DNA of 64,000 bases from Thermoplasmata archaeon (lineage in GTDB: Archaea; Thermoplasmatota; Thermoplasmata; Methanomassiliicoccales; Methanomethylophilaceae). The stretch is from positions 98,751 through 162,750 of the forward strand of contig SUSV01000003.1 of the NCBI GenBank assembly GCA_015063245.1. The letters run 5' to 3'. Of this stretch, positions 1-64,000 are shown one piece after another; positions within the stretch are counted from its first letter, which is position 1; every line of letters starts with the position of its first letter. The translations under genes were made by a program, and so were the position numbers. Below the pieces are notes generated by a model. That model was given only the letters and a program-made list of their open reading frames with translations, had not been told where the DNA came from and made no database searches.

Positions 1-2
1 CG

Positions 3-29
3 GTCCCAGGCATTGGGACACATCTTTTT
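3..29 (+). terminator. Hairpin plus T-tract, probable terminator of a gene upstream of the window
   Basis: GTCCCA(3-8)/TGGGAC(14-19) inverted repeat followed by TCTTTTT. Confidence 0.45.
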
Positions 30-70
30 ATCGTCCATGCGATACGAAATATGCCTAACGGAGTGCTGAG

Positions 71-496
71 ATGAACCCTAAGCTGATCATAGTCGGAATC
101 GCCGCGGTCGCTGTCATTGCGGTCATGGTCTACAGTTTTATCGACCAGGAGGATGATAAAGGATCCTCATCCAATCAGGAATCCGATTCAGCAGACCCAA
201 TAACCTTGACGTTCCAGTATGATGCATCTGTCTTCGTAGTGACGACAGGAGGCAAGCCGATCGCCAACGGAGATTACACTTTGTACGACGGCGATGTGGT
301 CCACATCAAATCGAAGAGCGGCAAGAGGATCGACATCGGATACGAGGCAGCCTGGAGCGACGCGCAGGGTGGAAGCGGAGGCGTCAGCGGTAACGACCTG
401 TCGAAAGAGACGGATGTGGAGATCGAGGCCGTGACATTGGGATATCCGCTGACCGGCTACTTCAAGATCTTCATCGATGAGGAATCGGAAGCTTGA
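71..496 (+). CDS. Hypothetical membrane-anchored/exported acidic protein
   Basis: N-terminal hydrophobic helix (LIIVGIAAVAVIAVMVYSFI), Ser/Asp-rich linker, beta-rich remainder; host-like codon usage. Confidence 0.7.
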   Translation: MNPKLIIVGIAAVAVIAVMVYSFIDQEDDKGSSSNQESDSADPITLTFQYDASVFVVTTGGKPIANGDYTLYDGDVVHIKSKSGKRIDIGYEAAWSDAQGGSGGVSGNDLSKETDVEIEAVTLGYPLTGYFKIFIDEESEA

Positions 497-534
497 GCAG
501 TCGGGTGAAAGGAGCCTCTTTCAGCTCTTGAAAA

Positions 535-840
535 TCATATCTGGGACAGCAGCTCCTCTACCTTGGCGTAAAGGCCGCTGACATACTCTGATATGTTCTT
601 CAGGAACTCGTCGTATTTGTCGGTGACCGTGGCTCCCTCGGTCGTTGCCTTGATGATCCCTTCCTTCTCGAGGAGTTTCAGGGAGTATCTGACCTTGTGC
701 TTGGGGATGCCGGTCATCTCGGAGAGCCTGATGAGCCCTATCGGCTGGTTATACTTCACTGTCTTCAGGATGAGGATATGCCTCTCCAGAAGTGCGAATT
801 CTTCAGAAATGGAGCCGATCGGTTCTTTCTCGTCAGTCAT
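535..840 (-). CDS. Winged-helix transcriptional regulator
   Basis: QPIGLIRLSEMTGIPKHKVRYSLKLLEKEGII helix-turn-helix/wing pattern. Confidence 0.8.
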   Translation of the reverse strand: MTDEKEPIGSISEEFALLERHILILKTVKYNQPIGLIRLSEMTGIPKHKVRYSLKLLEKEGIIKATTEGATVTDKYDEFLKNISEYVSGLYAKVEELLSQI

Positions 841-908
841 GGGGCATACCTAATATCAACTGGAATGTATAAAAAATGGGTTGGGAAGGATTTAGAAAAC
901 GGACGGAA

Positions 909-1076
909 TCATCTTCCGTACCAGTTCTGCTTTCCCCACCTGCCGTAGTTCGTCCACCATCCCTGGATGAGTGAACCGCAGCAGTCGAGAGCCTTCTGCT
1001 CTCCCTCAGCACCCTTGTACACCTTGTAGCAGTTGAGACACTGCCACCTGAGTTCGGGCTCCTTGGTCTGTTTCAT
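909..1076 (-). CDS. 55-aa Cys/Trp-rich small protein (putative Zn finger); not in the ORF track
   Basis: Hand translation: MKQTKEPELRWQCLNCYKVYKGAEGEQKALDCCGSLIQGWWTNYGRWGKQNWYGR*; BRE/TATA-like AACCCTTATTTAC about 29 nt upstream (leaderless spacing). Confidence 0.7.
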   Translation of the reverse strand: MKQTKEPELRWQCLNCYKVYKGAEGEQKALDCCGSLIQGWWTNYGRWGKQNWYGR

Positions 1077-1282
1077 GTCTCGTTAATCAAGGCGTTTGTA
1101 AATAAGGGTTGTGCTAAGGTCCGCAGCCATCCGGATGCTGGACATGTGCTCCATCAGATGCCTCAAACTGTTCATTTTTTGACTGTTTCCTGTATAAATC
1201 AATGAAAAAGAGGGAAAAAATGTAAAAACCATTAATCTGGCGTCATCTTAATTATATAATCATAGCGTGTTTAAGTAAGTTT

Positions 1283-1783
1283 ATGAACAGAATAAAGGTC
1301 ATTAACGAACCGTCCGAGCTCGTGCCGATGCTCAGGTCCGTTGATACACCCATCAAAAGAGAGGTGTTGAAAGAGGTGACCTTGGAGTGGAGAACAGCCG
1401 ACGAGATCGAGGAGAAATACGGTCGCGAAGGCAGGGAAGCCATCATCTTCTTCGAGAAGATGAAGCTCGTGGAGATGCGCTGGCTCTCCAAGGATGGCAA
1501 CTATCCCCAGAAATCCTACCACACATATTACACCTCATTCAACATCAATGCTCAGTGGCCGGTCTATGAGATCAGCGATGTCCTCACCGCCGCCATGATG
1601 AGTGAGGAGGAGTACTCCGAGATCGAGTCCAAGATCCTCGCAGAGGTCGGCAAGGACGGAAAGTTCTCGGGAGATATCGCAGAGACATTGGGTCTGTCTT
1701 CCACCATGCTGAAGAGCCTGGTCCGCAGATCCGTCAAGATGGATTACCGCGGGCACAGGATAGAGCTCATCAAAGAAGAGTGA
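1283..1783 (+). CDS. ArsR-like archaeal transcriptional regulator with two winged-helix-like segments
   Basis: EWRTADEIEEKYG and SGDIAETLGLSSTMLKSLVRRS HTH-like segments. Confidence 0.7.
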   Translation: MNRIKVINEPSELVPMLRSVDTPIKREVLKEVTLEWRTADEIEEKYGREGREAIIFFEKMKLVEMRWLSKDGNYPQKSYHTYYTSFNINAQWPVYEISDVLTAAMMSEEEYSEIESKILAEVGKDGKFSGDIAETLGLSSTMLKSLVRRSVKMDYRGHRIELIKEE

Positions 1784-1785
1784 GT

Positions 1786-2301
1786 ATGTCCGACATTTGG
1801 ATCATGAGAATAGGCCACCGTCCCGAGAGGGACAAGAGGGTGACCACCCATGTTGCATTATCGTCGAGGGCATTGGGGGCCAAGGGCATCTACGTGGATA
1901 CGCTGGACCCGGTGCTCGAGGAGAACATCCGCAGCGTCGTGGACCGTTTCGGCGGGGACTATGTCATAAAGACCGGCGTATCCTGGAAGGAGGCGATCAA
2001 GGACTTCAAGGGCAAGATCGTGCACCTCACGATGTACGGCCAGCAGGTCGTGGACGCCATACCGAAGATCCCCAAGGACGAGGACATCATGATCATCGTC
2101 GGTGCATCCAAGGTGCCGGCGGAGGTCTACCAGAGAGCGGATTTCAACGTCTCCGTAGGCAATCAGCCCCATTCAGAGATTGCGGCATTGGCGATCTTTT
2201 TGGACCGTTTCACCGAAGGCAAGGCCCTCTACGAGGACCGCCACGGCAAGATGACCGTGATCCCTAACGAGAGGGGGAAGACCGTTGTCAATTCCGACTG
2301 A
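1786..2301 (+). CDS. trm56: tRNA (cytidine(56)-2'-O)-methyltransferase (SPOUT)
   Basis: RIGHRPERDKRVTTHVAL, VHLTMYG, IVGASKVP, NQPHSEIAALAIFLD motifs; ATG 1786 (GTG 1780 alternative). Confidence 0.92.
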   Translation: MSDIWIMRIGHRPERDKRVTTHVALSSRALGAKGIYVDTLDPVLEENIRSVVDRFGGDYVIKTGVSWKEAIKDFKGKIVHLTMYGQQVVDAIPKIPKDEDIMIIVGASKVPAEVYQRADFNVSVGNQPHSEIAALAIFLDRFTEGKALYEDRHGKMTVIPNERGKTVVNSD

Positions 2302-2863
2302 CCGCGAATGCATCGAATACCTGATCGATGCGGGCTGCAAGAAGAGGGTCATCATCCACTGCTGCACGGTCAGGGCGGTGGCGGACGAGATGCTCACGCG
2401 CATCCCCGGCGCCAACAAGGACCTGGTCGTGGCAGGAGCACTGCTGCACGACATCGGACGTGCGAAGGACCATTCCATAATGCATGCATACTACGGGTCG
2501 AAGATGGTCGAGGAGTACGGGCTCCCTTCGGAGCTGGTCGAGATCGTCCGCAAGCATACGGGCGCAGGGCTCGATGACGAGGATGTGAAGGAACTCGGCC
2601 TCCCGCCAGGGGACTACATCCCGACGACCCTCGAGGAGAAGATTGTGGCGCATGCAGACAACATGGTCAGCGACAACAGGGTCGTCGTGCACGACCATTC
2701 GGTATCCAAGCTCACCAACAAGGGAGCGTTCCGCGGTGCGGACAGGGTAGAACTCCTGCACATGGAGCTATCCGACCTTTACGGACAGGATCTGGACATC
2801 ATTCCGAAGAAGATCGGGGAGTATCCCAAGCTTAAGATCGTCGACGAGCTCGACCTGGAATGA
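2285..2863 (+). CDS. HD-domain (HDIG-type) phosphohydrolase
   Basis: H...ALLHDIGR...H...KHTGAG...AHAD metal ligands; TTG start overlapping trm56 stop by 17 nt. Confidence 0.85.
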   Translation: MSIPTDRECIEYLIDAGCKKRVIIHCCTVRAVADEMLTRIPGANKDLVVAGALLHDIGRAKDHSIMHAYYGSKMVEEYGLPSELVEIVRKHTGAGLDDEDVKELGLPPGDYIPTTLEEKIVAHADNMVSDNRVVVHDHSVSKLTNKGAFRGADRVELLHMELSDLYGQDLDIIPKKIGEYPKLKIVDELDLE

Positions 2864-2910
2864 TGCTGGTTTTTATCCGAGTTAGAAGATAGAAGGAGTA
2901 GTGACACATC

Positions 2911-3222
2911 ATGGTAACAGAACTTAACGAGAGTACATTCGACAAATTCGTAGAGGAGAACAAGATCGTCATCGTCGACTGCTGGGCCCCCTGGTGCGGA
3001 CCCTGCAGGAGGATGGGCCCGATCATCGAGGAGCTTGCACAGGACCTTGCAGGAAAGGTCGGCGTTGCGAAGCTCAACACCGATGAGAACCAGGGAATCG
3101 CGATCAGATTCCAGATCAATGCCATCCCCACGCTTCTGATCTTCAAGGACAATGTCCTCGTCCAGTCTCTGGTCGGACTCAGGCCCAAAGAGAGCATCCT
3201 GGAAGTAGTGAACGGTCTCTGA
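2911..3222 (+). CDS. trxA: Thioredoxin
   Basis: WAPWCGPC active site, cis-Pro loop IPTL. Confidence 0.95.
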   Translation: MVTELNESTFDKFVEENKIVIVDCWAPWCGPCRRMGPIIEELAQDLAGKVGVAKLNTDENQGIAIRFQINAIPTLLIFKDNVLVQSLVGLRPKESILEVVNGL

Positions 3223-3223
3223 T

Positions 3224-4102
3224 ATGGAAACCGATGTAATCATAATAGGATGCGGACCTGCAGGTCTGCAGGCCGCCATCCACTCCTCCCGCAAGAAGGC
3301 CAGGACGGTCGTTCTCGGGAAGATGGCCAACAGCGCCGCGTACGATACTGACATCGAGAACTACCTCGGTGTCGTCGAGGACGGGAGCACGCTTCTCGCA
3401 CAGGGATTGTCGCAGGCCAAGACGTTCGGTGCCGAGTTCATCGACCAGAACGTCGTATCGGCGAAGCGCGAGGGCGACAGGTTCGTCTTCGAGACCGACG
3501 ACGGCACGGTGATCTCCGCCAAAGCGGTCATCATCGCGACAGGGATCTCCAGGAAGAAGCTGTCTATCCCCGGCGAGTCGGAGCTGTACGGCAAGGGCGT
3601 GAGCTACTGTGCGGTATGCGACTGCAACTTCTACAAGGGACGCAGGGTCGTTCTGGTCGGGAACGAGTCGGAGGCGGCCGCATCGGCCAGGCTGATGACC
3701 TCCTACGCCTCGGAGACGTCGTGGGTCGCATGGGACCTGACGGCCAACGAATCCATCGCGAACAAGGCGCTGGATGCCGGTGTGAGGATGTACAACTCCA
3801 GGCCGAAGTCCATCGACGGGAACGACAAGGTCGAATCCATAACCCTTCAGGACGGCACGGTCATCCCGACGGACGGTGTCTTCATCGAGCTGGGGGCCAA
3901 ATCGGCAGCGGACATAGCCATGGACATCGATGTCATGCCCGAGATGGACGATACGATCAAAGTGGACTCCGGATGCAGGACCGAGGTCCCCGGCGTATTC
4001 GCATGCGGGGACATCACAGGCAAGCCGTGGCAGGTGGCCAAGGCCGTGGGTCAGGGATGCGTCGCGGGCATGAACGCGGCGGACTTCGTCAAGGGACAAT
4101 GA
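3224..4102 (+). CDS. trxB: Thioredoxin reductase-like FAD oxidoreductase
   Basis: IIIGCGPAG FAD motif, GVSYCAVCD redox CxxC, GVFACGD; adjacent to thioredoxin. Confidence 0.88.
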   Translation: METDVIIIGCGPAGLQAAIHSSRKKARTVVLGKMANSAAYDTDIENYLGVVEDGSTLLAQGLSQAKTFGAEFIDQNVVSAKREGDRFVFETDDGTVISAKAVIIATGISRKKLSIPGESELYGKGVSYCAVCDCNFYKGRRVVLVGNESEAAASARLMTSYASETSWVAWDLTANESIANKALDAGVRMYNSRPKSIDGNDKVESITLQDGTVIPTDGVFIELGAKSAADIAMDIDVMPEMDDTIKVDSGCRTEVPGVFACGDITGKPWQVAKAVGQGCVAGMNAADFVKGQ

Positions 4103-4103
4103 G

Positions 4104-4616
4104 ATGACCGTAGACGACCTCATCACAGGGATGCTCAGGGAGGAGGGCGGATTCCAGATTGCCTTCAGGAACATCCTGGAGGATGAGCTCCATATGACCC
4201 TCAACGAGTTCTGTCAGGCCTCCGGGGTCTCTCAGAGCACACTGTACAAGGTGATGGAGGGCGGCAGGGAGCCGAACCTTCGCACGGTCAGACAGGTCGT
4301 CAAGGCCATCAAGATGCTGAGCACCGCTGACGATTCCCGTTTCATAGCGATCATCGCGGCATCCACCGCATTGGAGAACATCCCTCGCACCATCGACATC
4401 AACGGGATGACGGTCCATCTCCGCGAGTATCCCGTATTGACATTGGAGGATGCCATCCTCGCCGCGGTCCGTGCGGAGAGGGACGGTGCACTGGGGCTGG
4501 TGTGCGCGCCGATCGTCGCTCCGACGGTCGAGAAGATCCTCTCGATCCCGGTCTCGAGGGTCATCCCGACGACCAGCATCCAGATTGCCATCGAGCATCT
4601 CACGAAGGCACTCTGA
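4104..4616 (+). CDS. XRE-type HTH transcriptional regulator with C-terminal sensor-like domain
   Basis: MTLNEFCQASGVSQSTLYKVMEGGREPNLRTVRQVV Cro/C1 HTH. Confidence 0.8.
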   Translation: MTVDDLITGMLREEGGFQIAFRNILEDELHMTLNEFCQASGVSQSTLYKVMEGGREPNLRTVRQVVKAIKMLSTADDSRFIAIIAASTALENIPRTIDINGMTVHLREYPVLTLEDAILAAVRAERDGALGLVCAPIVAPTVEKILSIPVSRVIPTTSIQIAIEHLTKAL

Positions 4617-4738
4617 GTCCGTTTTCCGCACTTCCCCGCACCCCATTTTTAAGCGAAAATAAAGGTCGTTCTGGCCAACTTTTAACGTCCTACCTTAATG
4701 ATTAAAAACATCGAGCGCTATGCCGAGCATGGTATTAG

Positions 4739-5191
4739 ATGTTCGAGCTCCAGGTAGTAAGCAATACCCCGATGAGCGGGGTCTCAGATGTGAATGTTGT
4801 CGCGGAGACACTTCTTGTTCAGATCGGCTACCTGCCCAAGGGATACGACCCCAAGACCGGGGCCGCGACCATACGCGAGAGCGTTCCGTACCGGCTTTTC
4901 ATGGATTACCTCATGGCCTATCCTTCGAAGGCATGGACCGTCGAGGAGCTCGCCGTCCTTCTGGAGACGACGAAACCGACCATATACAGGCACATCAACA
5001 AGCTGAAGTCGATGGATCTCCTCGAGGCCATGGATGTGGAGTTCAACGAGCAGATCCGCAAAGGATACCGCATCCGCTTCGGCGACATCGTCAAGGCGTG
5101 GAGTTTCACAGAGGCCAACGTCAATATGGCCATGGAGAACTACCGCAAGACGGTCATCCATTTCCAGGAACTCATGCAGCAGCAAAAGTGA
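4739..5191 (+). CDS. Winged-helix (ArsR/TrmB-like) transcriptional regulator
   Basis: AWTVEELAVLLETTKPTIYRHINKLKSMDLLE...RKGYRI. Confidence 0.8.
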   Translation: MFELQVVSNTPMSGVSDVNVVAETLLVQIGYLPKGYDPKTGAATIRESVPYRLFMDYLMAYPSKAWTVEELAVLLETTKPTIYRHINKLKSMDLLEAMDVEFNEQIRKGYRIRFGDIVKAWSFTEANVNMAMENYRKTVIHFQELMQQQK

Positions 5192-5445
5192 TAGTCGTGG
5201 AAGGGGAATACACAGTTACCATAGGCTCCAAGTACCGCGTAGACTACGGCGGGGAGGAGCCCGCCGTCGGTGTTTTCAAAGGATATTCTGCGATGGGTTC
5301 GGATACCGCGATGGTCTTCGAACTGGAGGACGGCACCATCAGGTTCATCAGTCTGGCACAGATAATCTACCTGGATCTTCTCGAGTCCGCGGCACCCAAG
5401 AAGGCATCCAAGAAAAAGGATCCCGGCAGCGTGTACTATGGATGA
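5188..5445 (+). CDS. 85-aa Sm/Lsm-like beta protein with C-terminal HbYX tail (YYG)
   Basis: GTG start overlaps upstream TGA (GTGA); MIVVEGEYTVTIGSKYRVDYGGEEPAVGVFKGYSAMGSDTAMVFELEDGTIRFISLAQIIYLDLLESAAPKKASKKKDPGSVYYG; corresponds to the last 85 aa of ORF-track entry 4720..5445; fold call is by pattern only. Confidence 0.7.
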   Translation: MIVVEGEYTVTIGSKYRVDYGGEEPAVGVFKGYSAMGSDTAMVFELEDGTIRFISLAQIIYLDLLESAAPKKASKKKDPGSVYYG

Positions 5446-6979
5446 GCGCATCGTTTCACTCTCGAAGGAGATAATCGACGCCATCAAGTCTGGTCGCGTC
5501 AAGGACCGCGACGAGATGCAGAACCTCAAGCTGAAGCTCTGCAAGAAGTACGATCTCAAGCAGGTCCCCATGAACTCGGAGATCCTGGCGAACGTCCTTC
5601 CCGAGGACAAGAAGCTCCTCACCCCGTTCCTGATAAAGAAGCCCATGCGCACGATGAGCGGTGTCGCTGTCGTCGCCGTCATGACATCCCCCTATGACTG
5701 TCCTCACGGCAAATGCGCGTACTGTCCGGGGGGCGTCGCAAACAATTCGCCTCAATCCTATACAGGTAAGGAGCCTGCGGCGAGACGTGCAGGAAGGAAT
5801 GATTTCGACCCATACAAGCAGGTGATGGACAGGATCACGCAGCTCACGGAGATCGGGCATCAGACCGACAAGATCGATCTCATCATAATGGGAGGGACGT
5901 TCACCTGCAGGGACCCGGAATACCAGGAGTGGTTCGTCCGCAGATGCTTCGATGCGATGAACGGCACGGATTCCATAACACTGGGGGAGGCCCAGGCTCT
6001 GAACGAGGTCTCCCAGCACAGGTGTGTCGGGCTTACGGTCGAGACTCGTCCCGATGTGTTCGACGATGTCCAGGTCGAGAGGGCCATGAGGCTCGGGGCG
6101 ACTAGGGTGGAACTGGGCGTCCAGATCCTTGACGACGATATCCTTGACAAGGTGGACCGCGGTCACAGGACGGATGCGGTCAGGGATTGCACCAAGCGCT
6201 GCAAGGATCACGGACTGAAGATATGCTACCATCTCATGCCCGGGCTGCCGGGTTCATCCGTAGAGCATGACCTCGAGTGCTTCAGGAAGGTGTTCGACCA
6301 GCCGGAGTACCGTCCGGACATGCTCAAATTCTATCCGACCCTTGTTGTCGACGGGACCAAGGTCAAGGACTGGTGGCAGGAGGGAAGCTATATGCCCCTC
6401 GACACCGACGAGGCCGTCGATCTCCTGTGCAGGATGAAGGAGACCGTACCCGAATACGTCAGGATACAGCGCATACAGAGGGACATCCCTGTGCCTCAGA
6501 TCACCGCGGGTATAATGAAGAGCAACATCCGCCAGCTGGTGGCTGACGAGCTCGCCAGAAGGGGCAGGGAGTGCAGATGCATCCGCTGCAGGGAAGTGGG
6601 CCACAGGGGCATCAGGCTGGAGGATCCGGAAAAGGTGACGATGAAGATCACCGAGTATGAGGCCAGCGGAGGCAAGGAGTACTTCGTCGCGCTCGAATAC
6701 GAGGATTCAATAGTCGGATACGTGCGTGTGCGCGTGGATGATAACCCCGTCGCCACCATCAGGGAGCTGAAGGTCTTCGGGAAGATCGTCTCCATCGGCG
6801 AGGACGGGGAGGATTGGCAGCACAGGGGGTTCGGGAAGGAGCTCGTGGCCAAGGCCGAGGAGATCGCCAAGCAGAACTCCAAGTCAGGCATAAGGGTGAC
6901 CAGCGGTGTAGGGGTCAGGATGTACTACGCCTCGCTGGGGTTCCATAAGGCGCTGCCTTACATGCAGAAGGATTTCTGA
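5438..6979 (+). CDS. elp3: Elp3 radical SAM/GNAT tRNA U34 carboxymethyltransferase
   Basis: CPHGKCAYCPGG radical SAM motif, ETRPD, CRCIRCRE, C-terminal GNAT WQHRGFGKEL. Confidence 0.95.
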   Translation: MDERIVSLSKEIIDAIKSGRVKDRDEMQNLKLKLCKKYDLKQVPMNSEILANVLPEDKKLLTPFLIKKPMRTMSGVAVVAVMTSPYDCPHGKCAYCPGGVANNSPQSYTGKEPAARRAGRNDFDPYKQVMDRITQLTEIGHQTDKIDLIIMGGTFTCRDPEYQEWFVRRCFDAMNGTDSITLGEAQALNEVSQHRCVGLTVETRPDVFDDVQVERAMRLGATRVELGVQILDDDILDKVDRGHRTDAVRDCTKRCKDHGLKICYHLMPGLPGSSVEHDLECFRKVFDQPEYRPDMLKFYPTLVVDGTKVKDWWQEGSYMPLDTDEAVDLLCRMKETVPEYVRIQRIQRDIPVPQITAGIMKSNIRQLVADELARRGRECRCIRCREVGHRGIRLEDPEKVTMKITEYEASGGKEYFVALEYEDSIVGYVRVRVDDNPVATIRELKVFGKIVSIGEDGEDWQHRGFGKELVAKAEEIAKQNSKSGIRVTSGVGVRMYYASLGFHKALPYMQKDF

Positions 6980-9181
6980 TCATCCGTAGAAGGGCAGCTT
7001 GTCCCAGCTGGTGCGGCGCTTGTTGATGTCCTTGCCCATCTTCTCGTAATTTTCGAAGAGGTTCTTGTCGACCGAGGGTCCGACCTTCTTCAGCGCCTTC
7101 TCGAAATGGGCCATCGTGACCTTATCGGAATCATGGTCCTCGCGGTAGGCGGTCAGTCCGGCCTCCCTGCACAATGCCGCCAGGTCCGCCCCTACGTAGC
7201 CGTCCGTCCTTGAAGCTATGGATTCCAGATCGACATCCTTGAGGGGCATTTTACGCGTGTGGACCTTCAGGATGTGGATGCGAGCGGCCTCGTTCGGCTT
7301 CCCGACCAGGACCATCTTGTCGAACCTTCCCGGTCTCAGGAGGGCCGGATCGATCATATCGGGTCTGTTCGTTGCCGCCATGACCATGACGTTGTTGAGG
7401 CTCTCCACTCCGTCCATGGATGTGAGCAGCTGTGCGACGACCTGCTCCCAGGCGTTGGAATCGCTCATTCCGCGTATGGGTGCGATGGAGTCCAATTCAT
7501 CGAAGAATATGATGCAGGGAGCCATCTGCTTGGCCCTCTTGAAGATCTGCCTGATCGCCTTCTCGCTCTCACCGAACCACTTGCTCGCGACCTCCGGTCC
7601 GTTGACCGTGATGAAGTTCGCACCTGCCTCGTTGGCGATAGCTTTTGCAATCAGTGTCTTACCAGTGCCAGGAGGTCCGTATAGCAGCACTCCTCTGGCC
7701 GGTTCGATGCCCAGTCTCTCATAGGATTTGTTCCCCTCCTCGGGGATGAACGCCTCCTCTATCTGAGCGCGGACGTCGTCCAAACCGCCGACATCCTCCC
7801 ATGTAATCTTGGGGATCTCGACGAGGACCTCCCTCATACCGCTGGGCTCGACATCCGCCAGGGCATCCCTGAAGTCGGACATCGATACCTTCATTCCTTC
7901 CAGTATCGCGGCGGGGATCGGTTTGTCGAGGTCGAGGTCCTTCATGTGGCTCCTCACGCATTTCATTGCGGCCTCCCTGCACAGCGCCGCGAGGTCCGCT
8001 CCGACGAAACCCTGGGTCATGCCTGCGAGAGCATCGACCGATACATCCTCTGTGAGAGGCATGCCCCTCATGTGGACGTTCAGGATGTCGAACCTCGCCT
8101 TCCTTCCCGGGATACCTATCTCGATCTCCCTGTCGAACCTTCCCGGTCTCCTCAGGGCGGGATCGATGGAATCCTCCCTGTTGGTGGCAGCGACGACGAT
8201 GACGTTCCCTCTGTCGCCGAGCCCGTCCATGAGGGTGAGAAGCTGCGCGACCACCCTCCTCTCCACCTCTCCGAACACCGAATCCCTGTTCGGTGCGATT
8301 GAATCTATCTCATCGAGGAAGACTATGCTGGGGGCGTTCTCGGATGCCTCCTTGAATATCTCCCTGAGCCTCTCTTCGCTCTGACCATAGTACTGTCCCA
8401 TGATCTCGGGTCCGCGGACCGAGAACAACGTCGCCCCGGACTCGTTGGCGACCGCTTCCGCTATCAGCGTCTTCCCGGTTCCCGGGGGACCGTACAGCAG
8501 GACCCCTCTCGGCGCCCCGATCCCGAGCCTCTCGAACAGCTCCGGATGCTTCAGCGGGAGCTCGATCATCTCCCTGATCCTCTTCAGCTCGTCATCCAGG
8601 CCTCCGACGTCATCGTATGTGATCTGCTTGCCGGAGGAGGATTTCACAACGGTCTTCTGGGCACTGTCCTTCAGGACGATCTCGGTGGATCTGGTGACGA
8701 TGACAGGGCCTTTCGGTACTGTTGAGATGATATTGAATGTCGATCTGTTGCCCATCAGCGCCACATTCGGGACTATGATGTCGATGCCCTCTATCAGAGG
8801 CCTGCCCTGGAGACCGTTCAGGAACACCCCTTCGATGCCCTTCTCGAAGCTGATCTTCTTGCCTTCCGGGATGTTGGGGGCGATAACTATCCTCTTCGCC
8901 TCCTCTGGAGCGCATTTCCTGACGGTGACGTTCTCGTCTATGCTGACGCCGGCATTGGTCCTGGTCAGACCGTCGATCCCGATGAGGCCGTGCCCCTCCT
9001 CGTCGACCGAGCAGGGGAACACCTTGGCCACGACAGTCCTCTTGCCTACGATCTCGATGACATCCCCCAGTTCCAGGCCCAGCTCCTTGCGGGACGCGGT
9101 ATCCATTCTGGCGCGTCCGTACCCGGATTCGTTCTGACGCTGGGGCATCGCTACTTTGAGGACGAGGGAGTCTGTCATCAC
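6980..9181 (-). CDS. cdc48: Cdc48/VCP-like double AAA+ ATPase
   Basis: N domain plus two GPPGTGKT Walker A, DEID/DELD Walker B, RRPGRFD/RPGRFD; C-terminus LPFYG (HbYX). Confidence 0.95.
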   Translation of the reverse strand: MMTDSLVLKVAMPQRQNESGYGRARMDTASRKELGLELGDVIEIVGKRTVVAKVFPCSVDEEGHGLIGIDGLTRTNAGVSIDENVTVRKCAPEEAKRIVIAPNIPEGKKISFEKGIEGVFLNGLQGRPLIEGIDIIVPNVALMGNRSTFNIISTVPKGPVIVTRSTEIVLKDSAQKTVVKSSSGKQITYDDVGGLDDELKRIREMIELPLKHPELFERLGIGAPRGVLLYGPPGTGKTLIAEAVANESGATLFSVRGPEIMGQYYGQSEERLREIFKEASENAPSIVFLDEIDSIAPNRDSVFGEVERRVVAQLLTLMDGLGDRGNVIVVAATNREDSIDPALRRPGRFDREIEIGIPGRKARFDILNVHMRGMPLTEDVSVDALAGMTQGFVGADLAALCREAAMKCVRSHMKDLDLDKPIPAAILEGMKVSMSDFRDALADVEPSGMREVLVEIPKITWEDVGGLDDVRAQIEEAFIPEEGNKSYERLGIEPARGVLLYGPPGTGKTLIAKAIANEAGANFITVNGPEVASKWFGESEKAIRQIFKRAKQMAPCIIFFDELDSIAPIRGMSDSNAWEQVVAQLLTSMDGVESLNNVMVMAATNRPDMIDPALLRPGRFDKMVLVGKPNEAARIHILKVHTRKMPLKDVDLESIASRTDGYVGADLAALCREAGLTAYREDHDSDKVTMAHFEKALKKVGPSVDKNLFENYEKMGKDINKRRTSWDKLPFYG

Positions 9182-9211
9182 GCTCCGTAAAGAGATGATA
9201 GGATAAAATTT

Positions 9212-9751
9212 TCAGCTGAAGGAGACGCCGTCCACCCCGACCAGCACGGTGGCGCTGATCCTTCCCTTGGCATCATGCATCTCGTTGAGGAGGTCCGCAG
9301 CAGGCTTGCAGGGGTAGTAGACCCTCGGTTTGATCCGGTCCGGCACCCCCTCGACGTTCAAAGCCAGGGATTTGATCACGCATTTCATCCTGTAATCGCA
9401 TTCCACATACGGGTCGAAGAAGAGGTTGTTGGTGAACCAGATGTAACCGCAGTCGTCATACTGGCTCTTATCCTCGTCGAGCACGTCGTGGCCCACTATC
9501 CTGCCCTTGCAGTCGACTATGTCCATGAACGGCTCGGTGAACATCGGGAACTCGTTCGAGCAGAACAAAATGAGCTTCAGGTCATAGGCGGATATGTCGA
9601 GCAGACCGACAGGGTCTATCGGCATGAAGCCGATGTTGAGAGGCGAGTACTCGATATCATACACCCTCTTCAGGAGCTCGTCGGTGAGCAGCTCTATACG
9701 TACAACACCGGGATGGAGGAGCAATGCCTTGGAGAAGTCGGAATACCGCAC
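9212..9751 (-). CDS. Hypothetical protein
   Basis: Open frame with host-like codon usage; GTG 9751 lies about 26 nt below a TTTTATC box (ATG 9787 alternative); no family recognised. Confidence 0.6.
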   Translation of the reverse strand: MRYSDFSKALLLHPGVVRIELLTDELLKRVYDIEYSPLNIGFMPIDPVGLLDISAYDLKLILFCSNEFPMFTEPFMDIVDCKGRIVGHDVLDEDKSQYDDCGYIWFTNNLFFDPYVECDYRMKCVIKSLALNVEGVPDRIKPRVYYPCKPAADLLNEMHDAKGRISATVLVGVDGVSFS

Positions 9752-9915
9752 GGAGGGGAGAGGGGTTCGAACGATAAAACTGGGCATTCTAATTGTGAAC
9801 TCTATTCATCCAACCGTTTCCGGGCCTGGTTTATAAATGGTCATAGCTGCCCCGATGCGGTGGCCCAGCCCGGCCGACGTCTCCTTTATTATCACGCACG
9901 CGTTAAGGAAGAAAC

Positions 9916-10155
9916 ATGGCTGTATTAGAGATCAGAATCGAACTCAAGAAAGGTGTCGCTGACCCTGAGGGAAAGAACACCAAGAAGACATTGGAATCAC
10001 TCGGATTCGAGGGAATCAAAGAGGTCAAGGCTATCAAGCTCTTCGAGATGGAGGTCGACCTTCCCGCGGACGAGGCGAAGAAGGCAGGCGAGGAGATGTG
10101 CAAGAAGCTCCTGGCCAACCCTGTGATCCAGAATTACAAAGTCACTGTGAGATGA
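9916..10155 (+). CDS. purS: Phosphoribosylformylglycinamidine synthase subunit PurS
   Basis: LKKGVADPEG...KLLANPVIQNY signature; first gene of purSLQ. Confidence 0.95.
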   Translation: MAVLEIRIELKKGVADPEGKNTKKTLESLGFEGIKEVKAIKLFEMEVDLPADEAKKAGEEMCKKLLANPVIQNYKVTVR

Positions 10156-10159
10156 TCCA

Positions 10160-12487
10160 ATGGCAGATCTGATGATCAAGCGCGATGTCCCGTTCCCGCT
10201 GTTCGACATCGCGATACTGGATGCCACCGACGACCAGCTGAAGCAGGTCTCATCGGATATGGCACTCGGTCTGTCCTTGGACGAGATGAAGGTCGTCCGC
10301 GATTACTTCAAGAAGGAGGGCAGGAACCCCACGGATGTGGAGCTGCAGTCCCTCGGACAGGCATGGAGCGAGCACTGCTGCTACAAGAGCAGCAAACCGA
10401 TCCTCAAGGAGTTCGTCTTCGGACTCGACAGGGACGATGTCCTTTCCAGAGGAGATGCCGGAGTGATGGTCTTCGATGACGACTACGGATACTGTCTGAG
10501 GATCGAGAGTCACAACCACCCCTCTGCGGTCGAGCCCTACGGAGGCGCCGCCACCGGAATCGGAGGTATCCTGAGGGATGTCGTGTGCATGGGAGCGCAG
10601 CCGATCGGACTCGCCGACCCCCTGTGCTTCGGACCTATAGATTACAAGGGTGAGGTCCCTCCGGGAACAAAGCACCCCAGATATCTCGTTAACGGTGTCG
10701 TATCCGGAATCAGGGACTACGGAAACCGTGTGGGGATCCCCACGATTACGGGAGGATTCTTCTTCGATGACAGCTACACAGGCAACTGCCTCGTGAACGT
10801 CGCATGCCTCGGAATCGTCAAAAGGAAGGATCTTGCAAACAACTTCGCCGGAGGACCCGGCGAGGTCATGATACTCATCGGAGGCCGTACCGGACGTGAC
10901 GGAATCCATGGAGTCAACTTCGCATCCGCGGACCTTACAGCCACCTCGGACGAGGACTCCAGGGGAGCAGTCCAGCTGGGAGACCCCATCACAAAGGAAC
11001 CTGTCATGCATGCATGCTTCGAGGTCAACGCCAAGCATCTCATCACGGGAATGAAGGACCTGGGCGGAGGCGGGCTCAGCTGCGTCGTCGGAGAGATGGC
11101 GCTGGATGCAGGCTGCGGAGCGGACGTGGACCTGGAGAAGGTCCCGCTCAAGGAGCCCGGCCTCGCACCATGGGAGATATGGGTCTCGGAGTCGCAGGAG
11201 CGTATGATGTGCACATGCAAGCCCGAGAATGTCGACAAGGTCCTGGAGATCTTCGAGATGTGGGACGTACTCGCCACACCCGTCGCGAGGACCACCGACA
11301 AGAAGCGCACGCGCCTGTTCTGGAACGGAGAGCTCATCTTCGATATGGACCTCGAGTTCCTCACCGGCGGACCCGTCTACAACAGGCCTTACACGCTTCC
11401 CACAGTCTCATCGAAGAAGAACGAGAAGTTCCCCAAGCTCCCGAAGGACAAGGAGGTCATCCTCAAGCTCCTGTCGGATTTCAACGTCGCATCGAAGGAG
11501 TGGGCCATCAGGCAGTACGACCACGAGGTCCGTGCGTCGACAGCCATCCACCCCATGGTCGGAGAGCTCAACAAGACCGGTCCCGGGGATGCATCCGTCC
11601 TCCTTCCGGTACCCGGAAGCAAGAGGGGACTGGCGGCGGCCATTGGATGCAACCCATGGTTCACAGAGGCCGATCCATACAAGGGCGGTATGACTGCCAT
11701 CGACGAGACATGCAGGAACCTCGTCGCTGTCGGAGCGATGCCCAACGCGTTCACGGACTGTCTCAACTTCGGAAACCCCGAGATCCCCGAGAGGCTCGGA
11801 GTGTTCAGGGAGGCGGTCAGAGGATTGGGAGAGATCGCAAGGGAGCTCAACATCCCCATCCCGTCAGGTAATGTCAGTCTCTACAACGAGGCGCCGGGAG
11901 GAAAGCACATCCTGCCCACCCCCATGCTCCTCGGATGCGGAATCATCGAGGACATAACGAAAGCGGTCACGGCCGACTTCAAGAAGGTCGGAAGCTGCAT
12001 CCTCATCGTCGGAAGGACGAAGGACGAGATGGGAGGATCGTTACTCTTCCGCAAGTTCGGTGGAGTAGAGGGAGATGTGCCCGGAGTGGACATCCCCGCG
12101 CTCAAGAGGAACATGGCCAACCTGCTCAAGGCGATGGACAAGAGGCTCGTGCTCAGCTGTCACGACTGTTCCGACGGAGGTCTCGCGATCGCAGTCGCCG
12201 AGATGTGCATCTCGGGACAGATCGGTGCCCAGATAGACCTGTCCGCCATGGACGGCGAGCTGAGCAGGAAGCTGTACTCCGAGAGCAACAGCCGCTGGAT
12301 CGTGGAGGTCGACGGAAAGGACGTCACCGAATTCATGGAGATCATGGGCGATGATGCCCAGCTCATCGGAATCACCAAGGGAGACTCCCTTGTCATCAAG
12401 GACAACGGAACCGAGATCCCCGTCGAGGAGATGAGGAAGGCATGGAACGATCCCATTTGGAACATCATGGGAGGTGCTTCACAATGA
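10160..12487 (+). CDS. purL: Phosphoribosylformylglycinamidine synthase subunit PurL
   Basis: WSEHCCYKS, ESHNHPSAVEPYGGAATGIGGILRD, DLGGGGL, SESQERM, SGNVSLYN. Confidence 0.97.
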   Translation: MADLMIKRDVPFPLFDIAILDATDDQLKQVSSDMALGLSLDEMKVVRDYFKKEGRNPTDVELQSLGQAWSEHCCYKSSKPILKEFVFGLDRDDVLSRGDAGVMVFDDDYGYCLRIESHNHPSAVEPYGGAATGIGGILRDVVCMGAQPIGLADPLCFGPIDYKGEVPPGTKHPRYLVNGVVSGIRDYGNRVGIPTITGGFFFDDSYTGNCLVNVACLGIVKRKDLANNFAGGPGEVMILIGGRTGRDGIHGVNFASADLTATSDEDSRGAVQLGDPITKEPVMHACFEVNAKHLITGMKDLGGGGLSCVVGEMALDAGCGADVDLEKVPLKEPGLAPWEIWVSESQERMMCTCKPENVDKVLEIFEMWDVLATPVARTTDKKRTRLFWNGELIFDMDLEFLTGGPVYNRPYTLPTVSSKKNEKFPKLPKDKEVILKLLSDFNVASKEWAIRQYDHEVRASTAIHPMVGELNKTGPGDASVLLPVPGSKRGLAAAIGCNPWFTEADPYKGGMTAIDETCRNLVAVGAMPNAFTDCLNFGNPEIPERLGVFREAVRGLGEIARELNIPIPSGNVSLYNEAPGGKHILPTPMLLGCGIIEDITKAVTADFKKVGSCILIVGRTKDEMGGSLLFRKFGGVEGDVPGVDIPALKRNMANLLKAMDKRLVLSCHDCSDGGLAIAVAEMCISGQIGAQIDLSAMDGELSRKLYSESNSRWIVEVDGKDVTEFMEIMGDDAQLIGITKGDSLVIKDNGTEIPVEEMRKAWNDPIWNIMGGASQ

Positions 12488-13302
12488 AGGCAGAGGATGT
12501 CAGGGTATGCGTCATACGCATCGAGGGAACCAACTGCGAGGATGAGATGGCCAATGCGTTCAGCATGGTCGGAGCGAAGGCGGAGAAGGTCCACCTCAAG
12601 CAGCTGATAGGACAGGCCCCGGAGGACATGAGGCGCAGCCTCGAGGACTACGACGTGCTCGCCGTCCCCGGAGGATTCTCGGCAGGAGACTACGTCCGTG
12701 CGGGAGCTATCTTCGCCGCGAGGATCAAGGCGGCCATCGGAAGCGATGTCAAGAGGTTCGTCGAGGCAGGAAAGCCCGTCATCGGAGTGTGCAACGGATT
12801 CCAGATCCTTGTGGAGCTCGGATTGCTCCCTGCGATCGAGAACGTCATGGACGATGAGCCCCAGGCCGCATTGTACAACAACGACTCCGGAAGGTTCGAG
12901 TGCCGTCCCACTGTTCTCAGGAACGACAACAGGGGCAAGTGCATATTCACCAGCAAGATCCCGGAGAAGAAGACGCTGATGATCCCTTCCGCCCACGGAG
13001 AGGGAAAGCTGCTCAGCATGGATCCCGACTTCGTCCAGAAGCTGGAGGATAACGATCAGATCGTCTTCAGGTACGTCTGTCCCGACGGGTCGGACGCGTG
13101 CTATCCCTGGAACCCCAACGGATCCCAGTCGGATGTCGCAGGAATCTGCAACCCCGCAGGCAACGTCATGGGGATGATGCCCCATCCGGAACGTGTGATG
13201 ACAAGGTTCACCCACCCGGACTGGACAAGGGGTTACGACACAGAGGAAGGGGACGGAAGATGTGTCTTCGAATCTGTGATGAAATATCTTGAGAAATTCT
13301 GA
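12484..13302 (+). CDS. purQ: Phosphoribosylformylglycinamidine synthase subunit PurQ
   Basis: GTNCE, PGGFSAGDY, GVCNGFQIL nucleophile, MMPHPER triad; ATGA overlap with purL. Confidence 0.96.
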   Translation: MKAEDVRVCVIRIEGTNCEDEMANAFSMVGAKAEKVHLKQLIGQAPEDMRRSLEDYDVLAVPGGFSAGDYVRAGAIFAARIKAAIGSDVKRFVEAGKPVIGVCNGFQILVELGLLPAIENVMDDEPQAALYNNDSGRFECRPTVLRNDNRGKCIFTSKIPEKKTLMIPSAHGEGKLLSMDPDFVQKLEDNDQIVFRYVCPDGSDACYPWNPNGSQSDVAGICNPAGNVMGMMPHPERVMTRFTHPDWTRGYDTEEGDGRCVFESVMKYLEKF

Positions 13303-13335
13303 AGGGGATGGGGGTAACCCCTTCCCTGATTTTTT
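13301..13335 (+). terminator. Hairpin terminator between convergent purQ and riboflavin kinase
   Basis: GAAGGGG(13301-7)/CCCCTTC(13318-24) then TTTTTT. Confidence 0.55.
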
Positions 13336-13346
13336 GATCGATGCGG

Positions 13347-14003
13347 TCAGAGGCTGACCTTGACGTCGACCCTGTCGCCGTCGCTCATGCTGAGGGTCCT
13401 CCTCATGCTGCACGGGGCGATGATCTCCAGGATGTCCGCGTAATGGGACCTCTCCGGGACGATGATCGCACAGTCGATGTTGTGAATCTTCGCCTTGTAC
13501 GCTATGACGTTTCCGAAGCTCCTGCCCTCGTTGCTGAATCCCTCGATGAGGATCCCGGCCGTGCTCCGGATGATGTCCAGCTTACCGATCTCTTCAGGAT
13601 AGATGCGGACGTTGAACGTCCCCTGGAATGGCTCGAAGCCGAGTTTGGACTTGAACTGCGTGAGATATCCTTCCTGGCAGATGTAGTAGCCGCCCTCCCC
13701 CATCCCGGAAGTGACCTCTCCGCGGATGCTGATATGGTCCGTACGCTCGAAGATACGGCGGTACTCCGTATACTCCTTCTTCATCTCCTCTACGCCTTTC
13801 TGGGTGATTTTGATGCGCTGCTTCCTGGTACCGAGGTCCCTGGTGATGTATTGATAATCGATGAGTTCCAGAATCCTCTTGGATGCGGACTGCTGGCTCA
13901 TCTCCAGAGCTTCACCTAGTTCCCTGGAGGATATGGATATGTAATCGTCGAGAGCGCCCATCAGTGCTAGCTTACGAAGGGCAAAAGCGAACTTCTCATC
14001 CAT
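13347..14003 (-). CDS. ribK: CTP-dependent riboflavin kinase with N-terminal winged helix (RbkR type)
   Basis: SSRELGEALEMSQQSASKRI HTH; GEVTSGMGEGGYY, PFQGTFN, ERSHY, EIIAP kinase motifs; ATG 14003. Confidence 0.92.
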   Translation of the reverse strand: MDEKFAFALRKLALMGALDDYISISSRELGEALEMSQQSASKRILELIDYQYITRDLGTRKQRIKITQKGVEEMKKEYTEYRRIFERTDHISIRGEVTSGMGEGGYYICQEGYLTQFKSKLGFEPFQGTFNVRIYPEEIGKLDIIRSTAGILIEGFSNEGRSFGNVIAYKAKIHNIDCAIIVPERSHYADILEIIAPCSMRRTLSMSDGDRVDVKVSL

Positions 14004-14094
14004 GAGGCAATTAATGGGAATTACCAATAAAAAAGTTGATGTGTCTGGTCTAAAAATATTAAAGTTAGGTCCTTTCGGACCTGATTTGGGTTTT

Positions 14095-14463
14095 TCAGAT
14101 GATCCTGTTCGTCTCGACGTAGTCCTTTGTTCCGGAGCTGTTTGCGAACACGATGCAAATGAATCCGAGAATCACAAGGATGACAGCGAAGACAATCATC
14201 ATCGCACCGAAGTAGGCCGCGACAATTGAGAACGCGATCGCCAATACAGTGAGAACGAGTATTGTCGATGCCTTAACGGGGCTGTATGCGGAGAAACATC
14301 CGCCGACTGCGAAGAACATCATCGCTACGGCCATGTCCGCTCCGACGAGAGGGGCGTCGTCGATATCTCCGTTCCATGCAAAGATCATCGCAACGAATGC
14401 GATGAGCGCACCGATGAAGGCAACGGCCATCCCCAATTTCATCATACTGGGCGTTTCGCTCAT
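14095..14463 (-). CDS. Small 4-TM membrane protein
   Basis: Four hydrophobic segments. Confidence 0.7.
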   Translation of the reverse strand: MSETPSMMKLGMAVAFIGALIAFVAMIFAWNGDIDDAPLVGADMAVAMMFFAVGGCFSAYSPVKASTILVLTVLAIAFSIVAAYFGAMMIVFAVILVILGFICIVFANSSGTKDYVETNRII

Positions 14464-14521
14464 TTTCTTACCGCCCTGTTATCTTATTCCCTTTTTTAAA
14501 AGGTTGGGTGGATGTATGCGT

Positions 14522-15088
14522 TCATTCGCGGTTGACTACCATCGATATGCCCTGGATGATGAGCCAAGCGCAGGCGCACATGGAGCCAATGACCTCTATC
14601 CCCGATTTGTTGAACTCAGGAACGGACAACAATACGATGGTGATGGCCAGTACGGTCGCTGCTACGGTAACCTTCTTCCTCTTGGAGACATCCGAGACGA
14701 GGGTCATGAATATCGTCACGGAGAGCATGACGAAGTAGGCCGTGGCCACATAGGCATGGATCTGATAGCTCTCATTGAAGATGCCGACTCCGCACAGGAA
14801 CAGCCCCGAGATCATGAACGGGATGCCGGTCTTCCTGTCGAGGTTCGAGGACGCCAGCGTCTTCCACAGACCGAGGAGAGCGATCAGGATCCCGCTGAAG
14901 ACGCATGTGAAGTTGAATATGTATGCGGACGTCTGATTGTAGGAGACGCCCAGATCCGACAGCATGTTCTCGTTGAATGTCCAGAATCCGTCGGCGATTA
15001 TGGCCGCAGCGAAGGAGAAAGGCATGGCTATTCCTAGCACTATGAAGAGTGCTGCTACTATGATGACAGTCCTCCCTGTGTTCGCCAT
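14522..15088 (-). CDS. DUF998-like membrane protein
   Basis: ENMLSDLG, IFNFTC, VGIFNES...HAYVA pattern; about 6 TM segments. Confidence 0.7.
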   Translation of the reverse strand: MANTGRTVIIVAALFIVLGIAMPFSFAAAIIADGFWTFNENMLSDLGVSYNQTSAYIFNFTCVFSGILIALLGLWKTLASSNLDRKTGIPFMISGLFLCGVGIFNESYQIHAYVATAYFVMLSVTIFMTLVSDVSKRKKVTVAATVLAITIVLLSVPEFNKSGIEVIGSMCACAWLIIQGISMVVNRE

Positions 15089-15153
15089 GAAGATAACTAC
15101 GCGTTGATTTTATATGGATTTTCTGTGATGATAGTCAGCAAATCGGTGAGATT

Positions 15154-15918
15154 ATGAAATTCCTGTTTTTCGTCGGTACGGCTGGTAGCGGAAAGAGCAC
15201 CCTTGTCGGAGCATTCAAGCAATGGTGCGATGACGCCGGAGTGGACACGGTCGTGGTCAACATGGATCCCGGAGCGGACGCTCTCCCGTACTCGGCTGAT
15301 GTGGACATCAGGGAATGGATCTCACTGGACGAGGTCATGAAAGAGTACAACCTCGGACCCAACGGTGCACAGATCGTCGCAGCCGACCTCATGGCCGTGA
15401 ACATCAACAAGATGCAGGACATCATCCAGGGATATGACGTGGACTACGTTCTCGTGGACACCCCCGGACAGCTAGAACTGTTCGCTTTCAGGGAGTCCTC
15501 CAACGTGCTGGTGGACTCTTTCGGAAGGGAGGATTCGCTGCTCATCTACCTGTCGGATCCCTCGCTCTGCAAATCCCCCAACGGTTTCGTCACAGCGATG
15601 ACCTTGGGCGCGCTGGCTCAGTTCAGATTGCAGCTCCCGATGCTCAATCTCCTGTCGAAGGCGGACACCCTTTCGGAGGATGACGAGCAGAGGATGCTCG
15701 ATTGGTATTCCGTTCCCGACGCGCTCTACGGCGATCTGCTCGATGCGGATATGAATCCCGAGACCGTGGTGGGCATGGAGCTATTCAAGGCGATGGAGAA
15801 CACAGGTGTCTTTGGGGAGATCCGTTCGGTATCGGCAGAGACCAACGAGGGTCTCGAGGAGATTTACGCCGCGGCGCAGCTCGTGTTCTTCGGCGGTGAG
15901 GACACAGAGAAGAGCTGA
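15154..15918 (+). CDS. GPN-loop GTPase
   Basis: GTAGSGKST P-loop, NMDPG, LGPNG (GPN loop), DTPGQLE. Confidence 0.92.
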   Translation: MKFLFFVGTAGSGKSTLVGAFKQWCDDAGVDTVVVNMDPGADALPYSADVDIREWISLDEVMKEYNLGPNGAQIVAADLMAVNINKMQDIIQGYDVDYVLVDTPGQLELFAFRESSNVLVDSFGREDSLLIYLSDPSLCKSPNGFVTAMTLGALAQFRLQLPMLNLLSKADTLSEDDEQRMLDWYSVPDALYGDLLDADMNPETVVGMELFKAMENTGVFGEIRSVSAETNEGLEEIYAAAQLVFFGGEDTEKS

Positions 15919-15947
15919 GTCCGATTTTATTCTAAAACTTTAAAATA

Positions 15948-15965
15948 AAGGGGCGGAAGCCCCTT
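15948..15965. terminator. Hairpin between convergent GPN GTPase and pan
   Basis: AAGGGG/CCCCTT stem with A-rich flank (T-rich on minus strand). Confidence 0.45.
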
Positions 15966-15973
15966 GAAATGTT

Positions 15974-17218
15974 TCACTGGAACATGTATGCGGGTACAGG
16001 GTTGCCCTTGCCCCTTCCCGCTTCCATGACCTTCTCCTTCGCCTTGACGAAGTCATCCTCGGATGCCTTGTCGCGGCCGTCCCTGATGGCGAGCATTCCG
16101 GCCTCTGTACAGAGGTTCTTGATCTCGGCACCCGAGAGCCCCTCGGTCATGTCCGCGAGCTTCTTCGCATTGATCTTCTTGTCGATGTTCATGTGCTTGA
16201 TGTTGATCGAGAAGATCTGCTCCCTGGCCTCCACATCGGGGAGTCCGACATCGATGATACGGTCGAATCTTCCGGGCCTGAGGAGCGCATCGTCCAGGAT
16301 ATCGGGCCTGTTGGTCGCTCCGATGATCTTGACATCCCTGATCTTCGTGAATCCGTCCAGCTCGGAAAGGAGCTGCATGAGGGTCCTCTGGACCTCCCTG
16401 TCTCCGGATGTCGCAACATCGAGCCTCTTCGCACCGACGGAGTCGAGCTCGTCGATGAAGATGATACTCGGCGCCTTCTGCTTGGCGAGGTCGAACAGGT
16501 CGCGTACGAGCCTTGCTCCCTCTCCGATGTACTTCTGGACCAGTTCGGATCCGACGAGCCTGATGAAGGTAGCATTGGTGGCGTTTGCCACTGCTTTCGC
16601 CATGAGGGTCTTTCCGGTTCCGGGCGGTCCGACGAGCAGGACTCCCTTCGGGGGTTCGATTCCGACCTTCTCGTAAAGCTCGGGCCTGAGCAACGGGTCT
16701 TCCACGGCTTCACGGAGTTCTAGCATCTGCTGTTTGAGTCCTCCGATGTCCTCGTACTTGACATCGGGCTTGTCCACGACCTCCGCACCGGATACGATCG
16801 GGTCGACGGTGGCGGGGATGACCTCCATGACGGCCAGGGTCTGCTTGTTGAGGGTGACCCTGGATCCGGGGACAAGTGTCTTCGGGTCGATGTAATCTGA
16901 TATCGCAACAACGAAATCGGGTCCTGTCGAACTCTTGACGACCACGCGGTTGTTGGGAAGGACGTCCCTGAGCGAACCGACTATCAGCGGAGGCGTCTTG
17001 AGCCTCTCCATCTCTCCCCTGATCCTAGCCAGGTCCTTCTGGAGTCTGAAGAGCTCTCCTTCCGCGTAACGCTTCTCGTTCTCTGCGTTGCGGAGATCCT
17101 CCATCAATTTGACGTTCCTGTCCTCAAGAGTTACGATCTTCGCTTTGAGCTCGGCAACTTCGTCATCCATGACGGTGTCGACCTCTTTTCTCTCCATGAT
17201 CGTTTCATCGTTGCTCAT
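15974..17218 (-). CDS. pan: Proteasome-activating nucleotidase
   Basis: N-terminal coiled coil, OB domain, GPPGTGKT, ELVQKYIGEG pore loop, DREVQRTLMQLL, RPGRFDR. Confidence 0.96.
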   Translation of the reverse strand: MSNDETIMERKEVDTVMDDEVAELKAKIVTLEDRNVKLMEDLRNAENEKRYAEGELFRLQKDLARIRGEMERLKTPPLIVGSLRDVLPNNRVVVKSSTGPDFVVAISDYIDPKTLVPGSRVTLNKQTLAVMEVIPATVDPIVSGAEVVDKPDVKYEDIGGLKQQMLELREAVEDPLLRPELYEKVGIEPPKGVLLVGPPGTGKTLMAKAVANATNATFIRLVGSELVQKYIGEGARLVRDLFDLAKQKAPSIIFIDELDSVGAKRLDVATSGDREVQRTLMQLLSELDGFTKIRDVKIIGATNRPDILDDALLRPGRFDRIIDVGLPDVEAREQIFSINIKHMNIDKKINAKKLADMTEGLSGAEIKNLCTEAGMLAIRDGRDKASEDDFVKAKEKVMEAGRGKGNPVPAYMFQ

Positions 17219-17317
17219 TGTTTCAGATAAAGATGCACTTCCCTATAATAGTTATCTGAAAGGCGTTCGAAAATACTAACGTAAACTCTTATCTACACCT
17301 CCGATGATTGAGCCATC

Positions 17318-17806
17318 ATGATCTGCGAGATGTGCGGAAAGGAAGTCCCGGTGACGAAGACCGTCATCGTGGAAGGAAGTAGGTTGAACGTCTGCCCCAA
17401 CTGCGCTAGGTTCGGAGAGGACTACAGGGCGAATCAGAGCGGAGCTCCTATGTCATCCTCGGTCATCGAGCAGAGATTGGAGAAGAGGGAGAGGAGGATG
17501 AAGACTAAGGACATCTATTCTGGCTCATCCTCGACCGAGCTCGTGGACGACTTCGGAGGCGTCATCAGGGAGGCCCGTGAGGCCAAGGGGATGGACCTTG
17601 AGAAGTTCTCAGCATCCATCCAGGAGAAGAAGGGAACCATCTCCAAGATCGAGGCCAATGCGCTGATCCCTAACGACAAGCTGATCAAGAAGATCGAGAA
17701 GGCTCTCGGGATCAAGCTGACCGAGACCGTTCAGTCCGGGGTCACAGTCGGCGGAGGGAACAACTCCAACAAGATGACGCTCGGAAACTTCATCAAGAAG
17801 GAATGA
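17318..17806 (+). CDS. mbf1: Archaeal multiprotein bridging factor aMBF1
   Basis: CEMCG...CPNC Zn ribbon, HTH (IREAREAKG), C-terminal TLGNF; divergent from pan, a known neighbourhood. Confidence 0.92.
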   Translation: MICEMCGKEVPVTKTVIVEGSRLNVCPNCARFGEDYRANQSGAPMSSSVIEQRLEKRERRMKTKDIYSGSSSTELVDDFGGVIREAREAKGMDLEKFSASIQEKKGTISKIEANALIPNDKLIKKIEKALGIKLTETVQSGVTVGGGNNSNKMTLGNFIKKE

Positions 17807-18316
17807 TCAGTTAGAACATACGCCGTCGTACACCTTTCCGATGTACGGGCCGATGTCGATACCGTTGTCCCTGAGAACTATCAATGCAGCTGCCGCTATG
17901 TCGATGCCCAGACGCTTCTGTATCTTGGAGCACGAGGGAACGAAGTCCCTCGCCTGCATGCCGTTCTTTATGGCGACATCCATGAGGATGTGGAACAGGT
18001 CGGGCTCCGCCTCCTTTTTCGGCTCCTGCGGTCTGGAAGCAGGTGCTGGCTCATGTATCATCTTGAGGAGCTCCGGGGACGGTCTGTATGCCAGCGGGAT
18101 GTCCAGTCCGCTGAGGTCCGCGGCAGTGCGCACGAAATCGCCCCTCTTGTTGAGGATCCCCTTTTCCAGGAGCATCTTCAGGAGGAGCTTGGAGTCCGAC
18201 GGGGACATCCATTTGAGCTCGAGCGAGGAGGTCATGACGAATTCCTCGGGGGTGGTCACGTCTTTCCCGATGCTGCGGAAGAATGCCGCTGCACACATCG
18301 TTGCCTCGTCTGCCAT
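17807..18316 (-). CDS. DUF2240-like conserved archaeal protein
   Basis: SLELKWMSPSDSKLLL and IPLAYRPS pattern. Confidence 0.7.
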   Translation of the reverse strand: MADEATMCAAAFFRSIGKDVTTPEEFVMTSSLELKWMSPSDSKLLLKMLLEKGILNKRGDFVRTAADLSGLDIPLAYRPSPELLKMIHEPAPASRPQEPKKEAEPDLFHILMDVAIKNGMQARDFVPSCSKIQKRLGIDIAAAALIVLRDNGIDIGPYIGKVYDGVCSN

Positions 18317-18465
18317 GGTACCCTCATCACGCCCGATTCTAATATCATTTTCGGGTTTCCTCGCGCGCGCGTTTTTTGATATATATACTAACTATAAAAT
18401 AAGGGCACACCAAAGTATTATAAACAAGACCCTACTACACGGCACTATCCTGTATGGTGACTTAT

Positions 18466-18645
18466 ATGACAACCAGTAAGTACACAAGATTCGAGAAAGC
18501 AAGGATCATCGGAGCGAGGGCACTGCAGATCTCATACGGCGCGCCCGTACTCACGGACTACCCGGAGGATATGCTTGACCCTATCGATATCGCCATGCTG
18601 GAGTTCGACCAGGATCTCATTCCGATCTCGGTCGTCAAGAATTGA
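18466..18645 (+). CDS. rpo6: DNA-directed RNA polymerase subunit Rpo6 (K)
   Basis: [29 protein letters not shown] before ATG 18466. Confidence 0.95.
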
Positions 18646-18660
18646 AATTGAGGTAATATC

Positions 18661-19290
18661 ATGAGTGAAGAGGAAACATTCGTAGCACCGGGAACAGAGC
18701 TCCTGGTCGAAGAGGACATCTACCTTACATCCGGAGTCCACATCGGAACACAGCAGAAATCCGCTGACATGAAGGACTTCATCTACAAGGTCAGGCAGGA
18801 CGGACTTTACGTTCTCGATGTCAAGAAGACAGACGACAGGCTCAGGGATGCAGCAGCATTCCTCGCAAGGTTCGATTCCAAGAGGATCCTCGTTGTTTCC
18901 GCAAGGCAGTACGGACAGAAGCCCGCAAGGGAGTTCTCCAAGGCAATCGGAGCACCCGCATTCGCAGGCCGTTTCGTCCCCGGAACACTCACCAACCCCA
19001 TGAACCCCGCTTTCATCGAGCCCGAGGTCCTTGTCGTCACAGACCCCGCAGCCGACAAGCAGGCGCTCAACGAGGCACTCAACCTCGGAATCCCGATCGT
19101 CGCACTGTGCGATGCAAACAACGAGACCAGGAACGTCGACCTCGTCATCCCCACCAACAACAAGGGAAGGCGTGCACTCGCATGCGTCTACTGGATCCTC
19201 GCAAGGGAAGTCCTCACCAGGCGCGGTGACCTCAAGGACCCCAACGACTTCCAGTTGTCCATCGACGACTTCGAAGCAAAGCTCATCTGA
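18661..19290 (+). CDS. rps2: 30S ribosomal protein uS2
   Basis: [32 protein letters not shown]. Confidence 0.97.
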
Positions 19291-19305
19291 GTTCTCAAAC
19301 TTCAC

Positions 19306-19331
19306 AGCCCCTTCGGGGGCTCTACTCTTTA
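19306..19331 (+). terminator. UUCG-tetraloop hairpin terminator after rps2
   Basis: AGCCCC-TTCG-GGGGCT then CTACTCTTTA. Confidence 0.6.
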
Positions 19332-19362
19332 TTATCCAGTATCGATTGACGGTTCACTTTCG

Positions 19363-20520
19363 GTGATCCCCCTGACAGAAGAATCATGCCCCGACCCTTC
19401 TGGAAAACGCTACAAGTCCCTGGATGTATTCAAGGGATTGGCCATCTTCGGAGTGATCGTGACTCATCTCGCCATTCTTCAGGGAGACACAGGAGAGGGC
19501 GGTTCGTCGCCGTTCACCGAGCTGATGTATGCCGGACTGCCGATGTTCATGCTGGTCTCAGGTATGTTCTACCGTCCGGGAAGGACCTATCTGGAGAATC
19601 TCAGGAGGCGTGTCCTGCCGTTCGTGATACTGTTCGCGGTCGCCGTGGTCGGGATGACCTTGGTGGCCTATGCATACATGTGGGCCATCGGGTACGATCT
19701 GGCGCAGTATGATGTGCTCGAGGTCATCGGGAACGTCCTGGTATCCAAAGGGGCCCTGATCGACTGGACCAGTGCGGATTATGTTGCCGAGAGGGCCTTC
19801 AAGGCTCCGTTCGAGGTCACCATCCAGATGTACTATCTGCAGATCCTCGTGGGCGGATATCTCATATTCTTCCTCATCGCGGATCATGTTCTGCCCTCTC
19901 TCAAGAGGACGGTCACAGCGGTTCTCGCACTCCTGACCGTGACCGCGGTGTACTTCCATTTCGGGCACGTCCAGTTCCCGTTCAACCTTCAGCTGTCGGC
20001 ACTGGTGGCATCGTTCCTTCTCATCGGGGCGTATCTCGCCAGATGCGGGGTACCTGAATTCCTGGAGAATGTGAAGGATAGGAAGTTCTGGATCGTGTTC
20101 CTTTGCGTGGTCGTCGCAGCTGTGCTCAGCGCAGTATTCCTGCCGACGGGGACCAATATGGATTTCAACGATCTCGGAGACTTCGGATTCTTCTCCACAT
20201 ACACGTTCATGATAACCTCCCTTTCATGCGGTGCATTCATCCTCATGCTCGCGGCGGCCTTCGCCAAGATCCCGTATGTTTCGAGGATATTCGAGCTGAT
20301 GGGGAAGTACATCCTGCCCCTGTTCGTCCTCCACATGTTCGTCGGGAAGATCCTCATCGCACCATTTGTCGAGATAGGAACGGATAAATGGATCCCCCTA
20401 TCGTTTACCGAAGGCCTCGTACTGGCGCTGGTGACGATAGTGGTGATCTCGGCGGGAATGTTCCTGTACCACATGTATGTGAAGCCGAGGATCATGTCCA
20501 GGATCAAGAAGGGTGAATGA
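19363..20520 (+). CDS. Membrane acyltransferase (acyltransferase-3/OafA-like)
   Basis: RYKSLDVFKGLAIFGVIVTHL, MPMFMLVSG-like motif, about 10 TM segments, G(K)YILPLFVLH near C-terminus. Confidence 0.85.
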   Translation: MIPLTEESCPDPSGKRYKSLDVFKGLAIFGVIVTHLAILQGDTGEGGSSPFTELMYAGLPMFMLVSGMFYRPGRTYLENLRRRVLPFVILFAVAVVGMTLVAYAYMWAIGYDLAQYDVLEVIGNVLVSKGALIDWTSADYVAERAFKAPFEVTIQMYYLQILVGGYLIFFLIADHVLPSLKRTVTAVLALLTVTAVYFHFGHVQFPFNLQLSALVASFLLIGAYLARCGVPEFLENVKDRKFWIVFLCVVVAAVLSAVFLPTGTNMDFNDLGDFGFFSTYTFMITSLSCGAFILMLAAAFAKIPYVSRIFELMGKYILPLFVLHMFVGKILIAPFVEIGTDKWIPLSFTEGLVLALVTIVVISAGMFLYHMYVKPRIMSRIKKGE

Positions 20521-20539
20521 GAAGTTCTCAGAATGAAGG

Positions 20540-20555
20540 GAGGGGTCGCCCCCTC
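20540..20555. terminator. Hairpin between convergent acyltransferase and RPA operon
   Basis: GAGGGG/CCCCTC stem followed by TGTTTT. Confidence 0.45.
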
Positions 20556-20560
20556 TGTTT

Positions 20561-21466
20561 TCAAATGCGTTTGAGGTATCTGAGGTTGGGTTCGTAGACG
20601 AGGCCCTTGTCCATGAGCGAGTTGGAGACCTCTTCGAGCTCGATGCTGCTGATGCCTTCCGCCTCCGCCCTTCTCTCCAGCTCCTCCCTGGGAGCGCCCT
20701 TTCCGTCCGTGTCCAGCTCCTCCAGGAGATTGAGGATGATGTCCTCCAGCTGGGCCGCGTTGTTCTGGTTGGCACTATCTCCGGGCAGCTCGATCTCATC
20801 GGGGTCGTCCGACATGTCCTCGGGGAATCCGAGGTCGATGTCCCTCTCGGGGAGAAGCATCCTGAGCGCCGCCTGGATGGTCTTCAGGTACAGAGCGGAA
20901 TCGGGCATCTGACCGTAGTTGTCCAGGGCATATGTTATGCCGAAGGCCTCGACGGGGCTCATGCCCGCATCGATGAGGTCCTTTTCCGTCGCATCGCCCA
21001 TGCTGAGGACCTTCTTGGTGTCCTTGAGCCTCTTCCATGTGGATTTGGCCGTCTCGAGGATCCATTCGTTGCGGACCTTCTCATCGATCTTGACGATGTG
21101 CTCGGGCCTGACTGTGACGAACACCCTTCCGTCGTCTGTGGTATAGGATCTGACCCTGCCGACGGCGGCAACGAAACTGGGGGCGTCGATGTCCGCTATT
21201 GCGGATGACGCCTCCTGCTGGAATTTCCCGATGTTGATGAAGAAGCTGCCGGACACATCCTGTATCCTTCCTCTCCACATGGGCTCCTCCTCGGAACCGA
21301 CGTTCTCCTTCTCCGTCAGGACCCCTGCGATGAGGATCCTGTTGATCTTCGCACCCAGGGGTGTTACGATGTACGAGGGGGTCTTCTCCTCTGTGGCCTT
21401 GATCTCGAGCGTGGAGGAGTTGAGCTCTGTGGCGAACACCCTCCATGCGGTCTCTCTCGGGTTCAT
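20561..21466 (-). CDS. RPA small/associated subunit (OB fold plus C-terminal winged helix)
   Basis: MNPRETAWRVFATE, TPLGAKINRILIAGVLTE OB fold; C-terminal LMDKGLVYEP; ATGA overlap with rpa. The track ORF 20561..22429 is over-extended. Confidence 0.88.
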   Translation of the reverse strand: MNPRETAWRVFATELNSSTLEIKATEEKTPSYIVTPLGAKINRILIAGVLTEKENVGSEEEPMWRGRIQDVSGSFFINIGKFQQEASSAIADIDAPSFVAAVGRVRSYTTDDGRVFVTVRPEHIVKIDEKVRNEWILETAKSTWKRLKDTKKVLSMGDATEKDLIDAGMSPVEAFGITYALDNYGQMPDSALYLKTIQAALRMLLPERDIDLGFPEDMSDDPDEIELPGDSANQNNAAQLEDIILNLLEELDTDGKGAPREELERRAEAEGISSIELEEVSNSLMDKGLVYEPNLRYLKRI

Positions 21467-22785
21467 ATCGCCGCCTCCACTTCGTCGAGGAGTGCCGAGG
21501 CCTCTGCCTCCACATCCACGTTGACGGGCTGTGCCGATTTGACTATCATGCTCGGACCGTAGTCGTCGCTCATGACGTTTCCTGTTATCGTGATCCTCTT
21601 CATCAGGATCTTGCTGGTGATCTCCCTTCCGACCATCCCCTCGCCCTTGATGGCCGCGAGCCCCTGTGCGGCCTGGAGCGTCACTCCCGTGAGCTTCTCG
21701 GTATCCGCACGGTTTATGATGGCGCCGATGGCACCGGTGCCGTCGTCGAGCACGACCTTGAGCCTGAGGTCCATGATGCCTTCCACCATTCCGTGGGTGG
21801 TGCATGCCCCGTTCAGCATGGAACGGTTGCACTGCGGGCATCTCCTGATGATTCCGCTTCCCTGGCGGACATCCACGACGAGTCCCTCGAGCGTGACATC
21901 GAGCCCTCCTCCGATTCTTCCGATCTCCTCCACCGTCTTCCTGTTGTTGGAGGTGTCGATTACATCGGTCACCGCATCCACGCGGCTGACCTCGCATCTG
22001 TCGCCCATGTTGAGCTGCGGGATGCCCTTCCATGACCTTATGTACGCGTTGGCGATGCAGAGCGATTCGCCCTCCTTGATTCCGAAGTCGTTCCACGCGG
22101 AGAACTGAATCTTGCCTGTGTCGTCGGCGATGATTCCAGAGAACACCGTCTTCTGCTCTCCTTTTGCCGTTATCTGCCTGGCTTCGACCGAGATGACCTT
22201 CCCGGTCACGGTGACGTTGCCCATGCCGTCCTTGATCTTGCCGATCTTGATCTCCGTGGAAGATGCCGTTATCTGCCTTTCCGGGAGATCCAGCCGGATG
22301 CCGTCGGTCGGTTCGATCTTTCCGCGGTTCCCCAGGTTGATCTGAACCTTGTCGTTCCAGAGCTTGCAGTAGCAGTTCCTGAATGTGTAGACGGAACCCT
22401 TGGCAAGGACTGCCGCTCCGGGGTCCCATACTGTGAATGATGCGGTCCCCGTCTCGTCTCCGAGGATACCGGAGATGATCTTTTTCGGGAGCCCTTTTGC
22501 AGTGATTTCCCTCTCATCCACGAAGACTATCTTCGCGATGATGTCCACGTTCTGTTCCGTTCCGGTCAGCTCGGCGACCTTCTTCACGAGGCTGTTGCCC
22601 GTTACGAACGTGTTGGTCTCGGTACCGCCGTACTTCCTGATGATGCCCCTCTTGGCGGCATCGATGTTCACGTGGTACTCGTTGAGATACTTGTTGAGCT
22701 CTGCTTCCAGAGTTTCTTCGTCGACTTTTTCTCCGAGCACCCTTAGTAGTTCCTGAATATGGGGTGTTAGTTCCTCCTTTACCAT
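21463..22785 (-). CDS. rpa: Replication protein A large subunit (multi-OB, Zn finger)
   Basis: Repeated OB folds (GILGDETG, GIIADDTG, VLDDGTG), RRCPQCNR...CTTHG Zn finger; AAGGAG SD before ATG 22785. Confidence 0.9.
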   Translation of the reverse strand: MVKEELTPHIQELLRVLGEKVDEETLEAELNKYLNEYHVNIDAAKRGIIRKYGGTETNTFVTGNSLVKKVAELTGTEQNVDIIAKIVFVDEREITAKGLPKKIISGILGDETGTASFTVWDPGAAVLAKGSVYTFRNCYCKLWNDKVQINLGNRGKIEPTDGIRLDLPERQITASSTEIKIGKIKDGMGNVTVTGKVISVEARQITAKGEQKTVFSGIIADDTGKIQFSAWNDFGIKEGESLCIANAYIRSWKGIPQLNMGDRCEVSRVDAVTDVIDTSNNRKTVEEIGRIGGGLDVTLEGLVVDVRQGSGIIRRCPQCNRSMLNGACTTHGMVEGIMDLRLKVVLDDGTGAIGAIINRADTEKLTGVTLQAAQGLAAIKGEGMVGREITSKILMKRITITGNVMSDDYGPSMIVKSAQPVNVDVEAEASALLDEVEAAI

Positions 22786-22971
22786 ACTATCGACTCCTTC
22801 CTTTCGGTCGGTGAATCTCATATTCGGTCCACCCTATAAAATCGTAAGTAAGGGGTATCCGAAAGTGGCGAAAGTGGATCTTTCCAGTGATGCATCGGTC
22901 TTGCCGAACACCGTTCCAGAATGCTTTTTGGCTCGCCATATCTTTAAATCAAAGAATCCCATTGAACAGTA

Positions 22972-24045
22972 ATGGTACCCAAAAGCAAGATCGACGCAAT
23001 CCTGGACGAGTACGATCCCAAGGACATCACTATCGCAACGCTCTGCTCACATTCTTCTCTGCAGATTTTCCATGGCGCGAAGAAGCTCGGTTTCAAGACT
23101 CTGGGTCTGACCATTACACACAGCACCAAGTACTACGATGCGTTCCCTCTCGGGAAGCCCGATGAGATCATCAAGTACAAGGATTTCGACGACATGGAAT
23201 CCCGTGTCGACGAGCTGTACGACAGGAACGTCATCATCATCCCCCACGGATCATTCGTCGAGTACATGGGATCCGAGAGGTTCGGGGACTATCCCGTTCC
23301 CTCATACGGGAACCGCGAGGTGCTCAACTGGGAATCCAGCCGCGAGAAGCAGAGGGAGTGGATCACCGGCGCAGGGGTATCGATGCCTGAGATCATCAGC
23401 GATCCCAAGAGCATCGACAAGCCCGTCATGGTCAAGTACAACGGTGCCAAGGGAGGAAAGGGATACTTCATCGCGATGGACTACGCCGGTTTCAAGATGG
23501 CCGTGGATCCCGATGAATCCTACAACATCCAGGAATACTGCATGGGAACCAGGTACTACATGCATTTCTTCTACGATCCCCTCAAGAAGGACGGGTACAA
23601 ATGCGCCCAGGGAGGTTCCCTGGAGCTGATGTCCATGGACCGTAGGGACGAATCCAACATCGATGAGTTGTATAAGCTCGGAAACATCGACGACCTGAAG
23701 AGGGTCGGGATGTATCCTTCGTTCGTCGTCACCGGCAACACCCCGGTCGTCCTCAGGGAATCGCTGCTCCCCAAAGCATTCGATATGGCCGAGAAGGTCG
23801 TAGACAAATCCTACGAGCTCTTCGGAGGGATGTGGGGCCCGTTCTGTCTGGAGACGGTCGTCAACGACAAGCTCCAGTTCAAGACATTCGAGATCTCCAC
23901 CAGGATCGTCGCGGGAACCAACCCGTTCATCTCCGGCTCACCCTATGCGGACCTCATCTACCCCGGGATCAGCACCGGTGCGAGGATGGCGATGCACATC
24001 AAGGATGCCGCCGAGAACGGTACTCTGAAAGAGATCGTGTCCTGA
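22972..24045 (+). CDS. purP: Formate-dependent AICAR transformylase PurP (ATP-grasp)
   Basis: TIATLCSHSSLQI, PHGSFVEY, GAKGGKGY, GNTPVVLRESLL, FEISTRIVAGTN. Confidence 0.92.
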   Translation: MVPKSKIDAILDEYDPKDITIATLCSHSSLQIFHGAKKLGFKTLGLTITHSTKYYDAFPLGKPDEIIKYKDFDDMESRVDELYDRNVIIIPHGSFVEYMGSERFGDYPVPSYGNREVLNWESSREKQREWITGAGVSMPEIISDPKSIDKPVMVKYNGAKGGKGYFIAMDYAGFKMAVDPDESYNIQEYCMGTRYYMHFFYDPLKKDGYKCAQGGSLELMSMDRRDESNIDELYKLGNIDDLKRVGMYPSFVVTGNTPVVLRESLLPKAFDMAEKVVDKSYELFGGMWGPFCLETVVNDKLQFKTFEISTRIVAGTNPFISGSPYADLIYPGISTGARMAMHIKDAAENGTLKEIVS

Positions 24046-24081
24046 TTTACACGGACATTTACACGGACATTTACACGGACA
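24045..24081. repeat. Perfect 12-nt tandem repeat x3 (ATTTACACGGAC)
   Basis: Units at 24045-56, 24057-68, 24069-80, between purP stop and Fic stop. Confidence 0.95.
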
Positions 24082-24088
24082 GTATGGA

Positions 24089-25045
24089 TTATTGTTCCCT
24101 GACAATCCATCTTCCGGTTTTATCGGAACCTTCTCTGACAATCAACCCTTGTTCTTTGAGGGATGCGATATGGCGTCTGATGGTTTTTTCAGATAACCCC
24201 ATCTCTTCAGCGACGGCACTGGTATTCGTATATTCTCCTTTGGCGATTTTTTCCAGTATGATGTCATCCAAAGATTGATCCGGGACACTAATTTCACACA
24301 AGGTGTCCTTGATGGCCTCAAGCATGAATTCAATGAACGGGGATGTATCGTTTAAGTCGGTAGCAGCCTTTATTGCAGAGTAATAATCCTTCTGTCTGTC
24401 TCTGATTATGGATTCGACAGGTATCCATTCGAATGCAGGATTCCATTTTGAAAGGATTAAAGTCTGCCATAACCTGCCTGTTCTCCCATTCCCATCGCTG
24501 AATGGATGGATGAACTCAAATTCATGATGGAATACACAGCTGACTATCAATGGATGGTGATCCGTTTTCTCTGACCATTCGAGTAGTTCTTCGATGAACC
24601 TAGGTACATAATCCGGGTGAGGACCATAGTGTATAATCTCTTTGGTCAGGCTGTTGACCACATTGACCCCGTTTTCACGGAAACTTCCAGCATCCGGGAC
24701 TAAACCCCTCATCATGATACCATGAAGTTTTAGGAGGTCCTGGATAGAATACGGGTTCATTTTTTCAATCAAGTCATAGGCTTCGATGGCATTCTGGACC
24801 TCTAAGATGTCACGTTTGGGTCCCATTACGATTTTTCCATCGATGATAGCTGAAACATCATTTTCAGTGAGGGAATTGGCCTCAATCTCCAAAGATGATT
24901 GGATGGATTTGACCCTGTTTTTTCTTCTCAATTTGAGGTCCATACGGTCAATTTGGGGGCTGAGTTTAGTGACCAGTGAAGATATCTCCGATACGAGATT
25001 GATGCTTTTTGCCGAGATGGTAAAAGTAGGCTGGTAACCGCACAT
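24089..25045 (-). CDS. Fic-domain protein with C-terminal winged helix
   Basis: HPFSDGNGRTGR Fic motif, SSLEIEAN inhibitory-helix-like motif, C-terminal TIRRHIASLKEQGLIVREGSDKTGRW; AT-rich; ATG 25045. Confidence 0.93.
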   Translation of the reverse strand: MCGYQPTFTISAKSINLVSEISSLVTKLSPQIDRMDLKLRRKNRVKSIQSSLEIEANSLTENDVSAIIDGKIVMGPKRDILEVQNAIEAYDLIEKMNPYSIQDLLKLHGIMMRGLVPDAGSFRENGVNVVNSLTKEIIHYGPHPDYVPRFIEELLEWSEKTDHHPLIVSCVFHHEFEFIHPFSDGNGRTGRLWQTLILSKWNPAFEWIPVESIIRDRQKDYYSAIKAATDLNDTSPFIEFMLEAIKDTLCEISVPDQSLDDIILEKIAKGEYTNTSAVAEEMGLSEKTIRRHIASLKEQGLIVREGSDKTGRWIVREQ

Positions 25046-25150
25046 GCTTTCCCTCTGTTCCCGTATGCTTTCTAGCCATTTAATGCATCCGTGCTCGAAA
25101 CTATTATTATAACTCCAGCAGATGCGCGCTCTAACCAAGGGGTTACAAGG

Positions 25151-26305
25151 ATGGTATCACAGAGGCTTCAGACTATTCCCGCATCGGGTACAATCGCGAT
25201 TTCGAATCTTGTCAGCCAGATGAAGGCTGAGGGAGTGGACATCGTCTCATTCTCAATGGGAGAACCGGACTTCACCACACCTTCGAACATCATCGAGGCG
25301 GCATGCGATTCCCTGCACGCAGGCTTCACGCACTACACACCGTCCACCGGAATCCCGGAGCTCAGGAAGGCCATCGCCGATTACACCAGGAAGAACGACA
25401 ACGTTCCCTGCGATGCATCCAATGTTCTGGTCACCCCTACGAAGCAGGCCATCTTTATGACCTGCCTCGCCTACATCGACCCCGGCGACGAGGTCATCCT
25501 TCCCGACCCATCATGGGTGTCCTACGAGGCATGCGTGCGTCTCGCCGGAGGCGTTCCCGTGTACATACCCACAAGGTTCGAGGACAACTTCGTCGTGGAC
25601 CCCGCCCTCATCGAGGCCGCCATCACCCCCAGGACCAAGATGATCATCCTCAACACTCCTACGAATCCGACAGGATGCGTCATCCCGGCAGACAAGATGA
25701 AGCAGATAGCGGACATCGCCATGGCGCACAACATCAAGGTGATGTCAGACGAGATCTACAGCGCCATCATCTATGAGGGAAAGCATGTATCCATGGCATC
25801 ATTCCCGGGAATGTTCGAGAACACGATTCTGATCTCCGGGCTGTCCAAGACCTTCGCCATGACCGGCTGGAGGATCGGATGGGCTATCGCCCCTGCAGAG
25901 GACATCAAGAACATCAACAAGCTCCAGTCCCATTCCATCTCATGCTGCACATCCTTCGCCCAGAAGGCCGCCGTCGAGGCGCTCACCGGACCTCAGGATT
26001 CCAAGTTCAAGATGGTCGAGGCATTCAGAAAGAGAAGGGATCTGGCACTCGACCTCATCAGGGACATCCCCGGCATGGAGTGCAACACCCCGCAGGGCGC
26101 ATTCTATCTGTTCCCCAAGTACAACAAGGACCTCCCCTCCGCCAAGATCGCGGAGATCCTCCTCAAGGAAGGGCATGTCGCTGTCACCCCCGGAACGGCA
26201 TTCGGACCATGCGGAGAGGGCTTCTTCAGGATCTCCTATGCGACCAGCGAGGAGCAGATCCAAGAGGGAATCGCAAGGATCAGGAAGACCCTGTCCACCC
26301 TCTGA
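25151..26305 (+). CDS. Class I/II PLP aminotransferase (aspartate aminotransferase-like)
   Basis: MGEPDF, NTPTNPTG, SDEIY, SGLSKTFAMTGWRIG, PQGAFY; ATG 25151. Confidence 0.93.
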   Translation: MVSQRLQTIPASGTIAISNLVSQMKAEGVDIVSFSMGEPDFTTPSNIIEAACDSLHAGFTHYTPSTGIPELRKAIADYTRKNDNVPCDASNVLVTPTKQAIFMTCLAYIDPGDEVILPDPSWVSYEACVRLAGGVPVYIPTRFEDNFVVDPALIEAAITPRTKMIILNTPTNPTGCVIPADKMKQIADIAMAHNIKVMSDEIYSAIIYEGKHVSMASFPGMFENTILISGLSKTFAMTGWRIGWAIAPAEDIKNINKLQSHSISCCTSFAQKAAVEALTGPQDSKFKMVEAFRKRRDLALDLIRDIPGMECNTPQGAFYLFPKYNKDLPSAKIAEILLKEGHVAVTPGTAFGPCGEGFFRISYATSEEQIQEGIARIRKTLSTL

Positions 26306-26439
26306 TCCGAACGGAACACATCGATACAGAGTCCTAACAGCGTTAGCGCTATGCACTCTCTTGCGCGTGCGTGCGTGCCTGTTTTATAGGATGGTCAGGT
26401 TACACAGTCAATGTCGCTTACGCGATCGAGGGATTAAAC

Positions 26440-27504
26440 TTGAGTAAGACGTTGTTTACAGTCGGCCCCGTACATGTGGAGGCCGCCACTCTCCAAGCTA
26501 TGACTAAACCCATGATAACGCACCGCTGCAAGGAGTACAAGGAGCTCCATGCCGGAATCGTGGAGAAGATCCAGAAGGCCTTGAACACGGACATGGACGT
26601 CTTCCTCGTCGGAGGATCCGCGACCGTCATGCTCGAGGCAGCGATCAGGAACGGAGTGGCCAACAACAGTCTCGGAATCACGAACGGTTCCTTCGGAAAC
26701 AGGTCCATCGAGCTCGGAGAGCTCAACGGCAAGAACGTGACCAAGGTCCAGGTCCCCTGGGGAAAGGCAATGAAGCCCGAGGACATCGCCGGAAAGGTCA
26801 CGAAGGACATTGAGGCGGTACATTGGGTCAGCAACGAATCCTCCACGGGAGTCTTCAGCGACTCATGCGCGATCGCAAAGGAAGTCAGGGCACAGAATCC
26901 CGATTCCCTCGTCATGATCGATGCCGTCACATCCGCATTCGCAATGGACCTCAAGATCAAGGAGCTCGACCCCGATTCCCTCGTCTTCGGAACTCAGAAG
27001 GCCCTCGCTCTGCCCCCCGGACTCGCCATCATGCTCTGTTCGGAGAGGCTGCTCGAGAAGGCGAAGACGGTCCCCAACCGCGGATTCTACGGCGACCTGC
27101 TCAAGATCAAGAAGCAGGCGGATGTGGACTACGCGCTCACAACACCTCCCGTATCCCTCATGTACGCACTGGACTACCAGCTCGACAAGGCGCTCGCCGA
27201 GGGAATGCAGAAGAGGTACGCAAGGCACCAGGAGATGGCCGACATGGTCAGGAACTGGGCCGACAAGAAGCTCAACGGAGTCTTCCCCGAGAAGGGATAC
27301 CAGTCCAACTCGATCGGTGTCCTCAACAAGGGCGACATGGACTTCGACGCTTTCAATTCAAAGCTCAAGGCCAAAGGATACGAGATCTCCAATGGTTACG
27401 GCGATGTCAAAGAGAAGACATTCAGGATCGGACACATGGGTGACACGACGCCCGAGATGATCAAACAGCTGCTGTCCGCCATGGATGAGATTCTGGAGGA
27501 ATGA
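26440..27504 (+). CDS. Class V PLP aminotransferase (probable phosphoserine/serine-pyruvate aminotransferase)
   Basis: TLFTVGP, NESSTGV, IDAVTS, GTQKALALPPG (PLP Lys), FRIGHMG; TTG 26440 after GAGGGA; coupled to serA. Confidence 0.88.
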   Translation: MSKTLFTVGPVHVEAATLQAMTKPMITHRCKEYKELHAGIVEKIQKALNTDMDVFLVGGSATVMLEAAIRNGVANNSLGITNGSFGNRSIELGELNGKNVTKVQVPWGKAMKPEDIAGKVTKDIEAVHWVSNESSTGVFSDSCAIAKEVRAQNPDSLVMIDAVTSAFAMDLKIKELDPDSLVFGTQKALALPPGLAIMLCSERLLEKAKTVPNRGFYGDLLKIKKQADVDYALTTPPVSLMYALDYQLDKALAEGMQKRYARHQEMADMVRNWADKKLNGVFPEKGYQSNSIGVLNKGDMDFDAFNSKLKAKGYEISNGYGDVKEKTFRIGHMGDTTPEMIKQLLSAMDEILEE

Positions 27505-29090
27505 AGATGACAACAAAGATTCTGGTGTCTGACCCCCTGGATGCAGAGGGTCTCGAGATCCTCAGGAATTCCGGTTTCCCCGTAGATGAGGTCTCCGGAC
27601 TCACAGAGGACGAGCTTTGCGAGAAGATCGGCGACTATGATGCATTGATCATCAGGTCCGGTACCAAGGTGACCAAGAAGGTCATCGATGCAGGTACCAA
27701 ACTCCGCGTCATCGGACGTGCGGGAGTAGGAGTGGACAACATCGATGTCCCCTACGCGACATCGAAGGGAATCCTCGTCATGAACACCCCCTCCGCGAAC
27801 ATCCTGTCCGCGGCGGAGCACTCATGCGCGATGCTCCTCGCAGTGGCAAGGAACATCCCCTTCGCACACGAGTCCATGCACAAGGGCGAGTGGAAGAGGT
27901 CCAAGTACACCGGCGTCGAGCTCAACGGAAAGGTCCTCGGTATCATCGGAGTCGGACGTGTCGGAGGAGAGGTCGCCAAGCGTATGAAGGCATTCAACAT
28001 GACCATGATCGGATACGATCCCTTCCTCCCCAAGGAGGTCGCGGACTCGCTCGGAGTCAGGCTCACCACACTGGATGAGGTCATCTCCACCGCCGATTTC
28101 ATGACCATCCACACACCCCTCCTTCCTGAGACAAGGAACATGATCTCCATGCCCCAGTTCAAGATGATGAAGCCCAACGCGAGAATCGCGAACGTGGCCC
28201 GCGGAGGAATCGTCAACGAGGACGACCTCTACACAGCACTGAAGGAGAAGATCATCGCAGGAGCAGCATTCGACGTATGGTGCAACGAGCCCCTGTCGGA
28301 GGAAGAGAAGAAGCTCCTCGAGCTCGACAACCTGGTCACCACTCCCCACCTCGGAGCATCCACGGTCGAGGCGCAGGAGAGGGTCGCCATAGAGGTCGCA
28401 GAGCACGCGGTCATGTTCCTCAAGGACGGGATCGTCTCCAACGCCATCAACGCACCCCGCGGAACCCTCGATGCGGAGACCGAGCCCTACATGCCCCTCG
28501 TGAAGGGAATGGGAAAGATGATCAAGCAGATCGTCGGCAACAACCCCCTCAACAAGCTCGAGATCTCATACTGCGGCAACCTCGCCAAGAAGCAGACCAA
28601 GCTCCTGACCGTCACAACGGTCATCGGATACCTCGAGGGAGTCATCGGATCGGCGAACCTGATCAATGCCCTCCCCGTAGCGAAGTCCAAGGGAATCGAG
28701 ATCTTCGAGTCCAGCAACGACATCGCGAAGGATTATGCAAGTTACGTTGACATCAAGTTCACATACAACGGCATCACACGCTCGCTGAAGGGAACTGTCA
28801 TCGGAGGAACCCCCAGGATCCTCAGCATCGACGAGTACGCCACAGAGGTCGCACTCGCCGACAGGATGATCATCCTCAGGTACAAGGACACCCCCGGAGT
28901 CATCGGAGGTGTGGGTGTAGCGCTCGGAGAGGCGGGAATCAACATCGCCCACATGTCCGTAGGAAGGGCCGCCGGAAAGGCCACGATGTTCCTCACCGTG
29001 GACCAGAAGGTCCCCGAGGACGTCCAGAAGGCCATCGCCTCCAAGGTCCCCGAGGTCGAAGAGATCAACTACATCGAGCTCGAGCAGTGA
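27501..29090 (+). CDS. serA: D-3-phosphoglycerate dehydrogenase (type I, ASB plus ACT domains)
   Basis: GRAGVGVDNID, GIIGVGRVG, NVARGG, TPHLGASTVEAQ, DTPGVIG...INIAHM ACT. Confidence 0.95.
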   Translation: MKMTTKILVSDPLDAEGLEILRNSGFPVDEVSGLTEDELCEKIGDYDALIIRSGTKVTKKVIDAGTKLRVIGRAGVGVDNIDVPYATSKGILVMNTPSANILSAAEHSCAMLLAVARNIPFAHESMHKGEWKRSKYTGVELNGKVLGIIGVGRVGGEVAKRMKAFNMTMIGYDPFLPKEVADSLGVRLTTLDEVISTADFMTIHTPLLPETRNMISMPQFKMMKPNARIANVARGGIVNEDDLYTALKEKIIAGAAFDVWCNEPLSEEEKKLLELDNLVTTPHLGASTVEAQERVAIEVAEHAVMFLKDGIVSNAINAPRGTLDAETEPYMPLVKGMGKMIKQIVGNNPLNKLEISYCGNLAKKQTKLLTVTTVIGYLEGVIGSANLINALPVAKSKGIEIFESSNDIAKDYASYVDIKFTYNGITRSLKGTVIGGTPRILSIDEYATEVALADRMIILRYKDTPGVIGGVGVALGEAGINIAHMSVGRAAGKATMFLTVDQKVPEDVQKAIASKVPEVEEINYIELEQ

Positions 29091-29094
29091 TATC

Positions 29095-29490
29095 ATGGGA
29101 ATCGTCACAGTTGATGATCTGACCCAGGCGATCAAGAACAGCATCGACGACTCTCACGCTATGGTGGAGGAGCAGGCCTACGAGCTCGCCCACCATGTGC
29201 TGAACTTCTTCGGCTATTCCGACAGGATCATCGATAACGTCCTCGAACCGGAGGACCGTGATGCTTTCTATATGCTGGAGGATGCTGGCATCCTCACCAC
29301 CGAGAGGGAGGAGACCACCCTCTACGACGGAAGGGAGTGGAGGATACACTACTGGCTGTTCAAGAGGGACAAGATCGCCGACCTCATGGTCAACTCCAGG
29401 AGGAAGACGACCGAGGACAGCGAGGACGAATTCTCCTACTCGGACCTGCCGGATGATATCTGGCAGAGAGGCGGCGAAGAAGCCGCATAA
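29095..29490 (+). CDS. Conserved hypothetical protein (DUF6015-like)
   Basis: LNFFGYSDRIIDNVLEPEDRDAFYMLED...EWRIHYW; family label from recall. Confidence 0.7.
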   Translation: MGIVTVDDLTQAIKNSIDDSHAMVEEQAYELAHHVLNFFGYSDRIIDNVLEPEDRDAFYMLEDAGILTTEREETTLYDGREWRIHYWLFKRDKIADLMVNSRRKTTEDSEDEFSYSDLPDDIWQRGGEEAA

Positions 29491-29494
29491 AACC

Positions 29495-31372
29495 ATGGAT
29501 TACTTTCCCTACGAGTACCGTCCGGGACAGAAGGAGCTTGTCGGCTTCATCGACCGGACGGTACGCGACCGTAGGTGTGCTGTCATCGAGGCCGGTACAG
29601 GCACCGGCAAGACGGTGACATCCTTATGCAGCGCCCTCGGCTATGCCAAGGACCACGATATGAAGGTCATCTACCTGACCAGGACCAAGTCCCAGCAGAA
29701 GCAGGTGATCAGGGAATCGGCCGCCATAGGCAACGGCATCCTCTGCGTAGCGGTGCAGGGGAGGTCGGCCGCATCATGCCCCATGATGAGGGACGATCCG
29801 GACCTGGCATCGGGCAATGCCGAGGAGATATCGAAGCTCTGCTCCGTGTACAAGCGCAAGAAGGACGGGGTCTGCCATTGCAATTTTTTCTCCAGCATCG
29901 AGGAGACCGATGTGGAGCAGTGGGTGGACCTGATACGCAGGGAGCATTCGGACCCGGAGGATTTCTCTCTGATGTGCGAAGATGCGGGAGTCTGCCCCTA
30001 TGAGCTGATGAAGCTCATCCTCCCATATGCGGACGTCATTGCCGTACCCTATCCGTTCGTGTTCATGCCCATGGTGCTGGAGAGGTTCATCGAATGGATA
30101 GGCGTTCCGCTCTCGAGGACCATCCTGATCGTCGATGAGGCACACAACCTTCCCGATTACCTGAGGGATGTCCAGACGTACGAGTACAGCGGGCATGCTA
30201 TGGATCTTGCCGCTAAGGAGGCCAAGGACCACGGGGATTTCGAGCTTCAGGAAGGCATCACCGTGACCGATCTGGTAGCCGTCCTGAAGGAGATCCTCGC
30301 CGCGGCAGAGAGGGAGTATCTGATCGATGACGACGGCATGCTCCCACCGTACTATCTCGAGGACGAGCTCATGTCCCGCCTCGGAGTCAGCTCGGTCACC
30401 ATCAGGCGCATGTGCAAGGCCATGGAGGAGATCGGCGACGGGATAATGGAGAAGAAGAAGGAGCGCAGGAAGCTCCCACGCTCGTACATCCATTCCATGT
30501 CGAGGTTCATAGTCGCATGGATCGACGGCGACGAGGACCATTATGTCAGGCTCATAGTGAAGGAAGGCGACAACGCATTGTTCCAGGCGTACTGCATGGA
30601 CCCGTCGGGAGCTTCGGGTCCGCTGAACGACTGCTTCTCGTCGATCCATATGTCGGGAACGCTTCAGCCGCTCGATGCATACGTTTCCGAACTGGGATTG
30701 GAGCGTGTCGATACGTACTGTCTCGAGGGCATCTTCCCTAAGGAGAACCTTCTCACGCTCTACACCGACAGGGTGTCGATGAAGTACGAGGAGAGGACTT
30801 TGGAGCAGAACTACGGTGCTCTGATGGAGCTGCTGGTGGACTCGATAAACGCGGTACGCGTGAACACGGCCGTGTTCTTCCCATCATACAGTTTCATGGA
30901 CAAGATGGTGGATGACGGCCTGGTCCGCAGGCTGAGCCGCGATGTGAGCTACGAGCAGAGGGGGATGTCACAGCCGGATCTGATGGCAGTCTTCGAGAAT
31001 TTCAAGAATTCAGACGGAGGCGTCCTGTTCTGTGTCACCGGAGGCAGGATCAGCGAGGGTCTCGACTTCCCGGACAAGGCCCTCGAGCTCGCGATAATCA
31101 TCGGCATACCGTATCCGAAGCCCACGGCCAAGATGCGCGCGATGCGCAGATACTACGACATCAGGTTCGGGAACGGGGTGCTGTACACATCGACGATCCC
31201 GGCGGTGCGCAAGATGAGGCAGTCCATCGGAAGGCTCATCAGGTCGGAGACCGACAGAGGCGTCGCGGTCATCATGGACCGCAGGGTTTCCGGTCTGAAG
31301 GACATCGATGCGGAGCTCTGCCATGACATACCCTCCAAGGAGAGGGAGTTCTTCAGGTACTCCAAGTACTGA
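29495..31372 (+). CDS. xpd: XPD/Rad3 Fe-S SF2 DNA helicase
   Basis: EAGTGTGKT, four Fe-S Cys (SCP, LCS, CNF, CPY), DEAH, SGTL, SEGLDF, QSIGRLIR; ATG 29495. Confidence 0.93.
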   Translation: MDYFPYEYRPGQKELVGFIDRTVRDRRCAVIEAGTGTGKTVTSLCSALGYAKDHDMKVIYLTRTKSQQKQVIRESAAIGNGILCVAVQGRSAASCPMMRDDPDLASGNAEEISKLCSVYKRKKDGVCHCNFFSSIEETDVEQWVDLIRREHSDPEDFSLMCEDAGVCPYELMKLILPYADVIAVPYPFVFMPMVLERFIEWIGVPLSRTILIVDEAHNLPDYLRDVQTYEYSGHAMDLAAKEAKDHGDFELQEGITVTDLVAVLKEILAAAEREYLIDDDGMLPPYYLEDELMSRLGVSSVTIRRMCKAMEEIGDGIMEKKKERRKLPRSYIHSMSRFIVAWIDGDEDHYVRLIVKEGDNALFQAYCMDPSGASGPLNDCFSSIHMSGTLQPLDAYVSELGLERVDTYCLEGIFPKENLLTLYTDRVSMKYEERTLEQNYGALMELLVDSINAVRVNTAVFFPSYSFMDKMVDDGLVRRLSRDVSYEQRGMSQPDLMAVFENFKNSDGGVLFCVTGGRISEGLDFPDKALELAIIIGIPYPKPTAKMRAMRRYYDIRFGNGVLYTSTIPAVRKMRQSIGRLIRSETDRGVAVIMDRRVSGLKDIDAELCHDIPSKEREFFRYSKY

Positions 31373-31390
31373 AATCGGAATAAACTAATA

Positions 31391-31909
31391 ATGCCGGGAT
31401 CTGTTGCACAACCTATGGAAGAGGATGTGTACGAGCGTATCAAGCAGGGATACATGGAGCTGAAAGGTTCCGACCTCAAGGTATCAGTCCTGTGCGACCA
31501 TATCGGCATCACGATGAGCGAGTTCTACCAGTGCTATCACGATCTGGACGATCTCCGCGGGCAGCTCCAGCGCGAGACCGTGAGGGAGATGTCCGAGTAC
31601 ATCTCATCAGCTATGCCCGACGGCTTCGATATCGACGTATACATAGACTCCGGATTGGATTACATCCAGTCCAACATCGAGCTGTTCGAGTTCAGCCTGT
31701 TCGGTTCGAATGACTCGGCCTTCATGGAACTGTGGTGCAAGAGCCTGGTGAAGACCCTGAAGAAATCGACCGGCTGCGAGGATAAGCTGAAGCTCGAGAT
31801 GACAGCATACATGATCATCAGAGGGATGGCGTTCGTTCTGAGCAACAATCTCTTCAACGACCACGGATCGCTGAACCAGATGGCATCCAGGGCAGTATCG
31901 GAGCTATGA
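31391..31909 (+). CDS. TetR/AcrR-like regulator (degenerate HTH)
   Basis: LKVSVLCDHIGITMSEFYQCYHDLDDL. Confidence 0.65.
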   Translation: MPGSVAQPMEEDVYERIKQGYMELKGSDLKVSVLCDHIGITMSEFYQCYHDLDDLRGQLQRETVREMSEYISSAMPDGFDIDVYIDSGLDYIQSNIELFEFSLFGSNDSAFMELWCKSLVKTLKKSTGCEDKLKLEMTAYMIIRGMAFVLSNNLFNDHGSLNQMASRAVSEL

Positions 31910-31949
31910 ATCCCAAAGTGTTATAATACAAAGGGGTGTTCGAGCCATT

Positions 31950-32225
31950 ATGGAAATAACCGTCGATCCTGAAGTGGAACAGCTCATCAAGAATGAAGGG
32001 TGCGATTACCGCGTCTGCACCGCATGTCTTGGTCCGGCCCTCGTCCCTACATCCGTCAAGGGACCCAAGGAGAGCGATCTCAGGATCGAGGTCGGCGGTC
32101 ATACACTATACATTTCTAGATACGTCGCACGCTACATCTCCAGGGTCACCATCGACATGGTGTACGATGAGGATGAGATCGACGCATGTCCTGCATTCCC
32201 TCCGAGGGGATACAGGTATCAGTGA
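31950..32225 (+). CDS. Small Cys-containing hypothetical protein
   Basis: CDYRVCTACLGPALVP...GPKESD; host-like codon usage. Confidence 0.7.
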   Translation: MEITVDPEVEQLIKNEGCDYRVCTACLGPALVPTSVKGPKESDLRIEVGGHTLYISRYVARYISRVTIDMVYDEDEIDACPAFPPRGYRYQ

Positions 32226-32845
32226 ACAAGTTCGGCAGAATCCGCTGTCTTCTTGGCGAGGGCATCGACGTCGATCTTCTCGCTCATGGCGACGACCTTC
32301 TCGGGGTTGGCCTCGGTGATAGGTCTCGTCGGGACGATGAGGCATCCATTGGTCTCCCTTATCGAGATATCGAAGGTCCCGATGCGTCTGGCAATCTCGA
32401 TTATCTCGTTCTTGTCCATGCCGATCAGGGGCCTTACGACGGGGAAGTCGAGTCCGATGTTCTCCGACTTTATGTTCCTCAGGGTCTGCGATGCGACCTG
32501 TCCCAAAGAATCTCCCATGATGATCCCGTCGGCTCCGAGGTTCTTTGCCAGCTCTCTCGCCGTGCGCTGCATCACGCGTTTGCACATGACGCATTGATAA
32601 TGATAGTCGCAGCCGTCATGGATGGTCTGCTGGTTCTCGCCGTGCTTGGCGATATAGAGCGGGAACTCCCTGCCGGTCACCTCTCTGAGGCGTGCCGCGA
32701 TGTCCTTGACTATCCCGATGGAACGATCGTCGGTGAACGGACGGTTGTCCATATGGAGAAGGATGACCTCCGCGCCCCTCTGACTCATGATGTACGAGGC
32801 GACGGGGGAATCGATCCCGTTTGACATCAGTGAGATCAGCTTCAT
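32219..32845 (-). CDS. thiI: Standalone ThiI catalytic (PP-loop) domain lacking THUMP
   Basis: ISLMSNGIDSPVA PP-loop, CVMCKR CxxC, GDSLGQVASQTL, RPLIGMDKNEI, GC. Confidence 0.85.
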   Translation of the reverse strand: MKLISLMSNGIDSPVASYIMSQRGAEVILLHMDNRPFTDDRSIGIVKDIAARLREVTGREFPLYIAKHGENQQTIHDGCDYHYQCVMCKRVMQRTARELAKNLGADGIIMGDSLGQVASQTLRNIKSENIGLDFPVVRPLIGMDKNEIIEIARRIGTFDISIRETNGCLIVPTRPITEANPEKVVAMSEKIDVDALAKKTADSAELVH

Positions 32846-33411
32846 CTGAGGTCCACATCACCGTAGTCGTCAGCGAGCTTCCTGGGCATCGCATACTTGC
32901 ACTCGGGGCAGTAGAGCCCGTCGCCCTTCTTGCTCCTGACCATCTCGGTCTTGCACTTCCCGCAGTGGGCCCTGATCACTCCGAGGTGGTCGTCCTTGGT
33001 GGTGAGCTGGAGAGCGGGTTTGATCGCTGTGACGCGTGCCCTGATGAAATCTCCCTTCCTGAGCTCCTTGGACACATCGTCGGTGTAGCCTTGGGAGATC
33101 TTTGAAACGTGGATGGTGGCGTAAGTGTCGCCTCCGAGTCTTCTGTCGACGCCTTCCTTGACATAGACATCGGCTGTTGCCATCGTGCTCCTGATGTCTC
33201 CGACGACACCGTATACGATGTCGCCCACTGCCAGGACGTTGGGCGGGTTGGGCGAGATTACCCTTGCTACGCATTCTGCATCATCGAGGACGAGCTCTCC
33301 GACCTGTGAGGCGTAGACCTTTCCGTCCTCTGCGAAAGTTCCCTCGGCGGCCAGGTATTCTTCTTCAGAGGCCACTTCTTCACCGGGGAATACGAACTTG
33401 GAATCTGTCAT
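32842..33411 (-). CDS. csl4: Exosome complex RNA-binding subunit Csl4
   Basis: VFPGEEV, S1 domain, DDHLGVIRAHCGKC...CPEC...RKL Zn ribbon. Confidence 0.92.
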   Translation of the reverse strand: MTDSKFVFPGEEVASEEEYLAAEGTFAEDGKVYASQVGELVLDDAECVARVISPNPPNVLAVGDIVYGVVGDIRSTMATADVYVKEGVDRRLGGDTYATIHVSKISQGYTDDVSKELRKGDFIRARVTAIKPALQLTTKDDHLGVIRAHCGKCKTEMVRSKKGDGLYCPECKYAMPRKLADDYGDVDLR

Positions 33412-33417
33412 GTGAAA

Positions 33418-34011
33418 TCACCTTATGTTGACGACCGCGATGTCGACCGTCTTCTTCATCTTGGTATGGAATGAAAATGTATGAGGGATTTCGTACTTAT
33501 AGATTTTATAATAGGGGACGTCGCGGCCTTTCTTGGCGCAGTAGTCTATGACGAAATCCAGCGTGTTGGCCATATGGATGGAGTATATGCATTCCGAGAG
33601 CTCCATGGCCTTGTCGAGGAACGGCCTGTCCGCATTCCTGTTCTGGCAGCCGAAGGGGGGATTCATGAATATCGTGTCCGCGCCCTCATCCACATCCAGT
33701 ATGTCCGAGCGACGGAACTCCACATCCGCAGACAGTTCCTTCCTGTTCCCTTCCGCCACTCTGAGGGCGGATTCGGATATGTCGAAGCCGATGGCCTGGG
33801 AAGCGCCCAGCATCCACGATCCGATGGTGAACATCCCGGTACCGCATCCGAGGTCCACGACCTTCAGTCCCTCGATGTCCCCCTTGCGGTAGGCATCGAA
33901 CAGGATGTCGGCGGCGGTGACAGCGGGGGTCATGTACTGCTCGAGACTCGCATCGGGATCCTCGAAGTTCCTCACCTTCTGCAAACCCATCTCCAAGTCC
34001 TTCTTCTTCAC
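33418..34011 (-). CDS. METTL5-like SAM-dependent rRNA adenine N6 methyltransferase
   Basis: LEQYMTP, VDLGCGTG, MNPPFG, PHTFSFH; GTG 34011 after GTGAGG. Confidence 0.9.
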   Translation of the reverse strand: MKKKDLEMGLQKVRNFEDPDASLEQYMTPAVTAADILFDAYRKGDIEGLKVVDLGCGTGMFTIGSWMLGASQAIGFDISESALRVAEGNRKELSADVEFRRSDILDVDEGADTIFMNPPFGCQNRNADRPFLDKAMELSECIYSIHMANTLDFVIDYCAKKGRDVPYYKIYKYEIPHTFSFHTKMKKTVDIAVVNIR

Positions 34012-34159
34012 GCCCTCACGCTCCGGTGTCTGCCCTGTCCTAATTCTTCGTAGGATAAAAAATACGATATTCGAATCCAATCTTGTTTGACATCCGACAC
34101 GTTTTTTCTTGCGTTGTACGATGAAAAACAAAGTTTTTACCAAAAATGATTTCGGATAA

Positions 34160-35587
<1,428 letters not shown>

Positions 35588-35595
35588 AACTCCAA

Positions 35596-35614
35596 AAGGG
35601 GGATCCTCCCCCTT
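35596..35614 (+). terminator. Hairpin after gdhA
   Basis: AAGGGGG/CCCCCTT stem. Confidence 0.5.
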
Positions 35615-35813
35615 CACCCTTGTACAAATTATGAACGTACGAGGGTATTCTTATTATATACAAAGCGTCTAACAACGTCTGCGAATACGACCCGCTATGC
35701 GGGGAGGTGGATGGGAGGCTGGCTGATTGCGGTAACAACCCGACGGCCGGTTTGTACATTTACTGAAATCACTACCTTAACGTTTAAATACCATGTAAAA
35801 CTAATGACCTTTC

Positions 35814-35980
35814 AAGGATGTGCCTACTGGGTTAAGATGTCGATAGTAGGTGTGTCTAACCCTAACAAACGATTTCACCCGACGAGAAGGGATTCGAAGG
35901 CGGGTTCCCCTAATATCTATCCGGGTCTCGGAGAAATCCGAGGTCCGGATCCCCTAATTATTCAAGAACTCCTCTGATTG
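35814..35980 (+). ncRNA. Candidate structured ncRNA, family unknown
   Basis: TTTAAATA box at 35783-90; 13-bp GU-rich stem 35816-28/35845-57 begins at the expected TSS; CTCGGA-GAAA-TCCGAG hairpin 35927-42. Confidence 0.35.
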
Positions 35981-36094
35981 GGCATTGCCATCATCATCGC
36001 TGCCAAGCCGTCCTGTGCAACCCTTATATCTGTCGAACCGATTGTCAAGGTGCATACAGAGTATGCATTTCCTCTAGAAAGAGGGGGTGTGCAT

Positions 36095-37645
36095 CTGGCT
36101 AAGATTAAAAGGGCAGTTATCAGCGTTTCCGACAAGAGCGGTATCGTCGATTTCGCAAAGGAGCTCGCAGCCTCCGGCGTCGACATCATATCCACAGGCG
36201 GAACATTCAAACTTCTGAAAGAGAACGGTATAAAGGTTACCGAGGTCTCCGATGTCACCGGATTCCCCGAGATGCTGGACGGTCGCGTCAAGACCCTCCA
36301 TCCCAAAATTCATGCGGGGATCCTCGCACGCAGGGACATCAAGGAGCACATGGACGCGATCAAGGAGAAGGGCATCGAACCCATCGACATGGTCGTCATC
36401 AACCTGTACCCGTTCAAGCAGACGGTACTCAAGGAGGGTGTCGAGTTCGAGGACATCGTCGAGAACATCGACATCGGAGGACCCAGCATGATCCGTGCGG
36501 CAGCCAAGAACTATCAGTCCGTGGCAGTCGTCACAGACCCCAAGCAGTATCCCGAGATCATCGACCAGATCAAGAACAACGGAGAGCTAAGCCTCGAGCT
36601 CCACCAGAAGCTCATGGCGGAGGCATTCGTCGTGACAGCCAACTACGATGCCATGATCGCATCGCAGATGAAGAAGAGGTTCATCGGAGACTTCCCCGAG
36701 TCGTTCCCGATTCCGCTGGACAAGGTCCAGGACCTCAGGTACGGAGAGAACCCCAACCAGAAGGCGGCATTCTACAAGGACCCCTTCACACCCGGACCGA
36801 CCGTCGCAAAGGCCGAGTGCCTCTGGGGAAAGGAGCTCTCATACAACAACATCCTCGACCTGGACAAGGCCCTGGACATCTGTATGGATTTCGAGAGACC
36901 CACAGCTGTCGTCATGAAGCACACGAACCCCTGCGGTCTTGCATCCGCGGACACGATCTTCGAGGCATTCGAGACAGCATACAACGTCGATCCCCTTTCG
37001 GCATTCGGATGCGTCATCTGTCTCAACAGGCCCTGTACGAAGGAGTGTGCGGAGATGATATCCAAGTATTTCGTCGAGGCCGTCCTCTGTCCTGATTACG
37101 AGGAGGGTGCCATTGAGATCATGGAGGTCAAGAAGAACATCCGTCTCCTCAGGACCAACTGCCCCATCGGACCGTCCGAGAGAGTCAGGGAGTACAAGAT
37201 GAAGAAGGTCCAGGGCGGAATGCTCGTCCAGACCGATGAGGATGTCGTCGTGGACCCCAAGAACCTCAAGGTCATCACCAAGCGTGCACCCACAGAGGAG
37301 GAGATCCACTCGCTCCTGTTCGCATGGAAGCTTGCAAAGCATGTCACCTCCAACGCCGTCGTCTACGTCAGGGGAGAGCGTGCCGTCGGAATCGGTGCCG
37401 GACAGATGAGCCGTGTCGATTCAGCCAAGATCGCGACCATGAAGGCCAACGAACCCACAGAGGGATGCGTCATGGCATCCGATGCGTTCTTCCCCTTCAG
37501 GGACGGGGTCGATGAGGCTGCGAAGGCCGGAGTGACCGCCATCATACAGCCCGGAGGAAGCATCAGGGACCAGGAGGTCATCGACGCCGCCAACGAGCAC
37601 AACATGGCGATGGTCTTCACCGGCTGCCGTGTCTTCAGGCACTGA
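36095..37645 (+). CDS. purH: Bifunctional AICAR transformylase/IMP cyclohydrolase
   Basis: KRAVISVSDK, GRVKTLHP, IDIGGPSM, LRYGENP, MKHTNPCG, GAGQMSR, SDAFFPF, IIQPGGS; start uncertain (CTG 36095 or GTG 36089). Confidence 0.95.
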   Translation: MAKIKRAVISVSDKSGIVDFAKELAASGVDIISTGGTFKLLKENGIKVTEVSDVTGFPEMLDGRVKTLHPKIHAGILARRDIKEHMDAIKEKGIEPIDMVVINLYPFKQTVLKEGVEFEDIVENIDIGGPSMIRAAAKNYQSVAVVTDPKQYPEIIDQIKNNGELSLELHQKLMAEAFVVTANYDAMIASQMKKRFIGDFPESFPIPLDKVQDLRYGENPNQKAAFYKDPFTPGPTVAKAECLWGKELSYNNILDLDKALDICMDFERPTAVVMKHTNPCGLASADTIFEAFETAYNVDPLSAFGCVICLNRPCTKECAEMISKYFVEAVLCPDYEEGAIEIMEVKKNIRLLRTNCPIGPSERVREYKMKKVQGGMLVQTDEDVVVDPKNLKVITKRAPTEEEIHSLLFAWKLAKHVTSNAVVYVRGERAVGIGAGQMSRVDSAKIATMKANEPTEGCVMASDAFFPFRDGVDEAAKAGVTAIIQPGGSIRDQEVIDAANEHNMAMVFTGCRVFRH

Positions 37646-37657
37646 AACTTTTCACCT

Positions 37658-37695
37658 GCTGGCTCATAGCGATATGGGCCGGCACACCTTTCCTT
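37658..37695 (+). terminator. Hairpin terminator after purH
   Basis: 10-bp stem GCTGGCTCAT/ATGGGCCGGC (2 GU) followed by a pyrimidine tract. Confidence 0.55.
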
Positions 37696-37787
37696 TTCCC
37701 CTCATCTTCCGGATTCGGCTGGTCATACCAACCAATATAATCCTGGGTCGCCTATAACAGATGTTAAGAGTTGTAGCGGGTAGATCG

Positions 37788-39527
37788 ATGTTCACCAGGT
37801 TCTTCGGCAAAAGGGATTGGGCGCTCACGGCTGTGGCGTTCCTGCTTATCGTGGCCCAGATCTGGATGGACATCAGGATCCCGGATTACATGGGTGAGAT
37901 AACCGATGCATTCCTTCTGAACGACACCGATGTGGTGGTCAGCCGCGGATGGGAGATGATAGGCTGTGCTCTCATCAGTCTGACTTTCGCCCTGATCACC
38001 GGTTTCGTCCTCGCCAACATATCCGCTTCGGTCGGGCGCAACATGCGTATCGCTCAGTTCGATCAGGTGCAGGCATTCTCGGAGGAGAACATCAAAAAGT
38101 TCTCAGCGGCGAGTCTGATCACTCGTTCCACCAACGATGTCACCCAGATCCAGAACTTCATCGCAAGGGGTCTTCAGATATTCATCAGGAGCCCGATCAT
38201 CGCGATATGGGCCATCATCATGATAAGCGGGTCCTCGCTCGAATGGACCGCGGTCACCGCAGCAGGAGTCGCAGTCCTGATAATCGTGATGATGGTCACG
38301 CTCCATTTCGCCAAGATAAGGTTCATGAGGATCCAGTGGCTGACGGATGATGTCAACCGCGCCACGAGGGAGAGCATAGATGGAATCAGGGTCATTCGCG
38401 CATACAACGCCGAAGGCTATCAGGAGGGCCGTTTCTCAGAGGCCAACGACAATCTCCTTAGGAACAACATATCCGCATCGAAGATCATGGCTCCGGCATA
38501 TCCTATCGCGCAGTCCACGCTGAACTTCGTGATCATGGGCATATACTGGGTTGGGGCCGGGCTGATCCTCGGGCTTGACGACACCAATGAACAGCTCCTG
38601 CTGTTCTCGGACATGATCGTGTTCACATCCTATGCGACGATGGTCATTTCGGCGTTCATGCAATTGTTCGGGATGATACGCGCCATACCCCGTACCTCCG
38701 TCGGACTGAAACGTGTCCAGGAGGTCGTCGATACGAAGCCCACCGTCATCGGCGGGGAGGAGACCGAAGGCACCGAGCACGGATGTGTCGAGTTCAGGGA
38801 CGTATCCTTCTCATACCCCGGTTCCGGGAAGAAGGCCTTGGACGGGATATCGTTCAGGGTGGAAGAAGGAAAGACCCTTGCGATCATCGGGACCACAGGC
38901 TCAGGAAAGACCACGCTTGTGAATCTGATAACCCGTTTCTATGATGCCACGGAGGGTACAGTCATGGTCGACGGCCTGGACATAAAGGAGTTCGACCTCC
39001 GCTCGCTGCGCTCCAAGATGGGTTACGTCTCCCAGAGCTCCATCATATTCTCGGGTTCCGTAGACATGAACGTGAACTACGGTCTCGGTTCCGAGAACCG
39101 TACGGAGGATGACATCAGGAAGGCGTTGGAGATCGCACAGGCGGATGAGTTCGTATACGATATGCCAGACGGGAGAGAATCGCACGTCTCCCAGCACGGT
39201 AAGAATCTGTCCGGAGGTCAGAAACAGCGCATCTCGATAGCACGTGCCCTGTGCAGATCGCCGGAGATCCTGATCCTCGATGATTCGTTCTCCGCATTGG
39301 ATTACAAGACCGACCTTGAGCTGAGGAACGCCTTGGACGAGAGGATGGGGGGCACGACGAGGATAATAGTCGCCCAGAGGGTCGGGACGATAAAGGACGC
39401 CGATGAGATCCTTGTCTTGGACGAGGGGAGGCTCGTGGGCAAAGGGACGCACCGCCATCTCATGGAGAGCTGTCCGCTGTACAGGGAGATAGCCGAATCG
39501 CAGGCGATGCAGGAGGGCGTCCTATGA
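37788..39527 (+). CDS. ABC exporter subunit A (TMD plus NBD; degenerate Walker B)
   Basis: GTTGSGKT, LSGGQKQR, ILILDDS (Asp replacing catalytic Glu), AQR switch. Confidence 0.93.
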   Translation: MFTRFFGKRDWALTAVAFLLIVAQIWMDIRIPDYMGEITDAFLLNDTDVVVSRGWEMIGCALISLTFALITGFVLANISASVGRNMRIAQFDQVQAFSEENIKKFSAASLITRSTNDVTQIQNFIARGLQIFIRSPIIAIWAIIMISGSSLEWTAVTAAGVAVLIIVMMVTLHFAKIRFMRIQWLTDDVNRATRESIDGIRVIRAYNAEGYQEGRFSEANDNLLRNNISASKIMAPAYPIAQSTLNFVIMGIYWVGAGLILGLDDTNEQLLLFSDMIVFTSYATMVISAFMQLFGMIRAIPRTSVGLKRVQEVVDTKPTVIGGEETEGTEHGCVEFRDVSFSYPGSGKKALDGISFRVEEGKTLAIIGTTGSGKTTLVNLITRFYDATEGTVMVDGLDIKEFDLRSLRSKMGYVSQSSIIFSGSVDMNVNYGLGSENRTEDDIRKALEIAQADEFVYDMPDGRESHVSQHGKNLSGGQKQRISIARALCRSPEILILDDSFSALDYKTDLELRNALDERMGGTTRIIVAQRVGTIKDADEILVLDEGRLVGKGTHRHLMESCPLYREIAESQAMQEGVL

Positions 39528-41383
39528 ACGGTCAAACCGACGGACAGGCCCCTCAGCCGAAGGGAGGGAAGCTTGCCGCAGGCAGGAAGGCAGGACCGCC
39601 CCAGACCGGGCCGATATGGTCCCGCAGGGATAGGCCCTATAATTTCTTCGGCTCGCTCAGGGCTCTCCTGAAATACCTCGGGAAGTACAAGTGGGGGATA
39701 TTCCTGGGCGTCCTGTGTGTCATGATCGGGTCGCTGCTGTCCGTCATCGGACCCCAGCTCCTGAAGGACATCTCCGACACCATCTACGACGGTATCGGCG
39801 GGGATATGGACATGGAGAGGATAGAGCATCTCACGCTTATCCTGATAGCCCTCTACGCCGGAAGCGTGCTGTTCAATACGATGGAGCATATCATCATACC
39901 GGTGGTCTCCCAGAAGGTCGCGAACAAGCTCCGTATGGACCTCATCCATAAGATCAACCTCCTGCCTCTGAACTTCTATGACAACAGCAGCACAGGGGAC
40001 GTCATGAGTCGTCTGACCAACGATGCAGATACGGTAGGGGAGCACAGCGGGATATCGTTCAGCCTCTTCGCATCGGCGCTCACCTCTCTGGTTGGCTGTG
40101 TCGTGATGATGTTCTACACCAACGTCACACTGGCATGCATCTGTATCCTCCCGCCTCTGCTGGGGTTCATCATCATGCGTCTGATCATCAGCCGTACACA
40201 GAAGTACTACGTGAGGCAGTCCAAGGACCTCGGTGCCATGAACGGGCTTGTCGAGGAGGTCTACTACGGACATAACATCGTCGCGGCCTACGGCAATGAG
40301 GAGCAATGCAGGAGAAGGTTCGAGGAGATCAACAACGACCTCTACAAGAGCAACTACAAGACAAGGTTCATCACCAGTTCCATCCCCCAGATGATGGGAT
40401 TCATAAGCAACCTGGGCTACGTCCTGGTGTGTGTGGTGGGTTCGATGATGATCATATCCGGCGAGATAACATACGGAGTGATCGTCGCATTCATCGTCTA
40501 TGTGAGATTATTCGGATTCCCGCTTCTCCAGATGTCCGAGGCTGTCGCCTCGCTGCAATCGGTGGCCGCATCGTCCGAACGTATATTCGATCTGCTGAAC
40601 GCGCCGGAGATGGAGGACGAGTCCTCCAAGAACATCGAGATCGACAAGGTGGTCGGATCGGTCGAGTTCAGGGACGTGTCGTTCAGCTACATCGAGGATG
40701 TCGAGATCATCCATCATTTCTCGATGGACGTCGAACCCGGTGAGAAGATCGCCATCGTCGGTCCGACAGGCGCCGGGAAGACCACGATAGTGAATCTCCT
40801 TATGAGATTCTACGAGGTCGATTCAGGGGATATCCTCATCGACGGGATATCGACCAAGGACCTCAGGAGGGACCAGGTCCATCGCATGTTCTCAATGGTG
40901 CTTCAGGACCCCTGGCTCTTCAATGGAACGGTAAGGGAGAACCTCGTGTTCAACAAGGACGGTGTCACACAGGAGGCGCTGGACGATGCCTGCAGGTCGG
41001 TCGGCATCTACGATTATATCCAATCACTTCCCGACGGTTACGATACGAAGATCAACGATTCGATCGGGATGTCCGCAGGACAGAGGCAGCAGATGACGAT
41101 AGCACGTTCCATCATCGCCGACGCCCCGATGGTGATATTTGACGAGGCGACAAGCTCTGTGGATACTCGCACCGAGAAGCAGATACAGAACGCGCTGGGG
41201 AAGCTCACCGACAACAGGACCTCCTTCATCATCGCCCACAGGCTGTCCACCATCATGGACTGCGACAAGATCATCGTCATGAAGGAAGGCAGGATCGAGG
41301 AGACCGGTTCGCACGAGGAGCTCCTGGCCAAGGGCGGGTTCTATTCCGAGCTGTATCGCAGCCAGTTCGAGAACTGCGATTGA
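39524..41383 (+). CDS. ABC exporter subunit B (TMD plus NBD; consensus Walker B)
   Basis: GPTGAGKT, MSAGQRQ degenerate signature, VIFDEAT, AHRL; ATGA overlap with subunit A. Confidence 0.93.
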   Translation: MNGQTDGQAPQPKGGKLAAGRKAGPPQTGPIWSRRDRPYNFFGSLRALLKYLGKYKWGIFLGVLCVMIGSLLSVIGPQLLKDISDTIYDGIGGDMDMERIEHLTLILIALYAGSVLFNTMEHIIIPVVSQKVANKLRMDLIHKINLLPLNFYDNSSTGDVMSRLTNDADTVGEHSGISFSLFASALTSLVGCVVMMFYTNVTLACICILPPLLGFIIMRLIISRTQKYYVRQSKDLGAMNGLVEEVYYGHNIVAAYGNEEQCRRRFEEINNDLYKSNYKTRFITSSIPQMMGFISNLGYVLVCVVGSMMIISGEITYGVIVAFIVYVRLFGFPLLQMSEAVASLQSVAASSERIFDLLNAPEMEDESSKNIEIDKVVGSVEFRDVSFSYIEDVEIIHHFSMDVEPGEKIAIVGPTGAGKTTIVNLLMRFYEVDSGDILIDGISTKDLRRDQVHRMFSMVLQDPWLFNGTVRENLVFNKDGVTQEALDDACRSVGIYDYIQSLPDGYDTKINDSIGMSAGQRQQMTIARSIIADAPMVIFDEATSSVDTRTEKQIQNALGKLTDNRTSFIIAHRLSTIMDCDKIIVMKEGRIEETGSHEELLAKGGFYSELYRSQFENCD

Positions 41384-41475
41384 GTTCGGTTCCGGAACCA
41401 TCGTCTGTATCTCCCTCAACCCCCGAATAGTTTTATATAAGGTATCGGCCTAACCCGCTTTATTCGGTGAATACT

Positions 41476-41667
41476 ATGGGAAGAATCAGACCCACGTACA
41501 TCAAGAGAGTTTCCATCGAGTTGCTCAACAAGTATCCTCAGGCTTTCACCAAGGATTTCGAGGGCAACAAGGAGATGGTCGCAACCCTCACAGATGTCTC
41601 ATCGGTGACAATGAGGAACAGGATCGCAGGTTACATCACCCGCTACCTGTCGCACCCTGAGGCATGA
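41476..41667 (+). CDS. rps17e: 30S ribosomal protein eS17
   Basis: MGRIRPTYIKR...DFEGNK...RNRIAGYITR. Confidence 0.96.
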   Translation: MGRIRPTYIKRVSIELLNKYPQAFTKDFEGNKEMVATLTDVSSVTMRNRIAGYITRYLSHPEA

Positions 41668-41702
41668 AAACGCCTTAACCTTCTATAGGTTCCGCAGCTT
41701 TT

Positions 41703-41779
41703 GCCCGTGTGGGGTAGCTTGGATATCCTGCAAGATTGCGGATCTTTTGACCCGGGTTCGAATCCCGGCACGGGCACCA
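41703..41779 (+). tRNA. tRNA-Arg(GCG)
   Basis: Acceptor GCCCGTG/CACGGGC, anticodon loop TTGCGGA, GGTTCGAATCC T-arm, encoded CCA. Confidence 0.93.
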
Positions 41780-41810
41780 TAATTCTGTCAGCGTTAGCTA
41801 TGTAAAACGA

Positions 41811-42113
41811 TCAGGCGAACCTGAATCTCCAGTTGATCAAGGGATGTCTGCGTAGATACGGTCTGCAGTACCTCATCGCTTCCTTCATCTTCTCCCTCAT
41901 CTCGTCGCTGTAGCACGGACAGGGGCATCTGCAGCAAGGGGTGCGCGTGAGATTGTTGGGGCATCTTCCGATGCGAACCTTCGCATATTCGAGAAGTTCC
42001 GTGCACTCGGGACAGAGGCCGTCAGAACCATGCATCCCGCTGCAGTACATATGGAGAAGATCCTCCAGGACCTGCTCCCTGTGAATTCTGAACTCCTCTG
42101 CTGTCTGCGACAT
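41811..42113 (-). CDS. YgbA/nitrous-oxide-stimulated-promoter-like Cys-rich protein
   Basis: MYC...H...LCPECTELLEYA...RCP...TPCCRCPCPCY...REKMKEAMRY...HP. Confidence 0.8.
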   Translation of the reverse strand: MSQTAEEFRIHREQVLEDLLHMYCSGMHGSDGLCPECTELLEYAKVRIGRCPNNLTRTPCCRCPCPCYSDEMREKMKEAMRYCRPYLRRHPLINWRFRFA

Positions 42114-42114
42114 C

Positions 42115-42498
42115 TCACTGCTTGTACTTGAACATGAAATCGGAGATGCAGAAGATGGTGTAGAGGAATGTCCCGATGAACATCAGCCAGATGCCGTATC
42201 CCACATCCACGAAGTTCTCAGCCTCGACGGCATCGGCGATGTCGACGTAGAGCATGGCAGTTATCACGATGGCCAGGATCCCGATGAAGACGTTGAAGAG
42301 CGCGCTCTTGGGGTTGACGGAGGGTTTGATGCTGCTGATCGCGACCATGAACACACATGCGAATACAATGATGTCGAACCAGGTGACGGAATCATTCTCC
42401 GTGTATGCCAATACCGATCCTATGAGCGCTATCAGCGCCCCGACCGCTGCTATGACGCCTACCAAGTTGAACCTGTGCTTCAGTTCTGCCGCGTTCAT
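42115..42498 (-). CDS. Small 4-TM membrane protein
   Basis: Four hydrophobic segments; ATGA overlap with the rqcH stop. Confidence 0.7.
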   Translation of the reverse strand: MNAAELKHRFNLVGVIAAVGALIALIGSVLAYTENDSVTWFDIIVFACVFMVAISSIKPSVNPKSALFNVFIGILAIVITAMLYVDIADAVEAENFVDVGYGIWLMFIGTFLYTIFCISDFMFKYKQ

Positions 42499-44426
42499 TC
42501 GCTTTCCTCCTCCTTCGGCCATTTCTCTCTGACTATTTCTATATCTCCCGGAGGGAGGATCCTGGAGATCTCCTCTTCAGGAACGTTGAAGCGCTTCGCC
42601 ATCTCTCCCGAGAGGCGCGTCTTGCTCTTGGCGGGGCGGATGATCAGCATCCTTTCGCAGTCCCTGAAGGCCTGCTCCGGTCCGCACATGATCTTCCTGG
42701 CACCTTGGAAATAGATCTCTCCGACGGCGAGTTCCATCGGGAGGTGATATTCATAGTTCCTCTTACCGCGAATGATGAATGCTCCGCGGGGAACGAACTC
42801 TCCGGGGTTGGGGGTCTTGCTGACCTGATCAGGGTAAACCCAATACGCGCTGCCCTCGGAGACGGCGGCGACCCATCCCTTGGACTGGGCGGTGGCGAAC
42901 TGACATGCCTGTCTCAGCTCCTCATTGGTGGCGGATGCACCGTCCTTGAGGATCGTGGAGGGGGCCCCGTGGATGTCCGTATGCGCGTAGAGGTCCTTCT
43001 CCTTGAGATGCTTCTTGACGACGCCGTCGTTGGTGTGGGCATCCCTTCCTGCGATGACGAGCTTGCCCTCGGATGTGAAGAACCACTTGAACCTCTCGAA
43101 CCAGAACTGCTTGGTGGGCTGTGCCTTTCCGGCATTGGCGATCCTCTGCTTCTCCAGTCCCTTCTCGAGCTTCGCCAGCTCCGCACGGCTCTGGTTAAGG
43201 GCCTCCTCGGCGTGCTTGCCCTTCTCACCGATCTCCTTGCTGTCTTGGTAGATGTCCGATGCGTTCGCATCTATGCCCTTGGTATAATCGAGAGTGATGA
43301 CCTCTCCTCCGAATTCCCCTGTCACGAGGTTCTTCGAGGGGTCTATGGATCTGACGTACGGGATCTTCATAGCTCCTTCCTTGAGCTTCTCCCATGTCAG
43401 CTTCTTGCTCTGCTCGTTCAGCACCTCGAGGAGCTGGCTGACCTTCTGGTAGTCGCTGTACAGCGCCTCAGCCTTCTTCTTGAGCTCGTCGCAGTGCATC
43501 CTGTACTCGTCGACGGTCTCCTCCTGCTTGGTGATCCTCCTGTTGAGCTTGAGGACCTCGGGGTCGACGTAGTTCTCTTCCTCCTCCTCGGCGATCTGCT
43601 TCACGAACGCGTCGATGACCGCCGACATGCTGTCGAACCTTTTGCTCTCCAGGTCGTCGTGGGACGCCATCTGGATCGGGGCGAAGTCCTCGATCTTGCC
43701 GTCCTTGAGATAGGCGGTCGTCTCCGGGACATCGATGACATGCTTGACGATATCCTTGACCTCGAGGTACATCTTGGACAGCATATCATCCTGAACTTCC
43801 TTCGCCGGGAGCATCTTGTCCACTCCCGAGCGCTTGCATACCTCCTCGGCATACTGTCCTCCCAGATTCACCGCTGTCGCAAGTGTCCTGACGCAGTCCG
43901 CCTCGGACTCCCTGAACGCGGTCTTGAAATCATCCTCGGTGGACTCTATCGGGTTGAACCTGGGCTGCGGCCAAATGTACTCCTCCTTGGGGCGGACCTT
44001 ACGGTCCCTCATGGTCTTCTGGATGAGACACGTATCGATGATGCCGTCCTTGACGAGGAGGACGTTCCCTCCTCCGAAAATCTCGAAGATCAGCTTGTAC
44101 TCGGCATCGGCCTTCAGGAGCTCCATCTCGATGACCCTGTCGAATCCGATCTGCCTGACCTTCCCGATACGGGCGTTGTCGATGTACTTCCTGAGATATG
44201 TGGCGAACGATGTGGGCTGGATCGGTGTCTCCGGCTTCTGTGCCGGCGAGTACAGCCATTTCTTATCCTTGAAGAAGAGGTCCTTCTTCCCCTCTCCCTG
44301 CACATTGATGCGGAAGAGCACGTTTCCCGCACCCCACTGGAAGATCTTGTCCATGTGGGCGCCCTCGAGCTGAGACAGCTCTGTGGCGATGGAACGGACA
44401 TCGAAGGAACTCATCTCTTTCTTCAT
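42495..44426 (-). CDS. rqcH: Ribosome quality control factor Rqc2/RqcH (NFACT family)
   Basis: MSSFDV, FATYLRKY, IGFDRV, EIFGGGNVLL, coiled coil, WFERFKWF, AGRDAHTND, PGEFVPRGAFIIRG. Confidence 0.93.
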   Translation of the reverse strand: MKKEMSSFDVRSIATELSQLEGAHMDKIFQWGAGNVLFRINVQGEGKKDLFFKDKKWLYSPAQKPETPIQPTSFATYLRKYIDNARIGKVRQIGFDRVIEMELLKADAEYKLIFEIFGGGNVLLVKDGIIDTCLIQKTMRDRKVRPKEEYIWPQPRFNPIESTEDDFKTAFRESEADCVRTLATAVNLGGQYAEEVCKRSGVDKMLPAKEVQDDMLSKMYLEVKDIVKHVIDVPETTAYLKDGKIEDFAPIQMASHDDLESKRFDSMSAVIDAFVKQIAEEEEENYVDPEVLKLNRRITKQEETVDEYRMHCDELKKKAEALYSDYQKVSQLLEVLNEQSKKLTWEKLKEGAMKIPYVRSIDPSKNLVTGEFGGEVITLDYTKGIDANASDIYQDSKEIGEKGKHAEEALNQSRAELAKLEKGLEKQRIANAGKAQPTKQFWFERFKWFFTSEGKLVIAGRDAHTNDGVVKKHLKEKDLYAHTDIHGAPSTILKDGASATNEELRQACQFATAQSKGWVAAVSEGSAYWVYPDQVSKTPNPGEFVPRGAFIIRGKRNYEYHLPMELAVGEIYFQGARKIMCGPEQAFRDCERMLIIRPAKSKTRLSGEMAKRFNVPEEEISRILPPGDIEIVREKWPKEEESE

Positions 44427-44485
44427 GGTATGGGTCAGTGATGAGGTATGAGATAAACAAATCGGCCATTATGCAGGATAGGCGT

Positions 44486-44824
44486 TCAGAGCTGTGACCT
44501 GGCCCAGGGGACCGTATCCTCGTACTCCTCGCGTTCGAAGGAGAGCTGCTCCGGGAGTTCAGAGAAGAGCTTCGACCTCATCTCGCAGTCCTCCCTGACC
44601 TTCCTTCCCAATCTTGCCGCGCAGACGTCGCAGTAGCCGATGTCGCGGACTGCCACGACCTCGATCTCGTAGCCCGCCTCCTCAACGAACTCCCTCTTGG
44701 CGGCCTGCTCGGAGGTCTCCCCTTCCTCCACGTGCCCGCCGGGCATCTCCCACCCGTTACGCCTGCTGTGCCAGACCATAAGGAAACGGTCGCCGGAGAA
44801 GGCAATCGCATAGGATGTCCTCAA
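44486..44824 (-). CDS. NUDIX hydrolase
   Basis: GGHVEEGETSEQAAKREFVEEAG Nudix box; TTG start. Confidence 0.88.
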   Translation of the reverse strand: MRTSYAIAFSGDRFLMVWHSRRNGWEMPGGHVEEGETSEQAAKREFVEEAGYEIEVVAVRDIGYCDVCAARLGRKVREDCEMRSKLFSELPEQLSFEREEYEDTVPWARSQL

Positions 44825-44825
44825 G

Positions 44826-45497
44826 TCATTCCCTCCCTATAACGATCATCGCATGGGCCTTCTCGTAAGGGTCCAGCTGGAGGTCGTCGAGGATTCTGTA
44901 GCCCCTTTCGCGGATGGTCCTCTCCGCTTCCTTGAATATCGATTCGGGCGATGCGGTGACATCCTCGGAACGGGCCTTCACCGCTACCATCCCGTATTCC
45001 GCATCGAACGCATCCATGTTGTCGCAGAGGATCTTCGCCTGCATCTTCTGGGCGACATCCTGGTAGACTATATCCACTGAATCCGCGAACATCGAATACT
45101 CATCCGGCTTGGTCGCATCCCCGAGGATGGGCATCATGTTGGGGCGCGTCTCGCACGTCCCCACCAGCTCCCTGAACATCCTCTGAGCGAACTCCACGCA
45201 GTAAACCTTGCCTTCGGGGCAGATGTCCGCCACATGAGAGGGGGTCGTACCGCTGGATGCACCAAGATACAAAACGCTGGAGTCCTTCCTGAACGGGAAT
45301 CTCTTCCCGCCTACGGTGAGATAGGCCGATAGCTTGCTCCTTCTCGGGTCCCATTCGCGGTATTCGGTCCCTGAAAGGGTGAAGAGGCGCTCCCCATAGA
45401 TCCTCCTGCCGGGACATGCCGATATCGTGTAGAGGCGTCCGCGGTCTGAGAACACCATTCCGGAAGCGCAATCGAGAGACTCCATCGTTCCGCTCAT
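44826..45497 (-). CDS. flpA: Fibrillarin-like rRNA/tRNA 2'-O-methyltransferase
   Basis: YGERL, YREWDPRRSKL, LYLGASSGTTPSHVAD, VEFA, YQDVAQ, KARSED; ATG 45497 (45485 alternative). Confidence 0.94.
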   Translation of the reverse strand: MSGTMESLDCASGMVFSDRGRLYTISACPGRRIYGERLFTLSGTEYREWDPRRSKLSAYLTVGGKRFPFRKDSSVLYLGASSGTTPSHVADICPEGKVYCVEFAQRMFRELVGTCETRPNMMPILGDATKPDEYSMFADSVDIVYQDVAQKMQAKILCDNMDAFDAEYGMVAVKARSEDVTASPESIFKEAERTIRERGYRILDDLQLDPYEKAHAMIVIGRE

Positions 45498-45534
45498 GGT
45501 ATATTCTTTATAAAATCCTGTCAATCGACATGGT

Positions 45535-47142
45535 ATGATCACGATAGACACCCTTTCGGCCATTGCGGATGCCGTTGAGACCGAGATCGCGAAGATCCCG
45601 GACGCAAGATGCAGGGGAGATGAGATCTGCATCGGTGCAGACGGCACGCCCACATCCCGTATCGACAAGATGGCCGAGAATGCCGTTCTCATGTTCCTCG
45701 AGAGGGAGGATGTACCGCTCAACGTGCTGAGCGAGGAGATCGGTTTCGTGGACAGGGGTTATGATGAGACATTGGTCCTCGACCCCATAGACGGTTCCAA
45801 GAACGCGGTAGCGGGGCTTCCGTACTACACGGTGTCCTTGGGTGTCGGGAAGGATTCCCTATCCGGTCTTAGGCTGGCATATCTCCGTAACCTCGTCACC
45901 AAGGACAACTACTGGGCCGAGAAGGGCAAGGGTGCGTTCAAGAACGGCAAGCCCATCCATGTGCGCAAGCCTGATTTCAGCCAGCTCTTCGTCATGAACT
46001 ACACCGGGAAGTATGCCCATCCCGACGCATTCGCGCTTGCCAAGAAGGTCAATACCAGCCGCAATCTCGGATGCTCCTCGCTGGAGCTCGCAACCGTGGC
46101 CGAGGGTGAGGCCGATGCGTTCTGCGTGATATCCGCGAGCTATGTCCGCTGCGAGAGGATCGTCGACATAGCAGCATCCGTCCTGCTCTTGAGGGAGGCG
46201 GGAGGAGAGATATTCGACCTCGAGGGGAACGTCCTCGACATGCCTTTCAACCTCGAGCAGAGGAGCAACGCGGTCGCCGTCGGCGACAAGAGCGTGTTCG
46301 ACTACCTCATCAAGGGAAAGGATCCCGTCAAGGACCACAGATACGGCATCTATGCCAACACATCGCTCTCCATGGCCGTGGAATACACCAGACAGGTCAT
46401 GGATGCGCTGAAGGGCCACGAATACTTCGTGGACTCGCAGATCGCGGACATCATGGGCATCGAGGGCATCCCGCTCAAGGACATGGACGTCGATATCGTC
46501 ATCGTCGTCGGAGGCGACGGGACCCTGCTAAGGGTGCTGCAGCAGACCGATGCGATGGTCATAGGCATCAACGGGGGAAGCGTAGGGTTCCTCGCAGAGA
46601 TCGACAAGGACAACATCAAGGCCGGTATCGACCGTCTCCTCAGGGAAGATTACACTATAGAGACACGTTTCAAGCTCAGGTCATGGTACAACGGCGAGTA
46701 TCTTAAGGACTCGGTAAACGAGGCGCTCATCCACACCTCGTCGGTAGCCAAGATCCGCCATTACAAGATATATGTGGATGATGTCCTCGCCTGCGAGATG
46801 CGCTCGGACGGGGTGATCATCTCGACACCTACAGGCTCCACCTGCTACGCCATGAGCCTCGGGGCCCCTTACATGGACCCGCATGTCGATGCGCTGATGG
46901 TCGTGCCTATGGCGGCATACAAATCAACATCGAGGTCGTTCGTGGTCCCCTCAACAAGCAAGATCACCGTGGAATCCGTCCTCGACAAGGACTGCGTCAT
47001 AGTGCTGGACGGACAGGAGGAGATCCGCATGGAAGGACGTACCAAGGTCGATTTCGTGCTCTCCGACAAGAAGGCCAGGTTCATCAGGTTCGATATGGAT
47101 TTCTTCTCCAGGGTACGCGAGAAACTGGTGAACACCCTATGA
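45535..47142 (+). CDS. Bifunctional inositol monophosphatase-family NADP phosphatase/NAD kinase
   Basis: N-terminal LSEE...LDPIDGS (IMPase/FBPase family); C-terminal GGDGT, GSVGFL, NE, TPTGSTCYAMSLG (NAD kinase). Confidence 0.92.
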   Translation: MITIDTLSAIADAVETEIAKIPDARCRGDEICIGADGTPTSRIDKMAENAVLMFLEREDVPLNVLSEEIGFVDRGYDETLVLDPIDGSKNAVAGLPYYTVSLGVGKDSLSGLRLAYLRNLVTKDNYWAEKGKGAFKNGKPIHVRKPDFSQLFVMNYTGKYAHPDAFALAKKVNTSRNLGCSSLELATVAEGEADAFCVISASYVRCERIVDIAASVLLLREAGGEIFDLEGNVLDMPFNLEQRSNAVAVGDKSVFDYLIKGKDPVKDHRYGIYANTSLSMAVEYTRQVMDALKGHEYFVDSQIADIMGIEGIPLKDMDVDIVIVVGGDGTLLRVLQQTDAMVIGINGGSVGFLAEIDKDNIKAGIDRLLREDYTIETRFKLRSWYNGEYLKDSVNEALIHTSSVAKIRHYKIYVDDVLACEMRSDGVIISTPTGSTCYAMSLGAPYMDPHVDALMVVPMAAYKSTSRSFVVPSTSKITVESVLDKDCVIVLDGQEEIRMEGRTKVDFVLSDKKARFIRFDMDFFSRVREKLVNTL

Positions 47143-47513
47143 ACAGGATCAAGGGCGTCAGCATCGATTTCATCGACGGATTCAACGAATCTGCCAAATC
47201 CGCTTATCCCGACGAGTTCCTGTGCGTCCACAGGGAGATCGACGGCGTGATATCAGAGATGGTCATGCTGCCCGGAACGGTCTTCGGCGATGAGCACAGC
47301 TTCCTGAACCAATGGATGGAGCCAATCGATTACTCGATAGCCGGTTCGGCCCACTCCCATCCGGGATACAGCAACGAGCCCTCGGACGCGGACAAGGATT
47401 TCTTCAGCAACATGGGCGGGGTCCACTTCATAACCTGCCAGCCGTACGACCGCAGCAGCTGGAAGGCCTATGACTCCCGCGGGGAGCCTTTGGACATAGA
47501 GATAATTTACTGA
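47139..47513 (+). CDS. JAB1/MPN (JAMM) metalloprotease
   Basis: E...HSHPGYSNEPSDAD = E-xn-H-x-H-x7-S-x2-D. Confidence 0.88.
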   Translation: MNRIKGVSIDFIDGFNESAKSAYPDEFLCVHREIDGVISEMVMLPGTVFGDEHSFLNQWMEPIDYSIAGSAHSHPGYSNEPSDADKDFFSNMGGVHFITCQPYDRSSWKAYDSRGEPLDIEIIY

Positions 47514-48868
47514 CCGTTCACGCAGTTCACCATGAGGCTGTCGATGACCTCGATGAGACTGATGAGGTAGAGCCTGTCGTTGGATTCTGCATAGATGGTC
47601 ACGCCGTCGTCGGAGTTCCTGTCGAATTCGATGAAGAAGCTTCCCGACTCCATGTCGATCCTCCAGCCATCGTTCTCATAGATGCTCTTGGGATTGACGT
47701 TGCCGAGGTTCGCGTTCACGGCGCGGACGAAGTCGCTGCGGGTGCATGTGAACTTGTATGATTTCTTCTCGGTGTAGTATCTGGAGAACGATTTGACTAT
47801 CTTCTCCAGGTTGTTGTTGCTGCAGAACTGCGCCAGGATGGTGCAGGCATGGATGGCATCCGCGAACTGGCTGATGTCCTTGAAGATGAACCCTCCGTCG
47901 TAATAGCCCAGGTCGGCATCGGAATCGACCATCGCCTTGTGTATGCTGCCCACATCGGGGTGCGCGAGTATGATGTCCATCTTCTCGAGATCGGGCTCGG
48001 GATACGGCGTGTTCACCTTGAACTTCTGCCTCCCTTTGAAGATGTCCACGATGGCGGACGACACGTTCATGGGGACAACGACCTTGGCAGGCCTCAGGAA
48101 GAGCATGAGGGTCATCATGACCTGGTCGTCGGTCAGCGGGTTGCTGGACTCGTCGAAGACCCTCATGAGGGTCCCGATACGGTTGATCGATATCCCGATG
48201 GAACCGGCATCCGATGCAACCATGTCCCTCATATGATGGATGTCCGCTTCCTTGATCGATAAAGACTTGGTGATGAAGTCCCTGTCCTTCTGAGCGTTTA
48301 TGGAGATGACATCGGTCCCCATCCTGTTGAGGATCTGGGGCGCGGAATCCGTCGCCGTACCGCAGTTGCTGTTGAGGACGACGGTTCCGCCCGTGCTAGT
48401 CGGAAGGAGGCTCAGGAGCTTCTGGTTGTAGTCGTTAGTCGCATGGTAATATTCCTTCAGGGTTCCCAGGGATTTATAATCCGACAGTACGGGAGCTTTC
48501 ATGCACAGCTGCTCCAGATGTCTGATCTGTTCCTTTCCGAAGGGGCCTCCGTCCTTGTTGAGGAGAAGATATCCGCTGACGAGGTCCAGCTGGCGGAATT
48601 CGGTGATGTAGACGCAGCAGTCGCCCATCCTTGCGGCATATGCCGCGGCAGGGCCTGATACGATGCCTATGTCGATGACATCGGCTCCGGACGAGATAAG
48701 GCCGGAAATGAGGGCGTTCTTCATCATAGGGCTGCTCTTGATGAGATCCATCCCGACGATCACTTTGCTATGCTCAATCGCGAGGGCGTGACCCAATGCA
48801 ATTCCCATTTCAGGGGTCACATCTTCTGAAGGGGATGACCTCAACAGCAGCCTCACGTTGCTCTCCAT
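47507..48868 (-). CDS. Phosphohexomutase (PMM/PGM)-fold protein lacking catalytic motifs
   Basis: VTPEMGIALG, VIVGMD...SSPMMKNALISGL...GADVIDIG, VVLNSNCGTA conserved, but ITEFRQ replaces (T/S)ASHN and NRIGTL replaces DxDxDR; ATG 48868. Confidence 0.8.
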   Translation of the reverse strand: MESNVRLLLRSSPSEDVTPEMGIALGHALAIEHSKVIVGMDLIKSSPMMKNALISGLISSGADVIDIGIVSGPAAAYAARMGDCCVYITEFRQLDLVSGYLLLNKDGGPFGKEQIRHLEQLCMKAPVLSDYKSLGTLKEYYHATNDYNQKLLSLLPTSTGGTVVLNSNCGTATDSAPQILNRMGTDVISINAQKDRDFITKSLSIKEADIHHMRDMVASDAGSIGISINRIGTLMRVFDESSNPLTDDQVMMTLMLFLRPAKVVVPMNVSSAIVDIFKGRQKFKVNTPYPEPDLEKMDIILAHPDVGSIHKAMVDSDADLGYYDGGFIFKDISQFADAIHACTILAQFCSNNNLEKIVKSFSRYYTEKKSYKFTCTRSDFVRAVNANLGNVNPKSIYENDGWRIDMESGSFFIEFDRNSDDGVTIYAESNDRLYLISLIEVIDSLMVNCVNGQ

Positions 48869-49228
48869 GAGATTCCTTAGTGGATGACCGATGATAAATT
48901 CATTGCGGAAAACGGCACGATGGAGAGGCAATCCACACAGGTTGACTAAACCCTCCCCCGGTATCGGAGCCATTATATCTTAATAAGAAAATTATTAACA
49001 TTATACAATATCATTAATAATAATCGAGGGTTGGATGTAGGAAAATATGTCCGTTTTACCGATGCTTGGCTATACTTATCTTCCAACCAAAAACGGGTTC
49101 CGAGGGCAGAGCTCTAAAACTATTTGGATGTATAAAAGGACAGAAAACACTAGCCAGACGGTCATTTTTGCAAATAATCTTTAAATAGTTATTATAAAGA
49201 TACTTTTTACGGGGGCATTCTATTGGTA

Positions 49229-49441
49229 ATGGAACGCATTGACCTGGAGAAAGCAAAGATCATCGCAAAGAATAAGGGACTCAAGCCCGGAAATGTCAAG
49301 GGAACGAAAGGTGTCCAATTCACAAAGGGAAACAACGACAGGCTCGTCGTCATCGATTGGGATCAGTTCGAAGCCATCCTCAAGGAGAGAAAACTCGCGA
49401 TCTACGAGTCCGGAGGATGGATGAAGATCATGAAAGCCTGA
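49229..49441 (+). CDS. 70-aa basic hypothetical protein
   Basis: MERIDLEKAKIIAKNKGLKPGNVKGTKGVQFTKGNNDRLVVIDWDQFEAIL...; AT-rich promoter region upstream. Confidence 0.75.
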   Translation: MERIDLEKAKIIAKNKGLKPGNVKGTKGVQFTKGNNDRLVVIDWDQFEAILKERKLAIYESGGWMKIMKA

Positions 49442-49552
49442 TTCGCCTTGCTTTTTCTGATCAATACAAACTACTGTCCCGAGCGGGACAGTTATTTTTT
49501 CTTCTCATTCTATTTTTATACAATGATGTGTTCACCGATATTGGCCTGACGT

Positions 49553-49640
49553 GCAAGGGTATCCGAGCCTGGCCAAAGGAGATAGGTTCAGGGCCTATTC
49601 TCGTAGGAGTTCGAGGGTTCAAATCCCTTCCCTTGCACCA
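49553..49640 (+). tRNA. tRNA-Leu(CAG)
   Basis: Acceptor GCAAGGG/CCCTTGC, ATAGG-TTCAGGG-CCTAT anticodon arm, long variable arm, GGTTCAAATCC, encoded CCA. Confidence 0.95.
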
Positions 49641-49645
49641 CTTAT

Positions 49646-49841
49646 TCTAGTCTGATATCAGTTATTCCATCAAAAGTGACCTGCAAAGTTGCTGAATCTC
49701 GAGAAAGGGATGGATGAAATCTATTGGGGTGTCACCGGCGGCAAGGCGACATTGAAGAAGGTCACAAGGAAGTATCATGAGATGGATCCCGAGGAGCTCC
49801 TGGTCAACGCAAGGAGCAGTATGAGAAGGACAAAGCTCTGA
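49646..49841 (+). pseudogene. Frameshifted, 5'-truncated AbrB/MazE-like gene fragment
   Basis: SSLISVIPSKV (frame from 49646) joins AKLLNLEKGMDEIYWGVTGGKATLKKVTRKY in another frame after about 4 extra nt. Confidence 0.5.
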
Positions 49842-49994
49842 GGGAAGATGTCATCCGAAATAGAGGCAAAATCAATCTCAATTGTTGGGATGAACTCAAT
49901 TCACCCTACCAATACCCTACCAATTTGGTATGGTCATAAGCATCAGATAATGGGCGGGTAGTTTTCTGGGAGTGTTCTTCATCTTTCAATCTGA

Positions 49995-50177
49995 GCCCGT
50001 ATAGGATCGTCTCGTTTGGCAAACTCAGGATATTGGATCAAACGCGGTGTCTCCAAGCTGAAAGAAAGAGGGATCCTCGAAAGGGCCGGTGCGAAGCAAT
50101 CACCAATATGGGAGACACATCTATCAGATAATCCAAATCGATGCGACAACTCTGTTGGACAAGATGGTAATTTGTGA
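49995..50177 (+). pseudogene. Winged-helix C-terminal remnant (Fic/ATPase-HTH type)
   Basis: SRLANSGYWIKRGVSKLKERGILERAGAKQSPIW resembles the C-terminal wHTH of the Fic protein in this window; in-frame stops upstream, no start. Confidence 0.45.
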
Positions 50178-50214
50178 AAAAGGGGGCCGGACCCGGGATA
50201 ATCCGGGACCCGGC
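50178..50214 (-). terminator. Hairpin terminator of the MMPL gene
   Basis: GGCCGG-A-CCCGG/CCGGG-AC-CCGGCC stem; T-tract on minus strand. Confidence 0.5.
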
Positions 50215-50229
50215 CGATTAATCGTTTGC

Positions 50230-52773
50230 TCACTCTTCCTGCTCTGCAGCAGGCTCGGATTTATCCATGGCGCTTCCGTCAGGGTTCATTCCGTGCCTCC
50301 TGGTGAGGAATGCGGGTCCTTTCCAGCTCCAGTCTCCCATGAGGTGCATGAGGGCGGGGCTGACGAATCCGACCATGAGGAGTCCGTCGATCAGGATACC
50401 GACTCCCAGAGCGAATCCGAACTCCTGCAGCATCGAGGAGTTGGCAAGGACCATCGTGAGGAAGGTTCCTCCCATGATCAGCGCACAGAGCGAGATGACG
50501 GGTCCGGCCTCCTTGATGGCCATCGAGATCGCTTCGTGGTTGTCCATTCCCTTGGACTTGTTCTCACGGATCTTGGTGGTGAGGAAGATCTCGTAGTCCA
50601 TTCCGAGTCCGAGGAGGACGACGAACAGGACGATCGGGACCAGGAACAGGACCGGTATTCCGAGCACGGCATCGAACACGATACGGGTCAGAGTGACGGT
50701 GATGATGACGCTCAGCAGAATCGTGAGGATTCCCCTGATGGGTGTGAGATAGCTTCCGAGGATGAAGAACAGCAGGACGATCAGCAATATCGCGACGACG
50801 ATCCTGATGGATCCGAACTGGTCCTCGACCTCCTCAGAGACGTCGAGCATCGATGCGGCTGTACCGGTGACATAGGATTCCTTCCAGAGACCGAGCTTGT
50901 CGTATCCGTTCTTTCCATGGAAGTCATTCCTAAGATCCTCGACGAAGTCCATCGTCTCATCAGACATGGGTTCGTCGTTGGTTATGACCATCATGTTGAC
51001 GTATGATGCGGTGGAATCGAGGATGCTTGTTGAGATGTTCAGGATACCGTCCATGACGTTCTCTATGGTTATCGGGTATGCATCCACCAGTTTGGTATCG
51101 GGTGTAGATCCATATCCTTTCATCTGGAGGATCTGATCGATGTACGGGCTGACCATCGAAGGCATCTGCGATACTATCGCCTGGTTGATTGTGGTCGGAT
51201 CAGTGGATCCGATCTTGGCCGCGGTCATCATATAGATGGCGGACCAGGACTGCGTTCCGCTCATCGTTCCGATGATGGGGTACTTCTCAGAGACTTCCTG
51301 GGAGATTCCCATGATTGCCGGCACCAAATCCTTTCCTTGGTCATTCCAGACGACGTACGGGAGGGTCTGAGTTTCCGACAGCGGCAGCTCGCCGACGGTT
51401 CCGATGGAGTAGCCGAGGTCGAGCACTATGTATGAAGGCATGATCATTCCTCCGCTGGCGTAGGTCATGATCGCGTCCAATCCCTCTGTGGCCTCGGAAT
51501 CGGGCATGACCGAGATCATATCCGCGGAGTCTTCTGTCGTGGCATAGGTGTAGAGCGAAGGCGCTGCAACGAGCACCAATACGACCGCGATGGCGATCGC
51601 ACGCTTCTGTGTGAATGCCGCAAGCCATCCGAAGTACTTCTTGGATAAGCTGGAGAGGCATGCGTGGAGGTTCTTCTTTCCGCCGTTTACGATGGCGTCC
51701 TGCTCTTTCTGATATTTCTCTATGTTCGAAGGCCAGAAGATCTTCTCTCCGACCAGGTTCAGCAGTGCAGGGATGAATGTCAGGGCAGCGAGGAGTGCGA
51801 AGAAGATTCCCACTGCGAGGATGATTCCCATGGTTTGGATCATCGAGAACGTACATATCGCCAACGCGGCGAATCCGATGATGACCGCCACTCCGGATGT
51901 GAAGACAGCTTCACCACCCCACATGACTGCCTCACGGAGAGCCTCGTCATGGGTGTGGCCCTTCTTGCGCTCATCTCTGTACCGAGTGATGATGAAGATG
52001 GCGTAGTCGCATCCTGCTCCGAGCATGGATACGAGGATGAGGACCTGCGTGATGTAGAACACATCGAATATGCTTCCGACGACGTAGAGGACCATCAGGA
52101 CGACTACATAGGCCATTCCGACGACCGCGGGGGGCACAAGTGCTGTGACCAATGCGTAGAAGAACAGTCCCAGCAGGATGAAGATGAGTGCGATGCTGAG
52201 GGGGTCGACCTTCGAGACATCCTCCATGGATGACTTCTCGGTATCATAGGAGATGGCCGCGTTTCCGGTCACGTATGTGGTGAAGGAGATGCCGACACTG
52301 TTCTTGACCTCTTTCTTCGCATCGCTTACGATGTCCCTGATATCTCCGGTCTCCTTGGAGACGTTCATATCGCTTTCTGCCTGCTTGTAGATGGCGACCA
52401 TGGCAGCCCCGCCGGTCTTACCGGTTTGGGTGTAGGTTCCATACCATGAGGCGTACAGTTCTCCGTCATACTCGTCTGCGAGTTTGTCAGAGAATGTGCT
52501 GTACAGAAGCTGTGCGGCCTCGATCTGGGATTCATCCTCATAAACGATGACGAGGATATCATCTGGGCTGGTCGTAGTCGATGTGAAATAATCACTGATT
52601 ATAGCTTGACCCTCGCTTGATTCCGTCGATGAGCCAGACATCTCAGTCATGTCATAGACGAGGACGTCCCCGCTCTTCAGCGCGAAACCCGCTGAAGCAG
52701 CGAGGAGGATTATCCAAACCAGGATCACAGCTTTGGAATGTTTGCTGATCAAATTTGCCAAACCTGCGAACAT
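50230..52773 (-). CDS. MMPL/RND-family transporter
   Basis: Two repeats, each TM plus large extracellular loop plus 5 TM; GAGCDYAIF and GLGMDYEIF motifs; ATG 52773. Confidence 0.9.
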   Translation of the reverse strand: MFAGLANLISKHSKAVILVWIILLAASAGFALKSGDVLVYDMTEMSGSSTESSEGQAIISDYFTSTTTSPDDILVIVYEDESQIEAAQLLYSTFSDKLADEYDGELYASWYGTYTQTGKTGGAAMVAIYKQAESDMNVSKETGDIRDIVSDAKKEVKNSVGISFTTYVTGNAAISYDTEKSSMEDVSKVDPLSIALIFILLGLFFYALVTALVPPAVVGMAYVVVLMVLYVVGSIFDVFYITQVLILVSMLGAGCDYAIFIITRYRDERKKGHTHDEALREAVMWGGEAVFTSGVAVIIGFAALAICTFSMIQTMGIILAVGIFFALLAALTFIPALLNLVGEKIFWPSNIEKYQKEQDAIVNGGKKNLHACLSSLSKKYFGWLAAFTQKRAIAIAVVLVLVAAPSLYTYATTEDSADMISVMPDSEATEGLDAIMTYASGGMIMPSYIVLDLGYSIGTVGELPLSETQTLPYVVWNDQGKDLVPAIMGISQEVSEKYPIIGTMSGTQSWSAIYMMTAAKIGSTDPTTINQAIVSQMPSMVSPYIDQILQMKGYGSTPDTKLVDAYPITIENVMDGILNISTSILDSTASYVNMMVITNDEPMSDETMDFVEDLRNDFHGKNGYDKLGLWKESYVTGTAASMLDVSEEVEDQFGSIRIVVAILLIVLLFFILGSYLTPIRGILTILLSVIITVTLTRIVFDAVLGIPVLFLVPIVLFVVLLGLGMDYEIFLTTKIRENKSKGMDNHEAISMAIKEAGPVISLCALIMGGTFLTMVLANSSMLQEFGFALGVGILIDGLLMVGFVSPALMHLMGDWSWKGPAFLTRRHGMNPDGSAMDKSEPAAEQEE

Positions 52774-52782
52774 AGGTTCACC

Positions 52783-52798
52783 TTTGAGCACGCTCAAA
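52783..52798. promoter_or_regulatory. Palindromic operator 1 (TTTGAGC-AC-GCTCAAA)
   Basis: Perfect 7-2-7 inverted repeat 10 nt upstream of the MMPL ATG. Confidence 0.7.
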
Positions 52799-52820
52799 GA
52801 AACTGTGATATTTAACGATT

Positions 52821-52836
52821 TTTGAACACGTTCAAA
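52821..52836. promoter_or_regulatory. Palindromic operator 2 (TTTGAAC-AC-GTTCAAA)
   Basis: Perfect 7-2-7 inverted repeat differing from operator 1 by a compensating pair of changes; TATA-like TTAAATAT (minus strand, 52808-15) lies between them. Confidence 0.7.
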
Positions 52837-52914
52837 GAATACTTCATAACACACGAAAAGAATCGTTTGCCAGCCAGGTACTTTTAAAAACTGGATAGTC
52901 AAATCGTATCGGCG

Positions 52915-53586
52915 ATGACGCCTGTCAGGAAAAGGATCAAGTCTCGTTCCGAGCGCAAGGAGGAGCTAAGGGCACGTATTATCAGCGAGTCCCTGCATCT
53001 GTTCCTTGACCAGGGATATGATCAGACCACCATGCGTCAGATCCTCCAGAAGACAGGAATCCTGAACGGAAGCCTGTACAATGTTTTCAAGGGGAAGGAC
53101 GAGATCTATTCCGCCGTGCTCGAGGAGGCGCTGTTCGAGGCCTTGGATGAGGCCCAGAACATCCTCGGAGAGGGATGCGATGACATCATGAAGATCAACT
53201 TCCCGTTCATCCTCGAGATGTACGCCGCCAGCAAGTCCAAGAAGATCGCTTCGCTGGTCTCGGTAGGGTTCCAGAGGCCGTTGGTCAGGGAGAAGATCGT
53301 CAACTATGTCTACGACAGTCTGATGTCCTTCAAGGATATAACGAGCGTAATGTCCGAGGACATGGTCCGCTTCAAGTCCGAGATCGTCGTCGGAGCGCTG
53401 GGGTCAGTCATCAGCCTCTACGAGAGAGGGGACGTCAGCATCAGGCTCGAGGACGTGGTGGACTCGTTCACCAGATCCATGATCATGCTCTTCGATTACG
53501 ATGCCAATAACGTGGACATTACAAACTCCAAGCTGCTGGAGATCATCAAGGAGAACGACATCGAGATCTGCGGCATAAAGATCTGA
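52915..53586 (+). CDS. TetR/AcrR-family transcriptional regulator
   Basis: SLHLFLDQGYDQTTMRQILQKTGILNGSLYNVFKGKDEI; divergent from MMPL. Confidence 0.92.
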   Translation: MTPVRKRIKSRSERKEELRARIISESLHLFLDQGYDQTTMRQILQKTGILNGSLYNVFKGKDEIYSAVLEEALFEALDEAQNILGEGCDDIMKINFPFILEMYAASKSKKIASLVSVGFQRPLVREKIVNYVYDSLMSFKDITSVMSEDMVRFKSEIVVGALGSVISLYERGDVSIRLEDVVDSFTRSMIMLFDYDANNVDITNSKLLEIIKENDIEICGIKI

Positions 53587-53844
53587 TCAGATCATCGCGA
53601 TGACAGCGCCGGACACGACTATCGCCATGACCAGTCCCGCGATCCCGGCCCAGAACCAATCCTTCTCGGTCACCAGGCCTATGAATGTGACGACAACGGC
53701 GAACAGGGGCGATGATATCAGGATCAGCAGACCCCAGTAGAGAAGGTCGTTATCGTCGGATATCGCAAGCCCGGCTGCTATGAGGACCAATCCTATCACT
53801 ATCCCGATGCGGAGGGTCCATGCCGTTGCCTTGTTCATGTTCAC
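53587..53844 (-). CDS. Small membrane protein (DUF1634-like partner of TauE)
   Basis: LRIG...GLLILISSPLFAVV...EKDW; GTGA overlap with the TauE stop. Confidence 0.7.
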   Translation of the reverse strand: MNMNKATAWTLRIGIVIGLVLIAAGLAISDDNDLLYWGLLILISSPLFAVVVTFIGLVTEKDWFWAGIAGLVMAIVVSGAVIAMI

Positions 53845-54662
53845 AGTATCCCTCCAACACGGAGAAGCACCAGAGCGGACATGAACAGCAGCACCACCGA
53901 GAAGTATCTCCTGAGATGCTTGGTGTTGAGCCTTCTGGCAAGATATGATCCGGCAAGCGCTCCGATGAACGCACCGATCGCCACAGCGCCTGCGAACGCG
54001 AGGTCAAGGTGCCCGCTGAAGAAGTAGGTGATGGCACCCGAGAACGCCGTTATCCCGATCATGTAGCTGCTGGTGGAGCTGGCAGCCTTCATGGGCACAT
54101 GCATGATGAGGTTCATCACAGGGACCTTGATGGCTCCCCCTCCGACACCGGTCATGGATGACATCATTCCGGCGAACACGCATGCCGCTCCTCCGGCGCC
54201 GGTGTTCTGGACCTCATATGATATGTCATCGTCGTTGGCCTCATCCTTATAGGTGAAGCACATGCGCCCTTCTCCGTCCTTGGGTTCCACGACCTTCTCG
54301 GGGCTCAGGATCATCCTCACGGCGCTGTAGATCATCACTGCGCAGAAGATGAGGCTGAGGATCCAATCCTCCATGTATCCCGCTATTATCGCCCCGGCTA
54401 TCGCTCCTATCGTCGTGGTCACCTCGAGAAGCAACCCAAGACGAACGTTCGCCAATCCTTTCTCTATGAAGACGCTCGACGCCCCCACAGAACCGGCCAC
54501 GATCCCGACAAGGCTGACAGCGGCAGCGTCCGCTGGGGCCAAGCCGAACACGAGCATCAGCACGGGGACGAAGATCACTCCGCCTCCGAGACCGAACAGT
54601 GCTCCCATGATCCCGGCTCCCGCACCGAGGGCTATCAGACCGATAAGGATCAGGATCTCCAT
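53841..54662 (-). CDS. TauE/SafE (TSUP) family transporter
   Basis: GALFGLGGGVIFVP, GVGGGAIKVP...PMKAASSTS repeats; real start ATG 54662. Confidence 0.9.
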   Translation of the reverse strand: MEILILIGLIALGAGAGIMGALFGLGGGVIFVPVLMLVFGLAPADAAAVSLVGIVAGSVGASSVFIEKGLANVRLGLLLEVTTTIGAIAGAIIAGYMEDWILSLIFCAVMIYSAVRMILSPEKVVEPKDGEGRMCFTYKDEANDDDISYEVQNTGAGGAACVFAGMMSSMTGVGGGAIKVPVMNLIMHVPMKAASSTSSYMIGITAFSGAITYFFSGHLDLAFAGAVAIGAFIGALAGSYLARRLNTKHLRRYFSVVLLFMSALVLLRVGGIL

Positions 54663-54720
54663 GAAGTTTCCTAATGTATCGTCCGATATAGTTTTATTCG
54701 GTTGGCGGATTGTTCGTACC

Positions 54721-55566
54721 GTGGCCATATTATTGCTAAGATACGCTGAGATCGGTCTCAAGAGCACACCGGTCCGCAGGAGATTCGAGAGCACTCTGAA
54801 GGACAATCTCCTCAACATGCTGATGGAGGACGGGGTCGAAGCGCTCGTCACCAACAAAGGTGCCAGGTTCTATGTCGAGGCCACTGACATTGATGCTGCG
54901 GCGAGATCCATCAGGAAGGTGTTCGGCATCGCATCTTTCTCCGTTGCGGAGGAATGCACATCGAAGATGGAGGATATGTGCGCTGTCGCAGCAGAGTATT
55001 CCCTCTCTAGGTTGAAGGAGGGGCAGTCCTTCGCGGTGAAGGCACGCAGGGAAGGTTCCCAGGGCTATACGAGTCTCGACATGGGACGTGAGATCGGTTC
55101 GGCGATATTCCTTGCAAACGAGGATAAAGGCGTCAAGGTGGATCTTACAGATCCCGAGGTCACTTTCTATGCGGAGGCCCGCGACAACCGTGCATTCATC
55201 TTCCAGGAGTATGTCAAGTGCCATGCAGGTCTGCCTGTGGGGACTCAGGGGAAGGTCATCGCCACAATCGATGGTTCCGACAGGTCCCTGGTATCCGCAT
55301 GGCTGATGATGAAGCGCGGATGCAGGATCATGGTGGAGGGCGACGGCGATTATTCCCCTCTGAAGCAGTACGACACGTATCTGAGGCCCTTCGATCCCGA
55401 CAGGGACGACAAGAGGAGGATACTCGGTCACGTCATGGGGACCGATCTCGAAGGGATAAAGGACGTGGACGTCTCCAAGTACGACATACCCGTGTTCTTC
55501 CCGACCATCGGCATGACCGATGACGAGGTCTCGGCCCTTGCCGAGATCATCCGCAGCGGCCTCTGA
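54721..55566 (+). CDS. ThiI N-terminal half: NFLD plus THUMP with degenerate PP-loop
   Basis: LLRYAEIGLKS...RRFESTL..N, KVFGIASFS, SFAVKARR, VDLTDPEV, GLPVGTQGKV, then TIDGSDRS instead of SGGxDS; GTG 54721. Confidence 0.85.
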   Translation: MAILLLRYAEIGLKSTPVRRRFESTLKDNLLNMLMEDGVEALVTNKGARFYVEATDIDAAARSIRKVFGIASFSVAEECTSKMEDMCAVAAEYSLSRLKEGQSFAVKARREGSQGYTSLDMGREIGSAIFLANEDKGVKVDLTDPEVTFYAEARDNRAFIFQEYVKCHAGLPVGTQGKVIATIDGSDRSLVSAWLMMKRGCRIMVEGDGDYSPLKQYDTYLRPFDPDRDDKRRILGHVMGTDLEGIKDVDVSKYDIPVFFPTIGMTDDEVSALAEIIRSGL

Positions 55567-55569
55567 GGA

Positions 55570-57348
55570 TCAGTGTACCGAAGGTTCGGTATCTTCCGTA
55601 TCGTCCAATTCGGGCAGTGCGGGACCTTTCCTTCCGGACTTGTACTTCCAGAACTGATATACACCCAGCACGGTCAGAAGCACTGCCGAGACAATGATGT
55701 GCTCTATGTTATCTATGCCGTTGGGCACCAGAAGGACGATGATGATGTCGATGATGGCGCCTACGATCACCGGGTTCATGGCCTCATAGAACTTGACCTT
55801 GGTCTTATCGGCGATCATGTGGACGTCGTATGAGACGCTCTCCATATTCTGCTTTCCGGAGTCTATGACATAGATGGCGAGACGCAGCGATCTGATTAGT
55901 GCGAAGCATGGGTAAAGGAGGACTCCCAGGTTCAGCACGAGTATGGCGAGTCTCCATTCAGCATCGCCCATCCCGAACCTGCTGATGAGCCATTCGCATG
56001 CGGGGTCGTAGCTGTAGTAGAATATGGCCTGGATGATGGCGATCAGGATTACGAGGGAATAGACGTTGGTCAGTCCCTTGGTCAGGACGCTGATGGCCTT
56101 GGATGACATCGTGTTGAGTCCGTCGTACACCGCATCCCTGCGACGGGTGAGCCAGCTGTGGATTTTTACCAGTATCTTGGGCATATGCCTGCTGGCGAAA
56201 TCGTATGTCTTGTCCGCTTTCATGGTCAGGATCGGAAGGAGGATCATGCTGACCAATGCGGCCCCGATAACCGAAGAGTAGAACGCCTCATCGACGACGC
56301 CGTTGTTGAGCGCCTCCTTGGCGATGATGAATGCGAACTCTCCCATGGCACAAAGCGCTACGGAGGAGAGGAAGCCGCTGCGGCTGTCCCCGTTCCCTAT
56401 CCAGTATCCGAGGCCGACGGTGATGAACTTGAAGAAGATGAACGACCCTGCGATGATCAGAATGAGGGTGATGTTGTCCACGAGGGATGACAGTGTGACC
56501 TCCATTCCGACCGATATGAAGAACATGGACATGAACAGGATCTTCAGCGGTTCGACGAAGTGTTCCACTGCCTCCTTGGGCTTGGTGCATCCCACGAATA
56601 TTCCTACCAGGAATGCTCCGATAGCAACAGACAGACCCATCCCGTTGGCCGCCCATGCGAGCGTGAATGCGGCACCGATGCACAGCAGGGAGATCAGCTC
56701 ATCGTTCGTCCTCTTGTACCAATAGTCGATGACCCTCGGGACTATGTACAGTCCGAGGGTGAAGCAGGCGATCATGAAGATGGTGATTCCCATGATGAGC
56801 TGTATCATCGCATCGAGGCTCATCTCGCTGCCGCCCAGCATGGGCGTCAGCATCGATAGCATGATGACCTGTCCGATATCCTCCATGATGGTTATGAGGA
56901 TGAGGAGGTCGATGTGTTCCTGATCAAGCGTTCCCTGCGATTTCAATGTCGCAAGGACCGCTGCGGTACTGGATCCGGAGATGATGCATCCTAGCGTGAT
57001 GGACTGGAGCGTTGTGAATCCCAGAATCATCCCCACGGTGAATCCGCCTAGGACCATGAGCGGGAGCTGCACCGCGGACACTATGATGGCGAACCTGCCC
57101 TGCGTCTTCAGTTTGCGCAGGTCGATCTCCATTCCGATGGAGAACATCAGCAGGATCAATCCGAGGTTGGACAGCACCTCGACGATGATGTTGATGTCGT
57201 CGCTGACCTCTACATAGTTCGCAATGATGATCCCGGCAAGAAGGAATCCGATAAGCGCGGGGAATTTCAGTTTCCCCAGGACGATCGAGCAGAAAGCCGA
57301 CAGTAGAACCAATATCGCCATTGACGAAATGAGCACGATCTCTTCCAT
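55570..57348 (-). CDS. Cation:proton antiporter (CPA2-like) with membrane C-terminal extension
   Basis: GLILLMFSIGME, SSTAAVL, MEDIG, GAFLVG, FFISVGM, GEFAFIIA. Confidence 0.88.
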   Translation of the reverse strand: MEEIVLISSMAILVLLSAFCSIVLGKLKFPALIGFLLAGIIIANYVEVSDDINIIVEVLSNLGLILLMFSIGMEIDLRKLKTQGRFAIIVSAVQLPLMVLGGFTVGMILGFTTLQSITLGCIISGSSTAAVLATLKSQGTLDQEHIDLLILITIMEDIGQVIMLSMLTPMLGGSEMSLDAMIQLIMGITIFMIACFTLGLYIVPRVIDYWYKRTNDELISLLCIGAAFTLAWAANGMGLSVAIGAFLVGIFVGCTKPKEAVEHFVEPLKILFMSMFFISVGMEVTLSSLVDNITLILIIAGSFIFFKFITVGLGYWIGNGDSRSGFLSSVALCAMGEFAFIIAKEALNNGVVDEAFYSSVIGAALVSMILLPILTMKADKTYDFASRHMPKILVKIHSWLTRRRDAVYDGLNTMSSKAISVLTKGLTNVYSLVILIAIIQAIFYYSYDPACEWLISRFGMGDAEWRLAILVLNLGVLLYPCFALIRSLRLAIYVIDSGKQNMESVSYDVHMIADKTKVKFYEAMNPVIVGAIIDIIIVLLVPNGIDNIEHIIVSAVLLTVLGVYQFWKYKSGRKGPALPELDDTEDTEPSVH

Positions 57349-57437
57349 GGGGAGTCACTGTTGAACACAGTGTAAGTAAACGCCTATTAAATCATTGCCC
57401 AAAACAAGTAGAAAGGAAAATGTAAGAAGTTTGAGTT

Positions 57438-57453
57438 TGCCCCCGAAGGGGCA
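57438..57453 (-). terminator. Hairpin downstream of the TM2 gene
   Basis: TGCCCC-CGAA-GGGGCA. Confidence 0.45.
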
Positions 57454-57461
57454 GAAAGGTT

Positions 57462-57695
57462 TCACAGGAAGTCAAAGAATCCTGAAGGGATTGTGATTTC
57501 CTTGTTGGAATCCGACTCGAGCTTGATGATGTCGAAGATGAATTCGACAAGGGACACGATGAATCCGAGTCCGATCAAGCTAATCACGATGTGGACGATT
57601 CCAGGAACGATCCTTCCGTTGATGAACTTGTGGATTCCAAGCCATCCGAGGAAGAAAACGATCACGAGGTACAACACTTTGTTCATTTTGTCCAT
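57462..57695 (-). CDS. TM2/NINE-domain small membrane protein
   Basis: FFLGWLGIHKFINGRIVPGIVHI motif. Confidence 0.85.
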   Translation of the reverse strand: MDKMNKVLYLVIVFFLGWLGIHKFINGRIVPGIVHIVISLIGLGFIVSLVEFIFDIIKLESDSNKEITIPSGFFDFL

Positions 57696-57803
57696 TGGAT
57701 TAACCTCTAGACCCAGTTATCACTTAGGATTATTTATAGATTAAATCCAAAATTCAGAAAATTCCGACAAAGGACGAAGTGTTTTGGACCCATTATTAAC
57801 AAA

Positions 57804-58805
57804 TCAGGCCTTTCCTTCCTTCTTAGATCTGAATCTTTTTCTCTGGGTATTCAGCCTGTTCTTATGAAGCGCAGCGAAATCCAGCTCCTTCCCGAAGATC
57901 ATAGGCATGGCCATGTTGGGCTGGACCTTGTCGTACACCGGTATCCTGAAGCACTGTCCGTGCTCGCCGAAGAGCTTGACAGTGCTGCCGTCATAGGTGA
58001 TCATGCTGAGTCTCATCAGCACACTGTCGAAGTTACGGTTGTACACCCTCGATTCGATCTTCAGTCTGATGTTGCCATCTTTCTTGTGGAGCGACAGCGG
58101 CCTCTTTCCGGTCTCGTTGCTTCTGAGTATCACTGTCGTGACCTCGGATTCGCTGTCCTTGAATCCTGCGATCTTCTCTGCATCCTCCTTCAGGAGGTAG
58201 GCATCTCTGACGCAGATGAGCGAGGTCTCGGACACCTTCATGTTGTATTTGTTCCTCTTGTTCAGGTCCACGAATCCCAATGTGCTGTCGGAGGCTACGA
58301 TCACCACCGATGTGCTCAGGGCCAGGATGAGGATCATGGTCTTCATCGACAGGGATTTCGAGATGAGCTCCATGTCGTTGAATAGCGCACCTGCCAGGAT
58401 GATGAACGCTACGGCGGCCGCCGCCATAGCCAGGAACCTCAGTCTTGCGATGTTGTAGAGATATCCTGCCCATAGGTTGATCGACATCATTATCAGAGCG
58501 ATACCGCTGACGAGCATAGGCATGGCCATGAAGATCTGGTCATCATCATTCTCGATATGGGGCACGGCAAGAAGGATCACGTATACCCCGATGAAGAATG
58601 TTGAGGTGGAGAGGGCATCCTTCAGGGAGAACCTCATCGCTACCAGGATGCCTGCCGCACCGATATACAGCGATACTGCGGCATATATCGACCAGTTTGC
58701 CGTATCGTTGTCGAAATAGTTCGACATGGTGGATATTCCCACCAGGACCATGGTTATCATCAGGAGTATGGCCTTAGAGAATCTCGATAATGCTATTATC
58801 TTCAT
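57804..58805 (-). CDS. Membrane protein, about 6 TM plus soluble C-terminal domain
   Basis: Hydropathy pattern; host-like codon usage. Confidence 0.7.
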   Translation of the reverse strand: MKIIALSRFSKAILLMITMVLVGISTMSNYFDNDTANWSIYAAVSLYIGAAGILVAMRFSLKDALSTSTFFIGVYVILLAVPHIENDDDQIFMAMPMLVSGIALIMMSINLWAGYLYNIARLRFLAMAAAAVAFIILAGALFNDMELISKSLSMKTMILILALSTSVVIVASDSTLGFVDLNKRNKYNMKVSETSLICVRDAYLLKEDAEKIAGFKDSESEVTTVILRSNETGKRPLSLHKKDGNIRLKIESRVYNRNFDSVLMRLSMITYDGSTVKLFGEHGQCFRIPVYDKVQPNMAMPMIFGKELDFAALHKNRLNTQRKRFRSKKEGKA

Positions 58806-59838
58806 CGTCGTCCACCTCCTCGTTCTTTGGTTCCTTCAATGTGACGGGGCCGTCATGCTCCCATCTCATCCTCTTCCTCAGCGTCTGTGACCTGTGATTG
58901 TCGAAGCTCATCATTATCAGGTCGTCCACCCTGTCGAGTTCCAGGATCCTGAACACCATGGGGTTCAGCATCGAGCCCTCGCGATGGCTGTTGAATGAGA
59001 TGTAGACCGGCCCTTCCGCCGAATCCCATCTCTGCATCGTGACATATCCCTCGATCTGCCTGTCATAGTATGTGAAGTCATATTGGGCAAACACGCGCCC
59101 ATCTGTTTCCAGATGCTGTGTCTCGAAGGCGGGATCCTTGTTGTAGAACCTTTCGACGTCGTCGAGGACGCCCTCATCCGCGCACATGTCGATCCCCTTC
59201 CCGTTGCTCAGACGGTATCCTGTGAAAAGTGCATCCATATGGACCGGCATGGTGGACAGACGGATCTCCTCCGACCATGCCAGACTGAGATAGATCATGT
59301 ATAGGCTCAGCTGTACCAGGTTGAACCTGTTTTCGTAGAGGAACTGGGACGGCCTGACACCGTCCGTTATGCTCATGTGATAGTCGAGGATGAGATCGAT
59401 GGACAGTACGAATATGAAGAAGAACGATCCCATGATGATGAACCTGACGGACCTGGAGTTCCCGGTCAGGTACCTGTATCCGGAATACATGAGGTTCAGA
59501 CCCATGAGCGTGAGGATCAGGTAGATGTAGGCGATGTAGATGAAATCGCCTTTCGTCATATCGATGAAATACGTGACCGCCCTCGAGAATCCCAGAGATA
59601 TGGCATAGAGACCGACTGCGAAGAATATGCTGTTGTGCCTGTCGAGCAGGACCAGGACTCCGCAGATCAGCGGGACGACGTAGATGATGATGTATTTCAG
59701 CGAATCATAGTTCTCGACGGAACGCTGGGCACCGAAAATGGAGTAGAGGATCAGCAGTACCGATATCATTTTGATGAGCAATACTAACCCATTGTTCATG
59801 ATCAGCCTCGTAATGAGACGTGGCGACCAGCTACTCAT
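58774..59838 (-). CDS. Membrane protein, about 6 TM plus soluble C-terminal domain
   Basis: Hydropathy pattern; TATA-like box about 28 nt above ATG 59838 (ATG 59799 alternative). Confidence 0.7.
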   Translation of the reverse strand: MSSWSPRLITRLIMNNGLVLLIKMISVLLILYSIFGAQRSVENYDSLKYIIIYVVPLICGVLVLLDRHNSIFFAVGLYAISLGFSRAVTYFIDMTKGDFIYIAYIYLILTLMGLNLMYSGYRYLTGNSRSVRFIIMGSFFFIFVLSIDLILDYHMSITDGVRPSQFLYENRFNLVQLSLYMIYLSLAWSEEIRLSTMPVHMDALFTGYRLSNGKGIDMCADEGVLDDVERFYNKDPAFETQHLETDGRVFAQYDFTYYDRQIEGYVTMQRWDSAEGPVYISFNSHREGSMLNPMVFRILELDRVDDLIMMSFDNHRSQTLRKRMRWEHDGPVTLKEPKNEEVDDDEDNSIIEIL

Positions 59839-60053
59839 GCATTTACGATAGGATTTATCAATATAATAGTTAGTCGTGAGAGCCGAAGGGGCAGCATCTT
59901 TTCCGTCATGGACGGTCCGAATCGTTGGGGACGCGGACGTGTGAGGATTTCAGCAAAGCATGAGAATGCAGGATGTGGCACTATCGTCTTTACATACTAT
60001 TTTTAAGAGTATTCAAAAGAATGTTTAAATACGCCTAAATAGAGATTCACATT

Positions 60054-60659
60054 ATGTCATTCTTTGAAGATCCTAAGAATGCCGGGATGGCAATCATTAT
60101 TGTCGGAATCCTTGAGATGGTCTTCGCGGCCATCTCGATCGTTCTCGGTCTCATCGGTATCGAGGACGACGACGGAACCAAGTACTTCACAATCGGAAGT
60201 GCTGTCGGTGCCATCGGATCCCTCATCTGTGGTTTCATCTACTTCGGTTTCGGTAAGAGAGTAAAAGGCGGAGCAATCCCCGAGAAGATCGACATCCTCG
60301 CAACATTCGTGAGGATCGTCGGAGTCTGTGTCATCATCGGAGGAATCTTCTCCTGTATCGGAAACATCGTCGACGATGTTGACGACATCGGAGGAGAGAT
60401 CGTCGGTGGAATCATCACGATCCTTCTGGGAGTCCTGATCTGCTGGGTCGCTGGCAAGATCAACGACGGAAGGCAGACAACCGGTGACAAGGTCATCTGG
60501 ATCATCCTCCTCGTGATCTTCGTCCTCTGTATCATCATGGCAGTCATCGAGATGCTCTCCATCATCGGAATCGTCTTCGGAATCTGTCACCTCATCATCT
60601 ACGTCTTCATGCTCATGCTGCTCCTCAATGCAGACGTGAAGGCCGCGATGGGAATGTGA
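60054..60659 (+). CDS. Gly/Ile-rich membrane protein, about 6 TM
   Basis: Strong ATC/GTC/GGA codon bias like rps2 and gdhA; own TTTAAATA promoter and terminator. Confidence 0.8.
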   Translation: MSFFEDPKNAGMAIIIVGILEMVFAAISIVLGLIGIEDDDGTKYFTIGSAVGAIGSLICGFIYFGFGKRVKGGAIPEKIDILATFVRIVGVCVIIGGIFSCIGNIVDDVDDIGGEIVGGIITILLGVLICWVAGKINDGRQTTGDKVIWIILLVIFVLCIIMAVIEMLSIIGIVFGICHLIIYVFMLMLLLNADVKAAMGM

Positions 60660-60681
60660 TTACCGTCCAATAAACCCTAAA

Positions 60682-60712
60682 GGGTCCGGAGAGATCCGGG
60701 CCCGATTTCTAT
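60682..60712 (+). terminator. GNRA-loop hairpin between convergent genes
   Basis: GGGTCCGGA-GAGA-TCCGGGCCC then ATTTCTATT. Confidence 0.55.
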
Positions 60713-60752
60713 TCTTCAATAATTCTGACCGTCCCAGAACAAGGGGGACAAA

Positions 60753-61763
60753 TCATCTGGAGATGTTCAGATCGCGACCGCATCTGGCGCATTTCCCGCC
60801 GTCCAATGCGATTATGTTCGCGGAATAACCGAGACGCTTTATCACGATCTCCCCGCAGTCGGGACAGACAGTATCATCGGCATCATCGATCAGGGTGTTG
60901 CCGACATACACGAAGTTCAGCCCGCACGACAGCCCAAGGTCCCTGCAGTGCAGGAGCGTCTCAACAGGGGTCATCGGGACGTCCCTCATCTCGTAGTCGG
61001 GCTGGAATCTGCTGAAATGGACGGGGACATCCTCGGAGAGGACATCCTTCACCCAGTTGCAGAAGGATGCGATCATCGTATCGGAATCATTGATCCCGGG
61101 GATGACCAGATAGTTGAGCTCGAGGTGAACGCCCCTCTCGAAGACGGTGTGGGTGTTGATCAGGACGTCACCCATGTCTCCTTCACAGATATCTTTGTAG
61201 ATGTCCTTGTCGAATGCCTTGATATCGATGCATATCGCATCGGCCACATCGCACAGTTCCTTCAGGGGGCCGTCGTTCATCCATCCGTTAGTCTGGATGA
61301 CGATATTCAGGTCCGGGGCGGTCCTGGCGACATCCATGATGAACTCGAACCAAATCGCAGGCTCGTTGTAAGTGAATGCGATGGTCTCCATTCCCTCGTC
61401 CCTGCACATCTGCACGATCTCCTCGGGGCTCTTGTACGTGGCGCGTTTCTTCCCGATGGTGAGCTTGGCGAAGGAGTAGTTCTTGCAGTACTTGCAGTCC
61501 ATGTTGCATCCGACGCTCCCGAGGGAGAAGCATTTGGAATGGGGTCTGTAATGATAGAGTCCGATCCTCTCTATCGGGTCCACGCATAGGGATGAGATCT
61601 TCCCGTAGTTGTTGGAGACCAGTATGTCGTCGTCCGCTCTGCGCGTCCCGCAGATCCCGAACTCGCCCTGTCTGATGAAGCATTTCTGCTGGCAGAGCTC
61701 GCATACGAATGCATCCCCTTCACGGCGGTAGTATCTCGCTTCGACCCTGTCAGTATTTGCCAT
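60753..61763 (-). CDS. amrS: AmmeMemoRadiSam-type radical SAM enzyme
   Basis: CELCQQKC...GICG N-terminal Cys cluster, DPIE, GCNMDCKYC (CxxxCxxC), AFTYNEP, HFSRFQPDY, C-terminal CPDCG...CARCG. Confidence 0.88.
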   Translation of the reverse strand: MANTDRVEARYYRREGDAFVCELCQQKCFIRQGEFGICGTRRADDDILVSNNYGKISSLCVDPIERIGLYHYRPHSKCFSLGSVGCNMDCKYCKNYSFAKLTIGKKRATYKSPEEIVQMCRDEGMETIAFTYNEPAIWFEFIMDVARTAPDLNIVIQTNGWMNDGPLKELCDVADAICIDIKAFDKDIYKDICEGDMGDVLINTHTVFERGVHLELNYLVIPGINDSDTMIASFCNWVKDVLSEDVPVHFSRFQPDYEMRDVPMTPVETLLHCRDLGLSCGLNFVYVGNTLIDDADDTVCPDCGEIVIKRLGYSANIIALDGGKCARCGRDLNISR

Positions 61764-62682
61764 AGTCTATGACGCTCCTCTTGCCGTCGCGCACCAGCTC
61801 CGGGTGGCCGCTGTCGTTGACCATTCCGATGATCGAGAACTCCAGCTCCATGTCGTAGAGCTTCCTGAGGCGGTCGGGGTCCGCTGTGAACATAAGCTCA
61901 TACTCCCCGCCCCATCCCAGAAGCAGCTTCTCTATCGATTCCCCCGATTCCTCGGCGATGTCATCGACATATGTCTCGCGCGGAAGGAAATCGAATTCGA
62001 CATCGATCCCTACGTTGGATGCCGAGCATATGGTCTTCAGGGCCGTCGCCAGTCCGTCCGAGAGGTCCATGCATGATGAGACTATGCCCGATTCCGACAG
62101 CTGAACGCCCTCAGCGACCCTGGGGATGGGCATGTACAGTGCGTCCTTCGCATCCTGGCAGTCGATGCCTTTGTCCAAGGCTACGAAACCCGCAGCAGGT
62201 CCTCCGAGGGGCCCTGTGACAGCGACGACATCTCCGGGCTTCGCTCCTGTCCTCAGGAGCGGTGCCCTGCCGTCCATCGACCCTATCGCAGTCCCGGCGA
62301 CGACGCCGGGCCCGGGCTTCGTATCCCCGCCGACCACGCCTGTGCCGCAGAATTCGGCGCACTGATCGATCCCGCTCATGATGTCATAGGCCGCCTGGAT
62401 GTCCAATGTCTGCGGGAGTGCCAGCGCCGCCGTGAAACCGATCGGTCTGGCGCCCATGGCGGCAAGATCGCTGAAGTTGACCGCGGCCGCATACCATCCG
62501 AACTGCTCATAGCTCATGCCGGCTGGGAAGTGCCTGTCGAACGTGACGATGTCGGTTGTGACAACTATGTCCTTTCCGATGACCGCGGCGTCATCGCCGG
62601 GGCCGACGCGGCCTTCCGGCCTGAGGAAGGATTTGAAGCCCTCGATGAGCTGGCGCTCTCCGACATCTCCGATTTGGACCAT
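61750..62682 (-). CDS. thiL: Thiamine-monophosphate kinase
   Basis: GERQLI, GDDAAV, NFSDLAAMGA, GGDT, MDLSDGL, GGEYEL; ATG 62682. Confidence 0.92.
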   Translation of the reverse strand: MVQIGDVGERQLIEGFKSFLRPEGRVGPGDDAAVIGKDIVVTTDIVTFDRHFPAGMSYEQFGWYAAAVNFSDLAAMGARPIGFTAALALPQTLDIQAAYDIMSGIDQCAEFCGTGVVGGDTKPGPGVVAGTAIGSMDGRAPLLRTGAKPGDVVAVTGPLGGPAAGFVALDKGIDCQDAKDALYMPIPRVAEGVQLSESGIVSSCMDLSDGLATALKTICSASNVGIDVEFDFLPRETYVDDIAEESGESIEKLLLGWGGEYELMFTADPDRLRKLYDMELEFSIIGMVNDSGHPELVRDGKRSVIDYGKY

Positions 62683-62826
62683 ATCGACCCGATTACACGT
62701 TCTGCAGTAAATAATGTGTCGCAGTCTCCCAGATGCCGGCATTTCAGGCAGGATGACGGCTGGTCGAGCGCGCACGCCCCTGCGAACTTATTATAATTAA
62801 GTGAGGAGTTGTCTAAGACGGTCCAA

Positions 62827-64000
62827 ATGATAATCGATGTGAAGTACGGAAAGGACGGCGTTCAGAAAGTCGACATCCCTGATGAGAACTACATGGGGAC
62901 GTATTACCCCAAAGATGTGGAATGCGGGGACCCCGATATTGTCATCGGAGAGTCTATCGACAACCCCTTGGGATACGATTCGATGGAGGATTTCCTCGCA
63001 GGAGGAGAAGACATCGTGTTCATTGTAAACGACGGAACACGCCCCACACCGACCGCCAAGGTACTGGATGCGCTCTCGAAGAGGATGGATCTCAAGAAGG
63101 CCAGGTATCTGGTGGCCACCGGTACGCACAGGGACATGACCGAGGAGGAGTACAACTTCGTCTTCGGCAAGCACTATGCAGAGCTCAAGGACCGCATCAT
63201 CTGCCACGATGCGAAGAACTCCGAATGCGTATTCCTGGGCACATCGAAGAACGGAACCCCGATGGAAGTCAACAAGATCGCCGTGGACGCGGACCGCCTG
63301 GTGATCATCACATCCGTCGAGCCCCATTACTTCGCAGGATACACCGGAGGAAGGAAGTCGTTCCTGCCCGGAGTCGCATCATTCAAGACAGTCGAGACCA
63401 ACCACAAGCTCGCGATGAGGAAGGAGGCACAGGCGCTCGCACTCGAAGGCAATCCCGTCCACGAGGACATGATGGATGCACTCGAGGTCGTCAAGGGAAA
63501 GAAGATCTTCTCCATCCAGATGGTCCTCGACAGGCATCAGAACATCTACAAGGCCGTATCGGGGGAGCTCAACGCCGCTTTCCATGAGGCTGTCAAGTAC
63601 GCCAACGAGGTGTTCTCGGTACCGATCCCCGCGAAAGCGGACATCGTCATCTCCGTCGCACCCTACCCCATGGATGTGGATCTGTACCAGTCGCAGAAGG
63701 CCCTGGACAACGGCAAGTGGGCGCTGAAGGAGGGCGGAACGATCATCATGGTCTCCAAATGCAGGGAGGGGATCGGGCATCCGACATTCCTCAACCAGCT
63801 CTCATCATCGGATGACCCCAACAAGGTCCTTGAGAACCTCAGGGCGGAGTACAAGCTCGGATACCATAAAGCGGCCAAGATGGCCGAGATCGCCACATGG
63901 GCATCCATCTGGGCGGTCACGGACCTGGACCCCGAGATCCTTTCAAAGGCCAACATCAGACCCTTCAAGACCGTCGCAGAGGCGTTCGGAGAGGCACTGA
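62827..64000 (+). CDS. larA: Nickel-pincer-dependent lactate racemase (LarA) family, truncated at window end; absent from the ORF track
   Basis: Hand translation from ATG 62827: MIIDVKYG...VNDGTRPTPT...ATGTHR...EPHYFAGYTGGRKSFLPG...DLYQSQKA...GYHKA; no stop before 64000. Confidence 0.9.
   Translation, partial: MIIDVKYGKDGVQKVDIPDENYMGTYYPKDVECGDPDIVIGESIDNPLGYDSMEDFLAGGEDIVFIVNDGTRPTPTAKVLDALSKRMDLKKARYLVATGTHRDMTEEEYNFVFGKHYAELKDRIICHDAKNSECVFLGTSKNGTPMEVNKIAVDADRLVIITSVEPHYFAGYTGGRKSFLPGVASFKTVETNHKLAMRKEAQALALEGNPVHEDMMDALEVVKGKKIFSIQMVLDRHQNIYKAVSGELNAAFHEAVKYANEVFSVPIPAKADIVISVAPYPMDVDLYQSQKALDNGKWALKEGGTIIMVSKCREGIGHPTFLNQLSSSDDPNKVLENLRAEYKLGYHKAAKMAEIATWASIWAVTDLDPEILSKANIRPFKTVAEAFGEAL

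Follow-up and report, generated by a model that had tools for sequence, protein, structure and literature searches.

A candidate two-subunit tRNA 4-thiouridine synthase in an archaeon: a stand-alone ThiI/TtuI PP-loop protein and a THUMP protein with a degenerate PP-loop domain

Two genes of the window, a term used here for the whole 64-kb stretch of DNA analyzed, likely encode between them a two-subunit tRNA 4-thiouridine synthase (ThiI/TtuI), a reading to which, as judged from sequence, a probability of roughly 70% can be given. The catalytic subunit would be a 208-aa protein (32219..32845, minus strand), with a 281-aa protein (54721..55566, plus strand) being the candidate for the tRNA-binding subunit. 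The textbook ThiI/TtuI is a homodimeric enzyme with NFLD, THUMP and PP-loop domains all found on a single chain. No description of a two-subunit ThiI was found in the literature, nor was literature found that treats ThiI together with Methanomassiliicoccales. The case is built from domain content, motifs, fusions, gene neighborhoods, co-occurrence and transcripts, all as directly observed.

The 208-aa open reading frame has an ATG start, and what it encodes is a stand-alone ThiI/TtuI PP-loop ATP-pyrophosphatase (PPase) domain, as seen with Pfam, with solved structures, and with homologues alike. The Pfam ThiI profile (PF02568) covers the whole protein, i.e., residues 3-192 versus profile positions 6-196/197 (E 2.2e-59), and there are matches as well to the PPase domains of B. 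anthracis ThiI (2C5S, residues 189-387; E 3.6e-35) and T. maritima ThiI (4KR6, residues 176-368; E 4e-29). Against the TIGR00342 ThiI model, which consists of 373 positions, the protein aligns to positions 174-367, scoring 198.3 versus a cut-off of 264.5. Nearly all of approximately 120 homologues, of 69-99% identity, are 201-213 aa in length. No NFLD or THUMP domain was found in the 208-aa protein, its chain having just 7 residues ahead of the PP-loop and the DNA upstream being an intact csl4 gene. The preliminary description had proposed a THUMP-less catalytic ThiI gene starting directly at the PP-loop and possessing SNGIDS, CVMC and a distal GC; those motifs lie where they had been placed, and the full-length Pfam match along with the immediately upstream csl4 bear out the rest.

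When the canonical, 381-aa ThiI of T. kodakarensis is compared with the 64-kb window, matches are seen at two places only, with its residues 178-363 matching the 208-aa gene and its residues 4-208 matching the gene at 54721. The best NCBIfam match of the 208-aa protein is PRK08349 (6.2e-60; query 1-191 versus profile 1-192 of 198), with a score of 202.5 bits versus a cut-off of 251. By sequence, that is, the protein appears to be a branch more distant than the PRK08349 set, albeit of the same architecture.

The motifs of an active enzyme are in place. The PP-loop, SNGIDS (residues 8-13; 32807..32824, minus strand), is an instance of the ATP-binding motif SxGxDS, and in an alignment of 55 stand-alone homologues (alignment A1) residues S8, G10, D12 and S13 are invariant, with position 2 of the PP-loop variable. 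CVMC (residues 85-88, thereby supplying Cys85 and Cys88; 32582..32593, minus strand) is the CxxC part of a CxxC+C Fe-S ligand set, and its spacing from the PP-loop, 77 residues, is shared by 58 of 60 short forms and by the majority of full-length archaeal forms. GDSLGQVASQT (residues 111-121; 32483..32515, minus strand) is, by position, the ATP-phosphate-binding loop at the dimer interface, that is, what has been described as the ‘DI-loop’ in T. maritima ThiI (PMC4041423). Within this loop A118, S119, Q120 and T121 are invariant in the same alignment, and Q116 and V117 nearly so; RPLIGMDK then follows at residues 138-145. Lastly, Cys168 (of NGC; 32342..32344, minus strand), nearly invariant among the aligned stand-alone homologues, is the distal or catalytic Cys, aligning with catalytic Cys344 of T. 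maritima ThiI as well as with the E. coli equivalent, and is also the putative third Fe-S ligand. Present in Cys85, Cys88 and Cys168, then, is the CXXC + C signature of the Fe-S-dependent archaeal TtuI subclass, as defined in PMC9825150. The [4Fe-4S] cluster held by CxxC+C in the TtuI proteins of M. maripaludis and P. furiosus is essential (PMC9825150).

The catalytic gene is located within an operon, and this raises the question of whether its operon neighbors might be its functional partners. Immediately upstream is csl4 (32842..33411, minus strand), encoding an exosome cap subunit, which scores 178.9 bits with the NCBIfam Csl4 equivalog versus a cut-off of 90 and which is taken here as operon context only. 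The csl4 TGA stop overlaps the ATG of the 208-aa gene, as ATGA. The first operon gene (33418..33990, minus strand), previously called ‘METTL5-like’, is by open reading frame and domain match a class-I SAM methyltransferase; its true start is likely an internal Met at 33990, giving 190 aa, and it ends 6 nt before csl4. The coupling earlier suggested for the catalytic gene, behind csl4 and this methyltransferase gene, is thus found as described, and the order methyltransferase-csl4-thiI is kept in all 32 of the Methanomassiliicoccales loci among the matches listed. A PP-loop protein working with Csl4 (S1 plus zinc-ribbon RNA-binding domains) or with the methyltransferase, on rRNA or exosome substrates, would be consistent with both this translational coupling and this conserved order. 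Such a role nonetheless is very improbable as the linkage is lineage-specific, with csl4 roughly 2.3 kb off or missing from the locus in other Thermoplasmata, as the Thermococcales neighbor is instead DUF998, and as no Csl4 fusion was seen. On the other side of the catalytic gene is orf91 (31950..32225, plus strand), which locus comparison identifies as a conserved, convergent neighbor with two invariant Cys, and which may encode an accessory protein.

The gene at 54721, which the preliminary description offered as a THUMP candidate, is a real open reading frame, with a GTG start, and its product indeed possesses ThiI_fer and THUMP domains. Its architecture is that of PH1313, i.e., NFLD, THUMP and a shortened PPase-like domain lacking the PP-loop motif. 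Pfam finds ThiI_fer (5.4e-14) and THUMP (7.1e-12), and of the ThiI PPase profile finds positions 1-31 only. The best sequence match among solved structures is 1VBK (E 7e-21), at an identity of only about 25%, and 1VBK is also the top Foldseek match (TM 0.82/0.75, E 5e-25) of an AF2 model of the protein (pLDDT 90.1, pTM 0.85). Orthologues number at least 80, nearly all of them 274-290 aa, with two cut by contig ends and two of about 310 aa. Adjoining the THUMP gene in this genome is a gene for a TauE/SafE-like membrane protein.

The NFLD (54730..54942, plus strand) includes an EIGLKS loop in which Lys14, nearly invariant in orthologues, corresponds to Lys17 of T. maritima ThiI, a residue that touches tRNA at the active site of the partner subunit (PMC4041423). 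The THUMP domain (54964..55203, plus strand) is of a kind that serves as a ruler for the acceptor stem and 3'-CCA (PMC4041423). What remains of the chain, a pseudo-PPase domain (55240..55551, plus strand), has DGSDRS in place of the PP-loop, has no CxxC, and has a QVASQT loop that has decayed to MGTDLEGIKDV. It is also without the catalytic Cys, as the chain stops after an RPLIG-like strand plus helix. None of the at least 80 THUMP orthologues listed has a PP-loop, yet SAWLMMKRGC is near-fixed among them, with W194 through C201 invariant and S192 and A193 nearly so. A comparison by hhalign of the partner family with the short PP family aligns the C-terminal 44 columns only (probability 57%, E 1e-4), placing partner tail residues 233-277 opposite the GDSLGQVASQT...RPLIGxDK region. 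It is this weak match, the Pfam match to the start of the profile, and the fold match that together point to homology of the pseudo-domain with PPase domains. The idea of a split ThiI therefore holds with regard to a catalytic half without THUMP, but not as a clean cut between THUMP and PP-loop, since the partner retains a degenerate, shortened PP-loop domain.

In the window 22 kb separates the two genes, which are unlinked in most Methanomassiliicoccales, but elsewhere the same two modules are found as a single chain. Seven protein clusters (494-529 aa), from Ca. Methanoliparum and Ca. Methanolliviera (Methanoliparia), have the order NFLD-THUMP-pseudoPP-PP(CxxC+C), matching the THUMP protein of the window at 30% identity over residues 3-278 (E 3e-36) and its PP protein at 40% identity over residues 2-207 (E 1e-50). 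The exact sequence of one such fusion (P0273) is present on 16 contigs, one of them longer than 1 Mb, and GTDB Methanolliviera genomes show the fusion again (L290, L292). A fused paralogue exists within Methanomassiliicoccales as well (L175). Elsewhere the genes are adjacent: In Methanogranum (L124) they are divergent, with 170 bp between them; in Thermococcus (L256) a THUMP/PP pair overlaps by 4 nt; and in a Woesearchaeota cluster the THUMP-pseudoPP gene and the short PP gene flank a class-V aminotransferase gene, whose product resembles cysteine desulfurases. The partner was found in 10 of the 11 closest assemblies that carry the catalytic gene. Among the matches listed, all 32 Methanomassiliicoccales PP loci are of the short form, and nearly every match outside of that order has THUMP in the same open reading frame. 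Contigs 100% identical to both genes, and of similar depth (8.35 and 13.8), are present in a faecal metatranscriptome, in which the gene adjoining the THUMP gene has a depth of 0. The fusions, the adjacency in three other lineages, the co-occurrence and the transcript contigs all support the earlier proposal that the catalytic half works with the 54721 protein.

These same observations bear on two other readings. It is hardly credible that one or both genes are decaying, functionless remnants: The catalytic domain of the partner is dead, to be sure, but length and motifs are kept over the approximately 120 PP homologues and at least 80 THUMP orthologues, and both genes are present in the metatranscriptome. 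Quite unlikely, too, is that the 208-aa protein is a PP-loop thiolase acting as a homodimer and free of a THUMP partner, one which recognizes tRNA by other means or has a non-tRNA substrate, with the role of the 54721 protein being unrelated. MnmA, TtuA and NcsA are PP-loop tRNA thiolases that likewise possess no THUMP domain, which lends some plausibility to such independence. All three are named in PMC9825150, which also reports P. furiosus TtuI to be active alone, and that activity counts against pairing. In addition, the short PP gene of Pyrococcus is not near a THUMP gene, and one homologue (P0125) is fused instead to a ThiS/MoaD-like domain. Fusion or adjacency with a THUMP-pseudoPP protein, however, recurs in five lineages, and the 281-aa protein is strongly conserved despite the loss of every catalytic motif, from which it would follow that it needs a catalytic partner.

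Canonical ThiI acts in trans across its dimer, which is held together mainly by PPase domains (PMC4041423). As ThiI homodimers thus already act in trans, the best reading of the two proteins is an obligate heterodimer, for which we infer that a heterodimer forms, that its geometry is trans, that it depends on Fe-S, and that its target is U8. The degenerate PP-loop domain of the partner would pair with its active counterpart just as the PPase domains of the canonical homodimer pair with each other, that is, with the pseudo-domain providing the dimer interface and NFLD/THUMP gripping the tRNA. In the 281-aa family the NFLD loop has kept the Lys that extends to the site of the partner subunit. 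Within the 208-aa subunit, ATP bound via the PP-loop would be used to adenylate O4 of U8, which then would be swapped for sulfur, probably by a [4Fe-4S] cluster on Cys85, Cys88 and Cys168. Such a dimer would be asymmetric, possessing a single tRNA site and a single active site. An AF2 model of natural fusion P0273, built from 7 sequences (pLDDT 62.7, pTM 0.55), is too poor to speak to domain packing.

The arrangement is not special to this genome. PP-loop ThiI proteins that stand alone are found in Thermococcales, in some DPANN archaea, and in Thermoplasmata both across Methanomassiliicoccales and outside of that order. In Thermococcales the catalytic domain linked to THUMP is seen in a graded series of decaying forms, and the pair likely arose when the PPase domain was duplicated and the copy attached to THUMP decayed, with the gene splitting in two in some lineages. 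UPGMA of PP domains places most short forms and the PP domains of the fusions in one block, which is suggestive, this being a clustering rather than a proper phylogeny. Two proteins with two PP stretches (P0127, P0132) were set aside, being bacterial ThiI with duplicated segments that look like assembly artefacts. Matches of middling length (230-345 aa) were similarly rejected as new architectures, most being N-terminally truncated fragments of full-length ThiI.

In Thermococcales a nearly intact 381-aa ThiI coexists with the stand-alone PP protein, and in Pyrococcus the only gene to which the stand-alone PP gene is linked is one for a DUF998 membrane protein, so the short protein could do more than replace a missing domain. 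No THUMP gene was found within 4 kb of the P. horikoshii stand-alone PP gene, and in a genome scan with PH1313 residues P. horikoshii itself is not among the matches listed, the best of which has 71% identity. Consideration thus must be given to whether the pair is real but accessory, i.e., with a canonical ThiI elsewhere making s4U8 and the heterodimer serving some other site (such as U9) or RNA. Consistent with this are the near-canonical 381-aa ThiI that adjoins a stand-alone PP gene in Thermococcales, the two THUMP paralogues or two pairs of some Methanomassiliicoccales (OY780938.1, loci L117 and L124; SUTA01, loci L114, L164 and L175), and the s4U9 reported in Thermoplasma acidophilum (PMC9825150). 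An accessory role is rather unlikely, though, given that the THUMP ruler architecture is unaltered and, as a weaker point, that the Methanomassiliicoccales and Thermoplasmata matches listed in three genome scans include no canonical ThiI, all being short PP or pseudo-PP THUMP proteins.

A broader and rather doubtful possibility is that different adaptors recruit one and the same catalytic cassette, the bare PP-loop/Fe-S subunit, ThiI being then a modular, adaptor-programmed thiolase. Two THUMP-pseudoPP paralogues in one genome might in that case aim the cassette at different tRNA positions, e.g., U8 and U9, and sulfur might be supplied via a ThiS/MoaD-like domain (as in P0125) or via membrane neighbors (TauE/SafE-like here, DUF998 in Thermococcales).

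Should the two-subunit reading be true, then PH1313, as an orphan structure, gains a function, and a widespread mis-annotation is corrected, in which the catalytic subunit frequently goes by ‘QueC’ or ‘hypothetical’ while ‘ThiI’ is the name given to the adaptor. The pair would be a natural, genetically separable system for testing the trans mechanism deduced from the crystal structure of T. maritima ThiI, and with a single tRNA site and a single active site it would be simpler to take apart than a dimer that is symmetric. The pair would represent as well a prokaryotic case of an active homodimer giving rise to an active/dead heterodimer, as is known to have happened among tRNA-modifying enzymes of eukaryotes.

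Among known systems, the canonical ThiI/TtuI homodimer (T. maritima 4KR6; M. maripaludis MMP1354, of the Fe-S class) has in common with the 208-aa protein the PPase domain, the PP-loop, the interface loop and the catalytic Cys, and the archaeal Fe-S class also CxxC+C. Canonical ThiI has the same NFLD-THUMP module as well, with one subunit binding tRNA and the other modifying it. It differs in that the pair described here divides tRNA-binding module and active site between separate gene products and has an inactive PPase domain on the THUMP chain, for which reason the proposed dimer would have one active site rather than two. PH1313 of Pyrococcus horikoshii (1VBK) has the architecture of the 54721 protein, in which NFLD and THUMP are followed by a small PPase-like domain lacking the PP-loop. 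[quoted passage not shown] The Thermococcales ‘ThiI-related protein’ (PRK08349; 191-201 aa; often mis-named QueC) has the same one-domain PP-loop start and the same CxxC+C as the 208-aa protein, and in some Thermococcus genomes it adjoins a THUMP-bearing ThiI paralogue; its gene context is DUF998 versus the csl4 operon seen here. More distantly, Ncs6-Ncs2 (Ctu1-Ctu2) and ADAT2-ADAT3 each combine an active tRNA-modifying subunit with a paralogue that lacks catalytic residues and aids in tRNA binding, and both have homodimeric ancestors; they belong to other families, act on other tRNA positions, and are eukaryotic. With Tan1/THUMPD1 and Kre33/NAT10, a THUMP protein serves in trans as tRNA adaptor for a THUMP-less catalytic protein (PMC9957541), though that system carries out acetylation and its adaptor is without a pseudo-catalytic domain.

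The gene at window positions 32219..32845 (-) encodes a 208-aa protein which consists of a single domain, a ThiI-type PP-loop ATP pyrophosphatase (PPase). Pfam PF02568 matches this protein from position 6 to position 196 of its 197 (E 2.2e-59), while with the ThiI model TIGR00342 (373 positions) it is positions 174-367 that match. So too do the PPase domains of B. anthracis ThiI (2C5S, residues 189-387) and of T. maritima ThiI (4KR6, residues 176-368). Just seven residues precede the PP-loop, SNGIDS (8-13), with CVMC (85-88), GDSLGQVASQT (111-121), RPLIGMDK (138-145), and Cys168 following, the latter being the alignment counterpart of catalytic Cys344 of T. maritima ThiI. What the preliminary description had read from the sequence, i.e., the PP-loop, CVMC, a distal Cys, and a direct start at the PP-loop, is borne out in full by the ORF, motif coordinates, and profile matches. 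The archaeal CxxC+C class requires a [4Fe-4S] cluster for sulfuration (PMC9825150), and the 208-aa protein falls in this [4Fe-4S]-dependent class by its own CxxC+C triad, and would presumably bind such a cluster.

An intact csl4 gene occupies the DNA upstream of thiI. Its stop overlaps the thiI start (ATGA), and 6 nt separate the end of the methyltransferase gene from csl4, supporting the suggested coupling of thiI behind csl4 and a METTL5-like gene. The mechanical ORF of the methyltransferase (33418-34296 (-), 292 aa, TTG start) has a long N-terminal extension that overlaps the start region of a divergent glutamate-dehydrogenase-like gene; the domain itself starts close to 33990, where an internal Met would give 190 aa, and the extension probably is not translated. 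In a scan in which each species was represented by one genome, the 32 Methanomassiliicoccales loci among the matches listed all possess the short form of ThiI, and the order methyltransferase-csl4-thiI is common to them. That Csl4 is the functional partner of the 208-aa protein is nonetheless unlikely, because csl4 linkage is confined to particular lineages. Convergent to thiI is a 91-aa ORF (31950-32225 (+)), its position kept in most Methanomassiliicoccales loci, with Cys26 and Cys80 invariant and the motif DYRVCTACxGP. It has weak matches, to A-type Fe-S carriers (SufA/IscA) only (NCBIfam E 0.024; Pfam Fe-S_biosyn for 4 of 14 orthologues), and perhaps serves the thiolase as an Fe-S or sulfur accessory.

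In Methanomethylophilaceae and other Thermoplasmata the 208-aa protein has close homologues of about 207-208 aa. Hits outside of Methanomassiliicoccales (bacteria, DPANN archaea), among the matches listed, nearly all have THUMP in the same reading frame. When 1.8 billion cluster representatives were searched exhaustively, about 60 of the best 150 hits proved to be stand-alone clusters, with CxxC present in 58 of the 60. These stand-alone forms occur as well in other Thermoplasmata, in Theionarchaea, in some DPANN archaea, and throughout Thermococcales, where they often are annotated as 'ThiI-related protein', 'hypothetical', or '7-cyano-7-deazaguanine synthase'. The last of these, the QueC name, is carried by many Thermococcales proteins (P0436, P0439, P0443, P0473, P0490, and others) and looks like a mis-annotation, as the strong match of those proteins is to ThiI PF02568. 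One metagenomic protein (P0125, 294 aa; a single cluster with one member) has a ThiS/MoaD-like domain ending in PPVSGG fused N-terminally to a stand-alone ThiI PP domain with CxxC (ThiS 2.6e-15, ThiI 2.4e-57), a hint that in some lineage the enzyme receives its sulfur from a ubiquitin-like carrier.

Only one other ThiI-type gene was found within the 64-kb window, that at 54721 (GTG start), which had been put forward as encoding a candidate partner. By Pfam, its 281-aa product has the ThiI ferredoxin-like domain (NFLD) and THUMP, then a PPase-like stretch whose match to the ThiI PPase profile covers positions 1-31 only. Orthologues, 80 of which are listed from Methanomassiliicoccales genomes, are nearly all 274-290 aa, and the PP-loop motif is absent from 80 of 80: D-DDRG or similar stands at the SGGxDS position, with the next helix, SAWLMMKRGC, all but invariant. 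Both the CxxC and the catalytic Cys are missing. On profile comparison, tail residues 233-277 align with the stretch of the active domain that runs from GDSLGQVASQT to RPLIGxDK (E 1e-4). Among solved structures, PH1313 of Pyrococcus horikoshii (1VBK, E 7e-21) is closest to the 281-aa protein by sequence, and it also is the top structural match of a confident AlphaFold2 model (pLDDT 90.1, pTM 0.85; TM 0.82/0.75, E 5e-25), with full-length ThiI structures ranking behind. Given these profile matches, the lost PP-loop, the tail alignment, and the PH1313 fold match, the protein comprises NFLD, THUMP, and a shortened PPase domain predicted to be catalytically dead. Divergent from its gene, 58 bp away, is that of a TauE/SafE-family membrane permease (53841-54662 (-)). 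A homologue lies upstream on the opposite strand at 68 of the 80 listed THUMP loci, directly adjacent in some and up to about 1.4 kb distant in others, and may indicate a connection with the transport of sulfur anions.

The two proteins are found joined elsewhere. Seven protein clusters (494-529 aa) from Ca. Methanoliparum and Ca. Methanolliviera, that is, have NFLD-THUMP-pseudoPPase-PPase(CxxC+C) in one chain, the N-terminal 300 residues matching the full length of the window THUMP protein (30% identity, E 3e-36) and the C-terminal 207 residues matching the 208-aa protein (40% identity, E 1e-50). One fusion sequence is unchanged on 16 contigs, one of them >1 Mb, and the fusion is seen again in GTDB Methanolliviera genomes. 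The Methanomassiliicoccales MAG SUTA01 has both an unlinked pair (loci L114 and L164) and a second copy fused in one frame (L175, ORF 7257..8789). There, an in-frame TAG (7245-7247) replaces a Gly of orthologues (EDGVEA). It could encode pyrrolysine or be read through, as the order uses Pyl; a sequencing error or pseudogene status could also account for it. On a Methanogranum chromosome (L124), PP and THUMP paralogues are divergent and 170 bp apart; adjoining them is a 257-aa ORF (3345-4118) with a PP-loop-like SGGFDS motif and no Pfam match at E 0.001. A Woesearchaeota cluster (L204, 4863-8585) consists of a 275-aa THUMP-pseudoPP gene, a 387-aa class-V aminotransferase of cysteine-desulfurase type (Aminotran_5 4.3e-93), and a 208-aa stand-alone PP gene, i.e., all three components expected for 4-thiouridine (s4U) synthesis. 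Ten of the 11 closest PP-bearing assemblies are also among the THUMP loci listed, one being a complete chromosome with the genes about 290 kb apart. A role of the 208-aa protein independent of THUMP is hard to reconcile with these recurrent fusions, or with a conserved partner lacking its own chemistry. Support for expression of both genes is modest, coming from assembled contigs of a faecal metatranscriptome in which DNA carry-over is possible: 100%-identical contigs span thiI and csl4 (depth 8.35) and a gene-sized contig covers the THUMP gene (depth 13.8), the adjacent antiporter gene having depth 0.

Thermococcales THUMP-linked copies form a graded decay series, each alongside a stand-alone PP gene that is intact. 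The stages are a 381-aa ThiI missing only the distal Cys (T. kodakarensis; also L242), one whose PP-loop has N in place of D (L253), one in which CxxC and QVASQT have decayed (T. paralvinellae, L250), and the short PH1313-type form, this a 310-aa gene having a 4-nt overlap with a 198-aa stand-alone PP gene, all motifs present (Thermococcus sp. T2, L256). In T. kodakarensis the order is 381-aa ThiI, DUF998, 191-aa PP, with the distal Cys absent from the long protein (EDEIPF) and present in the short one; a DUF998 membrane-protein gene always precedes the stand-alone PP gene in Thermococcales (L294, 2249-4576; L293; L295). The series points to an apparent origin in PPase-domain duplication, after which the THUMP-linked copy decayed and lineages came to differ in fusion or fission. 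The name 'split ThiI' is acceptable, although the division does not lie between THUMP and PP-loop, as the partner keeps a decayed PPase copy. Since a near-canonical ThiI coexists with the stand-alone PP protein in Thermococcales, and P. furiosus TtuI shows in vitro activity by itself (PMC9825150), the pair could be an additional system, e.g., for U9, rather than the sole one.

Both protein families already are in databases; what is new is their proposed functional pairing and the pseudo-enzyme subunit. A 2023 review describes PH1313 activity as unconfirmed and the division of labour among several Pyrococcus ThiI homologues as not known (PMC9957541), and a 2022 paper on TtuI regards PH1313 as a 'truncated form' (PMC9825150). 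A literature search found no paper joining ThiI with Methanomassiliicoccales, and no description of a two-subunit ThiI.

In T. maritima ThiI-RNA structures, the enzyme works as a homodimer whose subunits are joined mainly through their PPase domains. [quoted passage not shown] The counterpart of that lysine, K14 of the THUMP protein, is nearly invariant. The THUMP protein, with NFLD, THUMP, K14, a PPase-like scaffold, and no catalytic residues, would be the 'tRNA-holding' half of a ThiI-like dimer, and the 208-aa protein, as an intact PPase domain alone, the matching 'chemistry' half. Based on this half-dimer architecture of each chain along with the CxxC+C class, we propose by analogy a heterodimer, obligate and asymmetric, that has a single tRNA site and a single Fe-S active site; we infer heterodimerisation, geometry, cluster, and U8 target alike. 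T. maritima ThiI, that is, is a homodimer, whereas with the proposed pair one chain would hold the tRNA and the other would carry out the chemistry.

What the first reader, a model, noticed from the sequence alone, without database searches (positions are those of the whole stretch)
35814..35980. Candidate structured ncRNA with mutually exclusive hairpins upstream of purH
TTTAAATA (35783-90) predicts a TSS at about 35814-16, exactly where a 13-bp stem begins (35816-28/35845-57, rich in G-U pairs, so plus-strand specific). Loop GGGTTA (35829-34) can instead pair with TAACCC (35857-62), giving an alternative fold. Further on are a GAAA-tetraloop hairpin (35921-48) and a repeated CCCCTAAT. I do not recognise SRP, RNase P, tRNA or riboswitch signatures. 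A conformational-switch RNA is inference.
Basis: partly seen in the sequence, partly recalled or inferred. Interest (0 to 1): 0.55.

Follow-up and report, generated by a model that had tools for sequence, protein, structure and literature searches.

The report
New structured small RNA beside purH
The stretch encodes a real, previously undescribed folded RNA found only in one genus of gut methanogens, always just upstream of the purine gene purH. The proposed two-state "switch" is not supported, and whether the RNA controls purH at all is still open.

Summary

**What it is.** It is a real plus-strand structured RNA. A covariance model finds one copy per genome in 39 of 62 species of one Methanomethylophilaceae genus, and none at E <= 0.01 in the 133 genomes of other genera sampled in the order, apart from one weak hit that is probably false.

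**Structure.**
- Two helices are kept by compensatory changes: P1 in 8 of 11 pairs and P3 in 9 of 9.
- The 16-nt P1 loop (core CAGAUG) and a linker (AAAC) are nearly invariant.
- Rfam 15 has no match.

**The switch idea.** The GGGUUA/UAACCC pairing shows almost no covariation and is lost in diverged members. It would give a pseudoknot, not a competing hairpin.

**GAAA hairpin and repeated CCCCUAAU.** These are a clade-specific tandem duplication of the P3 module.

**Relation to purH.**
- purH lies downstream on the same strand in every complete locus, 91-610 nt away.
- purH keeps its own BRE/TATA and leader hairpins, also in genera that lack the RNA.

**Best reading.** Most likely this is a stand-alone small RNA gene (about 0.5). 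A cis-acting purH leader or riboswitch remains possible (about 0.3). The scan had not found it on other DNA.

The parts
35777..35790 (+). BRE/TATA promoter of the RNA (TATA 35783-90)
   Evidence: A TTAAATA-type box with a purine-rich BRE is conserved at fixed spacing upstream of P1 in all homologues. The spacing matches the 5S rRNA promoters of the same genome.
35813..35816 (+). Predicted transcription start
   Evidence: Inferred from the TATA-to-start distance of about 23 nt from the end of the box. It coincides with the 5' edge of conservation and of the covariance-model match. There is no experimental data.
35817..35856 (+). P1 hairpin: stem 35817-28 / 35845-56 with a 16-nt nearly invariant apical loop 35829-44 (core CAGAUG; AAGAUG in this sub-clade)
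   Evidence: Of 11 pairs, 8 have changes on both sides and 96% of cells are paired. Many G-U pairs make it plus-strand specific.
35857..35876 (+). Conserved single-stranded linker J (contains AACCC, the possible pseudoknot partner of the loop, and the invariant AAAC)
   Evidence: Invariant columns in alignments A2, A3 and A6. The pairing with the loop is not supported by covariation.
35877..35905 (+). P3a: variable hairpin (the family's P3)
   Evidence: All 9 modelled pairs show changes on both sides across the genus. Every homologue folds into a stem of about 8-13 pairs here despite different sequences.
35906..35920 (+). C/U-rich tail copy 1 (CCCCUAAU at 35907-14)
   Evidence: Part of the duplicated module. 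CU-rich tails follow P3 in all clades.
35921..35948 (+). P3b: second copy of the hairpin module (GAAA-type loop), specific to this sub-clade
   Evidence: Module 35875-918 aligns to 35919-962 with score 8, against shuffles of -9.2 +/- 3.9 and a maximum of 6 in 2000. A relative (L054) has a single P3 that carries this same loop. Compensatory changes within the sub-clade are visible.
35949..35966 (+). Tail copy 2 (CCCCUAAU at 35951-58) and U-rich probable 3' end
   Evidence: The U-rich stretch is T4-T5 in several close relatives and only TTATT here. T4+ runs follow the RNA in roughly half of the species. Termination is inferred.
36018..36088 (+). Separate purH promoter and leader: BRE/TATA 36018-30, palindromic hairpin 36051-67, SD-masking hairpin 36071-84, SD 36081-87, GTG start 36089
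   Evidence: Conserved in all homologous loci, in genus members without the RNA, and as an architecture in other genera of the family.

Best explanation
The locus is a small, independently transcribed gene for a structured non-coding RNA.

**Size and layout.** The core is about 95 nt and the whole RNA about 150 nt in this genome, roughly 35814 to 35960.
- A strong archaeal BRE/TATA promoter starts transcription a few bases before P1.
- The RNA folds into two hairpins joined by a roughly 20-nt conserved linker. P1 is an 11-pair stem presenting a nearly invariant 16-nt loop. P3 is a variable stem, duplicated in this sub-clade.
- It ends in a C/U-rich, U-tract-containing tail.

**Shown here.** Homology, strand, the two helices, single copy per genome, restriction to one genus, and a constant position upstream of purH.

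**Inferred.**
- The transcript ends before the purH promoter.
- The invariant loop and linker are the working surface, binding a protein or an RNA partner. In that case the RNA acts as a trans-acting or locally acting regulatory sRNA rather than as a ligand-sensing leader.
- Its constant place next to purH would then mainly reflect birth inside an old, stable intergenic region between a methyltransferase gene and purH.
For: **Real RNA**
- P1 has 8 of 11 pairs and P3 has 9 of 9 pairs with compensatory changes; 0 of 500 shuffles reach the observed values, and slid controls collapse to 33-54% paired.
- G-U pairs fix the strand.
- The reading frame through it is broken by stops at codon 10 and by 1-nt indels in relatives.

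**Own transcription unit**
- BRE/TATA is conserved at fixed spacing.
- The tail is U-rich, with T4-5 runs or a small hairpin plus U-run in about half the species.
- An unconserved spacer of variable length (about 60 to over 400 nt) separates it from purH.
- purH has its own conserved BRE/TATA, upstream boxes and a hairpin at its start site. These are also present in genus members that lack the RNA (G024, G170) and in other genera whose short intergenic regions hold no such RNA.

**Distribution typical of a lineage-specific sRNA**
- One copy per genome.
- 39 of 62 genomes in the genus, 24 of 34 among high-quality ones, plus one diverged copy seen by eye.
- 0 of 133 genomes of other genera in the order, apart from one weak hit inside unrelated sequence.
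- Methyltransferase-purH adjacency also exists in other genera, so the neighbourhood is stable without the RNA.
Against: - There is no transcript evidence of any kind.
- About half of the species have no T4+ run between the RNA and the purH promoter, so read-through into purH is plausible.
- The RNA-to-purH order and orientation survive a change of upstream neighbour (gdhA in this sub-clade, a divergent SAM methyltransferase elsewhere) and insertions of up to about 440 nt. That would also fit a cis link.
- No convincing trans target was found. The longest complementarity to the loop, linker or tails elsewhere in the genome is 11-12 nt, which is chance level.
- No protein partner is indicated.
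Confidence: 0.5

Rival explanations
1. Cis-acting purH leader. The RNA is an aptamer-like or protein-binding domain. It controls how many transcripts from the strong upstream promoter pass the U-rich tail and read through into purH, as a riboswitch or attenuator sensing ZMP/ZTP, a purine, a folate or PRPP. Alternatively it modulates the downstream purH promoter by transcriptional interference.
For: - It lies upstream of purH on the same strand in every locus with enough sequence, 91-610 nt from the start codon, even where the upstream gene differs.
- Conserved loop and linker with variable, covarying stems is the pattern seen in aptamers.
- Terminator-like hairpin plus U-run follows the RNA in some clades, and weak or no U-runs in others, so read-through is plausible.
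- From my own knowledge, bacterial ZTP riboswitches commonly precede purH.
Against: - purH keeps a complete promoter and a start-site hairpin of its own between the RNA and the gene, including in genomes and genera without the RNA.
- The spacer is unconserved and of very different lengths.
- No alternative pairing links the RNA to the SD or to a terminator with covariation. The candidate pseudoknot and a candidate 5'-end/tail helix are weak.
- It occurs in one genus, before one gene, as one copy, whereas riboswitch classes usually serve several genes and wide taxa.
- There is no Rfam riboswitch match even at E <= 10.
Confidence: 0.3
2. It is a short protein-coding or leader-peptide gene: the ATG at 35837 opens a 46-codon frame that ends at 35977, within ORF 35711-35977.
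For: - An open frame exists in the window.
- The first 9 codons are alignable in relatives.
Against: - TAA or TAG stops occur at codon 10 in several homologues.
- Substitutions are mostly non-synonymous (1 of 7 changed codons synonymous in one comparison).
- There is no SD sequence.
- Variation follows base pairing, not codons.
Confidence: 0.03
3. It mimics the 3' minor domain of 16S rRNA (linker, helix 45 and anti-SD tail). As a mimic it would titrate SD sequences or 16S 3'-end maturation factors.
For: - Short shared words occur in the same order: CAGAUGG of helix 45, UAACAA, and a GGAUC..CCU-like tail. The tails are CU-rich and anti-SD-like in all clades.
Against: - Alignment of 12 family members to the 16S 3' end scores no better than shuffles (z from -0.9 to +0.6).
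- The helix 45 sequence is the same in genera that lack the RNA.
Confidence: 0.03
4. The conservation acts at the DNA level (transcription-factor sites or a promoter region) and the RNA structure is incidental.
For: The block includes a conserved promoter. In this sub-clade it also includes a conserved upstream box at 35751-72.
Against: Compensatory changes through G-U intermediates occur in two helices, and they work only on the plus-strand RNA. The pairs hold while the sequence changes.
Confidence: 0.04

Closest known systems
ZTP riboswitch (pfl motif, Rfam RF01750) and other purine/folate riboswitches of bacteria
   Same: A structured RNA sits directly upstream of purH on the same strand. 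It has conserved unpaired nucleotides, variable stems and a possible pseudoknot.
   Different: - No match to any Rfam model at E <= 10.
- The architecture differs: two simple hairpins and a linker.
- It is archaeal, confined to one genus, and precedes only one gene.
- It is separated from purH by a complete promoter.
- Ligand binding was not tested.
Lineage-restricted trans-acting archaeal sRNAs such as Methanosarcina mazei sRNA154 or sRNA41 (from my own knowledge, not checked here)
   Same: It is a small stand-alone gene with its own promoter. It has stable hairpins presenting conserved loops or C/U-rich anti-SD-like stretches, and it is restricted to a narrow taxon.
   Different: - There is no sequence relationship.
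- No target complementarity was found in the genome.
- No expression data exist.
Archaeal box C/D and H/ACA guide sRNAs
   Same: Similar size range, an archaeal promoter and hairpins. An ACA triplet follows P1 in most members.
   Different: - There are no C/D boxes, and the P1 loop has no GA/AG k-turn geometry.
- There is no pseudouridylation pocket.
- The ACA is replaced in diverged members.
- The only Rfam C/D hit nearby is noise on the other strand (E = 7).

Membership tests
Any Rfam 15 family (including ZTP, purine, THF, PRPP, preQ1, fluoride, SRP, RNase P, C/D and H/ACA) | Score at or near the family's covariance-model threshold | tested here: not met
   No hit at gathering score in the region. 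At E <= 10 there are only four noise hits, none overlapping 35814-35966 on the plus strand.
Housekeeping RNAs (SRP RNA, RNase P RNA, 5S rRNA) | It would have to be the genome's copy of that RNA | tested here: not met
   All three are found elsewhere in the genome above their cut-offs.
Riboswitch / cis-regulatory leader (generic) | Constant position upstream of the regulated gene, on the same strand | tested here: met
   purH lies downstream on the same strand in all loci that reach far enough, at 91-610 nt.
Riboswitch / cis-regulatory leader (generic) | Aptamer and coding region on one transcript, with an expression platform (terminator or SD-masking helix) that competes with aptamer pairing | tested here: inconclusive
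   A conserved purH promoter lies between them. U-runs follow the RNA in about half of the species. No covarying competing helix was found. Transcript ends cannot be tested here.
Riboswitch / cis-regulatory leader (generic) | Specific ligand binding | not testable with these tools
   Needs in-line probing or ITC.
Only 1 of its 5 pairs has any double change, and its 3' partner is lost in diverged clades.
Trans-acting archaeal sRNA | Own promoter and own 3' end | tested here: inconclusive
   The promoter is conserved. The U-rich tail is present in all members, but clear T4+ runs occur in only about half. There are no RNA data.
Trans-acting archaeal sRNA | Conserved complementarity to target mRNAs | tested here: not met
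   The best matches to the loop, linker and tails are 11-12 nt, which is chance level for 3 Mb of sequence. Pairing of the loop with the purH start region is not conserved in relatives.
Box C/D or H/ACA guide sRNA | C/D boxes with a k-turn, or a pocket hairpin followed by a conserved ACA | tested here: not met
   By inspection of alignment A6, no such boxes lie in conserved columns, and the ACA is not invariant.

The most novel reading that the evidence does not exclude
The element is an archaeal metabolite-sensing leader of a new class, for instance one responding to ZMP/ZTP, a purine or a formyl-folate. It would set read-through from a strong upstream promoter into purH. That would make it the first purine-pathway riboswitch in Archaea and an example of U-tract termination control by an RNA aptamer in an archaeon.
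Probability: 0.12. Interest if true: 0.8.

Novelty: new member of a known kind. Interest (0 to 1): 0.45.

Why it matters
Few structured RNA families are known from archaea, and almost none from the Methanomassiliicoccales. These are the methyl-reducing methanogens of human and ruminant guts.

This is a clean, covariation-supported new family with a defined promoter, two helices and an invariant 16-nt loop. It gives a concrete object for RNA-seq, pull-down or probing work in this group.

If it does control purH, it would bear on how archaea regulate purine synthesis. It would also test whether archaeal RNA polymerase termination at U-tracts can be gated by RNA structure.

Tried and rejected
- **Rfam.** Searched at gathering score and at E <= 10: nothing.
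- **Single-sequence folding.** Not significant on either strand.
- **Pseudoknot / alternative pairing** of the loop with AACCC. It is compatible in most members but lacks covariation and is lost in diverged clades. An all-against-all column scan recovered only P1 and P3.
- **Helix between the 5' end and the CU-rich tail.**
  - Native pairs are more complementary than permuted ones: mean -4.7 against -3.6 kcal/mol, permutation p about 0.0005.
  - The sequences are related, the helix is 4-6 bp at shifting positions, and it would compete with the base of P1.
  - It is kept only as a lead.
- **Small ORF.** Rejected because of stops and indels in relatives.
- **Trans targets by complementarity.** None above chance.
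- **Loop pairing with the purH start region (CAUCUG).** Not conserved in relatives.
- **16S 3'-domain mimic.** No better than shuffles, and helix 45 is identical in genera without the RNA.
- **PurP as a correlate of RNA presence.** PurP is universal in the genus, so this is uninformative.
- **Literature.** No paper on riboswitches or ncRNAs of this kind in these archaea.
- **Not done.**
  - The metagenome scan was not run, because the order-level survey already showed restriction to one genus.
  - Protein tools were not needed.

Full report
**Observation.**
- The region lies in the 500-nt gap between gdhA (34229-35587) and purH (GTG at 36089).
  - the TATA box at 35783-90;
  - a 13-bp stem, 35816-28 with 35845-57, with 5 G-U pairs;
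  - the loop hexamer 35829-34, exactly complementary to 35857-62;
  - the GAAA-loop hairpin at 35921-48;
  - CCCCTAAT at 35907 and 35951.
- Folding this sequence alone is not distinguishable from shuffles on either strand (z = -0.98 and +0.08). The case rests on comparison with relatives.

**Organism and relatives.**
- Record titles of exact-pattern matches place the element in Methanomethylophilaceae (Methanomassiliicoccales) genomes from ruminant and other guts.
- A first DNA search found a block of 80-87% identity, about 35746-35969, in same-genus genomes, each time upstream of purH.
- I built a covariance model (R1) and a broader one (R2).
- The own genome has one copy.
- In the genus, 36 (R1) to 39 (R2) of 62 genomes match, 24 of 34 among high-quality genomes.
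- Of three genomes R1 had missed (G159, G175, G176), R2 recovered G159 and G176. G159 and G175 were also seen by eye to carry diverged copies upstream of purH.
- Two genomes (G024, G170) have none upstream of purH, and one (G013) is doubtful.
- In a sample of 151 genomes of the order, no other genus had a match except one weak hit (E = 0.004) in unrelated sequence with no purH nearby.
- purH upstream regions of 20 genomes from seven other genera contain no such element.

**Structure.** On 38 distinct sequences aligned to the model (A6):
- P1 has 11 pairs, 8 with changes on both sides, and 96% of cells paired.
- P3 has 9 pairs, all with changes on both sides, and 90% of cells paired.
- No shuffle of 500 reaches any observed measure, and sliding the partners drops pairing to 33-54% (likewise).
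- Frequent G-U pairs make the structure specific to the plus strand.
- The 16-nt P1 loop is nearly invariant. Its core CAGAUG is kept even in the most diverged copies, though this sub-clade reads AAGAUG. The linker keeps AAAC and a U-rich stretch before P3.
- An all-pairs column scan found no further helix.

**The proposed switch.**
- The alternative pairing joins the first five or six loop bases to AACCC just 3' of P1.
- Only 1 of its 5 pairs shows any change on both sides (2 sequences).
- It is broken in 1 to 9 of 38 sequences depending on the pair.
- Its 3' partner is simply absent in several sub-clades that keep the loop.
- I therefore do not accept the switch model.
- A different candidate competition, the purine-rich 5' end pairing with the CU-rich tail after P3, scores better than permuted pairs. 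It is short, shifts in position, and the test ignores relatedness, so it is only a lead.

**The 3' half in this window.**
- The hairpin-plus-tail segment 35875-918 aligns with 35919-962 far better than shuffles do (score 8; null -9.2 +/- 3.9, maximum 6).
- A relative (L054) has a single P3 carrying the same GAAA-type loop and tail as the second copy.
- So the GAAA hairpin and the repeated CCCCUAAU are a tandem duplication of the P3 module in this sub-clade.
- Both copies keep pairing through compensatory changes among close relatives.

**Coding potential.**
- The frame from the ATG at 35837 is closed by TAA or TAG at codon 10 in several homologues.
- Its substitutions are mostly non-synonymous.
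- 1-nt indels occur in the loop.
- It is not a gene for a protein.

**Relation to purH.**
- purH follows on the same strand in every locus that extends far enough, 91-610 nt beyond the model's 3' end.
- The upstream neighbour differs between clades. It is gdhA in this sub-clade and elsewhere a divergently transcribed SAM-dependent methyltransferase of about 200 aa.
- Between the RNA and purH lies an unconserved spacer of very different lengths, followed by a conserved purH promoter region. That region holds:
  - BRE/TATA;
  - in most clades, two upstream boxes;
  - a hairpin or palindrome at the predicted start site;
  - an SD-masking hairpin.
- The same promoter and leader architecture is present in genus members without the RNA and in other genera. 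In some of those genera the methyltransferase and purH are direct neighbours.
- T4-T5 runs, in some clades preceded by a small hairpin, follow the RNA in roughly half of the species. The others have only T3-containing CU-rich tails.

**Interpretation.**
- That this is a functional structured RNA is secure (about 0.9).
- I favour an independent small RNA gene (0.5). My reasons:
  - it has a strongly conserved promoter of its own;
  - purH has a complete, older promoter of its own;
  - the spacer is free to vary;
  - the distribution, one genus and one copy, is that of a young lineage-specific sRNA born in a stable intergenic region.
- A cis role (0.3) is not excluded. Orientation and adjacency are invariant, terminators are weak in many species, and the gene is a classic riboswitch target in bacteria.
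- I found no trans target by complementarity and no support for the idea that it mimics the 16S 3' end.

**Comparison with known systems.**
- Nothing in Rfam 15 matches, and SRP RNA, RNase P RNA and 5S rRNA are elsewhere.
- No paper in the library describes it.
- It is a new family of a known general kind: an archaeal structured small RNA or leader.

Noticed in passing
window 36018-36088; loci L077-L102: The purH leader has a conserved architecture across several genera of the family: TATA, then a hairpin at the predicted start site whose sequence differs between genera, then a CCUC-N-GAGG hairpin that masks part of the SD. It looks like a regulated leader in its own right, acting as an operator or as a translational hairpin.
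   Followed up: partly
loci L031-L067 (e.g. L032, L033, L048), 20-70 nt upstream of the purH TATA: Two conserved boxes (TTTCGT-like and GGTATTCGTAG-like), about 20 nt apart, precede the purH promoter in most clades of the genus and in G024, which lacks the RNA. They are probably transcription-factor sites. The window's sub-clade lacks them.
   Followed up: no
L053 / L022 (G172), between the RNA and purH: About 440 nt of extra sequence is inserted between the RNA and the purH promoter, widening the gap to 610 nt. Its nature was not examined.
   Followed up: no
window 35681-35765: The neighbouring candidate RNA noted earlier (e1-5133436) is poorly conserved. Homology in most relatives starts only near 35746, and only G008 extends to about 35675. 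The conserved part (35751-72, containing TTTGTACA) looks like an upstream element of the RNA promoter rather than a separate RNA.
   Followed up: partly
G181 contigs C55 and C69: One genome bin holds two different variants of the RNA, each upstream of a purH copy. With 3% contamination, this is probably a mixed bin rather than a true duplication.
   Followed up: no
G000 whole genome: No 16S rRNA gene is assembled in the window's own genome (94% complete MAG). Two 5S genes are present.
   Followed up: yes
G058:C1:1316852-1317442: The open frame around purH in one relative from another genus contains one in-frame TAG. This could be an upstream extension, a sequencing error or pyrrolysine use.
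   Followed up: no

Follow-up and report, generated by a model that had tools for sequence, protein, structure and literature searches.

So far, ThiI has been reported as a homodimer whose two chains are identical and complete. [quoted passage not shown] In MmTtuI and PfTtuI the CXXC+C motif set binds an essential [4Fe-4S] cluster, and the full-length ThiI of P. furiosus, pf1288, is active (PMC9825150). A smaller relative is PH1313 of P. horikoshii (PDB 1VBK; about 300 aa), in which an NFLD and a THUMP domain are followed by a small PP-loop-like domain, while SGGxDS and the C-terminal catalytic segment are missing; it was solved as a dimer and its function is untested (PMC9957541). Pyrococcus, the home of PH1313, has also an active full-length ThiI. 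No description of a split or heteromeric ThiI was found in our literature searches.

In the formation of tRNA ac4C12, the non-catalytic THUMP protein Tan1/THUMPD1 presents the tRNA, as a molecular ruler, to its catalytic partner Kre33/NAT10; in the ADAT2/ADAT3 pair, the inactive paralog ADAT3 is the non-catalytic, tRNA-presenting subunit. The partners of Tan1 and ADAT3 are an acetyltransferase and a deaminase, respectively, and any likeness to the pair of proteins described below would be mechanistic only; furthermore, Tan1 carries no vestigial copy of the catalytic domain of its partner, unlike the protein studied here. In the eukaryotic cytosolic tRNA U34 2-thiolase, Ctu1-Ctu2 (Ncs6-Ncs2), the active PP-loop subunit is accompanied by a degenerate paralog, Ctu2. 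The likeness of this complex to the pair proposed here would be one of analogy: Ctu1-Ctu2 represents another PP-loop subfamily, targets C2 of U34 and contains no THUMP module, and the homology is confined to the superfamily fold. Eukaryotic thiolation is performed by a two-protein complex, whereas archaea use a single enzyme, NcsA (PMC10067955).

The whole stretch of DNA analysed here (64 kb, hereafter the window) contains a ThiI-like gene and, 22 kb apart from it, a gene coding for the PP-loop domain of ThiI alone (PP-only). Their features and neighbours are collected in Table 1.

Table 1. Features of the ThiI-like gene, of the stand-alone PP-loop gene and of their neighbours (positions in the window)
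Feature	Position	Strand	Basis and remarks
TauE gene	53841-54662	-	Pfam E 8e-53
Divergent intergenic region, 58 bp, TauE gene / ThiI-like gene	54663..54720	.	sequence
ThiI-like gene, GTG start, stop codon 55564-55566	54721..55566	+	ORF, Pfam/NCBIfam matches; NFLD, THUMP and dead, shortened PP-loop domain
[quoted passage not shown]
THUMP domain, residues 82-161	54964..55203	+	PF02926 E 2.5e-12
THUMP-PPase linker, residues 166-178, VKCHAGLPVGTQGK	55216..55254	+	alignment
Degenerate PP-loop-like domain, residues 179-281	55255..55563	+	MAFFT alignment, AF2, Foldseek
Stand-alone ThiI PP-loop (catalytic) domain gene, 208 aa, proposed catalytic partner	32219..32845	-	PF02568 E 2e-59
Csl4 exosome subunit gene	32842-33411	-	Pfam ECR1_N/S1/zinc ribbon; 4-nt overlap with the PP-only start
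Class-I RNA methyltransferase-like gene, start uncertain	33418 to ~34053	-	Pfam methyltransferase match; 5' of Csl4

Domain anatomy of the ThiI-like protein

The reading frame of the ThiI-like gene is unbroken and its product of 281 aa has a 100% identical, equally long counterpart in the database. A preliminary description of the gene, as a normal NFLD-THUMP module placed ahead of a dead, shortened PP-loop domain in an intact frame, was borne out by Pfam, TIGR00342 and the alignment. In the alignment to 4KR6, R7, K14, R19 and R49 of the NFLD correspond to R10, K17, R21 and R46 of T. maritima ThiI, which contact the RNA (PMC4041423), and the four residues are invariant across 38 close homologs (71-100% identical to the window protein). 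Similarly, the FAVKARR strand, the G126-S127 helix and the VDLTDP loop of the THUMP domain align with the 3'-CCA-binding groove described in T. maritima ThiI, while G170 of the linker aligns with Gly168, which touches the PPase domain of the partner subunit (PMC4041423). NFLD, THUMP and linker are homologous to those of the canonical ThiI/TtuI enzymes (T. maritima, 4KR6/4KR7; B. anthracis, 2C5S; M. maripaludis, MmTtuI), and the folds superpose with TM values of 0.76-0.80.

Compared with the canonical enzymes, the window protein is devoid of the PP-loop, of the ATP/dimer-interface loop, of the CXXC+C or catalytic Cys and of about 100 PPase residues. Only the first 31 of the 197 positions of the Pfam ThiI PP-loop model were matched (residues 174-204), and the TIGR00342 score of 137.9 bits, with model positions 1-200 of 373 only, is far below the curated cutoff (264.5). 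The single defects were read from an alignment with T. maritima, B. anthracis and archaeal ThiI and with PP-only proteins: DGSDRS (residues 184-189; 55270-55287) stands in place of SGGIDS, about 50 residues including the CxxC helix are deleted, and GHVMGTDLEG is found at the site of the GxSLGQVASQT (ATP/dimer-interface) loop. The loss of SGGxDS and CxxC and the shortening of the domain, all noticed earlier, were thus recovered. The 281-aa protein contains neither a complete PPase domain, with the phosphate-binding dimer-interface loop (GxSxGQVASQT) and the region equivalent to Arg264, nor the catalytic-Cys segment (Cys344 in T. maritima, Cys348 in M. maripaludis), the chain stopping before that point; its cysteines are C87, C167 and C201 only.

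What is left of the domain is conserved in helix alpha1 (SAWLMMKRGC) and in the PVFFPTIGMTD segment, and it was modelled as a strand-helix-strand, Rossmann-like core (AF2, pLDDT 90.4). The confidence of this model, together with the more than 530 related stretches found in genomes, indicates that the reading frame is not due to chance. The 281-aa product is most likely a non-catalytic pseudoenzyme paralog of ThiI/TtuI, which, judging from its sequence, is expected to bind neither ATP nor an Fe-S cluster.

The mean pairwise identity among 76 orthologs is 0.65 in the NFLD and 0.67 in the THUMP domain; the highest values are those of the linker and of helix alpha1 of the dead domain (0.80 for both), whereas the loop spanning the deletion (residues 203-235) falls to 0.35. 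Such a distribution, with high conservation of linker and alpha1 and low conservation of the loop, is the pattern expected of a putative scaffold.

On the 5' side, an A/T-rich, TATA-like stretch, gatatagttttatt, precedes the GTG by about 25-35 nt, a position that suggests a leaderless or short-leader mRNA; metatranscriptome contigs break in the divergent intergenic region. Both genes are represented in the same metatranscriptomic run, by contigs that are 100% identical to the window and span 54751-55567 (ThiI-like gene) and 31443-33386 (PP-only gene), with depths of 13.8 and 8.35, respectively; the adjoining antiporter gene had zero coverage in this run.

Distribution and origin of the dead form

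The 281-aa protein is not a new sequence family, as its sequence places it in a large group of "dead" ThiI-like proteins that occurs in Thermoplasmata, Methanofastidiosia and Thermococcales. Both catalytic motifs are missing in 138 of the best 150 representatives of 50%-identity clusters, which indicates that the dead form is widespread. The best PDB match of the window protein is 1VBK, both by sequence (E 7e-21) and by fold in Foldseek (E 3e-24, TM 0.81), and its length fits the PH1313-type anatomy (about 270-320 aa, PP motif missing). This catalogued family, with its solved structure, had gone unrecognised in the preliminary description. The identity to PH1313 is 26% in the Foldseek alignment and the boundaries of the deletion in the dead domain differ; its close P. 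furiosus relative shares 31% of the N-terminal 178 residues with the window protein.

Over the same N-terminal 178 residues, the Thermococcales dead forms are 76-88% identical to the live Thermococcus ThiI and 31-33% to the window protein; thus, the window protein and the PH1313 type are probably convergent and not orthologous. In Thermococcus, the ThiI genes found 5' of a PP-only gene display a graded decay, from intact sequences to SGGINS, to the loss of CxxC and finally to the deleted form. Live and dead forms are interspersed in the topology of a neighbour-joining tree, which is poorly resolved among the Thermoplasmata sequences; independent origins are therefore argued here from the pairwise identities. 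Taken as sequence evidence, these data favour, and do not prove, an independent rise of the dead forms in two archaeal lineages. A scan with residues 1-206 of PH1313 returned 12 Thermococcales loci, none of them 100% identical and hence none being the locus of PH1313 itself; the gene context of the PH1313 type was taken from P. furiosus, from the contig carrying the P. abyssi protein and from Palaeococcus.

The stand-alone PP-loop gene as a putative catalytic partner

The PP-only gene had been singled out earlier as a THUMP-less, intact PP-loop gene, and this proved correct: the 208-aa product matches positions 6-196 of the 197 of PF02568, with no NFLD or THUMP match in Pfam, so the domain stands alone. 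It also matches NF006222/PRK08349, positions 174-367 of TIGR00342 and residues 189-387 of PDB 2C5S (E 3.6e-35). The protein contains SNGIDS, C85xxC88 and C168 (a CXXC+C set of the [4Fe-4S] type) and GDSLGQVASQT; across 33 PP-only orthologs there is little or no variation in SxGIDS, CxxC, the third Cys and GDSLGQVASQT, and the D of GMDK aligns with Asp319 of ThiI. Its N-terminus falls directly after the THUMP-PPase linker, the linker itself being kept by the dead protein. The two products had been called exactly complementary; the description holds for the 208-aa protein, which is a PP-loop domain only, but it is slightly loose, because the 281-aa protein still carries a remnant of the very domain supplied by the other. 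By gene content, the PP-only gene is in a conserved operon with Csl4 and the RNA methyltransferase-like gene, a putative RNA-processing context; the order MTase-Csl4-PP-only is kept in 19-24 of 32 Methanomassiliicoccales loci.

The co-occurrence of the two genes was evaluated by pattern-based genome scans, in which presences were scored among the best 80 loci each. Among the matches listed, the PP-only gene is present in 8 of the 10 closest THUMP-bearing assemblies, and the THUMP gene in 10 of the 10 archaeon-labelled assemblies that are closest by the PP-only gene; both are found together on two complete chromosomes. Thus, the co-occurrence of both halves that the preliminary description had asked for is seen in the closest genomes. 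The genome from which the window derives was covered here by these 64 kb, and the presumed lack of a full-length ThiI was judged from the matches of its relatives only: none of the about 32 Methanomassiliicoccales matches of the PP-loop scan, whose sensitivity is limited, is a fused full-length ThiI, and all are stand-alone.

In canonical ThiI the catalytic domain resides in the same chain, while that of the window protein, should there be one, would come from a different gene. [quoted passage not shown] The latter would contribute the ATP site and the CXXC+C [4Fe-4S] site and no tRNA-binding module. [quoted passage not shown] That the two proteins form such a heteromeric s4U8 synthase seems to us an evenly balanced proposition, in which we infer the heterodimer, its product and the lack of a full-length ThiI. 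Indirect support comes from the complementary anatomy, the selective conservation, the dimer precedent of PH1313, the motifs of the partner, the co-occurrence, the linkage in other genomes, the independent origins and the expression.

Gene linkage and the competing readings

The linkage of the two genes is uneven. No PP-loop gene was found near the dead gene in 80 distant, diverse Thermoplasmata loci (flanks of ±10 kb), and among 80 close loci (flanks of ±3 kb) the two are adjacent in one, belonging to Ca. Methanogranum, a genome with two dead paralogs: here one dead paralog lies next to the PP-only gene in divergent orientation, about 170 bp away. The operon signature that is usual for an obligate complex is thus missing in Thermoplasmata. 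In the isolate genome of Palaeococcus ferrophilus, the TGA of the dead gene overlaps the GTG start of the PP-only gene (GTGA), and a Thermococcus MAG has the two genes adjacent in the same architecture. In most Thermococcus loci the PP-only gene coexists with an intact full-length ThiI, and no PP-only neighbour of the dead PH1313-type gene was found in P. furiosus or on the contig carrying the P. abyssi protein. The earlier suggestion of a heteromeric s4U synthase therefore fares unevenly: it fits the trans-subunit mechanism and these gene contexts, but not the unlinked genes of the 80 distant Thermoplasmata loci or the Pyrococcus case.

The same observations sustain the reading in which the two genes are independent, the dead protein binding tRNA on its own, as a chaperone, in quality control or regulation, or as a THUMP adaptor of some other enzyme, and the PP-only protein acting without it, as a homodimer, on tRNA or on another substrate. 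Besides the lack of linkage in the window and in the 80 distant loci, the dead gene has conserved neighbours of its own: clustering of the distant Thermoplasmata loci returned TauE, ribosomal protein L15e, PolB, a GTPase and an aminotransferase, the PP-loop gene not being among them, and the divergent TauE gene is seen again in 13 of 61 such loci. Since the dead copy of Pyrococcus has no PP-only neighbour and coexists with the active pf1288, dead ThiI-like proteins may function independently of a PP-only protein; PP-only proteins, in turn, may act alone or on another substrate, as they coexist with an intact ThiI in most Thermococcus loci. Stand-alone THUMP adaptors are also known, e.g., Tan1/THUMPD1 with Kre33/NAT10. 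Independence does not explain, however, why a shrunken PP-loop fold with conserved alpha1 and linker was kept instead of a bare NFLD-THUMP module, nor the overlapping pair of Palaeococcus, the adjacent pair of the Thermococcus MAG and the divergent pair of Methanogranum. Moreover, it leaves a PP-only protein with no tRNA-binding module recognisable by Pfam, while in T. maritima ThiI the NFLD and THUMP domains do most of the RNA binding and U8 is positioned only by the dimer (PMC4041423). We regard it as unlikely, but as an alternative of some weight; were it true, the family would still be, by its sequences, a widespread, conserved and expressed candidate tRNA-binding pseudoenzyme.

A different partner was also considered, i.e., an active ThiI of full length from another part of the genome, with which the dead protein would heterodimerise as a regulatory or specificity subunit, for instance shifting the ruler to s4U9. 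Pyrococcus has both the dead copy and the active pf1288, and s4U9, alongside s4U8, has been reported in tRNA of Thermoplasma acidophilum (PMC9825150); the two dead paralogs of Ca. Methanogranum would also agree with such a role. We consider this improbable for the window protein, as the Methanomassiliicoccales matches of the PP-loop scan, within its limited sensitivity, include no full-length ThiI, and no tRNA-binding arm would remain for the stand-alone PP-only gene. Finally, the loss of all catalytic motifs and the internal deletion seen in the alignment could mark the ThiI-like gene as a functionless, decaying relic, a pseudogene in progress, but this reading was dropped, since conservation and expression practically rule it out: all 76 aligned orthologs have an unbroken frame, identity is 0.65-0.80 in the N-terminal domains, linker and alpha1, the dead form recurs across the cluster representatives, the predicted fold is confident and a metatranscriptomic contig lies over the gene.

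If the heteromeric synthase is real, it would constitute a natural heterodimer of a dead tRNA ruler and a bare catalytic subunit, and with it a clean test of the trans-subunit mechanism derived from T. maritima; it would add to the active/inactive paralog pairs of RNA modification (Ctu1/Ctu2, ADAT2/ADAT3), a pattern arising repeatedly. More tentatively, Thermoplasmata in general, with the gut methanogens Methanomassiliicoccales among them, and separately some Thermococcales might depend on an obligate heterodimer for s4U8, as a recurrent, convergent splitting of ThiI; the paralogous rulers of Methanogranum might then retarget one catalytic subunit between U8 and U9. PH1313, whose structure has been out since 2005 and whose activity was still unconfirmed in a 2023 review, would thereby be given a function. 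Names would have to be corrected too, as "tRNA 4-thiouridine(8) synthase ThiI" and "thiamine biosynthesis protein ThiI" are carried by proteins predicted to be unable to bind ATP; the count of 138 of the best 150 representatives devoid of the catalytic motifs implies that many archaeal proteins bear such ThiI names.

Domain structure of the two ThiI-like genes

The preliminary description of an intact ORF coding for an NFLD-THUMP protein with a dead, shortened PP-loop domain was borne out by Pfam, NCBIfam and alignments, which find SGGIDS replaced and CxxC deleted. Pfam assigns residues 4-74 to ThiI_fer/NFLD (E 2.6e-14) and residues 82-161 to THUMP (E 2.5e-12), and of the 197 positions of the ThiI PP-loop model just 1-31 are matched, by residues 174-204; with the NCBIfam ThiI model the score is 137.9 bits, below the cutoff of 264.5, over only the first 200 of its 373 positions. 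The defects were read from alignment with ThiI of T. maritima, B. anthracis, Thermococcus and DPANN: in the C-terminal domain DGSDRS stands in place of SGGIDS, about 50 residues are gone, the CxxC helix among them, and the ATP-phosphate/dimer-interface loop GxSLGQVASQT has become GHVMGTDLEG. The chain extends no further than the helix following PVFFPTIGMTDDEV, which corresponds to PVVRPLIGMDKNEI of live enzymes, and its end therefore precedes the catalytic-Cys segment. The protein shows none of the catalytic features by which ThiI/TtuI are recognised, and a tRNA sulfurtransferase label would be inappropriate for it. Its AF2 model has a pLDDT of 90.4, and a 100%-identical protein of 281 aa is present in the database (P0001). 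A longer form of the gene, reaching upstream to ATG 54349, would run into the divergent TauE gene; homologs do not use this start.

Genes of the window considered in this analysis
Feature	Position	Strand	Remarks
91-aa ORF	31950-32225	+	convergent with PP-only gene; 7-nt overlap at PP-only 3' end
PP-only gene	32219-32845	-	208 aa; PP-loop domain alone
Methyltransferase-Csl4 (exosome) operon	32219-34053	-	PP-only is the last gene, overlapping the Csl4 stop by 4 nt
TauE/SafE-family membrane protein gene	53841-54662	-	divergent, 58 bp upstream of dead gene
Dead ThiI-like gene	54721 (GTG)-55566 (stop)	+	ORF, 281 aa
Na+/H+ exchanger-family (antiporter) gene	55570-57348	-	convergent; ends 3 nt past stop of dead gene

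The complementary gene, here PP-only, is indeed THUMP-less as had been claimed: its sole domain match is PF02568 (E 2e-59), and the protein starts directly C-terminal of the position of the THUMP-PPase linker, its alignment with B. anthracis ThiI (E 3.6e-35) spanning residues 189-387 of the latter. It also matches the NCBIfam stand-alone subfamily NF006222/PRK08349 and positions 174-367 of TIGR00342. Among 33 PP-only orthologs, SxGIDS, C85xxC88, C168 and GDSLGQVASQT vary little or not at all; in TtuI of M. maripaludis and P. furiosus, CXXC+C binds an essential [4Fe-4S] cluster (PMC9825150). The gene order methyltransferase-Csl4-PP-only is kept in 19-24 of 32 Methanomassiliicoccales loci, and the context of the gene is RNA-processing. 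Homologs of the convergent 91-aa ORF, with conserved Cys residues and no Pfam match, lie at the equivalent place in 14 Methanomassiliicoccales loci.

Relatives of the dead protein and the Thermococcales forms

HMMER, run in full over 1.84 billion cluster representatives, returned 3297 relatives; among the best 150, neither SGGxDS nor the GxSxxQ loop is present in 138, which retain the helix AAWLMMKRGC. Close homologs bear the names of Methanomethylophilaceae or Methanomassiliicoccales, and an alignment-based genome scan found dead ThiI-like proteins spread throughout Thermoplasmata, with further members in Pyrococcus, Thermococcus, Palaeococcus and Methanofastidiosia. The window protein is thereby a member of a large catalogued family without functional characterisation, whose members are named, depending on the source, "ThiI" or "THUMP domain-containing protein". 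Contigs that are clearly of Methanomethylophilaceae were also met in bins that bear the names Dialister, Lachnospiraceae, Bifidobacteriaceae, Bacteroides ovatus, Prevotella, Faecalibacterium and others (L019, L022, L024, L025, L029, L080, L081, L100, L102 and L104); they appear to be mis-binned in public MAG collections.

In the PDB, PH1313 of P. horikoshii (1VBK) comes first, by sequence (E 7e-21) as well as by the fold of the AF2 model (Foldseek E 3e-24, TM 0.81). PH1313, solved as a dimer, is a "ThiI-like protein" without the conserved ThiI residues and with a smaller PP-loop domain, and its activity was still unconfirmed according to a 2023 review (PMC9957541). A genome scan with its sequence gave no 100%-identity locus, P. 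horikoshii not being among the matches; in the protein database full identity was reached by one match alone, a fragment of 230 aa that spans 63% of the query. The Thermococcales dead forms share, in their N-terminal 178 residues, 76-88% identity with live Thermococcus ThiI and just 31-33% with the window protein, and their deletion boundaries in the alignment are different. The window protein has the PH1313-type architecture, and its likeness to PH1313 is probably due to convergence and not to orthology.

Thermococcus ThiI genes located upstream of a PP-only paralog form a graded series of inactivation: intact (L161 and similar loci); with SGGINS for SGGIDS (L169, 9977-11140); without the first CxxC cysteine and part of the GDSLGQVASQT loop (L167, 1905-3053); and deleted and truncated (L171, Palaeococcus). 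The L169 and L167 genes are still full-length and look partly inactivated. Such a series is expected if, with a PP-only copy downstream, the catalytic domain upstream is under less selection. At most Thermococcus loci, the PP-only gene is found alongside an intact ThiI. The dead gene has no PP-only neighbour in P. furiosus or on the contig with the P. abyssi protein, where it lies in a different conserved context; since P. furiosus possesses, besides the dead gene, the biochemically active full-length pf1288 (PMC9825150), dead ThiI-like proteins may have a role beyond supplying an absent THUMP arm.

Co-occurrence, gene neighbourhoods and expression

In pattern-limited genome scans, whose counts refer to the 80 loci listed per scan, the two halves co-occur: among the matches listed, the PP-only gene is present in 8 of the 10 closest THUMP-bearing assemblies and the THUMP gene in all 10 archaeon-labelled assemblies of the closest PP-only matches (L082-L091), and two complete chromosomes carry both. 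The Methanomassiliicoccales PP-loop matches listed are all stand-alone.

The isolate Palaeococcus ferrophilus has a dead gene of 311 aa with a PP-only gene directly behind it, whose GTG start overlaps the TGA stop (ctGTGAagg), and the same pair occurs in a Thermococcus MAG (L171); Ca. Methanogranum has a dead paralog and the PP-only gene in divergent orientation, ~170 bp apart. The latter was the only adjoining PP-loop gene among the 80 closer loci listed (±3 kb flanks), and none was found within ±10 kb of the dead gene at the diverse Thermoplasmata loci listed (0/80). Ca. Methanogranum has two paralogs of the dead gene (L037 and L044, the latter at OY780938.1, 1345-2118), and an extra PP-loop-type gene (SGGFDS; LarE-like by eye; no Pfam match) adjoins its divergent pair. 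Recurrent neighbours of the dead gene are TauE, L15e, PolB, a GTPase and an aminotransferase; the divergent TauE, seen at 13 of 61 distant Thermoplasmata loci (within L173-L252), may represent a sulfur-related link or simply inherited synteny.

Contigs 100% identical to both genes were found in one fecal metatranscriptome: that of the dead gene spans 54751-55567 at depth 13.8, ending at the stop codon, and that of PP-only and Csl4 spans 31443-33386 at depth 8.35. The antiporter gene has zero coverage in this metatranscriptome, which covers its neighbours.

A putative heterodimer with a single trans site

In ThiI, U8 is put into the PPase active site of the opposite subunit, and the dimer interface involves mainly the PPase domains, with the linker Gly168 hydrogen-bonded to Asp319 of the partner (PMC4041423). 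If a chain with THUMP and a dead PPase joined a PPase chain that has no THUMP, a single complete trans site would be restored, whereas canonical ThiI dimers have two. The dead domain would be the sole handle by which the THUMP arm could be kept at the catalytic subunit, and in the heterodimer model this would be why it is retained. Against this model stand the Thermoplasmata loci at which the dead gene has other neighbours and no PP-loop gene nearby, the dead genes of P. furiosus and of the P. abyssi contig, and the PP-only genes found beside intact ThiI in Thermococcus. Whether the 281-aa chain and the PP-only chain jointly make s4U8 in this way is, in our estimate, evenly balanced.

No description of a split or heteromeric ThiI was found in the literature searched. 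In mechanism the proposed complex is similar to the canonical ThiI dimer, to the two-protein thiolase Ctu1/Ctu2, which is an active/inactive pairing, and to Tan1-Kre33 and ADAT3-ADAT2, where THUMP proteins or pseudo-paralogs act as adaptors. Taken alone, the dead gene is unremarkable within a known orphan family; the interest lies in a testable heterodimer hypothesis and in the new comparative support for it.

U8 and a gene-encoded CCA end are present in both tRNA genes of the window, which fits the heterodimer but is uninformative. The window residues aligned with RNA contacts (R7, K14, R19, R49, the FAVKARR strand, G126-S127 and VDLTDP) are invariant in the close-homolog alignment. Mean pairwise identity among 76 orthologs is 0.65 in NFLD, 0.67 in THUMP, 0.80 in the linker and, within the dead domain, 0.80 in helix alpha1 and 0.35 in the loop across the deletion; this pattern is scaffold-like and not one of decay.
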